Assembly (NCBI GenBank): GCA_000092065.1
Contig: CP000584.1
Direction: 5' to 3' (one strand)
Length of the DNA stretch: 64,000 nt
DNA from: Ostreococcus lucimarinus
Taxonomy: Eukaryota
Both the position numbers and the translations under genes were made by a program. The first letter of the stretch is position 1. Each line of letters begins with the position of its first letter. Under the pieces are notes generated by a model that did not search any database, had not been told where the DNA came from, and worked only from the letters and a program-made list of their open reading frames with translations. Positions 1 to 64,000 of this stretch are shown here, one piece after another.

Positions 1-1191
1 AACATTCACGCTCTTGACCCGCAAGCGATCCCGACCGGTGCGGCTGTTGCCTCCGCCAAGGTTGTCGTCGATCGTTTGATTGAACGCGAGCGCGTCGAAA
101 ACGGTGGCAAGTACCCGGAGTCCATCGCGCTCGTTCTGTGGGGTACGGACAACATTAAGACGTACGGTGAATCTTTGGCGCAAGTCATGTTGATGGTGGG
201 TGTGCGACCTGCCCCCGATGCGCTCGGTCGGGTGAACAAGCTCGAGCTTATCAGTTTAGAAGAGCTCGGTCGCCCGCGCATCGACGTCGTCGTCAACTGC
301 TCTGGCGTCTTCCGCGATTTGTTCGTCAACCAGATGAACTTGTTGGACCGCGCCGTCAAGCTCGCCGCTGAGCAAGACGAACCGGAGGACATGAACTTTG
401 TCCGCAAGCACGCCGCTGAGCAAGCCGAGGAGCTTGGCTTGTCCATTCGCGAGGCGGCGACGCGCATCTTCTCCAACGCGTCTGGTTCCTACTCTTCCAA
501 CGTCAACCTCGCGGTTGAAAACTCTTCTTGGAACGACGAGAGCCAGCTCCAAGACATGTACCTCAACCGTAAGTCTTTCGCGTTCAACTCTGATGCTCCG
601 GGTGCTGGCATGGAAACGAGGAAGGAACTCTTCGAGTCTGCCTTGTCCAAGGTCGACGTCACCTTCCAAAACTTGGATTCTTCCGAGATTTCGCTCACCG
701 ACGTCAGCCACTACTTCGACTCTGATCCGACCAAGCTCGTCGCCGGTGTGCGTAAGGACGGTAAGATGCCGGCTTCTTACATCGCCGATACGACCACGGC
801 CAACGCTCAAGTGCGCTCTTTGTCCGAGACGATGCGTCTGGACTCCCGCACCAAGCTCTTGAACCCGAAGTGGTACGAAGGCATGATGGCGTCTGGCTAC
901 GAGGGTACTCGCGAGATCCAAAAGCGTCTCAACAACACTCTCGGCTGGTCCGCCACGTCTGGTGCCGTCGACAACTGGGTGTACGAAGACGCCAACACGA
1001 CCTTCATGGCTGATCCGGAGATGCAAAAGCGCTTGATGGAGTCCAACCCGAACTCGTTCCGCAAGATGGTCGCCAACTTCTTGGAAGCCAACGGCAGAGG
1101 TTACTGGGAGACGTCCGAAGAGAACATCGATCGTTTGCGACAGCTCTATATGGAGGTCGAAGATAAAATCGAGGGCGTCGACAACGCGTGA
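1..1191 (+). CDS. CHLH: Magnesium chelatase subunit H (ChlH/CobN family), C-terminal ~397 aa; the gene starts upstream of the window
   Basis: Frame-1 translation from nt 1 ([12 protein letters not shown]...[26 protein letters not shown]...[12 protein letters not shown]...[36 protein letters not shown]) matches the conserved C-terminus of Mg-chelatase H. The ORF-track start at 76 is an internal TTG. Confidence 0.9.
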
Positions 1192-1532
1192 GCGGCCGCC
1201 GGGCGCCCGACGGCCGTCGGCGGCGCGGCCGCCGACAAATTTTATTACACAGACGCTTCGCGTTCCGGAGGGTTGGTTCTGAACTCTCTCGCGGGGTGAG
1301 ATGGGTGGTGGTTACGTCCACTCATGGCAAACGCCGAATTACATTCTTAATTTTACTTGGGATAGAAATCGTACGTTTATGTAACGACGCGCATTACAAA
1401 AATATTACAAACTGCACCTCTAGCCGCTGCCGTTACGAGCCCCACTTCTAGACGGTACGTGCGCTGTCATTTGAGAGTCGTGCCTAGGTAGAGCGCGATG
1501 CGTTGTTTTGGTCCGATTCACATGCCCGGAGG

Positions 1533-2054
1533 TCATAAGCATACGCACGTGCGGTCGATCGCGTACGATTCGCTCGGAGTGAATCGTTCGTAATCTCCAA
1601 CTTTTTCCACCAATACGAACAACGTAGGGGTCGCACCATGACCACCGCGTACTCCGAGACACATTGCCCTACACTGAAGACCCATATCGGAGAGCTTCTT
1701 GTTTTTGTTTTCCTCCAACACTTTGCTGAATTCTTCGACCAATTCGGGCGTGACGAAATCCGGGTTCCAGCAGCCGCCGCAACAGCACGCGCTCGCGGTA
1801 CACTTGAGACGAGGCTCTTCCACCGCGCCTTCCGTTCGCTCCATCGCGCGGTCCAAGAACTCCTCGAGCTCGACGCGCAAGGCGCCACCCCTTTTCCACG
1901 CCTTGTCTTTAAACCTCCACGCGACGTTGCCCAGATCGTCCCAGTGGTAGGTACTCCCACATCCGATCTCTTGGCATCCCACGCGCGGGCCGAACGTGAC
2001 CGCCCCGAGGAGCTCGTCGTGCCAGTATTTAGGCTTGCAGCAGTTCTGGCCCAT
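1533..2054 (-). CDS. Hypothetical small Cys-rich protein (173 aa) with N-terminal MGQNCC (possible N-acylation motif)
   Basis: Real ATG on the minus strand at 2054..2052. Intact 173-codon ORF of normal amino-acid complexity, lying between the convergent CHLH 3' end and the SNF2 5' region. No recognisable domain. Confidence 0.45.
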   Translation of the reverse strand: MGQNCCKPKYWHDELLGAVTFGPRVGCQEIGCGSTYHWDDLGNVAWRFKDKAWKRGGALRVELEEFLDRAMERTEGAVEEPRLKCTASACCCGGCWNPDFVTPELVEEFSKVLEENKNKKLSDMGLQCRAMCLGVRGGHGATPTLFVLVEKVGDYERFTPSESYAIDRTCVCL

Positions 2055-2459
2055 GTCACGTCACGCCTTCCGCGCGGTTTCACGTCGACGAGTGGCGCCG
2101 ACGACGAGATCTGCCCGGCGACATCTGCCACGGCGAGGTGCTACCGTGTAAAGATCTTCCTAAAAGATTATCATATCATACATGGGACTTTTATCTTTTA
2201 AAGGCGTACCTACAGCCGATACATTGTTCTATGAAAAAGATGAAAAGACAGACGTCTGCGTCGCTCGACGACGGCGTCGTCGCGCGCCTTTGCGCCAGAC
2301 GCCCGTCCGCGTCGTCGCTCTTCCGCGCGTCGCCTCGTCGTTCAAACCCATCGCGCGCGCGCACCGCGCGCACCGCGACGCCCTCGCGCGTCGTCCTCGC
2401 GCCGCGCGTCGTCCGCGACGTTTCGATTCCCATCGGGGGAACGAATCCGAAACGAACGA

Positions 2460-5156
2460 ATGTCGCGCGCCGTCGCCTCGCCGCTTCGCGACGTCAACGG
2501 CGCCGCCGCGCGTCGACCGGTGCGTCTCAAGCGTCGCGCGCTGTCCGACTCGTCCGACGACGACGCGTCGGACGAGGACGCGCCGGCGCCGGCGACGAAC
2601 GTCGACGCCGTCGCGGCGACGAACGTCGACGCCGTCGCGGCGACGCGCAAGCCCCTGCGATTGAAGGGCAAGGACGGCGGGCCGAAGTTTGAGCTCGACG
2701 CGGCGCTCGCGTCGAGGCTGTACGATCATCAGCGCGACGGCGTGCGTTGGATGTGGGGATTGCACTTGGCCGGGCGAGGCGGGATTCTCGCCGACGACAT
2801 GGGCCTGGGCAAGACGCTTCAGGCGTGCGCGTTCGTCGCCGGTTTGTTGCGCAGCGGCGCGGCGAAGCGCGTGCTCGTGCTCGCGCCGACGACGTTGCTG
2901 CCGCATTGGTTGAAAGAGCTCGAGACGTGCGGGCTGAGGCGAGGGGAGACGGTGTTTAAGTACTACGGCGGCTCGCGAGGGGCGCTCGACAAACAGTTGC
3001 GCGCGTGCGCGACGGGTCGAGGCGCGCTCTTGGCGTCGTACGGGATGGTGACGTCTCGCGCGAGCGAGCTCGGCGCGCCGAGCGACGAGGACGAAGCCGA
3101 GAGAGCGAGCGCGCGCGAGGGGCGCGGCGTCGCGCCGAAAGATTTCGCGGGCGAATTTCGCTGGGATTGGATCGTCATGGACGAAGGACACGCGTTGAAG
3201 AACGCGACGACGCGGCTCGCGCAAAAGGTTCGACAACTGCCCGCCAATCTGCGCATGATTGTCACCGGAACGCCGGTGCAAAACGCGCTCGGCGAACTGT
3301 GGTCGCTGTACGACTTGACGTGTCCGGGGCTTCTCGGCGGCGAAAACGAGTTTCGTCGACGATTCGCCAACAAGATCGCCGCCGGTCAAGCCGCGTCGGC
3401 GACGCAAAAACAACGATCGGAATCGAAAGAGCTCACGGCGACGCTGCGTCAAATGACTCGTCCGTACTTTTTGCGCCGCGACAAGAAGGAGGTCTTACTA
3501 GCCAAAGAGGATGTCGCGCCCGTCGACGACGCGAAGAAACCGAATAGCGCGGCCGCGACGTCGTGGAAGCACGTCAAGAACGCGCCTTCGGCGCTCGGGC
3601 AGAAGAACGATTTCATCGCGTGGATACCGCTTGAGCCGGCGCAATCGGCGCTGTACTCAAAATTCTTAGCCTCGAAACCCGTTCAGGACGCCATCAACAA
3701 AACCGGTTCGGCGATTTCGTGCATGAACGCTCTGAAGAGAATTTGCGATCACCCGACGCTGTGCGTCGCGGCGCGGGACGACGCCGACGTCGACGCGTCG
3801 CCGCCCGCGGAGGAGGAGGAGGAAATCGAAGACGAAGAAGACGCCGAATTGAAGAAGAGCTGCGCGGGCGAAGCCGCCGCGGCGGCAGCGGCGGCCGTTC
3901 GCGAGTGCGATTTCGACGCCGACGCTCTCGCCCGCGGCGCGTCGAGTTTGAGCGCCAAATCTAGATTTCTCATGGCCATGTTGGATCGGTTTCGCGCCGA
4001 AGGACGTCGCACGTTGGTCTTCTCTCAGTCGCAGGCGACACTGAACGTTGTTGAAGCGTGCATTCGCGAAGCGAACATCAAGTTCGTGCGAATCGACGGT
4101 AAAGTAAACGTCGACGAGCGAGATCGTCGCGTGACGCAGTTCCGTTCGAACGCAGACATTCCCGTCATGCTTCTCACCGCTCGCGTCGGCGGTCTCGGTT
4201 TGACGCTGACGGAGGCGACGCGCGTCATCATTTACGATCCGGCGTGGAATCCAACGACGGACAATCAATCCGTCGATCGCGCGTACCGCATTGGGCAAAC
4301 CAAAGACGTCGTGGTGTATCGTCTCGTCACGTGCGGAACGGTGGAGGAAAAGATTTACCGTCGTCAAGTCTTCAAGGGCGGCGTGTCCAAGTCGGCGACG
4401 GACGGCGTGAGCGGGAAGCAATACTTTGGCGCGGACGACGCGACTCAGCTGTTCGAAACGCGCGAAAACGCCATGCGCGCGAGCGATACGATGAAACAAT
4501 TGAACGCGTTGCACGCGGCGGATCGCAAGTGGACGGATGAGCTTCGCGCCGAGTTGCCGTATGTCGAGTCGCTGCCTTTTGTCTGCGGCGTGAGCGATCA
4601 CGATTTGTTGTTCAGCAAAGACGACGAAGCGACGACGAGCGGGTCGAAATCAAGCAGTGCCGCCGCAAAATCAGCGCCCGCGGGGGCGGCGACGACGCCG
4701 AAGGGAAAGGCGCCCGGCGGCGCGGCTTGGAAAAACGTCAACGCCGGGTGGGGAGGCGACGGCGGTTTGCTCGGCGGCGCCTTGCTCGCGGCGCTGACGC
4801 CACCGAAGGAAACGAAAAGCGCGACAAAGATGAAAATCGACGACGACGAGTCGCCCGAGCCCGTCTCCGGGGAGGCGAAGCTTAAAGCAAAAATCAAACA
4901 CATCGAAGACGACTGCGCCAAGTTGGGCGTGATTTTGAGCATGCCCGACGTCGTCGCCAAGATGCCCGACAAAGGCGAGAGCACTCGAAGGGCGATCGAA
5001 AAACAACTCGCCGAAAAATGCGTGCTCGAGGCCGAATACAACGCCAAGTACGCGGTCTCTGAGACGTTCTACACCCCTCAGAGTTCACCCAAAGGTTCGC
5101 CGCCGCCGGAAACCGTCGCCTCGTTGGCGCAATCCATCGATTCTTTCGAAATGTAA
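2460..5156 (+). CDS. SNF2-family DNA-dependent ATPase, ERCC6/Rad26 (CSB)-like; 898 aa with low-complexity acidic/Lys-rich C-terminal tail
   Basis: ATG at 2460. Motifs LYDHQRDGVRWMW...GGILADDMGLGKTLQ (helicase motif I), IVMDEGHALKN (DEGH box), TGTPVQNALGELWSLYDL, and helicase-C motifs (LLTARVGGLGLTLTEATRVIIYDPAWNPTTDNQSVDRAYRIGQTKDVVVYRL). Confidence 0.85.
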   Translation: MSRAVASPLRDVNGAAARRPVRLKRRALSDSSDDDASDEDAPAPATNVDAVAATNVDAVAATRKPLRLKGKDGGPKFELDAALASRLYDHQRDGVRWMWGLHLAGRGGILADDMGLGKTLQACAFVAGLLRSGAAKRVLVLAPTTLLPHWLKELETCGLRRGETVFKYYGGSRGALDKQLRACATGRGALLASYGMVTSRASELGAPSDEDEAERASAREGRGVAPKDFAGEFRWDWIVMDEGHALKNATTRLAQKVRQLPANLRMIVTGTPVQNALGELWSLYDLTCPGLLGGENEFRRRFANKIAAGQAASATQKQRSESKELTATLRQMTRPYFLRRDKKEVLLAKEDVAPVDDAKKPNSAAATSWKHVKNAPSALGQKNDFIAWIPLEPAQSALYSKFLASKPVQDAINKTGSAISCMNALKRICDHPTLCVAARDDADVDASPPAEEEEEIEDEEDAELKKSCAGEAAAAAAAAVRECDFDADALARGASSLSAKSRFLMAMLDRFRAEGRRTLVFSQSQATLNVVEACIREANIKFVRIDGKVNVDERDRRVTQFRSNADIPVMLLTARVGGLGLTLTEATRVIIYDPAWNPTTDNQSVDRAYRIGQTKDVVVYRLVTCGTVEEKIYRRQVFKGGVSKSATDGVSGKQYFGADDATQLFETRENAMRASDTMKQLNALHAADRKWTDELRAELPYVESLPFVCGVSDHDLLFSKDDEATTSGSKSSSAAAKSAPAGAATTPKGKAPGGAAWKNVNAGWGGDGGLLGGALLAALTPPKETKSATKMKIDDDESPEPVSGEAKLKAKIKHIEDDCAKLGVILSMPDVVAKMPDKGESTRRAIEKQLAEKCVLEAEYNAKYAVSETFYTPQSSPKGSPPPETVASLAQSIDSFEM
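2592..2639 (+). repeat. Perfect 24-nt in-frame tandem duplication (GCGACGAACGTCGACGCCGTCGCG x2) encoding ATNVDAVA x2 in the SNF2 N-terminus
   Basis: Read directly from the sequence at 2592-2639. Confidence 0.7.
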
Positions 5157-5245
5157 ATCACACGCACCATTCATTCGCGCGCGCATCGTTGACATTCTAC
5201 GCATACGAAATGTAACATCACAACAAAATATTGGCGACGCGGGCA

Positions 5246-5968
5246 TCAATCCCTCGGGTTCGCCCGCAACGCCTCCCGCAAGACGGCGTCGAATCGATTA
5301 CACCCCGCCGCGCACGCGTCCAACGCGCGCTCCGTCTCGTCCGCGTTCCACCGCCCGAACGTCTCCGTCTTCGCGTACGCCTCCATCGACGACATCTGCG
5401 CTAAAAACACCATCCCATCGCTCGTCTCGATCTCCTCGCGCGTCGGATCGAGCATCATCCTCTCCCCCGCCCGCGCGCACTCGCACGCGCTCACCAAGTC
5501 TCGGCACGCCACCCCCGCGCGCGCCAACGCCGCGGACGCCGCCAGCACGCACGCCACCGCCTCGCCCCCCCGCGCGTCCAGCACCGTCACGCACGCGTCC
5601 ACCTGCGTCTTCGGGAAGCTTTCCGTCAGCACGCTCGCGCTGAGCGCCTCCTTCACCGTCCGCGCCAAGCCGTCGTCCGCCGTCCTCGCGCCGCGTCCTC
5701 GCGCGCGCGCTCGGTTCGCCCCATCCAGCGCCCGCGCGCCCGTCGCGAACGGCGCGCGGTACGCGTCGACGTCCAGCGTCCCTCGATCGACGCCCGCGAG
5801 CTCGGCGCGGCCGCGGCGCGGGCCGTAGACGGCGCACGACGCCTTGGTGTCGCCGAGCTCGACGTACGCGGAACCGGCGGCGGCGGGGACGACGTCGAGG
5901 GCGACGACGAGGGCGCGGCAGTGCGCGTCGGCGCGCGCGTCTTCGCGAGGCGCGAGCGACGAGGGCAT
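5246..5968 (-). CDS. Exosome complex RNase PH-like subunit (Rrp46/Mtr3-type), 240 aa
   Basis: ATG at 5968..5966. RNase PH fold signature GSAYVELGDTKASCAVYGPRRG and a C-terminal RNase-PH domain 2 region. No catalytic phosphate-binding residues could be asserted. Confidence 0.7.
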   Translation of the reverse strand: MPSSLAPREDARADAHCRALVVALDVVPAAAGSAYVELGDTKASCAVYGPRRGRAELAGVDRGTLDVDAYRAPFATGARALDGANRARARGRGARTADDGLARTVKEALSASVLTESFPKTQVDACVTVLDARGGEAVACVLAASAALARAGVACRDLVSACECARAGERMMLDPTREEIETSDGMVFLAQMSSMEAYAKTETFGRWNADETERALDACAAGCNRFDAVLREALRANPRD

Positions 5969-6194
5969 CCGCGCGGTGGGGAGTGCGGACGACGACGGCG
6001 GCGAGCGGGACGCGGCGAACGGGCGAACGCCGCGGCGATCGGGCGCGACGCGGCGAGCGCGCGCGGGACAAAAAAGAGGGTGATTTCGATAAAAAAGCTA
6101 CGTCTTGATGGTACACGCGACCGGGCGTCGGGAGGTGGGGAATGCGTGGAAGGAGGCCACGCGCGGGGGCTCGGTTTGACGAAAATCCAAATCC

Positions 6195-6230
6195 TCAGCG
6201 CGCGCGGCGGAGACCGCGCGCGGATGCATC

Positions 6231-6265
<35 letters not shown>

Positions 6266-6725
6266 AAGATGCGATCATTTCGTTGAAGAAGGCGGATTCG
6301 TACGACGAGCTCGTCGATGGCTCGTGATCGAACGACGACGAGAGATTGCGCTGGAATCGTTCCCTGGCGCGACGCGCGGCGTCCGACGGCGTCGAGCGCT
6401 CGCGCGGCGGCGGCGGCGGCGGCGGTTCGTCGCGAGAGGACGGCGACGCGTCGACGTCTTTGCTTCCGAATCCAAACAAGTTGACCGTTTGCATGCTTCC
6501 GCGCGGGGCGGTGCCGGACAGCGTCTTGCTCGAGCGGTTGGCTCGCGACGCCTTTAAAATATCTCGCGCGTTGTTTCCGATGTGCGTCTCCAACGACGCG
6601 CCGCCCATGGCGATCAAGACTTCGGTGGAGATGTGTTGATGCTTCGGTTTCGGCGGCGTTCGCGGTAACAGACGCTCTTTGGGCTCGAACTTTCGCAAAA
6701 TCTCCTCGCGCGGATCTCGCGTCGC

Positions 6726-6757
<32 letters not shown>

Positions 6758-7925
6758 CGCTCGCCGCGACGCCGTTGAGCGCGGGATCGTCGAATCCCTC
6801 GGCGTGCTGTCTGTACGCCGCGCGAGACTTCCACTGACTCGGTCCCGTGGACGGTGGTCGACGCCCATCGCGCGCGTCGAAGCTCGAATCGTCCATCGAG
6901 GACATCTCTCGCCGGAAATCCGCCGGAGTCTTGTGCGTCCCCCACTCGTCGCTCGACGCCGCGGCGCCGTCTCTTCCGCCCCACCTACCCGGCGCCCGCG
7001 GATCCACCACCGGCACTTCGGGTCGCCACTCGCCAAAGCTGAAACTCTTGCCCTCGTCCAACCGCGCGCGTTCGCCTCGATCGTCTTCGCGCGCCGCCGC
7101 GCCTCGACGAGGGGAACGAAGCGTCGCCGTCTCGCGCGTCGCCGTCGACCTCGCGCGTCGCCGCGGCCGACCCGCGTCCCGCGCGCGTCGCCCGACGACG
7201 GCGTTCACCATCGTTCGCTTCGCGTACATCCACATCAGCGTCACCCCGCTGACGCACGCGCTCGCCGCGGCGAAAATCAACGCGCACACCCCGAGCGTCG
7301 TGCCGACCAAGAGCGACCCGCTCAGCGCGCTCAACAATCCCTCCGTCCCCGCGTTCGCCGCCGCCGCGGCCCAGCACGCGAGTCCACCGGTCGTGGGAAG
7401 TCCCCATCGCACGAACCCGCACGCCTGCGCGAACACCCCTCGCAGCGCCGTCGTCACCGCGTCTTCGCCCTCGCGCGCGTCTTCCCGTCTCGCGTCGTCG
7501 TCGTCGTCGTCCCGCGTCTCGCGTCTCGCGTCTCGCCGCACCGCCCGACGCGCGCGCTCGTCGTCGCGCGCGCTTCGAAACGCGCTCTTTCGCGTCGCGC
7601 GCGCCGTCGGCATCGCGCGTCGTCGTCCCGCGCCGCGTCCCGGCGCCGCGCGAACCGTCGTCGGTCGTCGAATCGTCGCGCGAATCGTCGCGCGAATCGT
7701 CGCGCGGTCGCGCGTTCGATGCATCGTCGTCGTTCGCGTCGTCGCCGTCGGCGTCCGCGTCGGCATCGCGAGCATCGTCGTCGTCGTCGTCGTCGCGAAT
7801 TCGCGTCGCGCGCCGCGTCGACGACTGACCGCGTCGAATCGTTTCGACGCCAGCGAATCGATTAAAGTTTCGACGCTTCGTCCCCCTGGCGACGAAAACC
7901 GGACGACCACCGAGGGCGGACCCAA
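6195..7925 (-). CDS. Hypothetical low-complexity protein with one predicted TM segment and a poly-Asp tail; start uncertain (track start is TTG; first in-frame ATG near 7775)
   Basis: 576-codon ORF. The 6480-6900 segment has ordinary coding-like complexity (…ILRKFEPKERLLPRTPPKPKHQHISTEVLIAMGG…) and a hydrophobic stretch LSALSGSLLVGTTLGVCALIFAAASACVSGV. The rest is R/T/D-rich. A telo-box-like element lies just upstream (7938-8011). Confidence 0.25.
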
Positions 7926-7937
7926 GATAGCACTATA

Positions 7938-8011
7938 ACGGATCCAAATACCACTAAAGCGGACCCAAACTACTTAAAGCGGACCCAAACGAACTAGGGT
8001 TTAGGGTTTAG
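7938..8011. promoter_or_regulatory. Three tandem ~20-nt repeats (…AAAGCGGACCCAAAC…) immediately followed by an interstitial telomere motif TAGGGTTTAGGGTTTAG (plant-type TTTAGGG x2; 'telo-box'-like)
   Basis: Read directly from the sequence: degenerate copy at 7938-7955; taaagcggacccaaactact at 7955-7974; taaagcggacccaaacgaac at 7975-7994; tagggtttagggtttag at 7995-8011. Confidence 0.5.
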
Positions 8012-8700
8012 AAGCGCGGCGTCGATCGGCGTCTCCTCTCGATCGATCGCTCGACCGCGCGCGCGCTCGACCGCGCGCGCGTCGATCGACGCGTCCGCGT
8101 CGACCCTCGATCGAGGGTCGACGCGCGACGGCGGACGCGTCGTCCGCGTCGTCGCGCGACACGGCGACGCGCGATGCGGATCGACGCGCGCGCGCCGACG
8201 CCGCCGCTGTGGGCGACGGCGCCGCCGAGACCGAGACGACGCGAATCGACGCGCGACGCGTCCGCGCGCGACGACGCGGACGCGGACGACGACGACGCGT
8301 TCGAGTGCGCGTACGAATTGGACGCGGCGTGGGCGGCGCGATTCGCGGCGACGGCGAAAAAACGAGCGGCGCGACGCGGGAGGGCGCGCGCGGGGCGAGG
8401 GCGGGCGCGGGACGGGACGAGGGCGGTGGGCTCGGGGGACGACGGGACGCGCGCGCGCGCGGAGGCGGCGGCGAGACGCGCGGAGACGCTGGCGCGAGCG
8501 GCGGCGACGGCGCGGGCGAAGCGCGCGGGCGAGGGCGAGGAGGAGGACGAGGAGGGAAGAGACGCGTGGTACGGCGCGGGAGGGGCGGCGGCGGTGGCGA
8601 TGGCGGAGGGGAAGTTGAACGCGGCGTTCGACGCGTGGTTGGACGCGGGCGAAGCGCGTTGGTGGCCGAGCGGTTTGCGATGAACGGCGAAGTTCATTCG
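8012..8700. repeat. Extreme GC/CpG-rich low-complexity tract (CGCG / GACGCG / GGGCGGG runs), open in several frames on both strands
   Basis: Compositional: almost no A/T and multiple overlapping long ORFs (8008..8697 minus, 8174..8683 plus, 8209..8886 plus), all R/G/A-rich. Confidence 0.6.
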
Positions 8701-8749
8701 GGTAGTTTAGGTAGCTTAGCTCGTGTTAATTTAGGTGGTTTAGACTTTA

Positions 8750-11700
8750 CTACTTGGTCGAGCCAGCTCGAGTGTCGGCTTTCTCGGCTTCCTCGGCGGC
8801 GCGCTTCTGTCGAAGTTGCTTCACGTACGGCGAGGTGGATTTTCGAAGAATGGCTTCCGCGGCGGAGTCGCGCACTTGTTTCCTGAGCGCCAAATCTTTG
8901 ATGACTGCCTTCTTTCTCTGGTCGTCGTCGGGTAAGTGCGCCACGGCGGCCAACATGTCTGCTTCGACTTGCTTTCGCGCCTTGATTTGTTTCCAGCGAC
9001 GCAAGAAAATGGAACCGGCAGACTTCTCGGCGGCGAGTGGCCACAACACGCTCGGCGCGTACGTTTGCCAGATTCCCTTCTTCACTTTGTACTCGATCTC
9101 AGCTTTTCCTTGCTCTCGAGTGTTTTCGAGAATATTCTTTTGCCGGCGTGTGCTCTTTTTCATTTCTTCCACCGGCACGATGCCGCGCATAACCTTCCTC
9201 TTCCTTGAATCACCGATTCGCGTCGTGCTCACGAAGATTTCTTGCCGAGCGTCTTCCTCGAGCGCTGGAACATCCGATCTCGAAGCCGATCTCGAAGCGA
9301 AGTATTCGTCGTCCGAGTCTTCTTCATGCTTGCCGCTTCTGCGCTTCAACGCTGCGCCAGCCGCGTGTACCGGCACCCTGAACGCATCGTTGAGGATGGT
9401 ATTCACGCGCGACCATTCGAGAAGGGTGAATAAAACGAGAGGTATGATGAAGACACGATACTTCATCGTGTTGAAGCCGAGCGTCGGAAGACCGAAAGCG
9501 ACCATGATTTGGCTGAACACGAGGCTGAAATACATCTTTCCGACGAGCCACGCCCACATGGACGTCCCCGCGGAGTACTGTTGGATGTAGTGATAGACCA
9601 TGTTGTGCTTCCAGAAAATGTAGAAAAAACCGAAGAAGACGCCGCACACCGGAAGTAAAACTGGTGCGACGACGGTGTAAATTATGCCGATGAAGAACAC
9701 CAACATCGTTTGCGCGGGAACCCGATGGCTCGGCGTGGGCGTCGGTTGAGCCCAGATGAGTCTCTTTGCGAAAGCCGGCCACGTGCGCGCTCGACTGCGG
9801 TATAGCAAGCACTTTGTGACGAAGCCGAGGAGTACCGGAGGATGGATCAACTCGAGAACCGGTGAAGTCGCGGTACGAAGCATGACGAACTGGAGGAAGA
9901 AAGTACTGGTATTCATCAACCTCAAGATGAACTGGTACGTGAACAAGTGCGGCTTTTGCATCCACACGAGGACGTCCTTCCACAGGGGCGTCGTGTTCAG
10001 GTTGGAAAAGACCAAGTTGAGAATGAGAAGCCAAAAGTACATAGACGCACCGAATGAGTCCATAGCGCTGACCGAGACGTAGCCAGTTTGCCGACTCACG
10101 ACCAAGCTTAAAATGTGACCGACGACGAGGAACACCGTCAACACAATTGACAGGATGATGTTGTAAATAGACTCGCCAAACACGCTCACGAGAGAGTCCT
10201 TGACGTCGGCGACAGCCGCGACAGCGATATTGACAGGGTACATGAAGAATAGAGAAATGGCCACGGCGATAAAAAAAGCCTGAGTCGTCTTTTTTGCGCG
10301 TTCGACGGATGTCAAGGAGAGATTGTGCCACACGACATCAGAGTTGCCTGGCGCCGGTTCGGTGACCCACTGCCCGGGAACGTCGTCAATTTGAATTTGA
10401 GAGGCTATGACGGCGTCCATTTGTCTCGCAAATACCACGACCGCACTACACGCGGGTCGGTGGTTGTTGATGTATTCATCGCGAGTGGAGATGAAAACAT
10501 CGAAGCGTTGCGCCTCGGCTCTCTTCAACGAATCCATATCTTTCAACGCTTTCGCAAGTTGAGTCGATTCCCCCCAGCTGAGTCCTCCAGTCTTTTCGGT
10601 CTCTTGTAAGTCGGCGATCGCTTGCATGTTCTGTGTGACGTGCTCGCGGGCATTCGCCCAGGCTTTCGCGGCGCTATCAAGCTTTCGAGTATCCGAGGCG
10701 AGCATTTTGAAAGCGATGCAGTCTTTGCCGAGGACGCTCTCAAACTTGCTGATGACAAGGTTCATCGACTCCTCCTTGTATAAAAGCCGAAGCTTGGCGG
10801 AATCACCGGAAGATTGCACGGTGCCATCGTTGAGTAAAAGCTTAAATCTCCCCAGGCAGCCGACTTCTTCGTCGTCGAAGATTTTGTCGAGTTTCTTCAC
10901 AGAACCTCGCACACTCTTTTTGACTTTAAGAATATCTTTGACGCTGCCGGTGTTAAGCTGTTCAAACTTTTTCGGTGCCGGAGCCGTGGTTAACAAGGGC
11001 ATATCCTTGACGAGGATTGCGTTCGCTTTAATACCAGTCTTATCGGGATCCACCGTCCACATCATGTGGACGTACTTACGCGACTCGACGCGAATCAAAG
11101 AAATCAGGAAGAGACTTGTGATCCAGGTGAAAGCCATGGCGGCCGCGAAAGAAGATTCGGTTCGAGCATTGAGCAGTGTGTATTTCGCGATACCGCTCTT
11201 TTCGAGAGTTGTAAGTATCTTCGAGCCCGCATCTGCGCTTGGTACGGTATCGGCGGCGTACAAACTCATGAGAATTGGACAACATACGGCGCCGGCGGTG
11301 AAGAAGAAGCGACTGGATAACTTGAACCAGCGGACGAGCATGTACTCGTCTGGGGTGGTGAACTCTTTCATCCAATTATTATCGCGGTGATAAGCGTCAT
11401 AAAGCCACGACCATGCATTGTCGTCTCTCGGTTTGGGAATCTGAATTTCTCGCGGCGGGTACTTGGGGTTGCCCTTTTCAACCCACGCCGCCGAGTCGAT
11501 CGCCATCCGGAGCCATACGATTTTACGCAACATAACAAAGAGGATGAGAAGGAATGAAAACAGACCCGCGTAAGACCCTACCAGCGTCCCCACTTCGGAC
11601 ATTGCGATCTGCGTATCGCAGGAGTCGTCGTTGTCACAAATCTCCAGATAATAGCACGAAATACCCGCGCCCGTTTGCTTGATACCTTCGATAGAAAAGT

Positions 11701-12115
11701 CGCCAGCGTACACCACCGGATAGTATCCAGCACCAGTATCGCACGCGATGCAGTCCATCTGATCCGACGGCGGACACCCACCCATGACGCGATAACTCGA
11801 CGCGTTCACCTGCGCCACCTTACCCCACGGCGCCACGTTACCCGCGTTCAAGCTCACCATCGGCGGATTCGACGTGCTTTGCAGCGTGTGAATCGTTCGC
11901 AGGTCGTTATCCTTCTCATTAAACAACCAATGCGAGCGCACCGCGCAATCCCCGGCGCATCCCGGCGGGCACGGACACCGTTGGCCTTGCTCGTCCAACA
12001 GCGTCGCCGTGATCCACGCCGCCGAGTCCCACGGCGTTCGCGTTCGCGGCGGTTGCACCTTCGTGAGCTCGCTCGTCGGCGTCGCGCCGTAGTTTTCTTG
12101 CGTCGGCGTCGCCAT
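8750..12115 (-). CDS. OSCA/CSC1/TMEM63-family (DUF221) calcium-permeable stress-gated cation channel-like protein, 1121 aa, with an extra ~190-aa Cys-rich N-terminal ectodomain and a Lys-rich C-terminal tail
   Basis: ATG at 12115..12113. Multi-TM architecture. Cytosolic domain segment SAVVVFARQMDAVIASQ and the following 7-TM block resemble the OSCA/ERD4 PHM7_cyt + RSN1_7TM regions. The call is from pattern recognition only. Confidence 0.7.
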   Translation of the reverse strand: MATPTQENYGATPTSELTKVQPPRTRTPWDSAAWITATLLDEQGQRCPCPPGCAGDCAVRSHWLFNEKDNDLRTIHTLQSTSNPPMVSLNAGNVAPWGKVAQVNASSYRVMGGCPPSDQMDCIACDTGAGYYPVVYAGDFSIEGIKQTGAGISCYYLEICDNDDSCDTQIAMSEVGTLVGSYAGLFSFLLILFVMLRKIVWLRMAIDSAAWVEKGNPKYPPREIQIPKPRDDNAWSWLYDAYHRDNNWMKEFTTPDEYMLVRWFKLSSRFFFTAGAVCCPILMSLYAADTVPSADAGSKILTTLEKSGIAKYTLLNARTESSFAAAMAFTWITSLFLISLIRVESRKYVHMMWTVDPDKTGIKANAILVKDMPLLTTAPAPKKFEQLNTGSVKDILKVKKSVRGSVKKLDKIFDDEEVGCLGRFKLLLNDGTVQSSGDSAKLRLLYKEESMNLVISKFESVLGKDCIAFKMLASDTRKLDSAAKAWANAREHVTQNMQAIADLQETEKTGGLSWGESTQLAKALKDMDSLKRAEAQRFDVFISTRDEYINNHRPACSAVVVFARQMDAVIASQIQIDDVPGQWVTEPAPGNSDVVWHNLSLTSVERAKKTTQAFFIAVAISLFFMYPVNIAVAAVADVKDSLVSVFGESIYNIILSIVLTVFLVVGHILSLVVSRQTGYVSVSAMDSFGASMYFWLLILNLVFSNLNTTPLWKDVLVWMQKPHLFTYQFILRLMNTSTFFLQFVMLRTATSPVLELIHPPVLLGFVTKCLLYRSRARTWPAFAKRLIWAQPTPTPSHRVPAQTMLVFFIGIIYTVVAPVLLPVCGVFFGFFYIFWKHNMVYHYIQQYSAGTSMWAWLVGKMYFSLVFSQIMVAFGLPTLGFNTMKYRVFIIPLVLFTLLEWSRVNTILNDAFRVPVHAAGAALKRRSGKHEEDSDDEYFASRSASRSDVPALEEDARQEIFVSTTRIGDSRKRKVMRGIVPVEEMKKSTRRQKNILENTREQGKAEIEYKVKKGIWQTYAPSVLWPLAAEKSAGSIFLRRWKQIKARKQVEADMLAAVAHLPDDDQRKKAVIKDLALRKQVRDSAAEAILRKSTSPYVKQLRQKRAAEEAEKADTRAGSTK

Positions 12116-12525
12116 GGCGGCGCGCGACGCCTTTTATCGCGCGCGCGCGTCGTCGCACCACCCGCGACGGTTTCGATGCTCAACCACCCTCGCCGGCGTC
12201 GTTCGCGTCGCGCGCCGAACGCGCGCGCCGCGCGCGAGACCGCGACGGCGCGCTCGAAAACGCTCGCACTCTCGCGCGCGGGGCTCTCGGGGCGATCGCG
12301 CGGGAGGGCGCGAGGCAGTGCGGCGCGATCGGCGCGCGATGCGGTCGGTCGCGCATTCCGACGCGGCGAAGATTTTAACATTTTCGCACAGGGGTGAGGG
12401 TCGAGGGGGCGCGCGCGCGGGGCGGCGGGCGAGGGACGCGCGCGCGCGCGAACGAACGAACGAACGGACGAACGAATCGCGATGAATGTGGTGGTGTTAA
12501 ACTCTAAGCGTCGCGCGGGCGCGGA

Positions 12526-15500
12526 TCAGCCGCGACGCTTGCTCAATCGCCACGCGTTCGGATCGTTGTAGCGATCGTACAGGGGCTCGATTTTCTCGCT
12601 CTTTTTGCGCTTGCTCAGATGGCGAGGGTCGCTGAGCTTGAAAAAGCGCGGAGCGAGCTCGACGAGCCATTTGGGGTCGATGGCGCAGACTTCACGCATG
12701 TACTCCTTGGTCGTGAGCACGAGCTCGTGGTAGATGACCCAGTCGGGCTGACGTTGGAAGAGCGCGCTCGAGGGGTGAATGTACGTCGGAGTCTGCTCGA
12801 CGATGGTTTTGTAACCCTCCTGCGGATCTTTCTTGGCGCCGTGGAAGAAGAAACCCGAGCAGATGGCTTTGCGAACTTTGTTGTAGTTGCGTCCAGCGCT
12901 CGTGGTGCCGAGCTTGTATCGATCCATGATGGTGAGAAGTTGTTTACGGACGTCTTGCGCGCGCTTCATCGAACGCGCCTGTAAAAAGTTCTCGTAACAC
13001 CAAGGTTCGCTGAAACCTTGAGCCTTCCACGCCTCATACACCGACAACAATGTCAAATGGTCGCCTTCGGCTTGGAAAAACTTGTTCTTCTTCGCGTCCG
13101 CCTGCGCTTGCTTTTCCTTCGGGCGGTGGAAGATATTTTGAGCGCTCAGCATGGCGACGATGGTCAAAATTTCCTCAGAACACCCGAGATCAACGCTCGC
13201 GATGAGCATCTTACTCATCGGCGGCTCCAATGGAAACTCTGCCATCTTGCGCCCGAGTCGAGTGAGCAAGCCTTCCTCATCTAACGCGCCTAAATTGTAC
13301 AGTTGCTCCAAAGCCGTGACGAGCGTCGCCGGTGGAGGCGGGTCCATGAAATCAAAATTAATCAAGTCGTTGATCCCCATAGCTTTCATCGTCAGCACCG
13401 TCATGCTCAGGTTCGTCCTTTGAATTTCTGGCACCGATGTCGGGAGCATTTCGTTCTTGAACGCACTTTCCGTGTACAATCTATAACACTTGCCGGGACC
13501 TGTACGACCGGCGCGACCGGCTCGCTGTCGAGCTGAAGCCTGTGAAATCGGAGCCACGATGAGAGAGTCCATGGAAATCTTAGGATTGTACACTTTTTGT
13601 TTTGAAAACCCGGGATCGACGACGTAGAAGATGCCGTCAATAGTGAGCGAGGCTTCGGCAATGTTTGTCGCGATGACGCACTTGCGACTGCCGGGCGGCG
13701 CCGGCTCAAAAATGCGCGTCTGCTGTTCGCTAGGAAGAGCAGAGTACACCGGCAAGACGTGTAACTCTGGAACCGCTGGACCTAATGCGCGCATACGATC
13801 GAATAGAATCTCCGCAGCCGCATCAATCTCTTCTTGACCCGTGAGGAACAGTAAGATGTCGCCCTCGGGCTCTGTGAGGTGGATTTGCATCACCGTGATC
13901 AAAGCGGCATCAAGATAGTCGCTCTCGGGAGCTTTAGTATACAATACTTCGACAGGAAACGTTCGACCAGGAATGGTGAAAATGGGGCAATCGAAAAAGT
14001 ACGTCGAAAACTTTTCGGCGTCCAAAGTAGCTGACGTCACGATGATTTTCAAGTCTTTTCGCTTTGCGCAGCACTTCTTCAGCAATCCGAACAATACGTC
14101 CGTGTGGATCGTTCTTTCGTGTGCCTCATCGAGCATGATGACGCAATACTGCGATAACAAGTCATCCAACAAAGCCTCGCGAAGTAGCATACCATCGGTC
14201 ATGTACTTGATAACTGTGTCCTGTGACGTGCAGTCTTCGAAACGAATCGCGTAACCAACCTCTTCACCGAGTCGACAGCCGTACTCCTCGGCGACACGCT
14301 TGGCTACGGACATTGCGGCCACACGCCTTGGTTGCGTGCATCCTATTCTACCCCGTGACGTATACCCAGCCTCGGCCAAGTATTGGGTCATCTGCGTCGT
14401 TTTCCCCGAACCCGTCTCGCCAATCACCACTAAAATCTGATTTTCATTCACCGCTTGAATCAATTGATCGCGCAGTTTATAAATCGGTAGCGTCTGCCGT
14501 AATTGATGAATGGGCATCGTCTGTGGCTGGCCCATCCTTTGACCTTGGCCCATGGACTTGGCCTTCCAAGCGGGCATATCGCGGCCTCCGCGACTGCCGC
14601 CGTACTGTCGAGCCTCCTCTGTCAACGACGCATCGCCCTGTCTTCTCATCGGATCCTCCCACGGACGCGCCGCTACTTGACCCTCGGCCTCAGTATTTGC
14701 TCGCTGCTGCTGATCGCGAAGCTCGCGTCGCTCTTTCGCCAGCGTGGCTTGCGTCATGGCGGCGCGTTGCATGGAACCATCTGGGTTTTTGACAATTTTA
14801 ATCGGCGAAACGTCACCCGTGCTCGCCGCAGTTTGTCCCTGCAAGAACGGCGCCTCGTCTTCGTTGATCTCGATTTCAACTTCCTCTTCAGCTTCTTCTT
14901 CGTAGGATAGCATGCCGTCGTTTTCCGGATCGAATTGCGGATAGTCTTGCACCTTCAACACCCCGCTCGCGATGAGCTGCCGAGCTTCCCACAGCTCCGG
15001 CGAACTCAGCCTCTTTGCAGGTCGTTTGCGCGAGGCTGTGTTTGCTTCATCCAAAGTGCTGGCATCGATGCCAGAAAGGCCTTTAAGTGACGCCATTCCC
15101 CCTGCTGCTGACGGCCCGGGTGGCGGTAAATTCCTCGGCGCTGGATTACTTCTGTTACCGCCAAACGTGGCGCGCGCAGTCTCCTTCCCCGAGATTTGGT
15201 CCACATCCTTCATCGACAGCGATATCTTGTTTCCGTTACGATTCAAAACTTTGACAAACACGCTCTCACCTCGCCTCGCGCCGTCCTTTGCGCTTTTCAG
15301 GTGTCGATCGGTAATGGCGCTCACGTGCACCAAGCCCTCCGCCTTGCGCTTGAACTCCACCAACTCCACAAAGGCTCCGAAATCCATCACATTTGTCACC
15401 CTTCCGCGGTACACCCCACCCACACTTGGCTCACCATCTCGCGTCTTCTCATCGCTCTTCGTCTGCGCGCTCGCAAGCGAGTGCGAAACCTCCCTCTCGT

Positions 15501-15933
15501 TCGCCCGTTCGCTCTTGCTCGGGTCGTCCGCCGCGTTTGCGAGCGCGTCCCGGTCCCCGTATAATTCCCTCGTCAACGCCTTCGCGTGCGAATCATCGTC
15601 CCGCACCGCAAGTCCAGGAAAGTTTGCGTCGCCGCTCGACCTTCCAGACGTCCCCGCGCTTCCCGCAGTCGCCGCATTTGTCCCGCGCGCCGTCCCGCTC
15701 GGCTTCTTCCGCATCCGCTGAATCAGCCCAAGCAAAGATTCCGCGAACGCATCGTCCACTTCTGCGCCGACCGCGCCAAGCGCCTTCCGAAACGTCACCG
15801 GAGTGTCGTTTTCGTCCGTGAGCGCGATGACGAACTCGCTCAGCGTCTTATCGGCGATCCCGAGGTGATTTTCGAGCTCCTTCGTGACTTTGTTCACGAG
15901 CGAGAGCTGCGCGAGTTTGGCGAGCGCCGCCAT
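12526..15933 (-). CDS. PRP22: Pre-mRNA-splicing factor ATP-dependent RNA helicase PRP22/DHX8 (S1 domain + DEAH helicase + HA2 + OB fold)
   Basis: ATG at 15933 ([12 protein letters not shown]…; the track ORF extends further upstream to 16221 into the neighbouring gene). S1 motif [87 protein letters not shown]. Confidence 0.9.
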
Positions 15934-16118
15934 CGGGACGCCGAGCGGGCGCGCCGTGACGCGCGGTGATGAGTTTCGCGATCGCACGGCCGCACGCGCG
16001 AGATGCGGGTGGACTGGACGCGAGTCACGATGTGAGGATCGAGCAATGCCAGGGACGACGGCTGGACGACGGCTGGCGACGAGCGCAGTGGTGCGCAAGG
16101 CGTTACAAATACAATGGG

Positions 16119-18869
16119 TTATAAGTCGATCAAGTTGCCGGTGGCGGGTCCAGATGCGTCCGATGGCGGTTGCGAGGACGTCGACGGCGCTGACGGAAAC
16201 GCAGGGGCGAAGAGAGTCCAATTCGGGGTGAAAATTGACGTCTCAGCGGCTTGAACTTCGTGCGCGCGGTACGAGTCGATGAAAGAGGGATGGCATCCCG
16301 CGAGCGCACCGACGAAGGCAACGCGACGGCGTGATGGCTCATCGGCGCTGTCATCAGATTCTGCGAAAAAGCACCGGGCGAAGGTCGCGCACACGGCGGC
16401 GGTGTCGGTGGGCAAACTTGTTTGCGCACGCTCGTCGTCGATGCGCTTGATGAGCGTCGCCGCGTGTGCGAGCGCCGCTCTCGTCTTCCCCGAGACGTGC
16501 TTGTTAAGGACGCTGTTGATGAAATCTCTGGTTGGGAAAGAATCCAGAGGCATGGAGTCCACGACGCTCGTAATTTCTGGCTTTTCCAGCACGCGCTGCG
16601 GGAGCGCGGAGAAGAGCGAGATGAGTGCTTCACCGACGTCGTACGCGTTGCCGCCGATGGCGCTCAGTTTCACCGAATTCGCTCGATTAGTGTGGAATGC
16701 ATTGGCAATCTTCGCAAGTACCCCTCGTGTACGAACATTCTCAAAGGGTACGCGGAAAAGTCCCGGCGCCGCACTCACTTTCTCGTGTAGAAAGTCTACG
16801 AGACTTGTCACGACTTGCGGAACGTTTGGCGGAATCGCCGACGTTGGAAGATCTTCGAAAGGCGTGCCAAACGTGCATGGTTGGTACGTCCCTTGGACAG
16901 AAACGAAAAAATCCCTCCCACCCTCGAGCCTGACGACCAAAATCGCGTCGACATGCTTTGGTTTGGCATCCACGTGTATGAGCGAGTCGTCGCCGTATCT
17001 CGTCAGCGAATCGTGACTAAACGCGCTCGGACCCGACCTTCGTCCACCCCGAACGCATGCGGTGACGTTCAGAATGACTTCCTCACCTGGTAACAAGCTA
17101 CCACTCATCGGGTAGACGGACATCCAACCGGGAGTCGCCGGACCACCCGGTATCGGAGAAACGAGACTGAAGTTGGCCGGGACGTCGCCGACGTTTGAAA
17201 GCCTAAACTTACCGGCCACTTCCTCGGAGTAGCGCAAACGGCCCAAATCGACGCTTGCGTTCTCTATTGCGCATACCGGCATAGACGCCATCTCGACGTG
17301 ATCAAGCTTTCGACGCAAATCGAACAAAAGGCTGTGCAGTTTTTTTGGTTCAAGCTCTCGAACCACTAGCGAAAATACGGCGTACACTGGCTTGTGATCT
17401 GAGTGCGTCAGCTCGGCACGGCCATACTCCAACAGGTTGATATCAAAATCACCGTTCCACAGCACTCGATCGCACCAGGCTGGAGTGCGTTTCTTCTCCT
17501 CCTCTTTTCTCTGAGAGCCGCCAACTTCGTCCAGATCCGCATCGCCCGCTCCGCTATAAATGTTTGTGCCCGGTCTATACTTGTACGTCGGCGCGAAAGT
17601 GACTTCGCTTTCGTGCCATCCTCTAAATGCACGCCCGGCACTGCGTTCGATGTTCAGTTGATCAGACGCCAGTAGGCTCGAATAGTTTCCCGCGGCGATT
17701 GACTTGCGCACGACGTCGTCGGACAACGTCAATCGATAGTTCAAGTCCCCCATCCAGATCGAGCTCGCAGCATCCGCGACGGAATACTCCGACGCATCCG
17801 CGCCTTCGGGCGGCAAAAATCTCAGCTGGTCCATAATTGTGCTATAATCTTCGTTCCGCTTGATTTCATCGCCCGGTTTCGAGCCCGCGCTCAAGTGCGA
17901 GCACACGAAAACCAAAGGCGTGCTGTAAAGTTTCATCCAAACAGCGCACGCACCCTTGTTTCCTAGTATACCGACGCCAATATTAAACCCAGTCGCCACC
18001 GTTCCAACGCGTACGTCTTGGATATGCGGCAGCAGCGATGCCTTCACCCACACGGTTATGTACACGCCGACGAGTTGCTTCTGCGCCACAGGTCTATACT
18101 TCGCGGCGCCCTGTTTCGACTTTGGCGGCCTCCAACTCGAACCCTCACGAATCGCAAAGTCACTTATATCTTCCTCCTCGTCACCACCGTCGAAGGATAC
18201 CCATTTCACCGTCTCGGGCGTTGCTTGCCCCGACGTCGTCGCGAACGACGCCTCCGTCGCGTCGTCGGCGTCAAACTCCGCGGTGTAATCACTCAGCACC
18301 CCGCGTCGCTTCGTCGCCGGCTGATTCGCCGCCGAGCCATTCAACGCCTTATCCAGCACGCGTTCCCACGCCTCCGTCATCGCGCTGTCCTCTCCCACGA
18401 GCACCTTGCCAACGTTGAGCGGGACGATTTCCTGAAAACCAACCGCCACGACGTCCGCCGCGTCGTCGTCGTCCCACGTCCCTCCCTCGCCCTCGTCCAA
18501 CCTCCCGCGATTGCGCACCCACTCCTTGACGTCCGCGTCCGCCCTCGGCGCTTTCCCATTCGTGTTCCACGTCCCCGCGAACACCCGCAGCGGTCGTCGC
18601 TCCGTGTACGCGTCGATGGATTCATTCAAAAACTCTCTCCGCACCGCCGTCGACGCGATCCGCCGTCCCCACTCGCGCGCCAGCGGATGCGCGCGTTCCG
18701 TCGTCGTCGCCGTCGTCGTCGCCGTCGCGCGCGCGTCGTCGCTCGCGCTCGGGCCGTCGAAATCGCGCACCCACGCGCTCGTCGCCTCGCGCGCGCGCTC
18801 GCCGTCTCGCGCGCCGCTCGCGCTTCGCTCGCGCTCGCTCGCCGTCGCGCTCGCGAAGAGCGCGCGCAT
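16119..18869 (-). CDS. Type II inositol polyphosphate 5-phosphatase, OCRL/INPP5B-like (IPPc catalytic domain + ASH-like + C-terminal RhoGAP-like domain)
   Basis: ATG at 18869..18867. Catalytic motifs WMGDLNYRL and [10 protein letters not shown]-terminal [26 protein letters not shown] resembles RhoGAP. The stop at 16119 lies 185 nt upstream of the PRP22 ATG. Confidence 0.8.
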
Positions 18870-19022
18870 CTCGCGAGCGCCGCGCGCGTCGCGCCGCCGT
18901 CGCTCCGCGCGCCGCGCGACCGGTGCGCGCGGCGCAGTGCCGCGCGCGTCACTGCGCCGCGTCGAATCCGACGACGACGACGACGACGACGCGCGGCGAC
19001 GACGCGCGACGACGCGCGCGAC

Positions 19023-19031
19023 ATGTCCGCG
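19023..19031 (+). CDS. VTI1: Inferred 9-nt first coding micro-exon (ATG TCC GCG = MSA) of the Vti1-like SNARE gene
   Basis: ATG immediately followed by GTGCGC. Splicing to 19234 gives MSA|IFESYEREFCEF, matching the conserved Vti1 N-terminus (M-S-x-x-FE-YE-x-x-F). No in-frame ATG exists upstream of the main exon otherwise. Confidence 0.35.
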
Positions 19032-19233
19032 GTGCGCGCGCGACGCGACGCGACGCGCCTCGGACGCGCGCGACGGCGCGCGACGGCGCGAGAAGACGCG
19101 CGAGACGTTCGCGACGGCGCCGCCGACGACGCGACGACGACGCGCCGACGACGCGACGCGACGGGACGCGACGCGACGGGACGGGAGAGAGAGACTGACG
19201 ACGACGACCGCGACGCGACGGACGCGGACGCAG
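19032..19233 (+). other. Inferred spliceosomal intron (202 nt, GTGCGC…CAG) in the Vti1-like gene
   Basis: Donor G|GTGCGC. GAGACTGACGAC lies 35 nt upstream of the acceptor AG. Extremely GC-rich (GACGCGACG repeats). Confidence 0.35.
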
Positions 19234-19902
19234 ATATTCGAGAGCTACGAGCGGGAGTTTTGCGAGTTCTCGAGCTCGATCCACCGAGGCGTCGACGGCG
19301 TGAAGACGGCGGCGGACGCGACGACGCGAGGACGACACGCGAAAGCGATCGAGGCGGATGTGGCGGAGTGCGAGGCGTTGGTGCGAAGGATGGATCTCGA
19401 GGCGCGGTCGGTGAGCGATCCGGCGGTGAAGACGCCGATGTTGAATAAGCTGAGGGACTATAAGAGCGAGTTGGCGAAGCTGAAGCGAGACGCGCGAGAG
19501 GCGAGCGCCAAAGCGGCGGAGACGGACGCGCGAGACGAGTTGTTGAACACGGCTGAGCGTGGAAACGCCGCGGGGGCGTCGGACGGGGGGATGTCCGGAC
19601 AGGCGATGGAGACGACCGAACGGTTGGCGCGCACGGGCGAGCGCATTAAAGATAGCCGCCGGTCGCTGCTGGAGACGGAGGACTTGGGCGTGAGCATTCT
19701 GCAAGACTTACAGGGACAGCGGGAAACCATCGAGCGAAGCCGCGAAGCGCTGCACGGCGCGGATGACACGATCGGGCGGTCGAGAAAGATCCTCAGCAAC
19801 ATGAGTCGTCGCGCGCAGGCAAACAAGTTTGCGTTTTACGGCGTGAGCGCGTTACTCTTCATCGCCATCTTGACCGTCATCGTGCATCGATGGAGTCGTT
19901 GA
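19234..19902 (+). CDS. VTI1: Vti1-type Qb-SNARE (vesicle transport v-SNARE), main exon with C-terminal TM anchor
   Basis: IFESYEREFCEFSSSIHRGV… N-terminal helical bundle, SNARE motif (…ETEDLGVSILQDLQGQRETIERSREALHGADDTIGRSRKIL…) and tail anchor FYGVSALLFIAILTVIVHRW. Confidence 0.65.
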   Translation: MFESYEREFCEFSSSIHRGVDGVKTAADATTRGRHAKAIEADVAECEALVRRMDLEARSVSDPAVKTPMLNKLRDYKSELAKLKRDAREASAKAAETDARDELLNTAERGNAAGASDGGMSGQAMETTERLARTGERIKDSRRSLLETEDLGVSILQDLQGQRETIERSREALHGADDTIGRSRKILSNMSRRAQANKFAFYGVSALLFIAILTVIVHRWSR

Positions 19903-19957
19903 TCGTTTACGCGCTGTCATCATACATGTACAACCAAATTACAGCTGAACTACAACC

Positions 19958-20878
19958 CTACGCATCGTCGTCGGCGCTTTTATCGACTGAAAAGTCGGCG
20001 ATTTCGCTGACGAGATATATTCTTCCTTTGCCCGTCACGCGCCAAGGCGACGTCTCTCGACGTTCAAACTGCGTTTCGAACACGATTTTCCTACCACACA
20101 CGTGGCACTCCGTGCGTTCTCGCGCCTGCCCTCGCCGTACGGGTAAAAACGCGTACACATCCTCGTGACACGCCGGACACTCACCCGTCATCGCGAGCGT
20201 CTCGCCCGTCGACGCCGCGTTCAACTTTTCCAGTCCGCGCGAAATCAAACCTAATCCCACCAAGCCAACGATCGGGACGCGAAACTGCGGCACATTAGGC
20301 CCGTGATCACCGAGCACGACCGAAAAAACCGCGCGCAAGTCGTCCCCGAAATCCACCAACGCGAAGAGCGTCCCCAGCGCCAAAATCGCCAGGTACGACG
20401 TCTGCAGCGCGCGCATCTGCGCCTCATCCACCACGCAATCCGAATACACCGCCTTCCCGCGCACCGAGCACCGCGGATACTTTTTCACCACCCCACTCCC
20501 CGCGTACGACAACTTCGCCTCCAGCGCATCGAAATATTCATCGCTCACCGCCGGCGCGCCCGTAAAGTACTTCTCCTTGCACGCCACGTACAGCGTCTCC
20601 AACTCCTCTTGCGTCGCCGCGTCGAGGTTTTCGATCACCGCGATCGACGACGACGCCTCCGCCTCCGCGTCCGCGTTCGCTTCACCGTCCGCGTCTCGTC
20701 CGTTCGCCTCGCGCGCGACGCACCGCGCGTCCGCGTCCGCGTCCCGCTCGAGTCGTCGTTTCGCACCCTTTCGCGTCGTTCGCGTCCGCGTCCGCGTCGT
20801 TCGCGTCGCGACGCCCGCGCGCCGGCGCGGACGCGTCGTCGTCGCCGTCGTCGTCGTCGCGCGCGCGCCGAGCGTCAT
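19958..20878 (-). CDS. PGRL1: PGR5-like protein 1 (PGRL1), chloroplast cyclic-electron-flow component, with Arg/Thr-rich transit-peptide-like N-terminus
   Basis: ATG at 20878..20876 (MTLGARATTTTATTT…). Conserved DEYFDALEAKL…KKYPRCSVRGKAVYSD, two TM helices, and C-terminal CxxC…CxxC (TGECPACHEDVY…TECHVCGRKIVFE). Confidence 0.7.
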   Translation of the reverse strand: MTLGARATTTTATTTRPRRRAGVATRTTRTRTRTTRKGAKRRLERDADADARCVAREANGRDADGEANADAEAEASSSIAVIENLDAATQEELETLYVACKEKYFTGAPAVSDEYFDALEAKLSYAGSGVVKKYPRCSVRGKAVYSDCVVDEAQMRALQTSYLAILALGTLFALVDFGDDLRAVFSVVLGDHGPNVPQFRVPIVGLVGLGLISRGLEKLNAASTGETLAMTGECPACHEDVYAFLPVRRGQARERTECHVCGRKIVFETQFERRETSPWRVTGKGRIYLVSEIADFSVDKSADDDA

Positions 20879-21073
20879 CGCCGACGTCGCGCGACCGCGC
20901 GCGCGCGCGTGCCGTCGCGTTCGTATGGCGCGCAGTGAGAAACGGTTTTTCGACACCCGGGATGCCGCAGACGCGCGCGCGCTGGGTCGACGACGACGAC
21001 GATGACGACGCGAACGGAACGTCGCCGACGTGGATTCGATGATTCGGTCGAACGTTCGGCGCGCGCGCGCGCG

Positions 21074-24000
21074 ATGTGGACGCGCGCGAGCGCCGCCGGC
21101 GCGATGGTTTCGCTCGCGATGGCGAGCGGGACGGCCGTCGCGTACACGGCGGGGACGGCGTGTTACCCCGAAGCGGCGTGCGAGTCGGGCGGAAGCAACA
21201 CGTTCGATAAATACCAGCGAAGAGTGTGTCAAATGCTCGCGGACACGAGCAAGTATTGCATCATCCCGAGCGAACCGACGGACGAATTGAGTGGGTGTTC
21301 GCGCGAGCTGCTGTATCACGGTTGGTGCGACGCGAACAAGTACGTCTTTGAATCGGGATGTTTGGCCAAACATCCGACGACGGATTCTTCGGCGTGCTCG
21401 AATTGCAATTTCGATTCGTATCCGACAGCGTATTGGAGCGTGGGGGCGCCATATCCTCTACACCCTGGAATGGTTAATCACGCTTTCCGAGAGTGCGTGG
21501 TCGATTACGTCAAGGCGAAGATCGAAGAAGGTTTTGCCGCTGAAGGTATGACCGCGGATGCGACATCGCTTCAGCAGCTCGCAGAGCAAGAATTTCCGGT
21601 GGAACAAATGGTGGACGTTGACGATTACAAAGAGCAGTATTCAAGTTATTACTTAGATGATGGAGACTTCGACGAGTTGGACGAAGAGATGACCGATGAA
21701 CACCTCGACGACGTCTCCGGATCCGTTGACGAAAGCGTCATGACGAAGACAGTAACGGCTTCGTGCTCTTCGCCCTCAGACGACAAAATCTGCTACAAAA
21801 TGTGCGCTGGTGACCTCGGTCTTAATCTCGAGTATAAGATCAAGGTGCCGAAAGTCTGCGCTAAAATCAAAATTCTCGGGAAGAAGTTTAAGAAATGCAT
21901 CAGAGTCCCGACGACGAAGTTTAAAATTCCAAACAAGTGCACGAACTTGTGCGTCAATATTCCAGGTTACTGCGAGATGCAAGAAGCGGCGAGTGCGATT
22001 ACACAGATAAAGAACATCAGATCACTCGGTGATTTGGCATTACCCTGCAAAACACTGGGTGGGCCGGGCGATGTCTGTAATCTGCTCGAAGAAGCCGACG
22101 ACGCGTTTAGAGCGATGGAGTCGATGGCGAAAATAGCCACGACGTCAACGGTCGACGCCTTTCTCGATCTGCGAGTGTTACCGTCGATATTGCAAAACGT
22201 CCTCGACGAAGCTACGGACGCTTTGGAGGACATCGCCAACGGCCTCGAAAATAAACTCCGCAACTTGGTGGAACATGTCTGGGGTACGGTTGCGAGCTCG
22301 TCGTCCGAAGTCGTATCGTTCATCGAAAATAACGTCAAGGGTTCAATATGCGCATCGTCGAGTTCCACGGCATCGCTCGGAGCCGCGCGCGAAGAGCGAC
22401 GACTCGCCCTCGTAAATGACATTCATCGCGGCGTGCGCGCTGCGTTCCGGGGCGACTCGACTCCGACGCACTCAGCGCGTCCAATCGTTCCTAATCTAGG
22501 CGCTGGGCAGTGTTGCTATCACATCCCGTTCGCGTGTAGCAGCGAGGTGGATTTCCCAATGCCTTGGCCGAAGGCCTTGGAGAATATATCGGACTCACCG
22601 GGTGCCGTCGTTGTGAACATGCCGGGCCTGGAATTCAACATCTGTGGCGAGATCACGCAGTTTAAGGTGGACGAGAAAGTTGCGACGAAACTGGTGAATG
22701 CTTTTGGTGATATGTTCGAAGCGCTCTTTGCAGCACTTTACGAAGAGAGCGGACTGAAAAAAGTCGTGGATGACGTGAAAGATCTGACAAAGGACATGTT
22801 TGGGTCGTCGGCGGCGCTCGGATCGTATGATCGACCGTCTTTCTCCACCGACGACCGCAAACATCTGTTGAGGAAATACGTCGAAGTCAAAAACCGGATG
22901 GCAGAGACGGAGACAATCGTTCTGGAGGAACTTTTGAAAATATCTGACACCATTCATTCGCCCGAATACTTGACGCATACAACACGGACGCCGTCGCGCG
23001 ATGACGTGCCGTCTCTGGGCGGCGAGAACTTGTTCGAAAAGGTCCTGAATGATTTCGCCGACGATTTGCAGACGGCTCTTAAATCTATGGCAGACACGAC
23101 AGTCGTGAAGGCGGATATGTCAATCAACGTGAAAGGAGACACGTCCATCAATGCGAAGGCGAGCGTCTACAAGATCGGCGACATCATCGACAAGCTCGAT
23201 ATTCCAAATAGCTTTGCGGGCGTCCACGTCGCCCCTCTGTTTCCCGGTTTAACCGCGGCGCTTCAATACGACGTGTTGCTTTCGATGCCATATTACGTCA
23301 ACATCGACATGGAGGCATCTTTTGCCTTGGGTCTCGATATCGATATCCCGATATCTCTCGAACTTTCGAATACACCAAACTTCGCCATGGGCTCGCCCGC
23401 CGTGAACTTGGTTCCGACGTACACCGCAGCCGGTAAGTCGAGCGCGCAGGTAGGCGCGAGTGTTGAGATAAAGAAAGGCTGGATAGCGCTGTGCGCGGGG
23501 ACTCACTGCGTCGGCCCATGGATCAAAGCGCGCCAAGACGTCTACGTCGGGGTCGACACCTGGGCTTTCGCCAACTGCGACTCGGGATATGGCGAGCTCG
23601 TGCCAAAATGGACCGACGGATTCTCTTATTCGAGCAAAAATCAAGCAGCATGCGCAGGTTCACTCGCAGGCGCTGGTGGCTACGCGCAAGTGCCGAAGAC
23701 GGGCAATATTCTCGCTCAGGTACTGTTCGCCCCCATGCCGATCATGCCCTCGGGCGCGAGCGCCGCCTCGCAATCCGCGGCGCGTCTCGGCGACGACGAC
23801 GACGAGTGCGAGGCTCAGCCAATGGGTATGATACTGGCCGATTACACCAACACCGTGCATAACGCCGTCATGGCGGGCGGCGATAACTGGTACACGACGG
23901 ATTTGTTTGCCGAGTGCCCGTCCGCGGGCAAGTGCCCCGCGCCGTCACCGCCGCAACCGTACACGCCAACGGCGAACACAAAGCTTGCCAAGTACAACGC

Positions 24001-24394
24001 CCGGTGCTGCGGCAACTCCGGCGATTCGCGCTGCGCCGCAGCGATCGAAGGTACGTACGAAACGCTCTGCGCCCAGCTCTGCGACGCCTGCGCGGGTTGT
24101 GTCGCCTTCGACTACCAAGCCAGCAAGAACAAATGCGGCTTCAGCAAAAGCGATAGCACGGAGGACCGGGTGGGATTCACGCACTTCGGTCACGGCGCGA
24201 CGCCCGCGTCCAAATCTTCCCTCGGCTCTCGCATGCGTTTCAGCGCGCGCGCGTCGTCGCCAACGTCACCATCCGCGCTCACCGCCGTCTTCGTCGTCGC
24301 CTTCGCCGCCGCCTTCGCCTCGGCCGCGTTTCGCCGCCGCCGCCTCGACGACGCTCGCCGCGCGCGCGTCGACGATTACGGCGCGTTCGACTGA
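21074..24394 (+). CDS. Large (~1100 aa) secreted/cell-surface Cys-rich protein with signal peptide, C-terminal PAN/apple-like domain and C-terminal hydrophobic anchor
   Basis: In-frame ATG at 21074 ([27 protein letters not shown]… signal peptide; the track ORF begins 24 codons earlier at ATG 21002). C-terminal [50 protein letters not shown] resembles a PAN domain. It ends with [27 protein letters not shown]. Confidence 0.6.
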
Positions 24395-24735
24395 TCGACG
24401 CGTCCCTCCGGCGCGTCTCGCGCTCGAGCGTTCGAGTCGATCATCGCTCCACTCATCTCTGTATTTTCTCATATTTCCTCACATTTTCTCCATCGCGCGC
24501 CTCCCCGCCGTGTCGCGCGTCGCGCTCGGCCCGGTTCGCTGGGCGCGGTCGCCGCCGGCGCGATTCTGGATTTTGGATTCTCGTTTCGCCGCACTCGTCG
24601 TCGCGCTTTGCCGCGCGCACCGACGCGCGCGCCCGAGAACGAGCGCGGCTCGAGAACGCGGACGCGCACCGACGCCGTCGCGCGAACGTCGCGCGCGCGG
24701 TGCGCGTCGACGACGCTCGAAGGCGACGCGACGCC

Positions 24736-24826
24736 ATGAAGCTCGTGCGGTTTTTGCAGAAACTCTCCAACGAAAGCGTGACGATAGAGCTCAAGAACGG
24801 CACCACGGCGCACGGGACGATCATGG
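24736..24826 (+). CDS. SMD1: Small nuclear ribonucleoprotein Sm D1, exon 1 ([30 protein letters not shown] + G codon nt 1)
   Basis: ATG at 24736. Near-identical to eukaryotic SmD1 N-terminus ([23 protein letters not shown]…HGTI). The reading frame breaks after ..ATCATGG|GTGCGTG. Confidence 0.8.
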
Positions 24827-25045
24827 GTGCGTGCACGATGACGACGACGGCGCGCGACGCGCGAGGACGACGCGCGAGGACGAACGAGAGAAGCGCGAAT
24901 GCGAAACGCGGGAAACGCGGCGACGATCGGGACGCGGCGAGAAGACTCGACGGGAGACGAGACGCGAGAGGGACGAGACGCAGGGCGAGCGACGCGAGCG
25001 AAGACTGACGAGCGCGAAAATCACGGCGTCGCGCGCGATCGACAG
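24827..25045 (+). other. Inferred spliceosomal intron (~219 nt) in SmD1; donor G|GTGCGTG, branch-like GCGAAGACTGACGAG 37 nt upstream of the AG
   Basis: Splice junction inferred from protein conservation (…HGTIMG|[10 protein letters not shown]…). The acceptor position may be off by 1 nt against the ORF-track frame. Confidence 0.7.
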
Positions 25046-25299
25046 GCGTGGACGTGAGCATGAACACGCACCTGAAGCAGGTGAAGCTCACGCTCAAGGG
25101 TAAAAACCCGACGGCGGTCGAACACCTGAGCGTTCGAGGGAACACGATTCGGTATTACATCCTTCCGGACTCTTTGAATCTGGACACTTTGTTAGTAGAC
25201 GACACGCCCAAGCAAGGGAAACCGCGCGCGAAGGCGGCGGCGAGCGCCGGTCGAGGGCGCGGTCGCGGTCGAGGGCGCGGGCGCGCGCGGCCGACGTAG
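25046..25299 (+). CDS. SMD1: SmD1 exon 2, including the C-terminal (GR)n tail ([16 protein letters not shown])
   Basis: [52 protein letters not shown]… matches the SmD1 Sm2 motif and the RG-repeat tail. Frame taken from ORF-track entry 25048..25299. Confidence 0.8.
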
Positions 25300-25512
25300 T
25301 CGGTCCGCCGTCGGCGTCCGAGCGCGTAGTCGCCGCGTCGCGCGCGATTCGACGTCGAGCGCGCCGTCGCGCCGCAGTTGTTTGTTTTATACGATATCCA
25401 GCGATTAGATAGATCTCCGTCGCCGCGTCGACCTCGTCGCGTCCGTCGTCGCCGCGTCGACTTTCAATTTCAAACCGACCGAACCGACAGGTGGCGCCAT
25501 TCCGCGACGCCC

Positions 25513-26289
25513 ATGCCCGCGTCCGCGCGCGCGCTCGAGCGCGCGCGCGCGGCCGTCGAACTCGACGTCGCGCGAGACTTCCCCGCCGCCGCGCGCGCGT
25601 ACAGAGACGCCGCGGCGGCGCTCGACGCCGACGCCGACGCCGACGCCGACGGCGCCGATGGATTGCGACGGAAAGCGCGCGAATACCGCGCGCGCGCGGA
25701 CGAATTAGAGGCGACGACGCGCGAGACGACGGTTGATTACACCTCGCTCGTCGGCGTCGCGAGCGGGGCGGCGCGCGCGAAGACGACGATGGAGACGAAG
25801 ACGCGCGACGCCGGCGGCGCGCGCGTCGTCGGCGGCGCCGCCGCGGTCGGCGCGTGCGCGGGATTCGCGTTGCTCGGACCGGTGAGCGCCGTCGTCGGCG
25901 CGGGGGCGATGGCATACGGCACGACGCGGCGCGACGGCGTCGGGAGCGCGTGCTCGGGGGCGGGAAAGATGGCGGCGAACGCGTACTCGAGCGTGAAGAG
26001 ATGGAATCGCGAGCACGCCGTCACGACGAAAGCCGCCGCCGCGTGCGCGACGGGCGCCAAGGCGGTGAAAAAGCTGGACGACGAGTATAAGATACGCGAG
26101 AAGACGGCCAAGGCGGTGACCGGCACCGCGAGGGCGGCGAGCGAATTTAACGAAAAGCACGGCGTGACGAAGAAAATCGGCGAGGGCGTCTCCGTCGGTC
26201 TCGACGTCGTGACGAAGAAGCTCGGCGGCGTCGACGCGCGCGACGAGGCGTCGAGCGAGGGCGCGCGTTTGCCATCCGCGCCGCGTTGA
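25513..26289 (+). CDS. Hypothetical MIT-domain-like protein with Gly/Ala-rich central region
   Basis: First in-frame ATG at 25513 (the track start at 25378 is TTG). N-terminal ALERARAAVELDVARDFPAAARAYRDAAAAL…LRRKAREYRARADELE resembles a MIT three-helix domain. No further domains. Confidence 0.45.
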   Translation: MPASARALERARAAVELDVARDFPAAARAYRDAAAALDADADADADGADGLRRKAREYRARADELEATTRETTVDYTSLVGVASGAARAKTTMETKTRDAGGARVVGGAAAVGACAGFALLGPVSAVVGAGAMAYGTTRRDGVGSACSGAGKMAANAYSSVKRWNREHAVTTKAAAACATGAKAVKKLDDEYKIREKTAKAVTGTARAASEFNEKHGVTKKIGEGVSVGLDVVTKKLGGVDARDEASSEGARLPSAPR

Positions 26290-26438
26290 TCGCGCCTAGC
26301 GTCCTTGTACATTTACATCACACCGCACGACTCGCAGTCGCCTCGGCGTCGACAGTCTGACGGGACAGTTACGACGGTTACTCCGCACAGTCGCGCGCTC
26401 GCGCCGCGCGCGACGCGCGAGCGCGAGCGCGACGAGCG

Positions 26439-26483
<45 letters not shown>

Positions 26484-26680
26484 GCGCGCGCGACGCGACG
26501 ACGATGCGTTCGCGCGCGGAGAGGACGGCGCGGCGGTCGAGACGACGCGAGACGACGAGACGACGCGCGGCGGCGGCGTGGCCGGACGACGCGCGCGCGA
26601 AGACGCTGTTCACGGCGCGGGGCTCGCGCGAAAAACCGACGCGGTACGATTATCGGAGTCGAGTGCGAGGCGTGGTGGGG

Positions 26681-29503
26681 ATGGAAAAGTTTAGCGACGA
26701 CGAGTTGGACTCGGCGAGCGAATCGGAGGAAGAGTGGCTCGTCGACGAGGACGACGACGAGGCGAGCGGAGGCGACGATGAAAGGCGGAGCGGAAGCGAC
26801 GACGAAGATGGTGAGGAGGATGACGACGACGGTGTTCGTGCGGTCCGTCGACGAAGGCGGATGAAAGCTTCGAATCCATTCGAATCGGACGACGACGACG
26901 ACGGTGTTCGTGCGGTCCGTCGACGAAGGCGGATGAAAGCTTCGAATCCATTCGAATCGGACGACGACGACGACGACGACGACGACGATTTCAAGCCGAT
27001 TCGTAAACGTAGAAGAGTGTCGACGAAGAGACAAAAGGACGAAGAAAAAACCGTGAGAGTCGAGACGCCGCGACGCGCGAGCACACGAGTGGGCGCGAGG
27101 GCGAAACGAAAAGCGGCCGACGCGGCGAGACACGTCTCTTCATTGTTGCGTCCAACGATGGATGTGGACGACGAATCAATCGTCGAGGACGACGCGTCGT
27201 CTTCGGATTCTTCCGAATTGGATTTTGTCGTCGACGACGACGAGGACGAGACTGCGACTGAAGTTGACTTCACGCCTCGAAGAACCCGGCTGAGTCTGGG
27301 ATCGAGCGTTGACGAGGCTCTGAGCATCGACGACGTCGCAGCGTTGAAACGCGCTCTCTCACGTCTAGAGGAGACACCTCGACCGGGTCGCGTGCTCATC
27401 TCCGCGGCCGCGCACAACGCCATAAACGTAGCGAGCGAGTTCTTGGCGAATGGTATTCGAGTAAATGGTCAGTTGAACGAGAGGGGATCCAAGAAACCGC
27501 ACATCACGGACATCGCCGACGCGCTTCACATCGCGTGCGAACGAGGCAACGTGGATTTCGTTCACGCCGTGAGGGACCAAATCGGATTGGCGCAGTTCTG
27601 TCGAGGTGGTGACACCGGCGGTTGGCCGACCTCAGCGACGGGCGGCACACTCGTCCATTCGGCGGCGGATAACGAAAAAGCGAGCGCGGAGTGCGTTGCA
27701 GCGGCGATTATGGCGGAGTCACCACCGAAAGGGCGCGTCATGCCCGTGGCTGCGGTGTTCGACGAAGACGCTCGCGGCGCACGCACGCCGTTGATGATCG
27801 CTGCGGGTGCAGGTCCCGAGTGGGGGTCTTGCGTTGAAGCGCTCTTGAGGGATGCCAGAACATACGGCCAACGCGCAGTGCGAATCGCGATACGATGTCA
27901 AGAGCCACAAGAAGGATGTTCTGCGGTGCACATCGCCGCCGTCGCCGGAAATGTGGTTTGTTTGGAGAAATTTCTAAAGGAAGATCCATCGTGCTTAAAG
28001 GTGAAAGACTACAACGATTCGACGCCATTGCATTGGGCATCTATGGAAGGACGGCACGAGACGATCCGAGTGTTGCTCGAGAAGGGCGCCAACAGACTAG
28101 CGATTGACAAAATGGGTTGGATTCCGTTGCTCTACGCCAATTTTCACGAAAAGAGTGAGGCAGTTTTATACTTGCTCGAGAAACAAGTCTCGGAGCAATT
28201 GCAGACCATGTTCACTGCGGTGGCATCGGAGGACGATGGGAAGTCCAAGTTGCAGGTACAAAAGGTTTTGAATTTGCTCGCAGCCAAACCAGCGTACTAC
28301 GATGCGATAAACAACTGCATCAGGAGAGACATGTCGCTCTTGGGCCCTGTCATGAACATGCTGCGCGAATGTGGAGCGATTACTATTATCAATTTGGCCA
28401 ACCGCGTGTCGTTCTTGCGCAATACGTGGCTCAATGAATATGGATTGCAAAATTTAGCTCTCTCGAAAAGTTTCACCTTGTCTGCGCAAGACGCTTGGCA
28501 CGACTTTTTCGTAAATGTCTGGTCCGTCTCGCCAAAGATTTTGAAGATTCGACATCTCAGTTGGGGCTTGCGGCAGCCATCGGGGGATGTTTCAGTAGGT
28601 CCGGGACCAACGCGTGAAGCGTTCAGCTTGATGGCGAACGAGTTGTGCGATGGAAACAGAGCCGACCGCCAGCTATTTACACAGGATGACGCGCGCACGT
28701 ACAAACGTAAGGAAGGTATCGACCGCCCGAGCGTGCTGAAAGAGCTCCAGTGTTTCGGCGAACTTCTGGCGCACGTGGTGCTCTTCGGCAGCGCCGTTTT
28801 ACCGATTCCGTTCTCCAAAGTCTTCCTGAGGCGCGTCATCGCCAACGAAAAATGTGACGCGTTCACTCTAGACGATCTCGCCGACGTTGAGCCCGCAGTG
28901 GTGAAGTCGATCAAGGTTGTGCTTGAAACCGACGACGTCGAATCGCTCTGTCTCACGTTTATCGATCCGACGACGAACGAAGAGACAGACGTCACGAAGG
29001 CAAACTTGCAAGCATTCAAGCGACAAAAAATTCGCGAAATGGTGTCGAGCATCGTAGACGACGCATCCGTGCACGCGATCCGCACAGGTTTGCTCCAAAT
29101 CATGCGAAAATCACAGATCGAGGTGCTGGCGCCCGAAGAGTTTGGCCTCGTCGCCGCCGGCTCGCAATCGATCGACCCCAAGGAATGGCGCCGACACGCC
29201 TCCTTCTCACCAAGTCCAGAGATGGAATGGTTTTGGGACGTGGTCGAACGCATGAACAACGACGACAAATCTCGTCTCCTCCAATTCTCCACCGGGAGTA
29301 GTTTACTTCCGGTCGGTTCTTTCGCCGCGCTGTGTCCTCCGTGGAGCATCGAAGTCGGTCTTCACCGCGACGCCAGTAAGCTCCCCACCGCCTGGACGTG
29401 CTTCAACACGCTTCAAATGCCGCGCTACCCATCGAAAGAATTGCTCGAAGAGCGCTTGTTTTGCGCGCTGCGCCACGGAAGCGCTGGATTCGCCTTTGCG
29501 TGA
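26681..29503 (+). CDS. HECT-type E3 ubiquitin-protein ligase with acidic N-terminal region and ankyrin repeats
   Basis: ATG at 26681 (MEKFSDDELDSASESEEEW). Ankyrin repeats (…TPLHWASMEGRHETIRVLLEKGAN…). HECT C-lobe ends …LPTAWTCFNTLQMPRYPSKELLEERLFCALRHGSAGFAFA*. Confidence 0.85.
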   Translation: MEKFSDDELDSASESEEEWLVDEDDDEASGGDDERRSGSDDEDGEEDDDDGVRAVRRRRRMKASNPFESDDDDDGVRAVRRRRRMKASNPFESDDDDDDDDDDFKPIRKRRRVSTKRQKDEEKTVRVETPRRASTRVGARAKRKAADAARHVSSLLRPTMDVDDESIVEDDASSSDSSELDFVVDDDEDETATEVDFTPRRTRLSLGSSVDEALSIDDVAALKRALSRLEETPRPGRVLISAAAHNAINVASEFLANGIRVNGQLNERGSKKPHITDIADALHIACERGNVDFVHAVRDQIGLAQFCRGGDTGGWPTSATGGTLVHSAADNEKASAECVAAAIMAESPPKGRVMPVAAVFDEDARGARTPLMIAAGAGPEWGSCVEALLRDARTYGQRAVRIAIRCQEPQEGCSAVHIAAVAGNVVCLEKFLKEDPSCLKVKDYNDSTPLHWASMEGRHETIRVLLEKGANRLAIDKMGWIPLLYANFHEKSEAVLYLLEKQVSEQLQTMFTAVASEDDGKSKLQVQKVLNLLAAKPAYYDAINNCIRRDMSLLGPVMNMLRECGAITIINLANRVSFLRNTWLNEYGLQNLALSKSFTLSAQDAWHDFFVNVWSVSPKILKIRHLSWGLRQPSGDVSVGPGPTREAFSLMANELCDGNRADRQLFTQDDARTYKRKEGIDRPSVLKELQCFGELLAHVVLFGSAVLPIPFSKVFLRRVIANEKCDAFTLDDLADVEPAVVKSIKVVLETDDVESLCLTFIDPTTNEETDVTKANLQAFKRQKIREMVSSIVDDASVHAIRTGLLQIMRKSQIEVLAPEEFGLVAAGSQSIDPKEWRRHASFSPSPEMEWFWDVVERMNNDDKSRLLQFSTGSSLLPVGSFAALCPPWSIEVGLHRDASKLPTAWTCFNTLQMPRYPSKELLEERLFCALRHGSAGFAFA
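26823..26962 (+). repeat. Perfect ~69-nt in-frame tandem duplication inside the HECT-ligase N-terminal acidic region (encodes DDDGVRAVRRRRRMKASNPFESD x2)
   Basis: gacgacgacggtgttcgtgcggtccgtcgacgaaggcggatgaaagcttcgaatccattcgaatcggac occurs twice consecutively at 26823-26962, with one extra GAC at the start of copy 2. Confidence 0.7.
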
Positions 29504-29593
29504 CGTTCGCCGAACGCGCCTCGCCTCGTAAACGCGCGTGTAACACGCTTTGATTCGCCTCGCGTCTCGTCACACACCGCCGTCATCGCGACG

Positions 29594-30316
29594 ATGCGCC
29601 CGTACGACGCCGACGCCGACGCCTGGGATGACACCGCGCTCGTCCGCGCGTACGACGACGCGATCGCGAGGCACGGCGCGCCGTCGAACGCGCCGACGGC
29701 GCGACGACGAGGCTCGAACGAGGACGAGCGCGCGAACGACGCGCCGACGCGCTCGGGCGACGCGCGGCGCGAGGCGACGCCGCGGTCGAGCGAACACACG
29801 CGCGCGCGGGCGTCGCCGGTGCCGCATTACTACGCCGAGACGTCGTACGGGGACGAGTACGAGTACGAGTACGGCCGTCGCGCGCCGCCGCCGCCGCCGC
29901 CGCCGAGACGAGGCCACGACCCGTACGACGCGTACGGTGGGTACTACGCCGCGCGAGATGAAGACTATGGGTACTTTGAGGATGAGTTTGCGGCGTTCTC
30001 GCCGTTTAGACGCGGAAGAGGACCGCCGCGAGGACCGCCGCGAGGACCGCCGCGAGGACCGCCGCCGTCGCCCGGCGAATACGGTGGGTATCCTCATCGC
30101 GCGCCGCCGATGACGCCGCGAGGGATTCGCGCGACGCCACCGCGCGCGCCTCCGGATATGACGGAGTCCGCGCTCGAGACGGCGCGGTCGTACGAAGACG
30201 ACGGGTACGACCCGGACGAGCTCGCGAATTTACTCTTGAGTTGGTACTACGCGGGGTACTACACGGGAAGTTTTTCCCGACAGCCCCCGCCGCAGCCGTC
30301 GTCGTATCCGGGATGA
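29594..30316 (+). CDS. SMN: Survival-motor-neuron (SMN)-like protein without Tudor domain: N-terminal Gemin2-binding-like helix, Pro/RGPP-rich middle, C-terminal YG-box
   Basis: ATG at 29594. N-terminus AWDDTALVRAYDDAI matches SMN exon-2a motif WDDTALIKAYDKAV. C-terminus DELANLLLSWYYAGYYTGSF matches the SMN YG-box (LxxLLxSWYxxGYxTGxY). Poly-Pro and PPRG x3 lie between them. Confidence 0.6.
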   Translation: MRPYDADADAWDDTALVRAYDDAIARHGAPSNAPTARRRGSNEDERANDAPTRSGDARREATPRSSEHTRARASPVPHYYAETSYGDEYEYEYGRRAPPPPPPPRRGHDPYDAYGGYYAARDEDYGYFEDEFAAFSPFRRGRGPPRGPPRGPPRGPPPSPGEYGGYPHRAPPMTPRGIRATPPRAPPDMTESALETARSYEDDGYDPDELANLLLSWYYAGYYTGSFSRQPPPQPSSYPG

Positions 30317-30407
30317 GGACGAAGTTCATCGTAGAAAGTTAATATAGATGTTGTTATACCGTTCGAACGCGCTAAGCGGCGTAGTACCACGGACAGGACG
30401 GGCGCGC

Positions 30408-30914
30408 CTAGTAGAGGTCGCGTTCCGTGTTCACGGAATTCTTCATCGACGCCGACGCTATTCTCGCCTTGTCTTCAAGCTTCTTCTGTTTCGCCCTCTC
30501 TCGTTTGCGCTCATTCTTCCTCTGCGATTTCGACTTCTCCGCCCCTCCGTCGCCGTTGTCTCCTCCGTTCCCCTCCGTCGCCGGCTTCGGTTTCGGAATC
30601 GTCTTCACCCCCTTCGCCGTCGGTTTCGCCACGCTCTCGACCGCGGCTTCCATCTCTTTCACCATCGCGTCGTCCACCTTGGACGGTTTCGCGATCGGCG
30701 TTCCCGGAGCGTCGCCTCCTTTCCCGCGTTTGCCGCCGCCGCCGGCTTTCGGGCTCAGGCTCACCTCTTGAAAATCGCTCGCCGCCGCGCCCTTCGCGCC
30801 CTTCGCCGCCGCCGCGCTCTCGGGCGCTTTCGCCTCGCTCGACGACTTGCCGGACGTCGCGTCCGCGTCGACCGTCGGCGCGTCCACGGCGGGTTTGGAG
30901 CTCAAACAACCCAT
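30408..30914 (-). CDS. Hypothetical Lys/Ala-rich basic protein (168 aa) with N-terminal MGCLSSK dual-acylation-like motif
   Basis: ATG at 30914..30912. MGCxxS is the classic myristoylation + palmitoylation context. The remainder is low-complexity K/A/G-rich with a C-terminal KNERKRERAKQKKLEDK basic helix. Confidence 0.4.
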   Translation of the reverse strand: MGCLSSKPAVDAPTVDADATSGKSSSEAKAPESAAAAKGAKGAAASDFQEVSLSPKAGGGGKRGKGGDAPGTPIAKPSKVDDAMVKEMEAAVESVAKPTAKGVKTIPKPKPATEGNGGDNGDGGAEKSKSQRKNERKRERAKQKKLEDKARIASASMKNSVNTERDLY

Positions 30915-31196
30915 CGCGAGGGTTCGTCGGGGACGCGATCGAACGGTCGACGCGCGCGCGAGTCCTCGCGGTGCGCGCTCGAGCGCGCGCGCGCGCGTCG
31001 CACGCGCGTTTTACGACGCGACTGACCGCTCGCGGGCGTCGCGCGACGTCGAGACGTCGCGGTGTGGGGCGCGAACGGCCGAATGTGAGCAGAGGGGAAA
31101 CAGCGCGCCGACGCGGCGAGACGCGAATCGACGACGAAGGGCGGCGTCGCGGGTCGTGATTACAATTCGACGCGTTTTCGGAGACGCCGTCGGGCG

Positions 31197-32669
31197 CTAA
31201 GAATCGGCGCCAAACGTCGGTCTCGCGGGCGTGGGCTGGGCGAATTCGGCAAAGGCGAGGCGCAAATTTTGCAGCTCGCGGAGCGTCGGACTGGCGCTCT
31301 GGTCGGCGCGCGACGACTTGGGCGGCGGCGTCGGGAACGGGGCGAGGCTGGCGCGCGCCGGTGGCGCGATTTCGGAAGTTTGCGTCGATGATTCGCGAGC
31401 GGTCGTTCGGGCGTGAATTTCACGCACGGCGAGCTCGGATTCGCGGCGGCGGAGCTCGCGGCGAGAGTGCTCGGCGACGCGAGCGCTCGCCTCGGCGTTC
31501 CGGCGCGCGTCGGCGCACAGCTCGGTGATGGTTTCGGTGGCTTCTTCCGCGGCGACGGCGCGACGCTCGGCCATGGTGGCGCGAGATTCGGCCTGAGCGA
31601 GGTGTAAGCGGTACACCTCCGCGGCTTCCTCGGCGATGGCGTACGCCTCCGAGGTTTCCTCCCGCGCTTCCGCGGCGGCGGAGACGGCGCGCTTGAGCGA
31701 AAACACCACCGCGTGCGTCAAAGCGCACATGCGCGCCATGAGCTCGCGCAGCGTCACCGCGTGCTCTTCATCGTCGACGAGTTCGACGGCTTCGAGCCAG
31801 CGCACGAGCTGCTCGAGCGTGGGATCGGGATCGCGCAAATCCGCCGCCGCCGCCGACCACGAACGTTTCGTCTCGACGTCGTCCTCATCCGTCGACATCG
31901 CCGCGTCGTCCACGGAGGCCAGCTCGCTCGCGCGCTCTAAGACCATCATCACTCGCTTCATGAGCTCGACGACGGTCGAATACGCTTCGCTCTGCGCCAC
32001 GCCCCACTCCACCGCGGCTCCGCGCGCGTCCGTCCCGAGCGACGCGTCGCCGTCGTCCGAAGCGGTATCCGACGTCGTCGGCGTCGCCGCACCGCGCGCG
32101 CGTTCGACGTCGACCTCGTCCGCGCCACCATCGCCGCCGCCGCCGCCGCCGCCGCCGCGCCCGCGCGCGTTCCCACCCTTTCGCTCTCGACGCAAAAAAC
32201 GCAGCAATTCGTCTCGCCGGCGTTCGACGTCGCCGCGCACGCGCGCCTCCACGAGCGCCACCTTCTTCGCGAACGACGCCGCGCTCGGCGATCGCCCCGG
32301 CGTAAGCGCGACGTCACCGTCTCCCGCGCCTCTCGCCCGCACCGCCTCTTCCGCGCGCTTCAGTCTCGCCTCGGCGTCCTCGAGCTCGCGCCGCATTTCG
32401 ACTTCGCGCGGCGTCGCCTCGTCCCTCGCCTCCATCGCCGCCTCCGACCGCGCCTTCGCCTCGAGCGCCGTCAGCGCCATCGCCGCCGCCTCCATCCGCA
32501 TCGTTTTCTCCGCCTTCGCCTCTCGCCGCGCCTCGTCTCGCTCGCGTCGCGCGCTCTCGACGTCCATCTTGGCTTGCGTCTGCACCGCCTCGAGCATCCC
32601 ATCGCGGCTTTCGAGCTCCTCTCGCAGCGCCCGCGCGCGCCGTTCGAGCGCGTCGACGCCCTCGCGCAT
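31197..32669 (-). CDS. Hypothetical coiled-coil protein (490 aa)
   Basis: ATG at 32669..32667. Long heptad-like E/R/A-rich helices (…LEAKARSEAAMEARDEATPREVEMRRELEDAEARLKRAEEAVRAR…) and a poly-Gly linker. No enzymatic motifs. Confidence 0.45.
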   Translation of the reverse strand: MREGVDALERRARALREELESRDGMLEAVQTQAKMDVESARRERDEARREAKAEKTMRMEAAAMALTALEAKARSEAAMEARDEATPREVEMRRELEDAEARLKRAEEAVRARGAGDGDVALTPGRSPSAASFAKKVALVEARVRGDVERRRDELLRFLRRERKGGNARGRGGGGGGGGDGGADEVDVERARGAATPTTSDTASDDGDASLGTDARGAAVEWGVAQSEAYSTVVELMKRVMMVLERASELASVDDAAMSTDEDDVETKRSWSAAAADLRDPDPTLEQLVRWLEAVELVDDEEHAVTLRELMARMCALTHAVVFSLKRAVSAAAEAREETSEAYAIAEEAAEVYRLHLAQAESRATMAERRAVAAEEATETITELCADARRNAEASARVAEHSRRELRRRESELAVREIHARTTARESSTQTSEIAPPARASLAPFPTPPPKSSRADQSASPTLRELQNLRLAFAEFAQPTPARPTFGADS

Positions 32670-32821
32670 CGCGCGCGCCTTTTCGCGTCCCGAAGCGCCG
32701 CGTCCGGCGCTCGCGCGTCGCGGTGCGCCGCGCTCGGCGCTTCGGGACGCGCGCGCGGGACGATTTTCGCCGACCGCGCGCGTCGTTCACCCGTTCGCCG
32801 CGGAGCGCGGCGCGCGCCGGG

Positions 32822-32935
32822 ATGGGCAAGCCCTGGCTCGAGGGGTTCAAGTTCGCGACGTACCTCGCGGTGCCGATCGCGCTCACGGTGACGTTCGCGT
32901 TCAATCCGGACAACCTGAACGGCATCATTCGAAAC
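32822..32935 (+). CDS. Candidate PET100-like small TM protein, exon 1 (MGKPWLEGFKFATYLAVPIALTVTFAFNPDNLNGIIRN)
   Basis: ATG at 32822 inside what otherwise looks like a divergent promoter. It resembles the PET100/small COX-assembly-factor N-terminus (MGxKLExFxxxxYLxFPVAxxxxxN). The reading frame degenerates into an R-rich tail right after …IRN|GTGCGT. Confidence 0.4.
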
Positions 32936-33042
32936 GTGCGTTTCGTTCGAGTCGGGCGCGACGCGACGCGCGCGACGCGCGACGCGCGCGCGCGGACGTC
33001 GACTGACGAAGCGCTCGACGTCGATCTCGGTTCGCGACGCAG
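32936..33042 (+). other. Inferred 107-nt intron of the PET100-like gene (GTGCGT…CGCAG) with GACTGACGAAG 35 nt upstream of the AG
   Basis: Same donor and branch motifs as the SmD1, ASF1 and Vti1 introns. Confidence 0.35.
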
Positions 33043-33150
33043 CGCGCGTACGTGGTGTACCCGCCGGAGGGCCCGAAGCCGCCGCAATCGAAGCGAGCGC
33101 TGGACGCGTACCTGACGCGACGCGCGGCGGAGCGAAGACGCGAACGATGA
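33043..33150 (+). CDS. PET100-like exon 2 (RAYVVYPPEGPKPPQSKRALDAYLTRRAAERRRER*); its stop TGA overlaps the DAGK ATG (cgATGAgc)
   Basis: Spliced product is 73 aa. YPPEG is comparable to the conserved WPPEK of PET100. Confidence 0.3.
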   Translation, partial: RAYVVYPPEGPKPPQSKRALDAYLTRRAAERRRER

Positions 33151-34475
33151 GCGTCGCGACGACGGCGCGCGTCGGATGGCGTCGCGAGGGCGCGCGGAGA
33201 GCGCCGTCGCGCGGGAGGCGACGCGTGCGCGCGGTGGCGAGGACGCGCGGGGACGAGCGCGGGGACGAAGGCGGCGCGACGAAGGTCTTCGTCTTCGTGA
33301 ATAAGAAATCGGGAGGACGGCGGGGGAGGGAGGTGCTGCGGCGGTTGAGGGAGACGCTGAAACCGCCGCACGTGGTGCTCGACGCGACGAAAGTGCGAGG
33401 GGCGATCGATCGGGGCGAGGTGGATTGGGACGCGGAGACGCGCGTGCTCGTCGCGGGCGGCGACGGTACGGTCGGAATGGTGGTGGACGCGCTTCGACGG
33501 CGGCGTCGCGAGCCGCCGCCGATCGCGATCGCGCCCTTGGGCACCGGTAACGACCTGGCGCGCGTGTTAGGTTGGTCCGGCGACGTGTGGGATGATTCGA
33601 GATTGTTTAGCGAGCGGCGCGTCGTGAGCACGCTTCGGCGCGCGAGACTGCAACGCGTCGATCGATGGTCGCTCGAAATCACTCGCCCGCGACGACGATC
33701 GACGACGAAGAAATTGTTTAGCAATTACATGGGCATCGGTGTCGACGCGCGCGCGGCGTTGGCGTTCGACAGCGCGCGTAAAGATCGTCGTTGGACGTGG
33801 CTGTTCGTCCACGCGCTGACCAACAAGCTCCTGTACGCCGTCTTCGGCGCGCGCGATTTCATAGAGCACTCGTTCGCCGGGTTGAAGCGCGACGTCGAAG
33901 TCACGGTAGATGGAAAAGTGATCGATTTCCCCGAAGACACCGAAGGGATCATCTTGCTCAACATTAATTCCTTTTCGGGCGGCGTACGGATGTGGGCGAC
34001 GAGCGACGAGTTTACGAAATCGCTCAAAGACGACGGCGTCTTGGAGATCGTCGCCGTGAGCGGGGCGCTGCACTTAGGACAGCTCAACGCGCGATTGGCC
34101 AAACCCGTGCAAGTGGCGCAAGGATGCGACGTCCGCATCGAGCTCAAGCGCGATTTGCCGGTGCAAATCGACGGCGAGCCGTGGCTTCAGCGCGGCGCGG
34201 CCACCTTGCGCGTCTCGCTCAACGATTCGTTCACCATGCTCAGGCGTCCGCGTCAAGATCGAATCAACGACTTGCTCGCGCGTTGGTCACGCTCGAACGG
34301 ATTCGCGAGCGAAGACGACGACGCGACGTCGGCGTCGAGCGACGAGCGCCGCGCGAGACGTCGCCGCGCGTTCGCGTTCGCGTTCGCGTTCGCGCTATGC
34401 CTCGCGCTCGCCGCGTTCGTGTTCCCGTGGCGTCATCGGCTCGCGCGCCTCTTCGCGCTGCGCCTCGGGTTGTAA
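33147..34475 (+). CDS. Diacylglycerol-kinase-like lipid kinase (DAGK catalytic + accessory domains) with C-terminal TM anchor
   Basis: ATG at 33147. KVFVFVNKKSGGRRG…VLVAGGDGTVGMVVDAL…IAIAPLGTGNDLARVLGW (DAGKc GGDG and GTGND motifs) then DAGKa-like region. C-terminal FAFAFAFALCLALAAFVFPW hydrophobic tail. Confidence 0.8.
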   Translation: MSVATTARVGWRREGARRAPSRGRRRVRAVARTRGDERGDEGGATKVFVFVNKKSGGRRGREVLRRLRETLKPPHVVLDATKVRGAIDRGEVDWDAETRVLVAGGDGTVGMVVDALRRRRREPPPIAIAPLGTGNDLARVLGWSGDVWDDSRLFSERRVVSTLRRARLQRVDRWSLEITRPRRRSTTKKLFSNYMGIGVDARAALAFDSARKDRRWTWLFVHALTNKLLYAVFGARDFIEHSFAGLKRDVEVTVDGKVIDFPEDTEGIILLNINSFSGGVRMWATSDEFTKSLKDDGVLEIVAVSGALHLGQLNARLAKPVQVAQGCDVRIELKRDLPVQIDGEPWLQRGAATLRVSLNDSFTMLRRPRQDRINDLLARWSRSNGFASEDDDATSASSDERRARRRRAFAFAFAFALCLALAAFVFPWRHRLARLFALRLGL

Positions 34476-34500
34476 ACGTAACAAAAAGAACACAAAAAGA

Positions 34501-34528
34501 ACAAAAAAAATAAAAAGAATGAAAAAGA
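34501..34528 (-). terminator. RNA polymerase III terminator T-runs (on the minus strand) immediately 3' of tRNA-Lys
   Basis: Plus strand acaaaaaaaataaaaagaatgaaaaaga gives minus-strand TCTTTTTCATTCTTTTTATTTTTTTTGT, i.e. T5, T5 and T8 runs directly after the tRNA 3' end. The surrounding 34476-34530 is the only strongly AT-rich island in the window. Confidence 0.45.
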
Positions 34529-34710
34529 TACCGCGTACGGGGCTCGAACCCGTGACCACACGCTGTCCTTGAACAGCTCTCGGGCGCTCGCGCGCCCTCG
34601 TCGTGTCGTTGTGCGTCGCGAGTGCGACCTCGCGCGTTTAGGCTTACGCCGTCGAAGACTGATTAGAGTCTCTTAAAAGGCGTGCGCTCTACCAACTGAG
34701 CTAACGAGGC
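34529..34710 (-). tRNA. tRNA-Lys (anticodon UUU) with a ~109-nt intron at the canonical 37/38 position
   Basis: Minus-strand read: GCCTCGT-TA-GCTC-AGTTGGTA-GAGC-G-CACGC-CTTTTA-[intron]-A-GCGTG-TGGTC-ACGGG-TTCGAGC-CCCGT-ACGCGGT-A. The D-arm (GCTCAGTTGGTAGAGC) and T-arm (GGGTTCGAGCCCC) are canonical. The acceptor stem has one U-C mismatch plus one G-U pair. The intron is unusually long. Confidence 0.55.
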
Positions 34711-34864
34711 ATAGATGGCCGAAAGGACCGTAATATACGACATCCACGATTTTTGTCCCCCCCCAACCGCGACGTCGCGCGTTCGTGCGTGTTACGGTTT
34801 CTTTGCGCGCGCCGACCGACCGGGCGCGACATCTCGCGCGGCCGACATCGTCGCGCGCCCGGCG

Positions 34865-35656
34865 ATGTCGACGTCGGATCTCTCCGACGTCGAGACCGCG
34901 CGCGAGGCGCGCGCGGAGTCCGGTCGCGCCGCGTGCGCGCGCGTGCTCGCGACGCAGCGCGACTACTACCGCGTCCTCGAACTCCCGCGCGCGGCGAGCG
35001 CGGCGGACGTGAAGAAGGCGTACCGAAACCTCGCGCGCGTGCTGCACCCGGACAAGTGCGATGACCCGCGCGCGACGGACGCGATGGCGATCGTCACCTC
35101 GGCGCACTCGACGCTGACGACGCCGGCGCTGAGGGCGGCGTACGACTTGTACGCGGCGCGCGTCGACGTCGGCGACGCGAACGCGGATTCCTTCGGCGAG
35201 TGGCAGAGCAAGGAAGGCGCGGCGGCGGTGCATCTGCCGCCGTGGTTGATCAAAGCGATGGCGACGCCGGTGTTGGCGCAACTCATCGGGTTCTTGGCGC
35301 TGGTGCTGTTGTTGGCCGCGGCGGCGTTGGCGTTGGCGTTGGCGTTGGCGTACTTCGTCGTGCACATGGCGTTTTGGTTCGCGTGCTGTTTCGGGTGCTG
35401 CGGCTCGTGCTGGCCGCGTTACGGCATGGGCGCGCGCGTTCACGCCAAGCGTCAGGCCCGTTTCACGGAGATGCTCAAGGATTACGAGCGCGCCGCGATG
35501 GAGGCGTCGGCGCGCGGCGACGAGGGACCCGCGCCGACGGTTTTCTTCGCGCAGTGGAACGTCGACCACCCGGAGCCGGATTGGGTCGAGCGCATTCGCG
35601 AGGAGGACCGCGCCGAGGCCGCCGCGCGCGCGTCGCCGGCGTACGGCGCGACGTGA
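34865..35656 (+). CDS. DnaJ (J-domain) membrane protein with TM helices and Cys-cluster (CCFGCCGSC)
   Basis: ATG at 34865 (MSTSDLSDVE; the track ORF start at 34715 overlaps the tRNA). J-domain DYYRVLELPRAASAADVKKAYRNLARVLHPDKCDDP (HPD motif). Hydrophobic stretch LAQLIGFLALVLLLAAAALALALALAYFVVHMAFWFACCFGCCGSCW. Confidence 0.7.
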   Translation: MSTSDLSDVETAREARAESGRAACARVLATQRDYYRVLELPRAASAADVKKAYRNLARVLHPDKCDDPRATDAMAIVTSAHSTLTTPALRAAYDLYAARVDVGDANADSFGEWQSKEGAAAVHLPPWLIKAMATPVLAQLIGFLALVLLLAAAALALALALAYFVVHMAFWFACCFGCCGSCWPRYGMGARVHAKRQARFTEMLKDYERAAMEASARGDEGPAPTVFFAQWNVDHPEPDWVERIREEDRAEAAARASPAYGAT

Positions 35657-35745
35657 CGACCGGCGCGCCTAGTTTGTTGTAATATCGTACCGCGCAACCT
35701 CTTCGCGCTCTTCGGCGGTCCAACCGCCGACCGCCACTCCGCGCC

Positions 35746-36690
35746 ATGGATCGCGCGGCGGTCGCCGCCGCCGACGACGCCGCGTCGACGTCGGACGACG
35801 CGTTCGCGTACGTCGCGCGCGCGCCGTTCGAGCCGCGGCGCTTCGCCGCGCTCCTGCGCGCGAACTTTGACGTCGCGCGCTTCGGCGACGGCGGCGACGA
35901 CGTCATCGCCGGCGCCGCGCGCGACGAGGGCGCGTTCGAGGGCGCGCGCGCGGCGTCGGGCGTGGTTTGGATCGCGTCCCGGCCGAACGTGCGCGGGATC
36001 TTTAGGATGGACGACGGGGACGACGGCGTCGTCGTCGTCGCGTGCGCGGGCGCGTGGCACGAGGACGGCCGCGGCGCGTGCGAGACGCCGGCGGAGGCGA
36101 GCGAACGCGTCTTCTTCGGCGATCGAAGGCAGCACGTAGTTTTTGAAGGCCGCGATCTCGACGCGATGAAAATTAAAGCGCGATTGGACGCGTGCTTGCT
36201 GACCGAAGCCGAGGACGCGGACGAGACGAATCGCGCGAACGAGTCGTACTGCGGTTCGACGTGGCCGACGGCGACGGAGGTGATGGCGAGCGCGGGCGTG
36301 GAGGCGGTCGAGCGCGGGGTGAAACACAAGGCGTTTTACCCGAGCGGTGGCGTCGACGGCGTCGTGGCGTCGACGGCGGCGATGTCGGTGTCGACGTCGC
36401 GCGAGCGCGGCGGCGACGCGTTCCGGGACGTGCGCGTTCCGGAGGCTTTCGCGCCGCCGCTCGCGGGGCAATCAGAAAAGACGTTTCCGGACGGGCAAGT
36501 CGGGTACTTTTTTGAGGACATGCCGTGTTTGGAGTGCGGGTCGCCGTGGTGGTTCGGTGAAGACTGGGACTCGCGTTGCGCCAACTGCGGCGCCGACGAT
36601 CGCACGTACGGCGGCGATCAACGTCCGATTCGGTCAAAGCGGCGGATTTACGACGAGTTTCGCGCGGCGTGGCGTCGACTCGCTGATTGA
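35746..36690 (+). CDS. Hypothetical protein with CobW-C-terminal-like domain and C-terminal zinc-ribbon (CLECG…CANCG)
   Basis: ATG at 35746. FAYVARAPFEPRRFAALLRANF…GVVWIASRPNVRGIF resembles the CobW/HypB C-terminal domain. C-terminal CxxC…CxxC. Weak assignment. Confidence 0.45.
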   Translation: MDRAAVAAADDAASTSDDAFAYVARAPFEPRRFAALLRANFDVARFGDGGDDVIAGAARDEGAFEGARAASGVVWIASRPNVRGIFRMDDGDDGVVVVACAGAWHEDGRGACETPAEASERVFFGDRRQHVVFEGRDLDAMKIKARLDACLLTEAEDADETNRANESYCGSTWPTATEVMASAGVEAVERGVKHKAFYPSGGVDGVVASTAAMSVSTSRERGGDAFRDVRVPEAFAPPLAGQSEKTFPDGQVGYFFEDMPCLECGSPWWFGEDWDSRCANCGADDRTYGGDQRPIRSKRRIYDEFRAAWRRLAD

Positions 36691-36713
36691 ATTGTATTGA
36701 ACATTTTTAGAAA

Positions 36714-39700
36714 TTAGAAACCGACGAACTTTTCTTCGCTCGAGTTCGGCGGCGGACCGTTCATCCACGTAAACTTACCCGTCTTCGCGTCTTTGATGCT
36801 CGACAAGTCGGCTCGCGAGAGCTGTTCGGGGAGGAAATGAAGCGGGCGAAGTTTGCCGCTCATGACGGCTTCCCAGTCGATGGTTTCGTACCACGCGTGA
36901 CCCTTGATAGCGCCCAAGCCCGGCGCACGAATGCCTAAGCGGAGCGATTCGTCGCGCACGAAAATTTGCGACAACATCTCGTGCACGTCGTTGTCCATGC
37001 GTCGCGGCACGGGGACGGCGGCGAAATCCGCGCGAACGATGCGTTTGTACAAATCGCGACGCTGTCGGTCGCGAAACGGCGGAAATCCGGCGATCATTTC
37101 AAACACCAAGATACCGAACGCCCAGATATCCGCCGCGCGCGTGCATCCTTGATGCAAGATGAGCTCCGGCGCGAGGTAATCCGGCGTGCCGCAAATGGTG
37201 TACGCGCGTTGGCCTTTTTCCAACTTTTTCGCAAATCCAAAGTCACCGATCGTGATCGAGCCATCCGAGCGCAAGAGCAAGTTTTCGGGTTTCATGTCGC
37301 GATAGACATACCCGGCGCTGTGAATGTACTCCAGCCCGAGCAAGACTTGCGCGGTGTACACTTTGATTTGCCCAATGCCGGGTAATCCGCTTCTGTTGAA
37401 CAAGTCAAACATATCGCCGACGCAATCCTCGACGACGAGATATAGTGCCCATGGGTCCTGAAACGAGGCATAGTAGTTGCAAACGAACGGTGCATGGCGG
37501 AGTTCTTCTAGCGCGCGCCTTTCTGCCATACAATGCTCTTCTTCACCGTTTTCGATGACTTGCGATTTCGGCATGGTTTTAATCGCACACACCTTGCCCG
37601 AGCCCTTGTGCTTGGCGCGCAACACCAGACCGACCATGCCTTGTCCGAGGATGTCCACGACTTCGAACTCATTCAGACTCTTCGTACCTTGAAGCTCTAC
37701 GATCGTGGGACTGTGCGATCGTAGCGAGCCACTGAGCGCTGAGGAACGCTTCTCTTTAAGCGACGTCGCCGGCGGCTCGTGCAACATCGCCGTCTCCTCC
37801 GCGAGCACTGGCAAATGACCCGCTGATCCAGCTTGCGGAGACTTCTTCGCTCGTCCAAACGCGGCAAACTTCTTGCCAAAACGTAGGTGCTCGCTGGACG
37901 TTGATAACAGGTTCGATTGCGATCCGCTCGATGGCGACGGTGGCGACGGATCCAAGAACGTCGACACCGGCGCGCTGAGGTTAGGCGCGCTCGGATTCGC
38001 CGCGATCCGAAGACCAGCCAAAGCGCTGCTCGATCCTCGTTGCCGGCTCTCAGCACCTGGAATTCCGACGCCCGATTCTTCGTCGGCGCGCCTACTCGGC
38101 TCCATGTCTGCGCCGACGGAATCGACACCGATGACTTGCAAGACAAAGTTTTGCGTGCACGTCAAAATCACCGTATCCGTGAGCGCAATGTACACCCCTT
38201 GCATGGTCGTCTCTCCCGCCAAGACTTCGTCGCCGAAGTATCCACCGCTCGTGATCTTTCTGACCTTCGTCCGTCCGTTTTCCTTCATAGAGCACTCGAC
38301 TTCTCCGTCCATCACCATGAACATCTTCACTTGCATGCCTTCTCTGAAAATGACTTCACCGGCGCGGTAAGCGCGTCTACCGCGCTGCACGAGCAATTCA
38401 CTCAACGCCTCTAAACTCGCGTGTTCAAATGGCTTGAACACCGGACAATGTATGACGGCATCGTACGCCGCCTTGCGCGCCTTGGACATGACGTCTTGAA
38501 TCACCGCCGCGAAGACTTTTCGCGTGATGCCGAGCAAGACAGAATCCTCCGCGGCGACAAGCTTTGAAGGCGACGGCGTCGGTTCGGTGAGCACTTCTTC
38601 ACCCCACGTGTCACCAGACTTTAATGTCGTTCCATCCGGCACGACGTTAACTTTGCCATCAATGAGAAGGTAAAACGTATCCGCGCCTTCTCCCGCTTGT
38701 ATCACCGTGGCCCCCTCCGGGAACACCAAGCGCGTCGCCGCCTTGCTCAACGCCTCGACTAAAAGCCCGGCCAAACCGGCGTGACGCACGGCTGGAATCG
38801 AGCGAAGCGCCGATGCGAAAATATCGAGCTCCCACGATTGCGGCGGCGTCACGAGGTCGATGTATTGCGTGTTTTGAATGCCGCTTGCGCCTTCGCTCAC
38901 GCCCGGCAACGTTTGCTCCGTCGGGACGAAATCGGCGTCTCGAGGGATGGAAAATCGCTGCGAAATCGCGCGTCGATGACGCCTTAAAAGGAGAACCGAC
39001 TTAATGTACGCCAAGTCCGTCTCGCTCACCTTGCCGTGGGTCTTCATGTCCAAAAGTAAAAAACAATTTTCAACCGTGTCGCCGACGGTGAATAAATTTC
39101 CTCGAATCACGCTAATACCTCTCGCGACGCACGCGGTACAAAAATCTGCCATCAGCCCCGGTCGATCTAGCACTTGCATTTTAATCTCTGTCGCGTTTTC
39201 CACATCCTTATCGTCGAAGAGCACGCCGTGCACGCTTCGTTCCTTGGACACGAACGTTTCGTCTCGCTCCTCCTCCGCGAAGGGGCCGTACTTCTCCGTG
39301 TCCTCTGGGTCCTCCTCCGTCACCGCCTCCAGCGCGGCTTGCCTCTTCTCCGGTTTCTTCCGCACGATGTCCTCCAACTCTTGACTCACCTGCTCGCTCG
39401 ACTGTTCGCTCAATTTACACCGCGTCTCCTCCTCGCACACGTACAGCGTGTACAACACGCGTCGACTGTCCCGCACCACGTCCGCCTGCACCACGTTCAC
39501 CCCTTTCCGCGTCAAGTACGTCGCGATCTCGCTTATCAACCCAACGCGATCGGCGCACTCGATCCGTATGTACGTGTGATGCTCGTTCGCCGTGTTGCTC
39601 ACCGCCACGCGCGCCGCGTCCGCGTCGTCCGCGTTCAAAGTCGTCCCCGCGAGCTCGTCCGCCGCGTCCGCGACGCCGTCCGACCTACTCCCGCCTCGCT

Positions 39701-39743
39701 TCGAGCTTCGCGCGCGACTGAGAAATCTCTTGAGCAGTCCCAT
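36714..39743 (-). CDS. cGMP/cAMP-dependent protein kinase-like AGC kinase with two N-terminal ACT domains and two cyclic-nucleotide-binding domains (ACT-ACT-CNB-CNB-kinase), 1009 aa
   Basis: ATG at 39743..39741. ACT-like: YIRIECADRVGLISEIATYLTRKGVNVVQADVV and IKMQVLDRPGLMADFCTACVARGISVIRGNLF. CNB domains: …FPEGATVIQAGEGADTFYLLIDGKVNVV… and …YRAGEVIFREGMQVKMFMVMDGEVECS…. Kinase: VAIKTMPK…, YRDMKPENLLL, DFGFAKKL…TICGTPDYLAPE. AGC C-terminal tail present. Confidence 0.85.
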   Translation of the reverse strand: MGLLKRFLSRARSSKRGGSRSDGVADAADELAGTTLNADDADAARVAVSNTANEHHTYIRIECADRVGLISEIATYLTRKGVNVVQADVVRDSRRVLYTLYVCEEETRCKLSEQSSEQVSQELEDIVRKKPEKRQAALEAVTEEDPEDTEKYGPFAEEERDETFVSKERSVHGVLFDDKDVENATEIKMQVLDRPGLMADFCTACVARGISVIRGNLFTVGDTVENCFLLLDMKTHGKVSETDLAYIKSVLLLRRHRRAISQRFSIPRDADFVPTEQTLPGVSEGASGIQNTQYIDLVTPPQSWELDIFASALRSIPAVRHAGLAGLLVEALSKAATRLVFPEGATVIQAGEGADTFYLLIDGKVNVVPDGTTLKSGDTWGEEVLTEPTPSPSKLVAAEDSVLLGITRKVFAAVIQDVMSKARKAAYDAVIHCPVFKPFEHASLEALSELLVQRGRRAYRAGEVIFREGMQVKMFMVMDGEVECSMKENGRTKVRKITSGGYFGDEVLAGETTMQGVYIALTDTVILTCTQNFVLQVIGVDSVGADMEPSRRADEESGVGIPGAESRQRGSSSALAGLRIAANPSAPNLSAPVSTFLDPSPPSPSSGSQSNLLSTSSEHLRFGKKFAAFGRAKKSPQAGSAGHLPVLAEETAMLHEPPATSLKEKRSSALSGSLRSHSPTIVELQGTKSLNEFEVVDILGQGMVGLVLRAKHKGSGKVCAIKTMPKSQVIENGEEEHCMAERRALEELRHAPFVCNYYASFQDPWALYLVVEDCVGDMFDLFNRSGLPGIGQIKVYTAQVLLGLEYIHSAGYVYRDMKPENLLLRSDGSITIGDFGFAKKLEKGQRAYTICGTPDYLAPELILHQGCTRAADIWAFGILVFEMIAGFPPFRDRQRRDLYKRIVRADFAAVPVPRRMDNDVHEMLSQIFVRDESLRLGIRAPGLGAIKGHAWYETIDWEAVMSGKLRPLHFLPEQLSRADLSSIKDAKTGKFTWMNGPPPNSSEEKFVGF

Positions 39744-40084
39744 CGCGCGCGTCGCGCGCGCGCGCGTCCTCGCGCGTCGCGCCTTTACGATTGTTTATCG
39801 CGCGCGCGTCGCCTCGCGCGCCTCCGACGCGCTCGACGCGTCGCGCGCGCGTCCTCGCGCCGTCGCGCGCGCGCGCGCGTCGGACGTCCGGTCGCGCGTC
39901 GCTCGCGTCGTCGCGCGCGCGTCGTCGCGCGCGCGTCGTCGCGCGTCGAGCTCTGCGGTCGCGTCGGTCGCGGGACGCGGTCGGGACGCGGTCGGGACGC
40001 GCGCGCCGCTTCGCGACGCGCGACGACGCCGACGCGCGCGGCTCGCGACGCGCGCGCGCGTCCCGGACGCTCGACGTCGCGCGC

Positions 40085-40699
40085 ATGCCGTGGTTCGTGT
40101 GCGAGTCGTGCGGGGACACGCTGAAGAAGCCGAAGATTAAGGCGCACTTTAACCGCTGCGCCGCCGAGGCGTTCAGTTGCATCGACTGCAGCGCGACGTT
40201 CGATCGACGGAGCGTGCAGAATCACGTGGCGTGCGTGACGGAGCACGAGAAGTACGCGCTGGGGGCGACGAAGGGGGCGGCGGGACACGAGCGGGCGCGA
40301 GCGGTGGCGGCGGAGGGGACGGAGCGACGCGGCGGGGACGGCGGCGAGACGTTCGGAGAGGAGTTCCTGTCGACGAGGCCGCCGTGGAGGTGCTCGTGCT
40401 GCGGGGTGTCGTGCACGAGCGAGGAGACGCTGTCGGGGCACGCGAGCGGGAAGAAGCACAAGAGTAAGGCGAGGAGCGCGAGAGCGCGGGCGGCGGGCGA
40501 GACGCCGGGGAACGCCGAAACGGCCGAGGCGGTCGAGGCAAAGGCGAAGGATGAACGCGTTGAAAAGAAGGTGAAGAAGGAGAAGAAGGAGAAGAAGGAG
40601 AAGAAGGAGAAGAAGGAGAAGAAGGAGAAAAAAGGGAAGAAGTCTTCCGAAAAGGATTCATCCGACGACGGACCGAAGCGCAAAAAGGCGAAGAAGTAA
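40085..40699 (+). CDS. LYAR: LYAR-type C2HC zinc-finger nucleolar protein with Lys/Glu-rich C-terminal repeat tail
   Basis: ATG at 40085. MPWFVCESCGDTLKKPKIKAHFNRCAAEAFSCIDCSATFDRRSVQNHVACVTEHEKY matches LYAR N-terminal tandem C2HC fingers (MVFFTCNACGESVKK…CISEDQKY). Second finger WRCSCCGVSCTSEETLSGHASGKKHK. Tail (KKEKKE)n. Confidence 0.7.
   Translation: MPWFVCESCGDTLKKPKIKAHFNRCAAEAFSCIDCSATFDRRSVQNHVACVTEHEKYALGATKGAAGHERARAVAAEGTERRGGDGGETFGEEFLSTRPPWRCSCCGVSCTSEETLSGHASGKKHKSKARSARARAAGETPGNAETAEAVEAKAKDERVEKKVKKEKKEKKEKKEKKEKKEKKGKKSSEKDSSDDGPKRKKAKK
40565..40645 (+). repeat. (GAAGAAGGAGAA)n microsatellite, about 6 units, encoding the KKEKKE… tail of LYAR
   Basis: Read directly from the sequence. 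Confidence 0.7.
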
Positions 40700-40743
40700 G
40701 TCTGCTCTCGCGCGAATATCTAAATCTAATAACATTGCTAATA

Positions 40744-43281
40744 TCAAATCTTCACTTCTACTTCGTCGCCATCCGTGCACCGTTTGGACTTGAGCACGAA
40801 CGTCGGCGCGTCGTCGTCGGGCGAGCCGCTCACCAGGGAAAGTATGTGCGCGGCGCCGATAAAGTCCATGAAAAGCGAACCATCCTGAGCTGGCGCGATG
40901 CCCCATTTACCTTTGCCCCACGGCGTGTCGAGTGTACCATCTTTATGAAGGACTAATCCCGGATTACCTCCCCAAGATCCGGGTGCGGTCTCCGTCTTTT
41001 GCGACATCGCCAGAGCGAGCGGCGAATTATCGATGCCGTTGTGTTGCGCTCGCAACTTACACTCCTTCGCTCCCTTCCTCCCTTCGCTCCAGTTCCAGAC
41101 ATCAATCGCATTTGCTTCACCTTTCCAGTACTGCGCTATGACGGACACCATGCGATCGGGCTTTTCAGGGTGGTAGTTGATGTGCACGCTTGCGGGTCGG
41201 TGATCTGGGTACAGATCCTCGTCGTAACGCATGAAGCGGAACATGTACTTGGAATTCTGGAAACACATGTAGTTCATCACGCGCTGGCTCGTTCCAGAAT
41301 ACTTCTTATGCTTGGACTGACCCCAGAGATACACCTGCTCCTCGTTGTACGCCGTCTGGTCCCACGTATTCTTCTCCGACGCCATGCGTTCGGCGAGTCT
41401 TGACATCATCGCCTTCGTCTCGTGCGTCGCCGCGACGAAAAACAACCCGCTATTCCGTGCGATCAACCGTCGCTGACCGTTCCATGAGAAACCGTACGAC
41501 GTCGGATCGTCCCATCCATCGGTCATTCCTTCGACGTCGGCGTCTCGATAGATCAAGCGTTTGTTTCTCGCGCTCTCACCTGCAGCGAAAGGATCTTGCA
41601 TCCAAACCACATCCACATCCGATAACAACACCGACGTCCCAGTGGATACGAATTCATTCAACACTCGGAACTTTAATCCCGACGTCGCGTGATTGTCAGT
41701 ACTACCTGTGATTGACGTTAGCTCGCGGTGATAGTACGGCACCTCGCGCTGCTTGCACCAATCCGCAGTCTCGCTATCGAGAGCCACAATGACGTAGTTC
41801 GTGATCCCCGTCCGCTTCAACCCATCGATGTACAGCTCAAGCATGTGAAAGATGTTCTTGTTACTCACCGCCGCGAGAACTTCGCGGTTTCGCGCGACTT
41901 TTCTAACCACCTCGCACAAATCCGCAAACTCGTCGCACGCGACCGGGTACTCACCCTCGGGCTCGGCGATGTATCGCAGCTCTCGCGGCTTCGGTCCTAT
42001 TCTCTCGTCTGCCTTCACGATGCCACATTTCTCCCTTCGCATTACGTGCGCCTTCGCATCCTTAAAGTTGGGCTCTTGCGCCACGACGGCGTTTTCATCC
42101 GTCGTCTGACCGTCCCAATGCGTCGAACCGTCGGGCACGTGAGCGACGCTCCCCTTTTCGGCAAAACACTCCGAATTAAGTAATCGAAACGATACACCCG
42201 CACGCTGCCGCGCATCGTGCGCTGGTAGGAGAATTTCATCCGTGAGAGCGTCGTCGCTTCCGTCAAAGTCGGACGCTTCCGACGCCAACCAATGGACGAG
42301 CGAATACGTCGCTCGCGTAGGTCGAAGCACCACGAACGTCGTCCGAATGAGAGGAATCACCATCGATTGCGAGTACTGCGACCACCCCATGGCGGGATCA
42401 GCCATGCCTTGCACGCGTGCGCTCCTCTTTCCGTCTCCTCGAATCGTCGCGCTCACGTCGGCGCCGTCGTCGAGCAACGCCGTCAAAGGATTCGACGCGA
42501 ACTTCACCGTCGACGACGCCAGAGCGACGGCGTGCCCGCGTTGCAGCACCACCGCCGCCGTCATCCATCCTCCCTCGTTTCTGCTCGCACCCTCGCTCGG
42601 CAAATGCGACGGCACGCCGGCCGTCTCGCACGTCGCCTTCTCCGTCTCGCTCGTCGTCGCCACCAACACCGCGCGCGCCCCGGACGCTTTCGCCGCTCGC
42701 ACGCGCGCGTCGATCGTACCACCGTACACGACCAAAAATCCAAACTCCGCGGAATCTTCCGAGCGAAGTTTCGCGAGATGCGCGCACGCCGTCGTCTCGA
42801 GCGTCGCGTCCCGCGTCGCCTCTCGCGCCTCGCCCGGCGCCGCGCACGACGCCCTTCCTCGCGCCGCCTTCGGCGCGCGTTCGACCCACGCCTCGGGCAC
42901 GCTCAACTCACCGTGCGTCGACGTCCGCGCCGTCGCCATCGCGTCGCGCGTTGTCGTCGTCGTCGTCCCGTCGTCGCCGTCTCGCGCGCGTCCCGCGAAG
43001 TCTCCGCGCGCGTCCCGCGGTCGCGTCGCCTCCGGCGCGCGCTCCATCGCGCGCCCGCGCGCGTCGTCCGCGACCATCGCGCGCGCGTTCGCCGCGCTCG
43101 AGCGCGCGTCGCTCGAGCGCGCGTCGATGGTTTCGGGCGCGAAAGTCTCGCGCGCGGTGAACGGTGAACGGCCGCGCGCGGCGACGACGCCCAGCGCGAC
43201 GACGACGCACGCGATCGCGCCCGCGCGCGCGATGGCGCGCGTGACGCCGCGACGGACGACCCGGCGGACGACGCGCGCCAT
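40744..43281 (-). CDS. Type II membrane glycosyltransferase with nucleotide-diphospho-sugar transferase domain (GT77-like; RRA/XEG113 arabinosyltransferase family) plus C-terminal domain of unknown function
   Basis: ATG at 43281..43279. N-terminal signal-anchor AIACVVVALGVVAA. Domain NIFHMLELYIDGLKRTGITNYVIVALDSETADWCKQREVPYYH…LKFRVLNEFVSTGTSVLLSDVDVVWMQDPF is characteristic of PF03407 (Nucleotid_trans). Confidence 0.7.
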   Translation of the reverse strand: MARVVRRVVRRGVTRAIARAGAIACVVVALGVVAARGRSPFTARETFAPETIDARSSDARSSAANARAMVADDARGRAMERAPEATRPRDARGDFAGRARDGDDGTTTTTTRDAMATARTSTHGELSVPEAWVERAPKAARGRASCAAPGEAREATRDATLETTACAHLAKLRSEDSAEFGFLVVYGGTIDARVRAAKASGARAVLVATTSETEKATCETAGVPSHLPSEGASRNEGGWMTAAVVLQRGHAVALASSTVKFASNPLTALLDDGADVSATIRGDGKRSARVQGMADPAMGWSQYSQSMVIPLIRTTFVVLRPTRATYSLVHWLASEASDFDGSDDALTDEILLPAHDARQRAGVSFRLLNSECFAEKGSVAHVPDGSTHWDGQTTDENAVVAQEPNFKDAKAHVMRREKCGIVKADERIGPKPRELRYIAEPEGEYPVACDEFADLCEVVRKVARNREVLAAVSNKNIFHMLELYIDGLKRTGITNYVIVALDSETADWCKQREVPYYHRELTSITGSTDNHATSGLKFRVLNEFVSTGTSVLLSDVDVVWMQDPFAAGESARNKRLIYRDADVEGMTDGWDDPTSYGFSWNGQRRLIARNSGLFFVAATHETKAMMSRLAERMASEKNTWDQTAYNEEQVYLWGQSKHKKYSGTSQRVMNYMCFQNSKYMFRFMRYDEDLYPDHRPASVHINYHPEKPDRMVSVIAQYWKGEANAIDVWNWSEGRKGAKECKLRAQHNGIDNSPLALAMSQKTETAPGSWGGNPGLVLHKDGTLDTPWGKGKWGIAPAQDGSLFMDFIGAAHILSLVSGSPDDDAPTFVLKSKRCTDGDEVEVKI

Positions 43282-43386
43282 CGCGCGCGGTCGCGCGTCG
43301 GGCGATGCGGCGACGCGCGCGGCGCTCGAGGCTGCGAACCGGCGCGCGCGCGTTTAAAAAGCTTTACATCGTAATCTAGCGTTCCG

Positions 43387-44154
43387 TCACATCGTCGTCG
43401 ACCAACTCGTGCCGCGAGTGTTGATGGCGGACCCCGGACGCTCGTCCCCGGCGGCGAACTGCACGGCGCTCAGCAGCTGCTCCACCTCTGGGTGGGCGTT
43501 GGTGTCGATGGCGACTTCGCCGCGAACGATCATTCTCGACGTCGGTAACTGCGCCTCGGGAACGCTGGCGTCGTTGAGGCCGTAGAAATCTCGCGTATCA
43601 TCGTCTCGCGTGCTAAAATACGTCACCTCGACCCCGGCGCCGATGAAGACGCCCTTGGAATACGAGTAGTGGTGCACGCCGACGGCTTTTCGCGCCTCGC
43701 GTCCGTCGACGTACTTTGAATCCATCCCGATGAACGCGCTTCCATCGATCGACCGACCCAGCGGTCCGAGCGACACGCTCGCCGTGAGTCCAACCTTGAC
43801 GCTCTGCTCGCTGAAGCACGTCTCCACCGCCTCATCCGTGTCCAGCACGTACACCTGCGCGTCCTCCTTGTACCCGACGCCGAACATCCCCGTCGCCCCG
43901 CCCCCGCTCAGCGCCACGGGCGCGCCCCACGCCTCGCTCCCGGGTTTCTTCGCGATCAACACGCCGTGCGTGAACGTGCCTCCGCCGAAGAATCCCACGG
44001 TGTACGACGTCAAGAACGCGATCCCTCGCGCCTCGCGAAGGTGTTCGGACCCGATCTCCATGTCCGTGTCCGCCGTCGCCGCGCTCGTGTAGTCCTCCAG
44101 CATGGCGATCGCGCGCAGGATCTCGCGCTTCAACTGCAGGTGTTTCGAGCTCAT
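43387..44154 (-). CDS. SYLF (Ysc84/DUF500) lipid-binding domain protein
   Basis: ATG at 44154..44152. GIAFLTSYTVGFFGGGTFTHGVLIAKKPGSEAWGAPVALSGGGATGMFGVGYKEDAQVYVL…FIGAGVEVTYFS pattern is typical of SYLF domains. Confidence 0.75.
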   Translation of the reverse strand: MSSKHLQLKREILRAIAMLEDYTSAATADTDMEIGSEHLREARGIAFLTSYTVGFFGGGTFTHGVLIAKKPGSEAWGAPVALSGGGATGMFGVGYKEDAQVYVLDTDEAVETCFSEQSVKVGLTASVSLGPLGRSIDGSAFIGMDSKYVDGREARKAVGVHHYSYSKGVFIGAGVEVTYFSTRDDDTRDFYGLNDASVPEAQLPTSRMIVRGEVAIDTNAHPEVEQLLSAVQFAAGDERPGSAINTRGTSWSTTM

Positions 44155-44276
44155 CGCGCGCCGTGCGTCGCGCGCGCGCGCGTGTGGCGCCTCTCAGTGT
44201 CGTCAACGTTTAGTGTTACGACGCCGCGACGCCGCGACGCCGCGCGCGACGACGCACGGCGACGCGCGACGCGGGC

Positions 44277-45968
44277 ATGCGCGCGCGCGCGCGCGCGCGT
44301 CGCGACGCCGACGACGACGACGACGACGACGCGCGCGCGCGTCGCGCGCGACGCGACGGCGATGACGGTTGGTCTGCCGCGGCGAGACTGCGCGAGGCGT
44401 CCGCGCGCGGCGACGTCGCGGCGTGGACGGGAGACGACGCGCGCGCGTTCGTGAACGCGCGCGGCGTCGACGCGATCGCGGGCGTCGGACGCGCGCGGGC
44501 GAGGGAGGCGGCGACGGCGCTGTCGCGCGCGCTGGGCGCGACGCCGCGCGCGGGCGAGACGACGTCGGCGCTGACGACGACGACGAGGGACGAGAGACGG
44601 GCGCCTCGCGAGGCGGTCGACGACGGCGATGGTGATGCGCGCGATGCGTTCAGCGGACGACCGGGCGTCGCGCGAGGGGTGGAGCTGGACGCGGAGGCGT
44701 TCGAGGGGATTTTGGCGGACGCGTCGGAGCGACGGGACGCGCGGGCGCTGTACGCCGCGCAGGTGCCGATGGCGCGCGTGGGCGAATTGGATGTCGATGG
44801 AACGCTTTACGACGAAGGGTTTCGGAGGTTTTGCGAGAGGCACGACGCGCAGAGACATTGCTGGGTCAACGGCGCGAAGCGGGCGACGACGAATTTGCAC
44901 TACGACAACTACGATAACGTTCTCGCGGTGTTGTCGGGTGAGAAGCGCGTGCGCCTGATTCAACCTTCGTTCTGCGCGGGTGGTGGTGAGAGGCCGTTTG
45001 GGGGGGTGTGCGCCGGCGCCGACGACTCGAACCACGCGTGTGGAAAACTCGAGACGGCGCCGACGTGGCGTTTCTTCACGCTCGGGCCGGGCGAATCCAT
45101 TTTTATTCCGAGCGGTTGGTATCACGAAGTGACGTCGGCCCCGTTTACAGTCGCGGTGAGTCATTGGTGGCGAAACGATTTCAACGCAGCTCTCGAAACG
45201 GTGCTCCGTGACGGGAGACGCAGCACGTATCACTTTCGCAGAGCGTTTGAATCGGCGCTCGACGTCTCCGTACACAACGAAACCGAGTCCTGTCGCGCCG
45301 TTGTTCGCGAAATCATGGAACGCGAGCTCGTCAAAAATAGGACGCTGACGTATAGAGTACTCGATGCGTACATTGGCAACTTCGTTCCGTGGGACGACGT
45401 GTTTGATTTTTTAACGCGTCGCGGAACGAGTTTGATCACAAAGGAAAATCGCCTCGAGCTCGGAACGGAGCGCGAGTCTCGCAAAGAGAACGAAAAAACA
45501 GTGAACGCATTTATCACTCGCATTTGGTTAAAAGACGGCATCGACCTCTCCGTCATGACTCGGTACTTGAAAGCGATGACGCCTGACAAAAACATCGCCA
45601 CTGCGTTGAGTCACGCGCTGCGCGAAGCCCAATCATCCGCGTCTCGTTCGACGGAGGAATCGGACGCCAGTCGTGCGCATCACCATCACGATTGCATCTA
45701 CGCGCATCACTTCGACATATTTTGGCGTGCCGTGACGACGGCGCTCGAATCGGGCGACGCCGAGTCGTGGGGAGCGCTGTACGCCGCCGCGCGGTGCGAA
45801 GAATTTCCACGAAACGACGACGTCGTGCGAGCGGTACTGCGCAACCAAAAATACGCCGTCGCATACCGCGCGCAAGCGCTTCTACAGGACAACTTAGAAG
45901 ACGACGACGTGTGTTTCACCGTAGACGTTCGAGTGCGTAGACGTGCGGAGCTCGCAGTAGACTTTTAG
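44277..45968 (+). CDS. JmjC (cupin-like) domain-containing protein, 563 aa
   Basis: ATG at 44277 (N-terminus low-complexity). JmjC core WVNGAKRATTNLHYDNYDNVLAVLSGEKRVRLIQPS…ESIFIPSGWYHEVTS (HxD…H Fe-binding context). Confidence 0.7.
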   Translation: MRARARARRDADDDDDDDARARRARRDGDDGWSAAARLREASARGDVAAWTGDDARAFVNARGVDAIAGVGRARAREAATALSRALGATPRAGETTSALTTTTRDERRAPREAVDDGDGDARDAFSGRPGVARGVELDAEAFEGILADASERRDARALYAAQVPMARVGELDVDGTLYDEGFRRFCERHDAQRHCWVNGAKRATTNLHYDNYDNVLAVLSGEKRVRLIQPSFCAGGGERPFGGVCAGADDSNHACGKLETAPTWRFFTLGPGESIFIPSGWYHEVTSAPFTVAVSHWWRNDFNAALETVLRDGRRSTYHFRRAFESALDVSVHNETESCRAVVREIMERELVKNRTLTYRVLDAYIGNFVPWDDVFDFLTRRGTSLITKENRLELGTERESRKENEKTVNAFITRIWLKDGIDLSVMTRYLKAMTPDKNIATALSHALREAQSSASRSTEESDASRAHHHHDCIYAHHFDIFWRAVTTALESGDAESWGALYAAARCEEFPRNDDVVRAVLRNQKYAVAYRAQALLQDNLEDDDVCFTVDVRVRRRAELAVDF

Positions 45969-46017
45969 TAGATAGAATCCAAAATCCTCAAACCGCCGCG
46001 CTCGAGTAGACATCGAC

Positions 46018-46776
46018 ATGTTCGCCCTGTCCGCATCGACGGCGCACGCGCCTGCGTTCGCGTCCTACCCGTCGCACCCGCGTGCGCGCGCGCGCGCGCG
46101 TCGCGTCGCGTCGTCGTTCGCGCGCCAGACCTCTGTCCCAATCGCGCGCGTTCGCGACGCCATCGCGCGCGCCTCGAGCGCCGATGAATCGAACGACGAC
46201 GCGAGTGATACCGTGACGAGTGGTTCTTCTTTCGATGGGTTCTCCACGACGCCTGGTGACGAGGACGCGCAGTACATCGCGGACATGGTGACGGAGATCA
46301 AAGACTGGCTCAAGCTGCTGTACGTCAAGCGAGAGATGTCGTTCAACGAAATCAAGCTCACGGTCGGGATCGAGGACCCGAGATTGGCGGAAAATCGAGA
46401 GCGATACGGGATTGAAGACGAGAGCGGGGTGAGCGCGGACGAAAAGGTGGAGACGCTTGAGATGATTGAACGAGGGGAAACGCCGACGGATGCGCGAGCG
46501 GTGTCGACGCTTTTGGAAGAGTTTAGGAATTGGCCGGGATTGGACGCGGTGGTGGATCAAAGCGTGGATGCCGGTCCTTCGAGGTATGAAGAAATCGCGA
46601 TGCGATCGGCGGGCATCAAGACGTCGAACCCGCGGCGGGTTCGAGCGAAAGAGGCGGAGGAGGAAAAGAAGGAGGGCACGATTTTTGGCTTCTTGCCGTT
46701 GTACCTGGTGAGCGCGGTGCCGATTTTCATCACCGTCTTCGCGGTCGGTATCATGTTCGTCAACTCGCTACAATAG
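46018..46776 (+). CDS. Hypothetical tail-anchored protein with transit-peptide-like N-terminus (likely organelle-targeted), 252 aa
   Basis: ATG at 46018. S/A/R-rich N-terminus, acidic middle, C-terminal TM GFLPLYLVSAVPIFITVFAVGIMFVNSLQ*. No assignable domain. Confidence 0.5.
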   Translation: MFALSASTAHAPAFASYPSHPRARARARRVASSFARQTSVPIARVRDAIARASSADESNDDASDTVTSGSSFDGFSTTPGDEDAQYIADMVTEIKDWLKLLYVKREMSFNEIKLTVGIEDPRLAENRERYGIEDESGVSADEKVETLEMIERGETPTDARAVSTLLEEFRNWPGLDAVVDQSVDAGPSRYEEIAMRSAGIKTSNPRRVRAKEAEEEKKEGTIFGFLPLYLVSAVPIFITVFAVGIMFVNSLQ

Positions 46777-46804
46777 ACTAATTTTGTGACGCCTGCTAAT
46801 TCAA

Positions 46805-48271
46805 CTAAACCTCCCGAAACGGGTTCGTTTCGCGTCGTCGTCGCTGTTCGCTGCGTTGCCTCGTCTTCGTTCGAACGAAGCGATACACGATGACGCAAAA
46901 GCCAACGACCCAAGTAAGGCTTCCCATCGTCCACATGCGATGCATCCGTTCTTCGTGCGCAATTTCTCGCTCGACTTTTAACGTGGCTTTCCTCGCTAAC
47001 AGACGCTCTGTGGCGTCACCCGCACGCTCCGCTCGATGCATCACCGGGACTGGCGTCGGCTTTTGCGTCATTCTGGGTTTCACCTTAGGATCCTCTCGCG
47101 ATGGCTTCATCGGTACGTCTCTTCCTTTAGGTATTATCGGCAACGACTTTGTTTCGACTCGATGACTACGAGCGCCCCGCCCGCATTTCTCATCGTTGTA
47201 CTTTTTCACTGCGTCGTTGATCGCCGACACCGTGATGTACATAATTTTCACCTTGATGTAATTGTGACGCTCTTGCTGCAACGCGTGCGCGCTCGGGCGC
47301 TTCGGGTAAGGCACAACGGGGAACGGTTCCACATCTCGCGTGGCGCACGTCATACGCTCCAAGTGCCCAGGCTCCCAATGTTTATCCCACGAGTACGGGC
47401 CCTCGTCCATCCTCAAACCGTAGTGCACGATGAACGGGTCGGCGCTTGCCTCATCCCACGGCTTCATACCTGCGTACAGCTGTACGGATCGCATCACGTT
47501 GTGCGTCAACCCCGCCAACCCGCAACCGAAGACGAACCCGTACATTTCCGAAATCCACGGCCTTGGCGATTCCTCGGAGACGTACACGTCGCCGGTGCCG
47601 CGATACGGAAACCAAATCCTCTTATCCATGCGCACCTTCACCGTTTGCGCAAACCAGTGCGGCGTCATGTTCACAAAATCTTCAGCGTCAAATATCTCCC
47701 ACCCACCCACGGGCGCGAGCCTTTTCTCCACCTCCTCGTCCACGAACCACTTGGCCATTCCGTTCTTCGTGCCGACGAGATAATCGTATTGACCGCTCGC
47801 GGCGACGCCCTTGCTCGCTGGAATCTCTCTCACGCTCAGCGGTTTTAGCAACAACATGTCCGCGTCTAGCTTCACCACCCACTTTCGATCCGTGCCGACG
47901 TTTTGCGCCCAATGATTCATCCCTCCCGGCAAGTTATACGCAGAGTATCCGTCGTCGTCCCCAAACTTTTCCTTGGCGTACCACACGAACGACGGGCACT
48001 TGACCGTGTCCGGCACCACGTCCATGTGTTCGTACCGCGCGTACTCGTCATCCGTGCACGATATCAATCGCGTCATGCGTCCAGGGCTGCCAATCGCGCG
48101 CCACGACTCATACAGCGCGCGCGCCTGCCAAGTCATGTACGGTTGGCAATCGGCGGAAAAGACGTAGTGATAGTCATCGATCTCGCGTCGTTCGCTCGCG
48201 TCGTCGAGGTCGGCGAACGCCAGGGATGCGCGCGCGAGCAGCGCGACGAGCGCGAGGGCGCGCGCGCGCAT
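46805..48271 (-). CDS. HPAT/SGT-family glycosyltransferase-like protein (hydroxyproline O-arabinosyltransferase / peptidyl-Ser galactosyltransferase family) with signal peptide and C-terminal TM
   Basis: ATG at 48271..48269. Signal peptide MRARALALVALLARASLA. Collinear similarity to plant HPAT: YHYVFSADCQPYMTWQARALYESW (vs FHTAVTASDSVYNTWQCRVMYYWF), VVKLDADMLLLKP (vs ILMSEPDHIIVKP), WISEMYGFVFGCGLAGL (vs WVLEMYAYAVSSALHGV), FIVHYGLRMDEG (vs YIIHYTYGCDYD). Confidence 0.6.
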   Translation of the reverse strand: MRARALALVALLARASLAFADLDDASERREIDDYHYVFSADCQPYMTWQARALYESWRAIGSPGRMTRLISCTDDEYARYEHMDVVPDTVKCPSFVWYAKEKFGDDDGYSAYNLPGGMNHWAQNVGTDRKWVVKLDADMLLLKPLSVREIPASKGVAASGQYDYLVGTKNGMAKWFVDEEVEKRLAPVGGWEIFDAEDFVNMTPHWFAQTVKVRMDKRIWFPYRGTGDVYVSEESPRPWISEMYGFVFGCGLAGLTHNVMRSVQLYAGMKPWDEASADPFIVHYGLRMDEGPYSWDKHWEPGHLERMTCATRDVEPFPVVPYPKRPSAHALQQERHNYIKVKIMYITVSAINDAVKKYNDEKCGRGARSHRVETKSLPIIPKGRDVPMKPSREDPKVKPRMTQKPTPVPVMHRAERAGDATERLLARKATLKVEREIAHEERMHRMWTMGSLTWVVGFCVIVYRFVRTKTRQRSEQRRRRETNPFREV

Positions 48272-48406
48272 CGGGCGCGCGATGGAAAATGGAGTCGGGC
48301 GCGCGTCGCGGCGCTCTGGGATACTTCACGCTACATCTATTTTACACCTCGTCGCGAGTCGAACCGCGCGGCTCGAGCGACTGCTAATGATTCGCTAATA
48401 AACTAG

Positions 48407-49492
48407 TCACGGATCTAACATCCAAGGCTCGGCGGCGGCGAGGTCGATTTCTTTCGATCGAACGCGCTTGCTCAACGCCTTCACCGTGTGCGAATCCTTG
48501 GCGAGCTTTCGTTCGAGCTCCACGAGCCGACGACGATCGCTCGCGCGCGCTTCGTCGACGGATTGCAAAGCATCGCGAAGAAACTCGATGGTTTCGCTCG
48601 CCTCCGCGAGCATGGTCTCGGCTTGGCGCTTTTCTTCCGCGAGTCGACGAATCTCTTCGTCGCCGCGAAACGGCGACGCCGTGGGCGTCGGGGCGGGACT
48701 TCGTCGAGGCGTATCCGCCAACTCAACCGTCGCGGTCTCGATAAATCTATTTGGTGTTTTCACCGGTGGCGTGCGCGCGATGAAGTCTCTCTCTCTCGTC
48801 GCGACGCCGCGCGCCAAATCGACGGCGTTTCGTCTGAGCTCGAGCAAGCGCCGAGAGAACCCGTCGCGATTGAGATCGCGGCGCGACACCAAGCCCGCGA
48901 CGACGAACGTCCCGGCGAGTATCGCGCTCACGGTGATGATTTGTAAGACGAACAAGACCGCGTTCGCCGCCATTCGCAGCGAGCTCGGCAACACGTACAG
49001 CCAAGCGCCCGCGACGTACACGGCGCTCGACGCCGCGAGCGCTCGACGAACCCACGGCGCGTCGAACTCAACGCCCGTCACCGCTCGATACCACCGATCG
49101 ACGCTTCGCGCGAGCTGCGACACGTCCGCTTCCATCGCCGTCGGCGTTCCCGCCGTCGTCGGCGTCCCCGCGGCTCGAAACGCGCGCGCCGCGCTCTCCA
49201 TCGCCAGTTTCCCCGTTCGTCCCGCCCTTCGCATCGTCCGCCTGCGCCCGGACCCGACCGTCGGGCTCGTGACGTATCCATCGGACGTCTCCTCGCCGCG
49301 CGCGTCGTCGCCGCTCGTCGTCGGTCCCGCGGTGTCGTCGGCGTCCGGTGGATTGGACGCCTCGGGACACGCGCGGTGCCAGTACCCGTCCTCGCCGCGC
49401 TTCGTGTACCGCGCGTGTCCCACGCACGTGCGCCCGCACGCGCGACACGGTTTTTTCACCCTCGCCGGACCGGAGGGAGGGTCGGCGTCCAT
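48407..49492 (-). CDS. Hypothetical protein: N-terminal Cys/His zinc-binding-like region, two TM helices, C-terminal coiled coil
   Basis: ATG at 49492..49490 (MDADPPSG…; the track ORF extends 43 codons upstream). KKPCRACGRTCVGHARYTKRGEDGYWHRACPE. TM AVYVAGAWLYVLPSSLRMAANAVLFVLQIITVSAILAGTFVVAGLV. C-terminal EEIRRLAEEKRQAETMLAEASETIEFLRDALQ. Confidence 0.45.
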   Translation of the reverse strand: MDADPPSGPARVKKPCRACGRTCVGHARYTKRGEDGYWHRACPEASNPPDADDTAGPTTSGDDARGEETSDGYVTSPTVGSGRRRTMRRAGRTGKLAMESAARAFRAAGTPTTAGTPTAMEADVSQLARSVDRWYRAVTGVEFDAPWVRRALAASSAVYVAGAWLYVLPSSLRMAANAVLFVLQIITVSAILAGTFVVAGLVSRRDLNRDGFSRRLLELRRNAVDLARGVATRERDFIARTPPVKTPNRFIETATVELADTPRRSPAPTPTASPFRGDEEIRRLAEEKRQAETMLAEASETIEFLRDALQSVDEARASDRRRLVELERKLAKDSHTVKALSKRVRSKEIDLAAAEPWMLDP

Positions 49493-49619
49493 CGCGCGGC
49501 GACGACGGCGTCGACGTCTGCGGGCGGTCGGCGTCGAACCGCGGCGTAACACCCACCTCGCGCGCGTCGTCGACACACGACGGCGCGCGGCGCGAGCGGG
49601 CGCGTCGATCGACGACGGC

Positions 49620-51089
49620 ATGGCGGAACGCGCGCCGTTACTGATCGCGCGCGACGTCGAGGCGGCGGTGTCGACGCGCGAGGGCGCGCGCGCGACGCGC
49701 GAGGGCGCGGGCGAGGGTGTTGGGGCGACGGACGAGGATGACGGGTGGTTGGCGCGCGCGAGGGGCGCGATGATGGACGCGACGACGCGACGGGGATCCG
49801 TGGGGCGTCTCTCGAGCGCGTTGGCGCTCGTCGGTGCGCTCGCCGCGCTGGCGTGCGTCGCGGGACTCGGAGGCGATCGCGGCGTCGCCGCGCGCGCGGG
49901 GCTGGGAAGCCATCACGGGCACAAGAAGGAAATACTCGAAGGCTCGACGAAGAATTGCGTGAACGCGGCGGCGGATAACGCGGCGGGGACGTTTCAGATG
50001 GAGACGTCGAAGTGCGAGGATTTGTCGACGCCGGGGTGCGTCGGACATCGATCGATGTGTCGATTTTGCCAGACGCACATGGCGACGAATCGAAACCACG
50101 ACTGGCCGGTGTGCCCGGCGACGGTGTGCGCGGAGAACGACGTGCACGGGTGCAAGTCGGAGTCGGGGAAAAAGATGACTAAACGGGAGTTGGCGTGGGA
50201 TATCTTGCGCCAGCACGTGCTCGATCACAATAGCATGGTGGCGGGCATCAAGATTGGAAAGTGCCACGGCAATTCGCAGGATCACGGCTTGGGGCGGTAT
50301 CAATACAGCGACTCGCAGTGTTTACGGTCGGGCTTGCCCGGTTGTCTCGGTGCGGGCGCAGCGTGCCGCTTTTGTAACGTGAAGAACGCGAAGAAGGCCG
50401 GTAATGAGTGGCCCACGTGTCCGATGGCGGTGTGCGACAAGTACGACGTGAAGTCAAAGTATTGCGCAAAGCTCACGCAATACCACGTGCCGCCGGAAAC
50501 GCCCCCAAAGGATTGGGATGAGAAATCTTTACCCGATACGATGTCCGTCGAACTCGACGAAGACGACGAAGATGCAGATTCGTTGAAGTTGAAGTCTGTG
50601 AAGTCGCACCATCAACACAAACACAAGCATAGCGAAGATGACGATGACGATGACGATGACGATATCGATGCCAAGCCCGTCTCAAAGCACTCAAAGCATA
50701 GCGACAGTGCCGGCTTAGGTGAAGACGAAGGTGAAGACGATGACGAGTACTACTCCAAAGAAAGTACTATACCGGTGGAGGCGGACGACGACGACGACGA
50801 CGACGACGACGATGAGGAAGATGAGGAAGATTACGAAGATGACGAGGACGAGGACGAGGACGAGGACAAATCGCACGTCAAAAAGCATCATCATCATCAT
50901 TCCAAGGTCAAGTTAGGTAACCAGGCTGCGCTAGACGACCAGGCCATAGTACATACCCACAAGAATGAGCAATCGGTGAAGCAGACGCATGCGGCGTCTG
51001 ACCTCGACTCTTTGGTTTTTGAAGAGATTGACGTCGAAGCGATCTCTTCCGAACGCGGTAAAAAGAGATCATCGCGAGGGACAGAGTAG
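49620..51089 (+). CDS. Hypothetical secreted/type-II membrane protein with two copies of a novel Cys-rich module (C-x-G-x3-C-R-F-C…W-P-x-C-P-x2-V-C) and an extremely acidic, His-rich C-terminal tail
   Basis: ATG at 49620 (MAERAPLL…). Signal anchor VGRLSSALALVGALAALACVAGL. Modules CVGHRSMCRFCQTHMATNRNHDWPVCPATVCAENDVHGCK and CLGAGAACRFCNVKNAKKAGNEWPTCPMAVCDKYDVKSKYC. Tail has poly-D/E, HQHKHKH and HHHHH. Confidence 0.55.
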   Translation: MAERAPLLIARDVEAAVSTREGARATREGAGEGVGATDEDDGWLARARGAMMDATTRRGSVGRLSSALALVGALAALACVAGLGGDRGVAARAGLGSHHGHKKEILEGSTKNCVNAAADNAAGTFQMETSKCEDLSTPGCVGHRSMCRFCQTHMATNRNHDWPVCPATVCAENDVHGCKSESGKKMTKRELAWDILRQHVLDHNSMVAGIKIGKCHGNSQDHGLGRYQYSDSQCLRSGLPGCLGAGAACRFCNVKNAKKAGNEWPTCPMAVCDKYDVKSKYCAKLTQYHVPPETPPKDWDEKSLPDTMSVELDEDDEDADSLKLKSVKSHHQHKHKHSEDDDDDDDDDIDAKPVSKHSKHSDSAGLGEDEGEDDDEYYSKESTIPVEADDDDDDDDDDEEDEEDYEDDEDEDEDEDKSHVKKHHHHHSKVKLGNQAALDDQAIVHTHKNEQSVKQTHAASDLDSLVFEEIDVEAISSERGKKRSSRGTE

Positions 51090-51124
51090 TATTTTAATCG
51101 GTATCTACAGTACAGCCATGGACT

Positions 51125-52093
51125 TTACAATTCTTCTACTGCGTCTAAGTCTTGACTCGACGCGCGCCGTCGTCGCCTAGCGAACTTGACACTCTGCGCT
51201 AAAATCGTCGCGTCGAGCGACACAGTGCCAAAGCTCCCCAAAAGCCAAGGCAACGATCGTATCACGTCCGCTCTCGAGTGACTCGCACACAACACCGACG
51301 TTCCGTACGCGACGTTCGCTGTGATGGCGAGCGCGAACATCGTGAGCGACAACCCCTCGACGGAACGCCGTCGTCTATTTTTTGCTATTTGCGCCAAACG
51401 ACCGCCCAAGTAGAAACACGTCGCCAGATACCCAACGCCGCGACCAAAGCTTTGCATCCACGCCGGATTGGCGTTATAATCACAATCAGTGACATTCATC
51501 GCCTCGCGTAACATCCCATTCGACGCTTCTCCCGCGCTATTCGTCGTCATCGTCGTCAACGCCAACGCCGCCGCGCCCGCCAACACGAAGCCGCCCACGG
51601 GCGACATCGGGCTTCGCATCCCCTCGTCTCCGCGCGTCCTCTCCCGCACGTTCTCCTCCTCGCTCGAGCGTTCATCCTCGCTTCCTCGCAGCGGTTCATA
51701 CCCAGACACCGATCCCTCGTCATCGCTCGCGCTCGCTCGCGCTCGCGCGCCGTCGCGTTCGTAATACGTGTACTGACACAGCAGCGCCAAATCGCTCAAC
51801 ACAAAGTACACCGCGGTGTACGTTTGCGTCGGCGCTTGGTCCCCGGTGAGGACGCATCCGATCAAGTTGAACGAGTCCCCGGCCAGCCATTGAAGCAAGA
51901 AGTACGGGCTTAAACCGCGCGCGGATTTCGCGCGATAGTTCAACACGAGCTGCGGGACTTGCGCGCTCATCCAGCACGCTATGGTGACGAGGGCGAGATA
52001 AAAGCCCGCGAGTTGGACGTCATCGCTGACGCACTCGCGAAACGTGACCCTGATCCAGTCCAAGGCGTCCGGGGAGGCGCACGTACACGGCAT
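51125..52093 (-). CDS. PQ-loop repeat transporter (PQLC2/Ypq/LAAT-like lysosomal cationic amino-acid exporter family)
   Basis: ATG at 52093..52091. First PQ-loop QVPQLVLNYRAKSARGLSPYFLLQWLAGDSFNLIGCVL. Second PQ-loop region near LAQIAKNRRRRSVEGLSLTMFALAITANVAYGTS. 7-TM layout with acidic central loop. Confidence 0.75.
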   Translation of the reverse strand: MPCTCASPDALDWIRVTFRECVSDDVQLAGFYLALVTIACWMSAQVPQLVLNYRAKSARGLSPYFLLQWLAGDSFNLIGCVLTGDQAPTQTYTAVYFVLSDLALLCQYTYYERDGARARASASDDEGSVSGYEPLRGSEDERSSEEENVRERTRGDEGMRSPMSPVGGFVLAGAAALALTTMTTNSAGEASNGMLREAMNVTDCDYNANPAWMQSFGRGVGYLATCFYLGGRLAQIAKNRRRRSVEGLSLTMFALAITANVAYGTSVLCASHSRADVIRSLPWLLGSFGTVSLDATILAQSVKFARRRRRASSQDLDAVEEL

Positions 52094-52176
52094 GACGCCG
52101 ACGACGCGAGGCGCGCGGTGACGCGACTGGGACCGACTGAAAGAATAAACGTTGAATACATTAGAGTGCTGCCTCG

Positions 52177-53340
52177 CTAGCTATTGATCGAATTACCTAA
52201 ACTTTTGAGCGCCACCTTAGCGCGGAGGGTTTGGAGCTGGTCGTCCAACACCGAGACGCCGAGTCGCAGGCGGTCCATCAAACCGTGGTCGGTGGACATG
52301 GCGACGGCGCGACAGGCGATGAGCTTTTGTAAATCCGTCGGCGTCGACGCCGGAGCGACTTGTAACACGGCGAACGACAGACGTTCAGCGCGTGTGAGCG
52401 GGCTATGAGCGAATCCTTCCGGGACGGTCGTCCAATCGGCGTCCTCCATCGTCACTTCGGCTTCGATGCGTTCGACGGTGACGCTCGGCGCGTCCACCCA
52501 CGCCATGGCGGAGCGCAAGTCGCCGACCTCCTTATGCGTCCAAATCCCTTCGAACGACGCGTCGTCGAACTCATTTACGGTATTTTCATCGTCCGCGTCC
52601 TCGTCCTTCGCATCGCTCTCGGCGCTCTCGACGTCAGTGTCGCTCGGCGCGTCGCCCAACAACCTCGCGCTCAGCAACAAGACGTCCCGAACCGCGCCCT
52701 CGATGTAATCCGTCACCTCCTTCACCTGCGCCAGCTCCGCATCGCTCGGCACGTACGTCCCCGCGTCGCCCATCTGCGGCACGTGCGTGAACACTCCCGT
52801 GATGAACGGCTCTCGCCCCGCGATCCCTTCCAATTTCACCCTCGCCTCGCCGACCACGTCCACGCGCGCGCCGACGGCTTCCCGCGTCACCGTCTCGATC
52901 CTCGCCAGCGTCGCCGACGCGTTCACCGTGAGCCCTTCCTCCTCGCTCGACTCGCTCGGCAAAAACGTCAACTGCGCGATCAACCCTCCCGTGCGCTTCA
53001 TCGCGTCCTCGAGCAGCGCTAAGAACCGCGCCTCGTACAGGTGCAGCGTCAGCCTCGACCCCGGGAGCAGCGTCTCTCGCCGCGGGAACAACAGCGCGGG
53101 CACCTCGACCTCGACGAACTCCTTCGCCATCGCGGCGGAGTAATCCAAGTACCCACCGCCGCGCGCGCCGTCGCCGTCGCCGTCGTCGTCGCCGTCGCCG
53201 TCGTTCGCGCCCGTCGCGCGCGTCGCGCGCGTCGTCGCGCGCCTCGACGCCTCGCGCGTCGCCCGTCGCGCGCGTCGCCGTCGCGCGTCGCCGGTCGCGC
53301 GCGCGCGCGCCGTCGCGACGTCCGCGCGCGCCGCGCGCAT
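52177..53340 (-). CDS. LON N-terminal (substrate-binding) domain protein with transit-peptide-like N-terminus
   Basis: ATG at 53340..53338 (MRAARADVATARARATGD…). LON_substr_bdg-like VPALLFPRRETLLPGSRLTLHLYEARFLALLEDAM. The track ORF extends further 5' into low-complexity sequence. Confidence 0.55.
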   Translation of the reverse strand: MRAARADVATARARATGDARRRRARRATREASRRATTRATRATGANDGDGDDDGDGDGARGGGYLDYSAAMAKEFVEVEVPALLFPRRETLLPGSRLTLHLYEARFLALLEDAMKRTGGLIAQLTFLPSESSEEEGLTVNASATLARIETVTREAVGARVDVVGEARVKLEGIAGREPFITGVFTHVPQMGDAGTYVPSDAELAQVKEVTDYIEGAVRDVLLLSARLLGDAPSDTDVESAESDAKDEDADDENTVNEFDDASFEGIWTHKEVGDLRSAMAWVDAPSVTVERIEAEVTMEDADWTTVPEGFAHSPLTRAERLSFAVLQVAPASTPTDLQKLIACRAVAMSTDHGLMDRLRLGVSVLDDQLQTLRAKVALKSLGNSINS

Positions 53341-53831
53341 CGTCGCGCGTCTCGCGTCGCGCGCGCGCGCGTCTCGCGCGCGCGCGCGCCGGCGGCCGCC
53401 GAAACGCGACCCCCTCGATCGACGAGTCCTGACTCGACGATATCGTCGTGTGCGCAAACAGTGCGAAGACACTTTACACCACCGAGACAGCGCAGACAGG
53501 GCCTCGGCGCGGCGCGCGCGCGCGCGCGCGTCGAAAAAAACGCGCGAATCGGCGAAAAAACGTCGACGATTCGACGCGCGCGCGACGGACGGCGCCGCGG
53601 CGACGGCGCGATCTCGAATTCGCGCGCGTTCGAATCCGCACACGCGCGCGCGCGACGCCACGCGCACGTCGCTCGACCGAACGCGAACGCGCGCACGTCG
53701 ACGTCGAACGCATCGCGAACGAATCCGCGCGAGAACGCGCGACGCGACGCGACGCGAGGGCGCGCGTCGACCGCGCGCGGGACGTCGGGATTTGAATCGC
53801 ATCGGACGCGCGCGCGAGGCGACGACGGGCG

Positions 53832-53940
53832 ATGAGCGCGATCAGCGTGACGTCGGTGCAGGTGCTGGATAATCCGCAGTTCTTCGCGAATCCGCTGCAG
53901 TTTGAGATTCAGTACGAGTGCTTGCACGATCTTCAGCACG
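53832..53940 (+). CDS. ASF1: Histone chaperone ASF1, exon 1 (MSAISVTSVQVLDNPQFFANPLQFEIQYECLHDLQH + G codon nt 1)
   Basis: ATG at 53832. Matches ASF1 N-terminus ([47 protein letters not shown]). The frame is lost after CAGCACG|GTGCGCG. Confidence 0.85.
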
Positions 53941-54120
53941 GTGCGCGCGAGGCGAGGCGAGGCGATCGATGCGCGATGACGGGGCGGACAGCTGGAAATT
54001 TGAAATTTGAAGGCGCGGGCGGGACGAGGGGGCGCGGGGAGACGGGGGCGAGGGACGACGGTGACGCGCGATGCGAGCGCGAAGACTGACGAGGCGATGA
54101 CGCGCGACGCGCCGACGCAG
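53941..54120 (+). other. Inferred 180-nt spliceosomal intron in ASF1 (GTGCGCG…GACGCAG) with GCGAAGACTGACGAG 31 nt upstream of the AG
   Basis: Junction restores …[22 protein letters not shown]…, fully collinear with ASF1. Confidence 0.75.
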
Positions 54121-54653
54121 ATCTCGAGTGGAAGCTGACGTACGTCGGGAGCGCGGAGGACGACAAGTGCGATCAGATTTTGGACACGGTGCTCGTGGGG
54201 CCGGTGGTTCGCGGGGCGTACAAGTTTGTGTTCCAGGCCAATCCGCCGGATGTGAGCAAGATTCCGCAGGAAGACATCTTGGGCGTGACGGTGCTTCTCG
54301 TGACGTGCTCGTACAACAACCAAGAGTTCATCCGGGTCGGGTACTACGTGAACAACGAGTACGCCGACGAAGAGTTGAAGGAGAACCCGCCAGCGCAGCC
54401 GAGAATCGATAGAATTGTTCGCAACATTTTGGCTGAGAAGCCGCGCGTGACTCGATTCCCGTGCGACTTTGATGCGCAAGCGATCCCTGGAATGGAGAAC
54501 GCGGGTTCGGAAGATGCGATGATGGGCGACGAAAACAACCTCCCGAACGCGCCTGCCATGGGCGTAGACTTTTCCAAGGAGCAGGCGTCGGCTTTCTTCC
54601 AAGGAGAGCAAGCGCAACAACAACCCGCTCCGGGAATGCAGGGCCTGTGGTAG
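54121..54653 (+). CDS. ASF1: ASF1 exon 2 (core beta-sandwich and acidic/Gln-rich tail)
   Basis: [113 protein letters not shown] is near-identical in pattern to ASF1 orthologues. Confidence 0.85.
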
Positions 54654-54739
54654 TGTGTCAACCAAACGAGGACGACGACGACAGCCAGCACGTGTGTAGA
54701 TAAACATTAGCGCAACAAATTGAATTAAAATCTTCGACG

Positions 54740-57133
54740 TTACGACGACTTTTCGCGAATGAAAATGGGCAGCGCGCCGATCGGGGCGGAGAAATCGCGC
54801 ATCCAACGCCGACCCTGGTGGACCTTGCCATTAGATAAATCGCGCCATCGACCCTCGGTCAAATAAATCGCTCTCTCATTCGCGCCTCGCGTGGTGACGG
54901 GGGCGACGATGATATCTTCGCCGAGCGCGAACTGATCTCCTATGCGGAACGTTTCGCTATCCTCGGGATCGAGCCACCACATCGGACGACAGATGGGTTC
55001 GAGCGTTTCGACCGCGCGTTCGCTGTGATCGATGAGGGTCTCCACGAACTGATCGCGCATCTCCAATGCGGAGATGCATAAGTCTTTCGCCATGCTACCT
55101 GCGGCCCAAGGAGTGAGGGAAAACTGCATCGCCGGCATCAGCGCGTTGGCTTGCGCCCACCTCACGAGGAGCTCTTCGTCCGGGTGTTTGCCAAAATAAG
55201 CGTTTCCACCGATGATGTCTGGCAAACAAAACGGGTACCCAAGCACGCCAGATGTAAGCAGCGCGGGAATAATCGACCCTAGCCCGTTCTCAATGCCCCA
55301 GTCGGAGAATCTATCGCCCATGCGGACGAGGGAAGAATTCCCTGTGCTGTTATGACCGCTTCGAACTTCTGCAAGTTCGAACTTTGAAGCGACGTTGTTC
55401 ACCCACGCTCTCGTGTACTCTGATGGGTGCGAAAGAGGTGTGTGTGTGATGAATCTTCGCGGCAAAAAGCATGGTTCACCGGCGTCAAACTTGAAGCCGT
55501 CGATACCGTGCTTTTCTTGCAGACGCTTCAACCGAGATACAAACCAATCAACCGCCTCCGGGTTTGTGACGTCTAACGCGACGACTGGCGGCGTTTGCCA
55601 CCACCTGAAGAAACCATTTCGCGTGTTCGAATTGACAAAGTAACCCTTGTCCTTCCCTTCTCTGTACGCCATTGTATCTTCGGCGATGAACGGCATGACC
55701 CACACCGTCACTTTGAAGCCCATGGCGTGAAGCTCGTCCACCATCGAACTCGGATCTGGGAACTTTGTGGCGTCAAAATCGAGATCACCGTACCCACACT
55801 GCCACTTGTCATCGATCTCGATGACGCTGGCGCTCATACCGTTCGCAAGAATTTCTTGCGCGAAGCTCAAAACCTTTTCTTGCGAAACGTTCGTCTTCAT
55901 CTTCGCCCATGTCGTCCAAATCGGGGCTCGAAACACTTCCGAGGGCGGAGCTGCTTTCGGTTTATGCAGAGTCTTGTGGACGTTGATCGTCGCCAATTTG
56001 ACGTTCTTGTTCGCACACAGCGCCACGCGCATGTGTCTTCGCGTTGCGTGCGCATGCTTAGGCGATACCCAACCGACGAGCGGGTGGTTCATGCTGAACG
56101 GCCCGTAGCCTTTGTGAAATGAATTGCGAGCTTGTAAGCGCAAGAGCCCGTCACCGACGCGACGCCCTTTATGAAACGGTAAAATCGTCCGAGTCGCGTT
56201 TTGAATGCCCACACCAAACGCTCGCTTACTAAAAAATCCGTCGAACCAAGTCGCGTTCGGCGCGTTGAGACCAACGTGGAAAAATGGAGTATCCGGATCC
56301 GCCACGACTGCACATCCGTTACTCGTCACCCAATGCGTGGAAACGAGCGTGTTCAATCCATTAGGTCCGTTGTCGAAGGGATAATGAGGGCCAATCTCCA
56401 TGCATCCATCGTTCAACGGCCAGTGCTGAGCCATCAAATGCGACCCGCCGTACACGTCTCCCACTCGCTCCAAATCAATCATGATCTCCGCCGTCGCGTG
56501 CATCAAGCTCCCATCGGCGACGGAGTAGTCCAGCAGAAACCCATCGCTTAACCCATCGCACCACTGCTCCCCCGTGCTCAATCCCGCGCTCGGTCTAATC
56601 GTCAACGAAGCGCGCTGTCCCCACGTCACGGTGGCGCCGCCGTTCGCCTCTCTCGTCACCACTCCCTCCTCCGTCAACGCCAACGCCGGAAGCGCACACT
56701 GCGCCTCACACACAACTTCACCCCCACGTCTCAGCACCACGCTCCCATCGTCCCGGACCGTGAGTTTCGCCTCGCCGCATCGCAGCGTCGTCTCCCTCGG
56801 TCTTTCGGGCCGCGTCAGCCTCGGAAATTCGTACGGCAACCCGCGATGCGGCGCCCCCGTGAGCGCCCCCGCCGTCGGTCGCGTCGCCCCCGCGCGCACA
56901 TCTCTTTGATCACCGCCCGTTTCCAGCGCGCCTCGCGCCTCGCGCGCCCCATCCCGCGTCGCTCCAATTCTGACCGTCGGCACCGTGCGCCGTCGTCTCG
57001 TCGACACGACCGCGCCTCGCGCGCCTCGCGCGACGCCTCGTCGCGCCTCGCGCGCGCGCGAAACGACGCGCGGAATTCTCGCGCGCGTACTGTCGACGCG
57101 CGGCGCGGAAAGCGCGCCCCAATCGAGCGTCAT
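54740..57133 (-). CDS. Glycoside hydrolase family 31-like protein (MYORG/sulfoquinovosidase-like subgroup), 797 aa
   Basis: ATG at 57133..57131. (beta/alpha)8 catalytic region with GIDGFKFDAGEPCFLP (GH31 nucleophile-region pattern G-F-K-x-D-x-G-E) and surrounding WWQTPP…/…DVTNPEAVDWF motifs. Confidence 0.75.
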   Translation of the reverse strand: MTLDWGALSAPRVDSTRARIPRVVSRAREARRGVARGARGAVVSTRRRRTVPTVRIGATRDGAREARGALETGGDQRDVRAGATRPTAGALTGAPHRGLPYEFPRLTRPERPRETTLRCGEAKLTVRDDGSVVLRRGGEVVCEAQCALPALALTEEGVVTREANGGATVTWGQRASLTIRPSAGLSTGEQWCDGLSDGFLLDYSVADGSLMHATAEIMIDLERVGDVYGGSHLMAQHWPLNDGCMEIGPHYPFDNGPNGLNTLVSTHWVTSNGCAVVADPDTPFFHVGLNAPNATWFDGFFSKRAFGVGIQNATRTILPFHKGRRVGDGLLRLQARNSFHKGYGPFSMNHPLVGWVSPKHAHATRRHMRVALCANKNVKLATINVHKTLHKPKAAPPSEVFRAPIWTTWAKMKTNVSQEKVLSFAQEILANGMSASVIEIDDKWQCGYGDLDFDATKFPDPSSMVDELHAMGFKVTVWVMPFIAEDTMAYREGKDKGYFVNSNTRNGFFRWWQTPPVVALDVTNPEAVDWFVSRLKRLQEKHGIDGFKFDAGEPCFLPRRFITHTPLSHPSEYTRAWVNNVASKFELAEVRSGHNSTGNSSLVRMGDRFSDWGIENGLGSIIPALLTSGVLGYPFCLPDIIGGNAYFGKHPDEELLVRWAQANALMPAMQFSLTPWAAGSMAKDLCISALEMRDQFVETLIDHSERAVETLEPICRPMWWLDPEDSETFRIGDQFALGEDIIVAPVTTRGANERAIYLTEGRWRDLSNGKVHQGRRWMRDFSAPIGALPIFIREKSS

Positions 57134-57432
57134 CGCGCGGCGTCGCCTCGCGAATGTGACCGTCTAACCTCCCGCGCCGCTTCGGTGTTTTCGCGCCCTC
57201 GACGCGCGCGCGTCGCGCGTCGCGGACCGCGCGCGCGCGCGAACGATGTGGAAGTTTATGTGCGAGCGTTCGCGTCGCGACGCGCGCGTCGACGACGGTT
57301 GCACGCGGAGAAGTAGCGCAAGATTCGACGACGCGCGAAAAAGCGCTGACGCGGATAACGGGCCGTTATTAACGGCTGGTTTGGCAGTCGTGTGCTCGGC
57401 GGCTGCTTTTAAATACACGTAAGGCGCGCGAG

Positions 57433-58740
57433 CTACGGCCAAGACGCCATCACGATGGCCTTCTTGGCGTCGTAATCGCGCATGTGCGTGGCGTACACGT
57501 CGAAATTCCACGCGGAAGGGACGACGCCGCCCATGTCGTCGTCGACGGCGCTCGAGTGAAACACCGCGCCCATGGTGGCGGCGGCTTTTTCCTTCTTCTT
57601 CTTGTTCACGAAGACGATCTTGGAGTACGTCTTGGGATCGATGAAAGGCGAGATGATGGACCAAAACACGCGGAAAATGGTCGGAGGGTTGAAGCACACG
57701 GCCAGGCCCAGGCGCTCGGGGTAGTGGTTTTGTAAGATGGAGAGCGTCTCGCGAGCCGTCGCCATCGGAACGGCGTTCTTGCGGGACCAATCGGTGAAGT
57801 TGATCAAGATGACGATTTGCTCGGGCGCCAGGTCCGCCTTGGAGCCACGAGGTTCACGTTCGCGCGAAGACTTCCAGAGAATGTTCTCCAACGTGTACAC
57901 CAAGAATTTGATGTTTTCCACGTGGTTGTACGAGTTTTCGCGGTCCGGGCGCATCACGAGCACGCGGCGGCCGCGCTTATCTCGACCGCTTCTGTACTGC
58001 TTCCCCGTGAGCGCCTCATCGGCGATGTCGTCCCACGTCAACGCCTCCGGTTTCATCGTCGCTCGCCACTGAAGCGACGCGATGATCATTTTCAGCGCCT
58101 TGTCCACGTTCCATTTGCGCGCGCGCAGGTATCGACACAAGCACGCGTCGTCCACGTACACCCGCAGCGCCGGCGTCCCGAGCAAATCCGAATTTTCCGC
58201 CGCGGCCGCGTTCAGTTTCTCCCTAAACTTTCGCAACGACTCGAGATCCTTCGGCGTCATCGTGACCTCCCGCCCGCTCTGCGTCCGGTCGATCTGCGCC
58301 GGCGCTTGATTCGGCAACGCCTTCGCCGCCGCCTCCCTCGCCTTTCGTCTCCTCGCCGCGTCGAACACCGCATTCAGCGCATCGTTTCTATCCCTCCCGT
58401 CGAGCCATCGCACGAACATCACCGCGATCCACACCAAGAACATCAGCGCGAACGGCGCCGCCAGCACGAACGCCGTCGCGCAGTCGTCGTCCATCGCCCA
58501 CGCCCTCAGCCGCGCCCGCGTCGCGATCCATCGCGGCAGATCCCTGCGAAACCGTCGCAGTTCCGGCCGCTTCACCAGCGCTCGCTTGTACAGCGCGTAC
58601 GACCGCCGCAGCGTGTCGCGCAGCGCCCTCGCGCGCGCGTCGCCCGCGATGGCTTTTTGAACGCGTCTCCACGGCGCCTCGATCGACGCGCGCGCGATCG
58701 CCCACGTCGACCGCGGCGGCTCGCGTCGCGCGCCGAACAT
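57433..58740 (-). CDS. Sec14/CRAL-TRIO phosphatidylinositol-transfer-like protein with N-terminal TM anchor
   Basis: ATG at 58740..58738 (MFGARREPP…; the track ORF continues upstream as R-rich junk). TM FVLAAPFALMFLVWIAVMFVRW. CRAL-TRIO …CLCRYLRARKWNVDKALKMIIASLQWR…GRDKRGRRVLVMRPDREN…ILINFTDWSRKNAVPMATARETLSILQNHYPERLGLAVCFNPPTIFRVFWSIISPFIDPKTYSKIVFV. Confidence 0.7.
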   Translation of the reverse strand: MFGARREPPRSTWAIARASIEAPWRRVQKAIAGDARARALRDTLRRSYALYKRALVKRPELRRFRRDLPRWIATRARLRAWAMDDDCATAFVLAAPFALMFLVWIAVMFVRWLDGRDRNDALNAVFDAARRRKAREAAAKALPNQAPAQIDRTQSGREVTMTPKDLESLRKFREKLNAAAAENSDLLGTPALRVYVDDACLCRYLRARKWNVDKALKMIIASLQWRATMKPEALTWDDIADEALTGKQYRSGRDKRGRRVLVMRPDRENSYNHVENIKFLVYTLENILWKSSREREPRGSKADLAPEQIVILINFTDWSRKNAVPMATARETLSILQNHYPERLGLAVCFNPPTIFRVFWSIISPFIDPKTYSKIVFVNKKKKEKAAATMGAVFHSSAVDDDMGGVVPSAWNFDVYATHMRDYDAKKAIVMASWP

Positions 58741-58854
58741 CGCGACGCGCGCGTCTCCCGCGTCGCTCGCGTCCGCGTCGCGTCGCGCGCTCGAGAGGGC
58801 GGCGCGATGTGTCGCGCGCGCGGCGTCGCGCGCGCCAGAGCGCGTCGACGCGCG

Positions 58855-60000
58855 ATGACGCCCGCGACGCGCGAGGTCGCGCGCGTCCCAGCGCCCACGC
58901 GCGCGGCGCTCGACGCGTGTCGAGACGCGCGCTGGCGCGCGACGTTCGCCGCGCACGGCTTCCGCGCCGTCGCGCTCGAGGTGCCGGAAGATTTCATTCG
59001 TTACGTCCTCGCCGACGGCGTCGTCGCGCGCGAGACGGACGCCGCGATGCCGCGAAGGGTGGCGCAGGACGCGTTCGACGCGGCGGAGAGCGCGGCGCGG
59101 TTCGCGCGCGCGCGGGCGACGACGACGACGATGGAAGAGGAGGAGGCGGAGGACGCGAGCGCGCGGGACGGCGCGAGGCGAGCGACGTTCGCGGCGTTTG
59201 AACGCGCGATCGAGGACGCGATCGAAGCGCTGGGGGGAGAGGTGGCGCCGAAATTCGCGTGGAGCGCGCCGAAAGACGCGGCGTGGGTCGCGGCTGGGAA
59301 CACGATGAAGTGCCGGAACGCGGACGAGGTGGTGCTGTTGCTCAAGGCGAGCGACGCGGTGGCGCACGATTTGACCGAGGCGTACGGGGCGTGTGAGGAT
59401 TACGCGCGCGGTGATGGGAGCGAGGAGAGCGAGGAAGATCGCGCGGTGCGCGAGCACGCGGCGTCGGTGCTGACGCTTCGGGAGTGGTACGATTTGAACC
59501 CGAGCATGGAGTTTCGATGCTTCGTGAAGAATAGAAATTTAGTCGCCGCGTCGCAGCGACACGTGAACGACTTCTACGAGTTTTTGGTGCGAGACAAGGA
59601 TGCGATCGAAGACGCGATCGCTCTGTTCTGGGAGTCGAACGTCTCGTGCACGTCGTGGCACGACGATCAGGTCGATTACGTGTTCGACGTGTACGTGACG
59701 CCGAAGACGAAGAAGGTGAAAATAATTGATTTCAACGTCTGGGGCGGGACGACGCTTCCTTTGCTCTTCGAATGGCACGAACTAGAGGCCATGAATCGCG
59801 ACCGCGCGGAGGGCGACGACGCGCGCGGGTACGCGGACGAAATAGAGTTTCGCATCATCGAATCGCAGGGACACATTCGCCCCGGGCTGCAGCTCGGCGT
59901 CCCGTTTGACTTATACGACACCTCCGAGGGCGGGGCGATCTCAGAGTTCTTGGAAGAACAGCGCCGTCGACAGGAACAAGAAAGTTGCGCGAGTCTGTGA
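58855..60000 (+). CDS. CDC123: Cell division cycle protein 123 (CDC123/D123 family)
   Basis: In-frame ATGs at 58807 and 58855; 58855 is preferred by alignment to the CDC123 N-terminus (…CRDARWRATFAAHGFRAVALEVPEDFIRYVLADGVV). D123 motifs KFAWSAPKDAAW, MEFRCFVKNRNLVAASQR, VFDVYVTPKTKKVKIIDFNVWGGTTLPLLFEWHEL. Confidence 0.75.
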   Translation: MTPATREVARVPAPTRAALDACRDARWRATFAAHGFRAVALEVPEDFIRYVLADGVVARETDAAMPRRVAQDAFDAAESAARFARARATTTTMEEEEAEDASARDGARRATFAAFERAIEDAIEALGGEVAPKFAWSAPKDAAWVAAGNTMKCRNADEVVLLLKASDAVAHDLTEAYGACEDYARGDGSEESEEDRAVREHAASVLTLREWYDLNPSMEFRCFVKNRNLVAASQRHVNDFYEFLVRDKDAIEDAIALFWESNVSCTSWHDDQVDYVFDVYVTPKTKKVKIIDFNVWGGTTLPLLFEWHELEAMNRDRAEGDDARGYADEIEFRIIESQGHIRPGLQLGVPFDLYDTSEGGAISEFLEEQRRRQEQESCASL

Positions 60001-60107
60001 GATCGCTCGTTTTAGAAGTAGTTGGACGCACGCGTGTACTAGGTGTGTGAGTGGAGAGATACCGATTTACACAAAAGAGTTGCGCGGTACCCGCGACTGA
60101 AGCGCAC

Positions 60108-60716
60108 TCAACCCAAGGACCGACGCCTCGTGTGTCCGGCTCCGCGCGTACTGTCTCCATGCGTTACTTTTGTGGCGTAGTACAGTTTCGTCTCGCCCTG
60201 CTTAGCTTGATGATGCGTCGCGTGCAAATTGACGACGTCCACGCGGTGCCGCCTGTCTTCGCTCGTCGCGGCGGAGCCGTGACCGGCCTTGTGCGCCGCG
60301 ATGCGACGCCCATCGCGCACGTCTCGTCCATTCTCAAACGGACCTTTAGCCAAGCCCACGTACGGGTGATTCTTCTCGTTGAGGAGGCGATAATTCGCCG
60401 CTCGCGCGAAGCCTTGACGCCGCACCTGAGGCGTTTTGTTCGTGATGAGCGCGCGCGACTGCGTCGTCGTCCCTCCGTTGTCGTAAACGACGACTCGACT
60501 GTGCGCGTTGTCGTACACCTTCACCGGCCGCGGCGCGCGCGCGCGTCCCGTCGTGACGTGACGCGCGTTCGCGCGGGCGAGCGTCCGCGCGCTCTTCCAG
60601 GGGGCGGTGCCGGCGCTTCCGGCGCGGAATGATTTTCGCGCGCCGCTCGACGCGCGCGCGCTCGAGGCGCGGCTGAACCCGCGGGAGCCAGCGCTGTTTG
60701 ATCTGCGGTGACCCAT
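60108..60716 (-). CDS. Hypothetical hydrophilic protein (~202 aa), no recognisable domain
   Basis: In-frame ATG at 60716..60714 (the track ORF extends upstream into the neighbouring methyltransferase gene). Composition is S/R/A-rich in the first half and more ordinary in the second (…VKVYDNAHSRVVVYDNGGTTTQSRALITNKTPQVRRQGFARAANYRLLNEKNHPYVGLAKGPFENGRD…). Confidence 0.3.
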   Translation of the reverse strand: MGHRRSNSAGSRGFSRASSARASSGARKSFRAGSAGTAPWKSARTLARANARHVTTGRARAPRPVKVYDNAHSRVVVYDNGGTTTQSRALITNKTPQVRRQGFARAANYRLLNEKNHPYVGLAKGPFENGRDVRDGRRIAAHKAGHGSAATSEDRRHRVDVVNLHATHHQAKQGETKLYYATKVTHGDSTRGAGHTRRRSLG

Positions 60717-60997
60717 GTCGCGTCGAGGGCGGCCGAGCGCGAGGGTCGACGCGATGTGGGGCGTTTCGCGAGATCTAGGCACGAGGGAAAGTTGGCACGC
60801 GTCGAGTCGCCGCGCGCGCGCGCGATCCGCGCGAGGTCGCGAGGGCGAGCGAGGCGAGGCGCGACTCGCGCGCGAGATAGACGTGGAGATTACGACGTCA
60901 TCGCCTCGACGGAGCTGATGTTGCGTCCTGCTCGCGACTGCTAGATGTGACGTAGTAATACAAACGGCGACGATCCTCGCCGTCCCGCGACGCCGAA

Positions 60998-61810
60998 TCA
61001 CGGCGCCGCCTCCACGACGACGAGTAAACCGAGTAAAGCGCGCTGCGTCTTCACGACGCGCATGCCAGACTGTCGCACCAGCGACTCCACGTCCTGATTC
61101 CACACGCATCCTTTGCTCATGCGCTTCACCGGCGCCGACGTCAAATCTTGATACGCGCCCAACGCGCCGACGTCGCTCTTACTGTGCTCGATCAACACCG
61201 CCCGTCCTTTCGATCGCAGCACTCGCCTGACCTCTCGCAGCGCCGCCGACGGATCCTCGATCACGCACAGGCTGAACGTATCGACGACGACGTCGAACGA
61301 TCCATCGTCGAACGGCAGCGCCGTCGCGTCCGCCTCCTCGAACCGCGCCTTCTCGCCCAGCGCCAGCGTCTCCGCCCGCGCCTTCGCCCGCGCCAGCATT
61401 CCCGGCGACAGATCGATCGCCGTGTACGTCTTCACCCTGTTCGCGTCGTACGCGCGCAGGTTGAGCCCGGTGCCGACGGCGAGCTCCAACACGTCGCCCT
61501 CGCACCGCGCGAGCGCGTCCGCGCGCAGCGCGTCCAGCCCCAGCGCGCGCGCCGCGCCGCCGCCGTCGAGCGCGTCGTACGTCGGCGCGTACGCGTCGTA
61601 CGCCGTCTTCACGTCCGCCGTCTTCGCGCGCGCGTCGCCCGCGCCCAGCGCGCGCGTCGCCGCCGCCGCGACCGCCGCCTCGAGCACCGCGCGTCGCGTC
61701 GCCCGCGTCGCGTCGCGCGTCGCGCGCGTCGCGCCGCCGCGCCGCCGCGTCGCGCCGCGCGACGTCACCGCGCGCGTCGCCGCGCGCGTCGCCGCGATCG
61801 ACGTCGCCAT
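60998..61810 (-). CDS. Class I SAM-dependent methyltransferase (UbiE/COQ5-like, Methyltransf_11) with chloroplast-transit-peptide-like N-terminus
   Basis: ATG at 61810..61808 (MATSIAATRAATRAVTSRGATRRRG…; the track start at 61846 is GTG). Motif I VLELAVGTGLN, post-I DLSPGMLARAKAR, motif II FDDGSFDVVVDTFSLCVIEDP, motif III LRSKGRAVLIEH. Confidence 0.7.
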   Translation of the reverse strand: MATSIAATRAATRAVTSRGATRRRGGATRATRDATRATRRAVLEAAVAAAATRALGAGDARAKTADVKTAYDAYAPTYDALDGGGAARALGLDALRADALARCEGDVLELAVGTGLNLRAYDANRVKTYTAIDLSPGMLARAKARAETLALGEKARFEEADATALPFDDGSFDVVVDTFSLCVIEDPSAALREVRRVLRSKGRAVLIEHSKSDVGALGAYQDLTSAPVKRMSKGCVWNQDVESLVRQSGMRVVKTQRALLGLLVVVEAAP

Positions 61811-61886
61811 CGCGCCGCGCCGCCGCGCCGCCGCGATCTGCCGCACAGCGCGACGCGCGTCGAACGACGCGACTTCGCCGCGCGCG

Positions 61887-63302
61887 ATGCCGCGGCGCGC
61901 GTCGGCGCGCGATGGCGCGAGGACGCGCGCGACGGCGGCGCGCGCGGCGCTCGTCGTCGCGTGCGCGGCGCTCCGCGCGACGCCCGCGCGCGGATATCCG
62001 TACTACAACGCGCGCGCGTGCGGCGACGCCGCGCACCCGACGGGCGCGGCGGGCGATCACCCGTACGCGGGCGACGACGCCGGCGTGTCGTTTTCGCTGT
62101 TCTGGTCGGCGCACGACGGCTCGAACGAGACGCAGGCGTGGGAGCTGTGGGACAACAGCACGCGGAGGCTGATGCCGAGCTCGTGGGCGACGAGCGCGAC
62201 GGGCGACGAATATAAACCCGAGGCGCGGTTGACGCTGGTCGTGGACACGAGCGCGATCGCGGTCGGGATGGTGCTGCTGACGACGAGCGAGGGGAGGTTC
62301 GAGGACGTGAGCATGCACGAGGCTCACGTGAGCGAGAACGGAGGGTCGCGGAGCGCGCTGCGGTGCGGCGGAAAGCGAGTGAACCCTTCGTTGCGGACGA
62401 ATAAGCATAAGTTGATATGGTGGGCGCCCGCGCGCGGGACGGGGGATGTCGTCATTCGCGCGACGACGGCGAGCGCGGCGGAGAACGCGCTTTATCAGGG
62501 GACGTTTACGGTGCGCGAGAACGACGGTTTGCAACCGCCGAGCGCGAACGGGACGAACGCGTCGGACGTCGCGCCGGCGCACGATGACACCACGGAAGTA
62601 GGAGACAGTAGCGTAGGTTCAGAGGACGAGGCGCGTCAGGTGAGAGCGTTCGTCGTGCACGGCGGGATGATGTTCACGGGGATTTGGATGCTCATGCCCG
62701 GCGCCGTCGGGTGGTCGCGCTTCGGTCGACCGGGCCCGAACGACAAGCCCTCCGCCGCGTGGCTCTCGTGGCACAAATGGCTCATGCTCGCCGCCGTCGC
62801 TCTCGTGGTGATCGCGGCGGGCATTTCATACGCCGAAATTTCAGAAATCGGCGCCACGCATTACGATGGCGCGCACGGCAAGGTGGGCTTAGCCATCGTC
62901 GTCGTCGCGTGCCTCCAACCCGTCGGCGGTTTCCTCCGCCCTCCCAACCCGCCCGAGGGCGAGCTCAAATCCCAAGCCCGCCGCACCTGGGAGCGCGTCC
63001 ACCGCGCCGTGGGCGTCTTGATCTTCATCCTCAGTTTCTTCGCCGTCCTATCCGGCATAGACGAGCTCTCCGAGCGCGACGAATCCGTCGCCGCGCGCTT
63101 TCACTCCGTCCTCTTCGTCCTCTACGTCTTCGTCCTCTTCGCCTTCTTCGCTTACGCGTCGCGCCATCGCGCCGCCGCCTCCGTCTCGCGCGCCGCGTTC
63201 GTCGAATTATCCTCGTTCGACAATCCCTTCGCCGACGACGCGGACGTCGACGACGATCGCGCGTCCCTCGCGCCGCGCGGTTTCGCGCCGAGCGACGCGT
63301 GA
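61887..63302 (+). CDS. Reeler/DOMON domain + cytochrome b561 (ferric-reductase-type) transmembrane protein with signal peptide
   Basis: ATG at 61887 (MPRRASARDGARTRATAARAALVVACAALRATPARG). Extracellular beta-rich domain (…SFSLFWSAHDGSNETQAWELWDN…KLIWWAPARGTGDVVIRATTA…) followed by 5-6 TM helices with His pairs (…SWHKWLMLAAVALVV…HYDGAHGKVGLAIVVVACLQPVGGFLRP…WERVHRAVGVLIFILSFFAV…), typical of cytb561/DOMON fusion proteins. Confidence 0.65.
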   Translation: MPRRASARDGARTRATAARAALVVACAALRATPARGYPYYNARACGDAAHPTGAAGDHPYAGDDAGVSFSLFWSAHDGSNETQAWELWDNSTRRLMPSSWATSATGDEYKPEARLTLVVDTSAIAVGMVLLTTSEGRFEDVSMHEAHVSENGGSRSALRCGGKRVNPSLRTNKHKLIWWAPARGTGDVVIRATTASAAENALYQGTFTVRENDGLQPPSANGTNASDVAPAHDDTTEVGDSSVGSEDEARQVRAFVVHGGMMFTGIWMLMPGAVGWSRFGRPGPNDKPSAAWLSWHKWLMLAAVALVVIAAGISYAEISEIGATHYDGAHGKVGLAIVVVACLQPVGGFLRPPNPPEGELKSQARRTWERVHRAVGVLIFILSFFAVLSGIDELSERDESVAARFHSVLFVLYVFVLFAFFAYASRHRAAASVSRAAFVELSSFDNPFADDADVDDDRASLAPRGFAPSDA

Positions 63303-63495
63303 CGCCGCGCGCGTTTTAATCACGCATCGCACCGAATCGCAATCGCATCGCAGTCGTCTCACTGTTTGCGCACACGACGCGCGTCGGTCGTCGGTTAGGG
63401 TAAACGCGCGTAACGACCTCGACAATCCGCGACTCGCGCGCGTCGCCTCCGCGCCCCGACGCGCCGAAACGCTCGCGAGCGAACGCACGAACGAC

Positions 63496-64000
63496 ATGTC
63501 GCGCGCCGTCGCGGCCGGATGCGCGGCGCACGCGCGCGCGACGACGCGAACGCCGACGAATGCGACGGCGATGCGACGACACCGCGCGACGACGCGACGA
63601 GGCGCGCGAATCGCGCCGCGCGCGGGCGACGCGAACGGCGCGCGCGAGAACCGTGAGAACGAACTCGCGATCGCGGTCGCGACGACGCGAGTCGCGGCGT
63701 CGACGCGAGCGAAACGGGAACGCGGGACGACGACGAAGACGCGATCGAGCGGGACGCCGAACGCGCCGGTGGTGCGCGCGGGATCGGACGCGCTCGCGAA
63801 TTGGAAGGGGGCGAAGCTCAAGCCGCTCGGGTACTCGATTTTGTCTGGGTTGATCCTGTACCTCATTCCGGCCCCGGCCGGGGTGACGACGCAGGCGTGG
63901 AACTTGCTCGCGGTTTTCGTGGCGACGATCGTCGGGATCATCACGAACCCGCTGCCGCTCGGCGCGGTGGCGATGATCGGGCTCGGCGTGAGCATGACGA
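63496..64000 (+). CDS. Plastidic 2-oxoglutarate/malate (DiT-type, DASS/SLC13 family) transporter, N-terminal part; continues beyond window end
   Basis: ATG at 63496, transit-peptide-like MSRAVAAGCAAHARATTRTPTNATAMRRHRATTRRG…. Mature region WKGAKLKPLGYSILSGLILYLIPAPAGVTTQAWNLLAVFVATIVGIITNPLPLGAVAMIGLGVSMT closely matches the conserved DiT1/DiT2 N-terminal TM1-TM2 signature (…LIPxPxGxTxQAWxLLAIFxxTIxGIIxxPLPLGAVAxxGLG…). Confidence 0.6.
   Translation, partial: MSRAVAAGCAAHARATTRTPTNATAMRRHRATTRRGARIAPRAGDANGARENRENELAIAVATTRVAASTRAKRERGTTTKTRSSGTPNAPVVRAGSDALANWKGAKLKPLGYSILSGLILYLIPAPAGVTTQAWNLLAVFVATIVGIITNPLPLGAVAMIGLGVSMT

Follow-up and report, generated by a model that had tools for sequence, protein, structure and literature searches.

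A probable missed two-exon PET100 gene overlapping a diacylglycerol kinase gene in Ostreococcus lucimarinus, a candidate bicistronic locus

The stretch of Ostreococcus lucimarinus DNA analysed here (64,000 nucleotides of contig CP000584.1, hereafter the window) very probably contains an expressed two-exon nuclear PET100 gene on the plus strand at 32822-33150, a judgement that covers the existence of the gene, the splice and the assignment to PET100 together; no evidence against the gene itself was found. PET100 is a single-pass protein of about 70 amino acids in the inner mitochondrial membrane that acts late in complex IV assembly in yeast and human. The coding sequence (CDS) is 222 nt long, its spliced product has 73 amino acids, and its stop codon overlaps the start codon of a diacylglycerol kinase (DAGK) gene with which it may share an mRNA. 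What was overlooked is thus a small member of a familiar protein family, and the locus that contains it is probably a further instance of a type already described. An earlier note on this DNA had proposed that the ATG at 32822 opens a hidden small gene inside an apparent divergent promoter, and its coordinates hold to the base (Table 1).

Because the intron is 107 nt long, splicing changes the reading frame. Without splicing, the frame enters Arg-rich sequence at the GTGCGT donor, as the earlier note had described, and runs to a stop at 33113-33115 for a reading of 97 amino acids. Removal of the intron joins exon 1, whose hydrophobic helix occupies residues 9-27 (FKFATYLAVPIALTVTFAF), to an in-frame continuation that carries the invariant YVVYP..G motif and the basic tail. 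The acceptor, the branch motif and the 35-residue continuation with its basic C-terminus had likewise been proposed beforehand, and each is retained in the gene structure given here. Long ORFs that overlap PET100, such as those at 31636-33006 on the plus strand and 32471-33724 on the minus strand, were rejected as Arg/Ser/Ala-rich artefacts of stop-poor 62% G+C DNA.

The apparent divergent promoter is much reduced by the presence of the gene: only the 152 nt between the ATG of the coiled-coil gene (32669, minus strand) and the PET100 ATG are the true bidirectional promoter, and they also hold the 5' UTRs of both genes. The plus strand is free of ATG over the 200 nt that precede the PET100 start codon. 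A search of the interval for known RNA elements in Rfam gave nothing credible; MIR8788 scored 22.7 bits where the cut-off is 124.

Table 1. Features of the PET100-DAGK locus, with positions in the window, and PET100-DAGK spacers in the window and related loci. Spacers are counted from the stop codon of PET100 to the earliest in-frame ATG of DAGK.
Feature	Position	Strand	Details
Divergent promoter interval	32670-32821	.	152 nt, from coiled-coil gene ATG (32669, minus strand) to PET100 ATG
PET100 start ATG	32822	+	context gggATGG
PET100 exon 1	32822-32935	+	114 nt, 38 codons; product MGKPWLEGFKFATYLAVPIALTVTFAFNPDNLNGIIRN
Spliceosomal intron	32936-33042	+	107 nt; absent precisely in contig L001
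Intron donor GTGCGT	32936-32941	+	
Branch motif GACTGACGA	33001-33009	+	GACTGAC type; branch A 33006, 36 nt short of the intron end
Intron acceptor CAG	33040-33042	+	
PET100 exon 2	33043-33150	+	35 codons + TGA; product RAYVVYPPEGPKPPQSKRALDAYLTRRAAERRRER*
ATGA stop/start overlap	33147-33150	+	DAGK ATG 33147-33149, PET100 TGA 33148-33150, cgATGAgc
DAGK ORF	33147-34475	+	442 aa; DAGK_cat and DAGK_acc, Pfam E = 1e-46 and 8.8e-26
Spacer, window			-4 nt
Spacer, L020			-4 nt
Spacer, L015			+4 nt
Spacer, L018/19			+11 nt
Spacer, L016/17			+24 nt
Spacer, L021-23 (O. tauri-like)			+32 nt
Spacer, L007			+42 nt

The splice is borne out by a 2145-nt contig (L001, Logan SRR28369223) that encodes an identical 73-residue protein (P0001) without interruption. 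The contig aligns with the window end to end, positions 32144-32935 being joined directly to 33043-34394 and continuing into DAGK, so that the junction 32935|33043 named in the earlier note is found there exactly. Overall it differs from the window by 23 substitutions and one indel, none of which falls in the PET100 CDS; the substitutions lie in the coiled-coil gene (nine), the 152-nt interval (six) and the 5' part of DAGK (eight), and the sole indel is in the same intergenic interval.

The junction is also implied by homologues that have no intron: P0025, P0028 and P0002 read IIRNR[AR]YVVYPP[ED]GPKPP across it, and P0025 and P0028 are continuous over the junction position (IIRNRAYVVYPPEGPKPP). 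More than 15 read-through ORFs from metagenomes share exon 1 (95-100% identity in P0005-P0015) and diverge right after IR[ND]-V-R, which corresponds to the GTGCG donor. An intron interrupts the same codon in five lineages (the window and L020; the O. tauri-like L002 and L021-23; L015; L018/19; L016/17), and all five combine a GTGCGT donor and a CAG acceptor with a GACTGA[CT] branch motif situated 22-37 nt ahead of the intron's 3' end. The sequence of the intron drifts across these lineages and its length ranges from 69 to 127 nt. In the exons, dN was well below dS in all 15 pairwise PET100 comparisons (for example, 0.114 against 0.96), and the resulting dN/dS of about 0.1-0.4 indicates that the PET100 exons are under purifying selection. 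PET100 has one intron in Ostreococcus and is intronless in Micromonas-like relatives.

A scan of JGI contigs with a degenerate splice-junction pattern recovered only L007 (= L013) and no further spliced transcripts. L007 (JGI 3300016754, 1932 nt) comprises a 171-nt leader, an intronless PET100, a 42-nt spacer, a full DAGK of 490 amino acids and a 30-nt trailer, and it ends just past the motif GTGTTGTAGTA, which it has in common with L016. The match between L007 and L016, the genomic contig closest to it, sets in exactly where exon 2 starts and does not extend further upstream. Taken as a whole, L007 looks like a complete transcript.

It might be supposed that L001 and L007 instead derive from the genomes of strains in which the intron has been lost, in which case they would be uninformative on splicing or transcription. 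SRR28369223 and JGI 3300016754 may be either RNA or DNA libraries, and L001 extends past the promoter into the divergent gene. This explanation is nevertheless very improbable, since it requires two independent and precise losses in two clades, while upwards of 15 further contigs from that clade retain an intron at this codon, and since the ends of L007 (171 nt before PET100 and 30 nt past the DAGK stop, just beyond GTGTTGTAGTA) look like those of a transcript. Even in genomic contigs, an exact and frame-preserving deletion of the intron would confirm the exon boundaries.

The spliced product matches the Pfam family Pet100 (PF09803, InterPro IPR018625) at 31.2 bits (E = 2.7e-07), above the curated gathering cut-off of 24 bits, with residues 1-72 of 73 aligned on profile positions 1-68 of 73, which is essentially the whole protein. 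The unspliced reading reaches 19 bits, over residues 1-26 alone; splicing raises the score by 12 bits. This profile search upholds the PET100-like identity that had been suggested for the product. Among the 39 relatives returned by a sequence database search, the 11 that were aligned all match Pet100 (best E = 1.9e-09) and have 21 invariant columns, including Y41-V-V-Y-P45, G48 and P51-P52, such that YVVYP..G..PP is invariant or nearly so in the 11 sequences. By the crude test of Kyte-Doolittle hydropathy, the strongest 19-residue window is residues 9-27 (mean 1.58), the sole strongly hydrophobic segment of the protein, and the C-terminal tail is basic with a net charge of +6. The predicted arrangement of a single N-terminal hydrophobic segment, an aromatic-P-P-E motif and a charged tail is the PET100 layout. 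A search by sequence among solved structures in the PDB found no relative of the 73-residue product.

Yeast and human PET100 is an inner-membrane chaperone that functions in late cytochrome c oxidase assembly and interacts with subunit VIIa (PMC3334569). By homology to these proteins, a mitochondrial location and a role in cytochrome c oxidase assembly may be assigned to the algal product. The PET100 sequence AYVVYPPEGPKPPQSK is a candidate target for mitochondrial-membrane proteomics.

An ORF that holds the first AUG of a leader and ends at the AUG of the main ORF could also be a mere regulatory uORF that limits translation of DAGK and whose peptide has no function. Such a role is extremely improbable for an ORF whose product depends on removal of an intron, matches a curated family over its full length and above threshold, and evolves with a dN/dS of about 0.1-0.4; the 21 invariant columns, moreover, extend to Micromonas-like species in which the downstream gene is a different one. 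An alga respiring via cytochrome oxidase is, besides, expected to have a PET100.

In a collection of 15 billion sequences, the 73-residue protein had no NCBI, UniRef or EukProt record and was present only in Logan, as a cluster of one; none of its 39 relatives is a gene model of strain CCE9901. Given that no NCBI, UniRef or EukProt record was found, PET100 appears to be unannotated in the O. lucimarinus CCE9901 reference genome. Two other long ORFs of the window are exact CCE9901 proteins (XP_001417492.1 and XP_001417500.1). In O. tauri RCC1115 there is a partial, mis-spliced model (BE221DRAFT_65327), which is spuriously extended at the N-terminus and whose displaced splice sites introduce an extra VPTMMTQ. 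As for the DAGK model of CCE9901, the exact 442-residue ORF is absent from the collection, and no named CCE9901 protein is among the 40 cluster members listed. Human PET100 was likewise missed by annotation owing to its small size (PMC3334569) and remained unannotated until 2012, and a 2018 review of plant cytochrome c oxidase biogenesis (PMC5877523) lists no plant counterpart, the plant entries for Pet100/PET100 being dashes.

The gene downstream is well defined. DAGK relatives at 99% identity also have 442 amino acids, and the ATG at 33147 is the sole workable AUG start, because residue 46 already opens the catalytic domain, within which the next in-frame Met falls. The TAA stop sits in a TGTAA (34471-34475) that is followed by an A-rich tract. 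PET100 is followed by DAGK in every Ostreococcus-like locus retrieved (seven loci, representing five lineages). The overlap of the PET100 TGA with the DAGK ATG, which the earlier note had pointed out, is present in the window and recurs in the close relative L020; the ATGA arrangement is limited to these two and L001, and the lineages with spacers of +4 to +42 nt share no spacer sequence. The adjacency of the two genes across the genus, with almost no spacer, is an observation that goes beyond the earlier note. In the O. tauri RCC1115 assembly the DAGK frame lacks an ATG, and a different gene structure in that strain was considered and rejected, since the assembly has a 1-nt deletion there relative to three O. 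tauri-like contigs. Downstream of PET100 in Micromonas-like contigs there is not DAGK but a family-4 (MraY-like) glycosyltransferase, at a distance of 44 nt (L011) to about 124 nt (L006), and the PET100-DAGK pair appears to be restricted to Ostreococcus-like genomes.

A PET100 mRNA necessarily reaches into the coding sequence of DAGK, since the PET100 stop lies past the DAGK ATG. It is a candidate reading, which we hold to be about evenly balanced, that PET100 and DAGK are carried on one bicistronic mRNA. For PET100 itself, transcription would start in the bidirectional promoter at 32670-32821, the intron at 32936-33042 would be removed by splicing, and the first AUG (32822) would be translated to give the 73-residue protein. 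On the bicistronic reading, DAGK would be made from the second AUG, either through leaky scanning past the PET100 AUG, as shown for green-algal bicistrons, or through reinitiation where stop and start overlap in ATGA. Of these two routes leaky scanning is the likelier for a bicistronic mRNA, because the overlap is not conserved and the spacers share no sequence.

In a transcript that starts in the 152-nt interval, the first sense-strand AUG is that of PET100 and the second that of DAGK. Between these two start codons the spliced mRNA contains no other ATG in five of six lineages and two in L007. Depletion of ATG was considered as evidence of leaky scanning and rejected by synonymous recoding of the PET100 protein, which gave no significant avoidance of ATG (P = 0.4-0.8); only 6.9% of 217-nt CDS windows within the window are free of ATG, and the ATG-free state is permissive rather than evidential. 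The start contexts are gggATGG for PET100, with a purine at -3 and G at +4, and acgATGA for DAGK. The 15 long-ORF starts in the window are mostly (a/g/c)cgATG, which are too few for a usable consensus. The context of the PET100 AUG is not obviously weak.

The bicistron has to be weighed against two overlapping but separate units, which we consider somewhat short of evenly balanced. Under that alternative DAGK would be expressed from its own shorter mRNA starting inside the PET100 intron or exon 2, and the PET100 mRNA would terminate inside the DAGK ORF or where that ORF ends, at a cryptic poly(A) site, with little DAGK made from it. These genomes are very compact, and apparently independent same-strand neighbours are close in them, as are DnaJ and the CobW_C gene (70-90 nt apart in L018 and L020) and a pair in the window (135 nt, at 48271/48407); with such genes only 70-135 nt apart, regulatory sequence must often lie inside neighbours, and embedded promoters are therefore plausible. 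The ATG-free state is accounted for by the protein sequence alone, and the PET100 AUG context, not being clearly weak, is compatible with separate mRNAs. The contigs fit both cases equally: L001 and L007 are short-read assemblies that would merge two overlapping transcripts, and the bicistron is to that extent unproven. L001 in addition continues across the promoter as far as the divergent gene, which calls for head-to-head overlapping transcripts or for some DNA in the library.

However, spacers of -4, -4, +4 and +11 nt leave separate units zero intergenic room, and the adjacency has been kept in five Ostreococcus-like lineages despite drifting intron, spacer and tail sequences. The next AUG after that of PET100 is that of DAGK, and green-algal bicistrons that have been proven, one of them with PET100 as ORF 1, share this architecture. 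Nor is there a TGTAA between PET100 and the DAGK stop. This motif behaves like a poly(A) signal in the window: in seven of the 15 long ORFs it coincides with the stop or lies no more than 65 nt from it, only four sense copies are found in the roughly 33 kb of ORF sequence, and the sole plus-strand copy between 31603 and 35678 is the one at the DAGK stop. A PET100-DAGK fusion produced by alternative splicing was also considered and rejected, the two ORFs being in different frames and DAGK being set apart in the cDNA-like L007 by a stop codon, 42 nt of spacer and an ATG of its own.

A more far-reaching proposition is doubtful, namely that across Ostreococcus a single bicistronic mRNA is the sole form in which the pair is expressed, and that green algae may have repeatedly and independently captured PET100 as a leader ORF ahead of differing membrane or lipid enzymes. 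The partners in such captures would be DAGK in Ostreococcus, the MraY-like glycosyltransferase in Micromonas-like algae and 3-beta-hydroxysteroid dehydrogenase in Auxenochlorella. Were repeated capture true, small AUG-poor mitochondrial assembly factors would be favoured as first cistrons, and the dosage of the downstream enzyme would be tied to respiratory-chain biogenesis.

With PET100, the reference genome of a model picoeukaryote gains an assembly gene of the respiratory chain that had been missing from it. The pair adds a candidate lineage-specific bicistronic mRNA in Mamiellophyceae, in which polycistrons have so far been inferred only by colinearity with Chlamydomonas loci, and its series of spacers from -4 to +42 nt, with or without overlap, could serve as a natural comparison of leaky scanning and reinitiation. 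No general principle is changed, as PET100 and green-algal bicistrons, including one led by PET100, were already known.

Among known proteins, the product resembles yeast Pet100p and human PET100 in size class, N-terminal hydrophobic helix, aromatic-PPE motif and charged tail. Human PET100 also has 73 amino acids. The motif is YVVYPPEGPKPP in the green-algal proteins, whereas in the human protein it is WPPEK, as quoted in the earlier note.

Overlapping stop and start codons (AUGA or UAAUG) serve termination-reinitiation in calicivirus VP2 and influenza B BM2. The PET100-DAGK loci differ from these systems in that the overlap is not conserved among them (the others having spacers of +4 to +42 nt), no conserved upstream motif is seen, and ORF 1, at 73 codons, is long for unaided eukaryotic reinitiation. 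In vivo tests in green algae have likewise argued against reinitiation.

The closer comparison is with green-algal nuclear bicistronic loci as they have been defined (Gallaher 2021; Duenas 2025), and the colinear same-strand ORFs, very short inter-ORF distance and conservation across species that characterize such loci were all found for PET100-DAGK. The pair itself is absent from the main texts of PMC7896298 and PMC11291117 and from those parts of the PMC11291117 supplements that were accessible, and full-text literature searches pairing Ostreococcus with 'bicistronic' or 'polycistronic' returned no mention of it. The conserved green-lineage bicistrons TOM22-SDHAF3 and CDC26-TTM3, in which ORF 2 is translated via leaky scanning (PMC7896298, PMC11291117), similarly place a small and often mitochondrial protein upstream of a larger unrelated one and keep their colinearity, but they were found from Chlamydomonas or Auxenochlorella and are placed in O. 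lucimarinus by colinearity alone.

Of the Chlamydomonas, Chromochloris and Auxenochlorella loci, the one that PET100-DAGK most resembles is the PET100 locus of Auxenochlorella protothecoides. There PET100 (UTEX250_A12.36865, 201 nt) is ORF 1 of an Iso-Seq-supported bicistron whose ORF 2, 22 nt downstream, encodes 3-beta-hydroxysteroid dehydrogenase (UTEX250_A12.36860); stop and start codons overlap at some loci of that alga, and leaky scanning has been shown in vivo (PMC11291117). In both algae a short PET100 ORF directly precedes, on the same strand and with a tiny spacer, the gene of a larger enzyme of lipid metabolism. The two differ in the partner and in the data behind them, 3-beta-hydroxysteroid dehydrogenase with long-read support in Auxenochlorella and DAGK with short-read contigs alone in Ostreococcus. 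Given that Auxenochlorella belongs to Trebouxiophyceae and Ostreococcus to Mamiellophyceae, the two PET100-led arrangements are probably independent.

The real 38-codon exon of PET100 is easy to overlook because artefact open reading frames overlap across 31636-33724. Three long ORFs (257-456 aa) lie here in other frames or strands than the real genes they overlap; they are rich in Arg, Ser and Ala, had no family match, and were rejected as genes, being artefacts of stop-poor sequence of 62% G+C.

The NCBI model of the O. tauri PET100 orthologue, BE221DRAFT_65327 (P0004, 'partial'; 4001-4407 of the RCC1115 locus, L002), is mis-modelled. Against the splice sites supported by homology, the donor is set 4 nt too far downstream and the acceptor 17 nt too far upstream, which inserts VPTMMTQ, and the model also carries a 34-aa upstream extension. 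The downstream DAGK reading frame is broken in the RCC1115 assembly (KZ155771.1) by a 1-nt difference at ~4555 of L002, where it reads GGCGCGG-GGGGG versus GGCGCGGCGGGGG in three O. tauri-like metagenome contigs (compare L021, ~3456). The difference probably accounts for the truncated 255-aa NCBI DAGK model, and it could be either an assembly error or a genuine mutation. A Logan contig (L014, SRR23274481) is 100% identical to 30036-32988 and terminates at 32988 inside the PET100 intron, where the sequence is rich in GCGCGACGCG; an assembly bubble between spliced and unspliced forms, or low-complexity sequence, could be the cause of this break.

The divergent coiled-coil gene has no Pfam match and is kept in every complete Ostreococcus-like genomic locus retrieved. 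Its exact sequence occurred only in Logan among the searched collection, and the reference model may therefore differ or be missing.

At the 3' ends of genes, TGTAA overlaps the stop codon or sits no more than 65 nt past it in 7 of the 15 long ORFs in the window, and the TAA stop itself forms part of the motif in DAGK and in ORF 2460-5156. Sense-strand copies are depleted within ORFs (4 in a total of ~33 kb, window-wide). Placement and depletion are consistent with TGTAA acting as the poly(A) signal in the window. A tRNA gene lies 54 nt beyond the DAGK stop in convergent orientation; its anticodon loop, CUUUUAA, identifies it as Lys-UUU, and ~110 nt are inserted 3' of the anticodon. ARAGORN reported no tRNA over 34400-34900 despite the Rfam match.

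Features of the window and of the two Micromonas-like contigs
Feature	Source	Position	Strand	Remark
Coiled-coil gene, 490 aa	window	31197-32669	-	divergent from PET100
Long overlapping ORF	window	31636-33006	+	
Long overlapping ORF	window	32314-33087	-	
Long overlapping ORF	window	32471-33724	-	
tRNA gene, Lys-UUU	window	34529-34710	-	Rfam 45.7 bits
TGTAA examples	window	5152, 34471	+	at/near long-ORF stops
TGTAA examples	window	16107, 31164, 48346	-	at/near long-ORF stops
PET100, then downstream	L011	1529-1750, then 1795-2703 and 2836-3333	one strand	
PET100, then downstream	L006	4001-4264, then 4388-5887	one strand	

Two Micromonas-like contigs (L011 and L006; 66-73% G+C) were also compared. 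In these PET100 has no intron, and the next gene downstream, in the same orientation, is of the Glycos_transf_4 (MraY-like) family, across a gap of 44 nt spanning a (CA)n tract in L011 and ~124 nt in L006. The pair may constitute a second PET100-led bicistron with another partner.

What the first reader, a model, noticed from the sequence alone, without database searches (positions are those of the whole stretch)
36714..39743. AGC kinase with the unusual architecture ACT-ACT-CNB-CNB-kinase (PKG-like kinase fused to amino-acid-sensing ACT domains)
The N-terminal ~220 aa contain two ACT-like ferredoxin-fold modules (YIRIECADRVGLISEIATYLTRKGVNVVQADVV; IKMQVLDRPGLMADFCTACVARGISVIRGNLF). Two cyclic-nucleotide-binding domains and a complete AGC kinase with C-terminal tail follow. 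ACT domains are normally found in metabolic enzymes and in plant STY/ACR kinases, not fused to cNMP-regulated AGC kinases. The fusion suggests one kinase integrating small-molecule (amino acid/purine) and cyclic-nucleotide inputs. The ORF is continuous with a genuine ATG, which argues against a chimeric gene model.
Basis: partly seen in the sequence, partly recalled or inferred. Interest (0 to 1): 0.5.

Follow-up and report, generated by a model that had tools for sequence, protein, structure and literature searches.

The report
ACT-sensor PKG-like kinase, cNMP-blind
This is a real, expressed green-alga (Ostreococcus) gene for a PKA/PKG-type protein kinase that carries two amino-acid-sensor-type ACT domains in front of two cyclic-nucleotide-binding-fold domains that have lost the arginine needed to hold cAMP/cGMP, so it probably responds to a metabolite rather than to a cyclic nucleotide.

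Summary

Three points change the interpretation. (1) Both CNB domains lack the phosphate-binding-cassette arginine (Ser391; Met/Ile/Leu514) in all nine Ostreococcus orthologues, yet they are strongly conserved. Canonical cAMP/cGMP sensing is therefore unlikely. (2) The ACT pair is of the GlnD/ACR (glutamine-sensor) type. It ends one residue before an invariant PKA-RI-like basic motif, RRHRRAIS. (3) The architecture is not unique. It marks a small clade of prasinophyte AGC kinases (Ostreococcus, Micromonas, marine metagenomes), all with degenerate CNBs. Databases already hold it under automatic names, but I found no paper that describes it.

Best reading: an autoinhibited PKG-style kinase gated through its ACT pair, with the CNB folds acting as scaffold. 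It is a new variant of a known kind and of moderate interest.

The parts
36714..39743 (-). Whole ORF: 1009 codons plus the stop at 36714-36716. Intron-less gene for the ACT-ACT-CNB-CNB-AGC kinase.
   Evidence: transcript ORF P0058 is 1005/1009 identical; the same gene is called on Logan contig SRR1179203_764 with the same neighbours
39609..39743 (-). N-terminal tail (res 1-45). It begins MG(L/F/I)xxxF with Gly2 invariant, and is otherwise poorly conserved (32% mean pairwise identity). Possible acylation signal; this is inference only.
39360..39608 (-). ACT1 (res 46-128), with the loop motif D65-R-V-G-L69
39228..39359 (-). Acidic, disordered inter-ACT linker (res 129-172)
   Evidence: pLDDT below 50; 37% mean pairwise identity
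38988..39227 (-). ACT2 (res 173-252), with the loop motif D193-R-P-G-L197 and F228. It is the unit most like GlnD/ACR ACT domains.
38955..38984 (-). Inhibitor-site-like basic motif RRHRRAISQR (res 254-263). It starts one residue after the last helix of ACT2. It is invariant in the 9 Ostreococcus orthologues apart from His256, which is Ala or Gln in three of them.
   Evidence: compare the PKA-RI-alpha autoinhibitory sequence RRRRGAISAE (bioRxiv 10.1101/2023.11.08.566240). Not conserved in the Micromonas-type relatives.
38454..38846 (-). CNB-A fold domain (res 300-430)
   Evidence: Pfam cNMP_binding 49.1 bits; aligns to PfPKG and Bcy1 CNBs; Foldseek to PKA-R/PKG at E about 1e-10, from a low-confidence model
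38553..38603 (-). Degenerate phosphate-binding cassette A, GEEVLTEPTPSPSKLVA. Ser391 occupies the Arg position; residue 392 (Pro/Ser/Glu/Thr/Lys) occupies the Ala position.
38109..38453 (-). CNB-B fold domain (res 431-545)
   Evidence: Pfam cNMP_binding 44.4 bits; aligns to Bcy1 CNB-B and to the non-binding CNB-C of PfPKG
38184..38234 (-). Degenerate phosphate-binding cassette B, GDEVLAGETTMQGVYIA. Met514 (Ile or Leu in orthologues) occupies the Arg position.
37677..38108 (-). Ser/Pro-rich linker of about 144 residues (res 546-689) between CNB-B and the kinase. No Pfam family and 39% mean pairwise identity. It holds small conserved islands, e.g. R567-Q-R-G-S (a basophilic phospho-site-like motif) and SAPNL.
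36894..37676 (-). AGC kinase core (res 690-950). GxGxxG 700-705, K722, E741, Y-R-D816, N821, D834-F-G, activation-loop T849 and APE are all invariant.
36717..36893 (-). AGC C-terminal tail (res 951-1009), ending in F1006-x-x-F1009-COOH (Tyr in 3 orthologues)
   Evidence: the alignment to PKA C-alpha reaches PKA residue 330

Best explanation
The gene encodes a single-chain, PKG-style autoinhibited AGC kinase. It belongs to a small clade restricted, as far as found, to prasinophyte green algae.

Shown here:
- A catalytically complete PKA/PKG-type kinase with an FxxF tail.
- Two CNB-fold domains arranged as in PKA-R/PKG. Both lack the cassette arginine, yet both are under purifying selection.
- A compact pair of GlnD/ACR-type ACT domains at the N-terminus.
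- An invariant basic motif, RRHRRAIS, that starts one residue after the last ACT2 helix.

Inferred:
- In the resting state the basic motif occupies the substrate cleft, and the CNB tandem docks on the kinase as in the PKA RI:C and PKG R:C complexes.
- The CNB folds act as the autoinhibitory scaffold. They may be self-liganded or bind a non-cyclic ligand. They are not cAMP/cGMP receptors.
- The regulatory input comes from a small molecule binding at the ACT1-ACT2 interface. By homology this is most likely an amino acid, with glutamine the leading candidate.
- Because the inhibitor-like motif is tethered directly to ACT2, ligand-induced rearrangement or dimerisation of the ACT pair would pull the motif out of the cleft (or push it in).
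- The ACT pair sits where PKG has its leucine zipper and PKA-R has its docking/dimerisation domain.
For: - Architecture and expression.
- Kinase type and catalytic residues.
- GlnD/ACR affinity: NCBIfam TIGR01693 covers res 34-248 at E 4.9e-14. Outside the family, the nearest homologues of the ACT pair are GlnD C-termini (E 1e-12 to 1e-6) and a plant ACR1. The DRxGL motif is present in both units.
- Green-algal precedent: a GlnD/ACR-like ACT domain makes Chlamydomonas AMA2 glutamine-responsive (PMC11190351).
- Degenerate cassettes: residue-level alignments to PfPKG and Bcy1. There are 0 canonical cassette motifs in the window protein and in all four other ACT-bearing relatives, while 111 of the 149 sequences screened (148 of the nearest representatives plus the window protein) have at least one. 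Cassette positions are tabulated.
- Functional meaning of losing the arginine: PMC6628679 and PMC10959531.
- Constraint: mean pairwise identity is 71-79% for the ACTs, 85% for the motif, 73-77% for the CNBs and 89% for the kinase, against 32-39% for the linkers.
- Motif resemblance to RRRRGAISAE.
- Clade.
Against: - No ligand, activity or interaction was measured. The ligand identity (glutamine) rests only on homology, and the AMA2 mutagenesis did not pin down binding residues.
- The RRHRRAIS register is imperfect. With Ala259 at P0 and Ile260 at P+1 (as in RI-alpha and PKI), P-3 is His/Ala/Gln rather than Arg. With Ser261 at P0, P-2 is Ala and P+1 is Gln.
- The motif is absent from the Micromonas-type relatives. 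A PDB sequence search with the 30-mer found nothing significant.
- A linker of about 144 residues between CNB-B and the kinase is unlike PKG. It may allow other geometries.
- The CNB part of the first AF2 model had low confidence, so pocket geometry could not be examined.
- ACT2 alone falls just below Pfam's cut-off (26.1 against 27 bits).
- The kinase tree is a single NJ tree without support values.
Confidence: 0.45

Rival explanations
1. It is a genuine cyclic-nucleotide-dependent kinase (as the database names 'cGMP-dependent protein kinase' imply). It adds an ACT-borne amino-acid input to a functional cAMP/cGMP input.
For: Two Pfam cNMP_binding domains score above the cut-off. The tandem CNB fold matches PKA-R/PKG. 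The Gly-Glu pair of the cassette is kept in CNB-A, and Gly-Asp/Glu in CNB-B. O. tauri has class III cyclase-like genes (PMC5159850) and other CNB-kinases (PMC4143559), so cNMP signalling probably exists in the cell.
Against: The cassette arginine is absent from both domains in all 9 orthologues and from the distant ACT-bearing relatives. In the window protein and three other orthologues, Pro392 sits at the position whose backbone NH normally contacts the phosphate; that role is from my own knowledge of PKA-R structures. PfPKG CNB-C without this arginine does not bind cGMP. Restoring the arginine was sufficient for a response to cIMP in trypanosome PKA-R.
Confidence: 0.12
2. This is a dual-ligand sensor in which the CNB folds bind a non-cyclic ligand (for example a nucleoside or nucleotide), as in trypanosomatid PKA. 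The ACT pair binds a second metabolite.
For: In trypanosomatid PKA-R the arginine is replaced by polar residues, and the domains bind inosine/guanosine with nanomolar affinity (PMC10959531). Here CNB-A has Ser at that position, and both cassettes carry an extra acidic residue (G-E-E-V-L and G-D-E-V-L). The CNB domains are strongly conserved, as expected for a working pocket.
Against: The diagnostic trypanosomatid Glu sits at the RI-alpha Ala202 position (GELE-L). Here that position is Val, and the extra Glu is one residue earlier. In the O. mediterraneus group the CNB-B Glu is Asn. CNB-B has a hydrophobic residue at the Arg position. No alpha-D lid was identified.
Confidence: 0.15
3. The ACT pair binds no ligand. 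It serves as a dimerisation or scaffolding module, as in the plant bHLH ACT-like domains. The kinase is controlled mainly by phosphorylation (activation-loop T849 and sites in the linker) or by partner proteins.
Against: The ligand-loop motif DRxGL and Phe228 are invariant in both units across Ostreococcus. In ACT2 they are kept out to Micromonas-type relatives at about 26% overall identity. The closest sequence relatives are the glutamine-sensing GlnD ACT domains, not the bHLH type. The tandem packs like the ligand-binding pairs of aspartokinase, IlvA and CASTOR.
Confidence: 0.2
4. This is a gene-model artefact: two adjacent genes (an ACT protein and a CNB-kinase) read as one ORF.
For: None beyond the general caution that the genome is compact; for example, the next gene ends 23 nt from the kinase stop.
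Against: There is one uninterrupted ORF. A complete transcript ORF of the same length is 99.6% identical without gaps. O. mediterraneus has complete 1080-aa transcripts with the same order. Collinear orthologues occur in nine clusters, including the annotated O. tauri proteins. The same fusion occurs in Micromonas-type and other relatives.
Confidence: 0.01

Closest known systems
cGMP-dependent protein kinase (PKG) and the PKA RI-alpha:C holoenzyme (AGC kinases, PKA/PKG subfamily)
   Same: Regulatory and catalytic parts lie on one chain, as in PKG. A tandem CNB-A/CNB-B fold sits N-terminal to a PKA/PKG-type kinase. A basic RI-like motif (RRHRRAIS against RRRRGAISAE) sits about 120 residues before cassette A. 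The activation-loop Thr and the C-terminal FxxF are present.
   Different: Both cassettes lack the arginine, so cGMP/cAMP dependence is unlikely. An ACT pair stands in place of the leucine zipper or D/D domain. A disordered linker of about 144 residues separates CNB-B from the kinase. The register of the inhibitor-like motif is one residue shorter.
GlnD (protein-PII uridylyltransferase) C-terminal tandem ACT domains and plant ACR (ACT-domain-repeat) proteins; Chlamydomonas AMA2 ACT domain
   Same: These are the closest sequence relatives of the N-terminal pair. The tandem is collinear with them and has DRxGL loops in both units. The GlnD and AMA2 ACT domains confer a response to glutamine (PMC11190351).
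   Different: Here the pair is fused to a protein kinase rather than to a nucleotidyltransferase/HD enzyme, an amylase, or nothing. ACT1 has diverged: VVRD...LYTLYV in place of the I-T-T...D-x-F-x-V pattern. Ligand binding is untested.
Trypanosomatid cAMP-independent PKA regulatory subunit (nucleoside-binding CNB) and the non-binding CNB-C of Plasmodium PKG
   Same: These are CNB folds retained in a PKA/PKG-type regulatory module after loss of the cassette arginine. CNB-B of this protein aligns to PfPKG CNB-C.
   Different: The trypanosomatid signature Glu at the RI-alpha Ala202 position and the alpha-D lid are not seen. The lineage and architecture are unrelated.
Plant STY8/17/46-type ACT-domain kinases (TKL group); O. 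tauri has one, Ot05g02530
   Same: An ACT domain and a protein kinase share one polypeptide. The reference list of PMC11190351 cites Eisa et al. [quoted passage not shown] I did not read that paper.
   Different: The kinase group differs (TKL, not AGC). STY kinases have a single ACT domain, no CNB domains and a different origin. The O. tauri kinome paper lists the TKL one as ACT-containing but makes no such note for any AGC kinase.
CASTOR1/2, cytosolic arginine sensors for mTORC1
   Different: CASTOR is a separate protein acting through GATOR2, not a domain fused to the kinase. There is no detectable sequence relationship.

Membership tests
AGC protein kinase, PKA/PKG subfamily | Kinase domain most similar to PKA/PKG, with all catalytic motifs | tested here: met
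   PKA C-alpha scores 215 bits (E 8e-63) and PKG I 190 bits. GxGxxG, K722, E741, YRD816, N821, DFG834 and APE are invariant.
AGC protein kinase, PKA/PKG subfamily | AGC C-terminal tail with a hydrophobic motif, and an activation-loop Thr | tested here: met
   The alignment to PKA runs to PKA residue 330. F1006-x-x-F/Y1009 lies at the C-terminus, and T849 aligns with PKA T197. Pfam's Pkinase_C model did not hit.
cGMP/cAMP-dependent kinase (PKG sensu stricto) | Tandem CNB domains on the same chain, N-terminal to the kinase | tested here: met
   Pfam cNMP_binding 49.1 and 44.4 bits; PDB alignments; Foldseek.
cGMP/cAMP-dependent kinase (PKG sensu stricto) | Canonical phosphate-binding cassette (FGELAL..xxPRAA) with the Arg that binds the cyclic phosphate | tested here: not met
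   Ser391 and Met/Ile/Leu514 occupy the Arg positions in 9 of 9 orthologues. There are 0 canonical motifs.
cGMP/cAMP-dependent kinase (PKG sensu stricto) | Autoinhibitory (pseudo)substrate segment N-terminal to CNB-A | tested here: inconclusive
   RRHRRAIS is invariant in Ostreococcus and resembles RRRRGAISAE. However, the register is imperfect, the motif is absent from distant relatives, and no docking test was possible.
cGMP/cAMP-dependent kinase (PKG sensu stricto) | Activation by cGMP or cAMP | not testable with these tools
   This needs a biochemical assay.
ACT domain (Pfam PF01842), GlnD/ACR type | Profile match above the curated threshold | tested here: met
   The whole protein scores 53.6 bits against a cut-off of 27. 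ACT1 alone scores 36.5 and ACT2 alone 26.1. ACR10_N scores 38.8 bits. GlnD TIGR01693 matches over both units at E 4.9e-14, far below its full-length cut-off because only the ACT end matches.
ACT domain (Pfam PF01842), GlnD/ACR type | Ferredoxin-like beta-alpha-beta ACT fold, with units paired side by side | tested here: met
ACT domain (Pfam PF01842), GlnD/ACR type | Small-molecule (amino-acid) binding at the beta1-alpha1 loop or domain interface | not testable with these tools
   The DRxGL loops are conserved, but binding must be measured.
Trypanosomatid-type nucleoside-binding CNB | Arg replaced by a polar residue, plus Glu at the RI-alpha Ala202 position (GELE-L), plus Val after the former Arg | tested here: not met
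   The Arg-to-Ser change is present in CNB-A only. The Ala202-equivalent residue is Val384/Val507, and the Glu is one position earlier.
Plant STY-type ACT kinases | TKL-group kinase domain | tested here: not met
   The kinase is of AGC type. The O. tauri STY-like ACT kinase is a different gene, Ot05g02530.

The most novel reading that the evidence does not exclude
In the most abundant marine picoeukaryotes, a PKG-architecture kinase has given up cyclic nucleotides. It is switched directly by an amino acid (glutamine or another nitrogen-status metabolite) binding a GlnD-type ACT pair that is welded to the kinase's own inhibitor segment. That would make it a one-protein nitrogen-status sensor kinase: a eukaryotic counterpart of the bacterial GlnD logic and a fused counterpart of CASTOR-mTORC1.
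Probability: 0.2. Interest if true: 0.75.

Novelty: new variant of a known kind. Interest (0 to 1): 0.5.

Why it matters
How eukaryotic phytoplankton sense their internal nitrogen status is poorly understood. Mamiellales (Ostreococcus, Micromonas) are globally abundant and live under nitrogen limitation. A kinase that carries a GlnD-type ACT pair directly upstream of its inhibitor-like segment is a concrete, testable candidate for a direct metabolite-to-phosphorylation link. O. tauri is genetically tractable and has a very small kinome.

Independently, this clade is a second natural case, after trypanosomatid PKA, of a PKA/PKG-type regulatory module that keeps its CNB folds after losing the cyclic-phosphate arginine. 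That bears on how versatile the CNB fold is. It also shows that the database names ('cGMP-dependent protein kinase', 'cAMP-dependent protein kinase catalytic subunit') probably mislead.

If the ACT pair turns out to bind nothing, this is simply a lineage-specific domain shuffle of modest interest.

Tried and rejected
- my CNB query was out of frame. Repeated in frame.
- a word-indexed homology search with the ACT-ACT-CNB-CNB profile returned only an Ostreococcus fragment and weak CNB-only hits. The exhaustive representative search was needed to find distant members.
- AF2 of residues 44-552 from six close orthologues gave pLDDT 51.9, too poor to inspect the CNB pockets or domain packing. Its Foldseek hits speak only for the CNB tandem fold. 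I did not draw any inhibited-state conformation from it.
- a PDB sequence search with the 30-residue segment around RRHRRAIS gave no significant hit. The inhibitor-site reading therefore stays at the motif level.
- Literature searches for the fusion found no paper. The O. tauri kinome paper and its supplements do not mention ACT on any AGC kinase. The O. tauri phospho-dawn paper does not mention the protein class. I could not confirm which Ot locus tag (possibly Ot04g02440) corresponds to Q01B06/CAL51642.
- N-myristoylation: Gly2 is invariant, but residue 6 is Arg/Lys, which does not fit the usual consensus (from my own knowledge). Left as a remark.
- I considered whether the Micromonas-type proteins (P0136, P0133) are orthologues or paralogues of the window gene. 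The NJ tree places P0129 closer, so the relationship stays open.
- Organisms of P0129, P0133, P0173 and P0245 could not be determined.
Full report
OBSERVATION.

An in-frame stop lies 18 codons upstream, with no other start codon in between. Pfam on the whole protein finds ACT (53.6 bits, two stretches), ACR10_N, cNMP_binding (85.3 bits, two stretches) and Pkinase (201.5 bits).

Scanned piece by piece:
- ACT1: 36.5 bits.
- ACT2: 26.1 bits (E 7e-6), marginally under the 27-bit cut-off when taken alone.
- CNB-A: 49.1 bits.
- CNB-B: 44.4 bits.
- The linker of about 144 residues before the kinase matches nothing.

All part coordinates were checked by translation.

ONE GENE, EXPRESSED.

The window comes from an Ostreococcus genome. 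The nearest named orthologues are O. tauri proteins at 74% identity (OUS49420.1; CAL51642.1 = Q01B06) and an O. mediterraneus protein at about 64%. Nine orthologue clusters share the full architecture and align collinearly.

An MMETSP transcript ORF flagged 'type:complete' (P0058, 1009 aa) is 1005/1009 identical to the window ORF without a single gap. O. mediterraneus has complete 1080-aa transcripts with the same order. The exact protein is also called on an independent assembly contig with the same neighbours. A chimeric gene model is excluded.

THE KINASE.

The best solved relatives are PKA C-alpha (215 bits, E 8e-63), yeast Tpk1 and PKG I (190 bits), and the alignment runs into the C-tail. 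All catalytic residues are invariant, as is the activation-loop Thr849 (which aligns with PKA T197). The protein ends in F-x-x-F/Y-COOH, as PKA does. It is an active-looking AGC kinase of the PKA/PKG subfamily.

THE ACT PAIR.

- Sequence. NCBIfam aligns residues 34-248 to the C-terminal double-ACT end of GlnD (TIGR01693, E 4.9e-14). A search with the ACT-pair profile finds bacterial [protein-PII] uridylyltransferases (E 1e-12 to 1e-6) and a plant ACR1 protein as the nearest outsiders. The pair aligns collinearly with these tandems and keeps the DRxGL loop in both units.
- Structure. A first AF2 run from six close orthologues was poor (pLDDT 51.9). With GlnD and ACR relatives added (15 sequences), the pair models at pLDDT 81.6 and pTM 0.77, with both units above 90 and a disordered acidic linker between them.

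The ACT claim is therefore confirmed both by profile and by fold.

THE CNB DOMAINS ARE NOT CANONICAL.

Residue-level alignments to Plasmodium PKG and yeast Bcy1 place Ser391 (CNB-A) and Met514 (CNB-B) at the position of the cassette arginine. Across the nine orthologues that position is Ser in 9 of 9 for CNB-A, and Met/Ile/Leu for CNB-B. The next residue, normally Ala, is Pro/Ser/Glu/Thr/Lys in CNB-A. The reference cassette is FGELAL[ILVM]xxxPRAA.

Two experimental precedents bear on what losing this arginine means:
- PfPKG CNB-C has Pro in place of the 'universally conserved' arginine and does not bind cGMP (PMC6628679).
- Trypanosomatid PKA-R has polar residues there and binds inosine/guanosine instead of cAMP. 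Re-introducing the arginine was sufficient for a response to cIMP (PMC10959531).

The domains are not decaying. CNB-A and CNB-B show 77% and 73% mean pairwise identity, against 32-39% for the linkers. I therefore regard canonical cAMP/cGMP sensing as unlikely. The CNB folds may act as an autoinhibitory scaffold or as receptors for something else. From my own knowledge, the arginine-less, self-liganded CNB-homology domains of KCNH channels are a further precedent for the scaffold reading.

AN INHIBITOR-LIKE MOTIF WELDED TO ACT2.

The last helix of ACT2 ends at residue 252. The motif R254-R-H-R-R-A-I-S261 follows immediately. It is invariant in Ostreococcus apart from His256, and it lies in the best-conserved stretch outside the kinase (85% identity). 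It resembles the PKA RI-alpha autoinhibitory sequence RRRRGAISAE. It lies about 120 residues before cassette A; in RI-alpha the distance is about 105 residues, by my own numbering of that protein.

Caveats:
- The register is one residue short (RR-AIS against RRGAIS), so either choice of P0 leaves one canonical position unmet.
- A PDB search with the 30-mer finds nothing significant.
- The motif is not present in the Micromonas-type relatives.
- PKA/PKG inhibitor segments are known to share only a small P0 residue rather than a fixed sequence.

DISTRIBUTION.

An exhaustive profile search of 1.84 billion representatives collapses all Ostreococcus orthologues into one cluster. Scores then fall steeply: P0129 at 429 bits, P0130 at 389 bits, and then the general CNB-kinase crowd at about 240-340 bits.

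Among the 150 best hits, four further proteins combine ACT, CNB and kinase:
- P0133 (1452 aa).
- P0136, whose cluster holds the partial Micromonas pusilla CCMP1545 protein EEH59741.1.
- P0173, an MMETSP transcript.
- P0245.

All four have weak cNMP_binding scores (24-40 bits) and no canonical cassette. By contrast, 111 of the 149 sequences screened (148 of the nearest representatives plus the window protein) have one to four canonical cassettes, and the ordinary CNB-kinases that I scanned score 115-190 bits.

A simple NJ tree of kinase domains places all ACT-bearing proteins in one 17-leaf clade out of 143 leaves. That clade also holds a Nephroselmis pyriformis fragment. P0129 is sister to Ostreococcus. 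P0129 has no ACT pair and almost no CNB signal. The Thalassiosira hit (P0130) and the Chlorokybus hit (P0134) have CNBs but no ACT.

The fusion therefore looks ancestral to a small prasinophyte clade and goes together with cassette degeneration. The tree has no support values.

WHAT IS KNOWN.

The protein is in public databases under automatic and mutually inconsistent names: 'cGMP-dependent protein kinase', 'cAMP-dependent protein kinase catalytic subunit' and 'RmlC-like jelly roll fold'. JGI lists kinase, CRP-like cAMP-binding and ACT together. [quoted passage not shown] It names an ACT-containing TKL kinase but notes ACT on no AGC kinase. Full-text searches found no paper on an ACT-CNB-AGC kinase.

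Relevant precedents:
- A GlnD/ACR-like ACT domain makes Chlamydomonas alpha-amylase 2 glutamine-responsive (PMC11190351).
- ACR-type ACT domains were recruited into bHLH factors early in green algae, where they dimerise (PMC10175843).
- O. tauri has cyclase-like genes (PMC5159850).

MECHANISM.

Shown: an active-type PKA/PKG kinase, a PKA-R/PKG-like CNB tandem lacking both arginines, a compact GlnD-type ACT pair, and a conserved basic motif directly after ACT2.

Inferred: the basic motif and the CNB tandem hold the kinase inactive in cis, as in PKG. A metabolite binding at the ACT1-ACT2 interface, or ACT-mediated dimerisation, moves the directly attached motif and so sets activity. Glutamine is the first candidate by homology. 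I put about 0.45 on this.

Rivals:
- The ACT pair is only a dimeriser, and control is by phosphorylation (0.2).
- The CNBs bind a non-cyclic ligand, so there are two inputs (0.15).
- A chimeric gene model (about 0.01).

VERDICT.

This is a new variant of a known kind: a PKG-style kinase with a GlnD-type ACT pair and arginine-less CNBs. It is conserved in an ecologically important algal order, unstudied, and directly testable in a tractable organism. Interest is 0.5.

Noticed in passing
P0129 (1113 aa; alignment A3 columns about 60-140), not in the window: The closest non-Ostreococcus relative by kinase domain has no ACT pair. In its place its N-terminus carries two long hydrophobic stretches (..FACSLAICLFACIYQNCALG.. 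and ..FAWIFGAFVFSFPLLVLTVV..). These look like membrane anchors. Its CNB region has nearly lost all profile signal. This suggests rapid swapping of the N-terminal regulatory module in this clade. The organism is unknown.
   Followed up: partly
P0124 (323 aa, 1257-bp ENA metagenome contig), not in the window: This fragment matches the P0006-type clade over its first 135 or so residues. It is identical to the window-type sequence from about EQSSEQVSQELEDIV onward. It is either a chimeric metagenome assembly or a recombinant between Ostreococcus clades.
   Followed up: no
window 35746-36690 (+) and 34715-35656 (+): Two genes lie downstream of the kinase. One is a CobW_C-domain protein (32.7 bits) with a Cys-rich C-terminus; it ends only 23 nt from the kinase stop codon, in convergent orientation. 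The other is a DnaJ-domain protein (63.3 bits) with a hydrophobic, Cys-rich middle segment. The same gene order is seen on an independent contig (L001).
   Followed up: partly
window 40085-40699 (+): A LYAR-type C2HC zinc-finger gene (zf-LYAR 49.6 bits plus a zf-met finger) is transcribed divergently from the kinase. The two ATGs are 341 nt apart, so they probably share a bidirectional promoter region. The protein ends in a (KKE)n low-complexity tail.
   Followed up: partly
window 40744-43281 (-): An 845-aa ORF has a nucleotide-diphospho-sugar transferase domain (Nucleotid_trans, 176 bits) and a weak PA-domain hit. The N-terminus is Arg/Ala-rich.
   Followed up: no
window 38019-38051 (-), res 565-575 of the kinase: Within the otherwise poorly conserved Ser/Pro-rich linker there are small conserved islands. 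One is R567-Q-R569-G-S (an RxRxxS-type basophilic phospho-site motif); another is SAPNL. They may be autophosphorylation or docking sites.
   Followed up: no
whole window: GC content swings between about 0.53 and 0.70 in 2-kb windows. Long spurious ORFs are abundant on both strands, so ORF length alone is a weak gene indicator here.
   Followed up: no
database records of the O. tauri orthologue (CAL51642.1/Q01B06, OUS49420.1): The same protein is named 'RmlC-like jelly roll fold', 'cAMP-dependent protein kinase catalytic subunit' and 'cGMP-dependent protein kinase'. None of these reflects the ACT pair or the degenerate cassettes. The Micromonas pusilla entry EEH59741.1 is a partial model (616 aa) of a protein of about 1166 aa.
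   Followed up: partly
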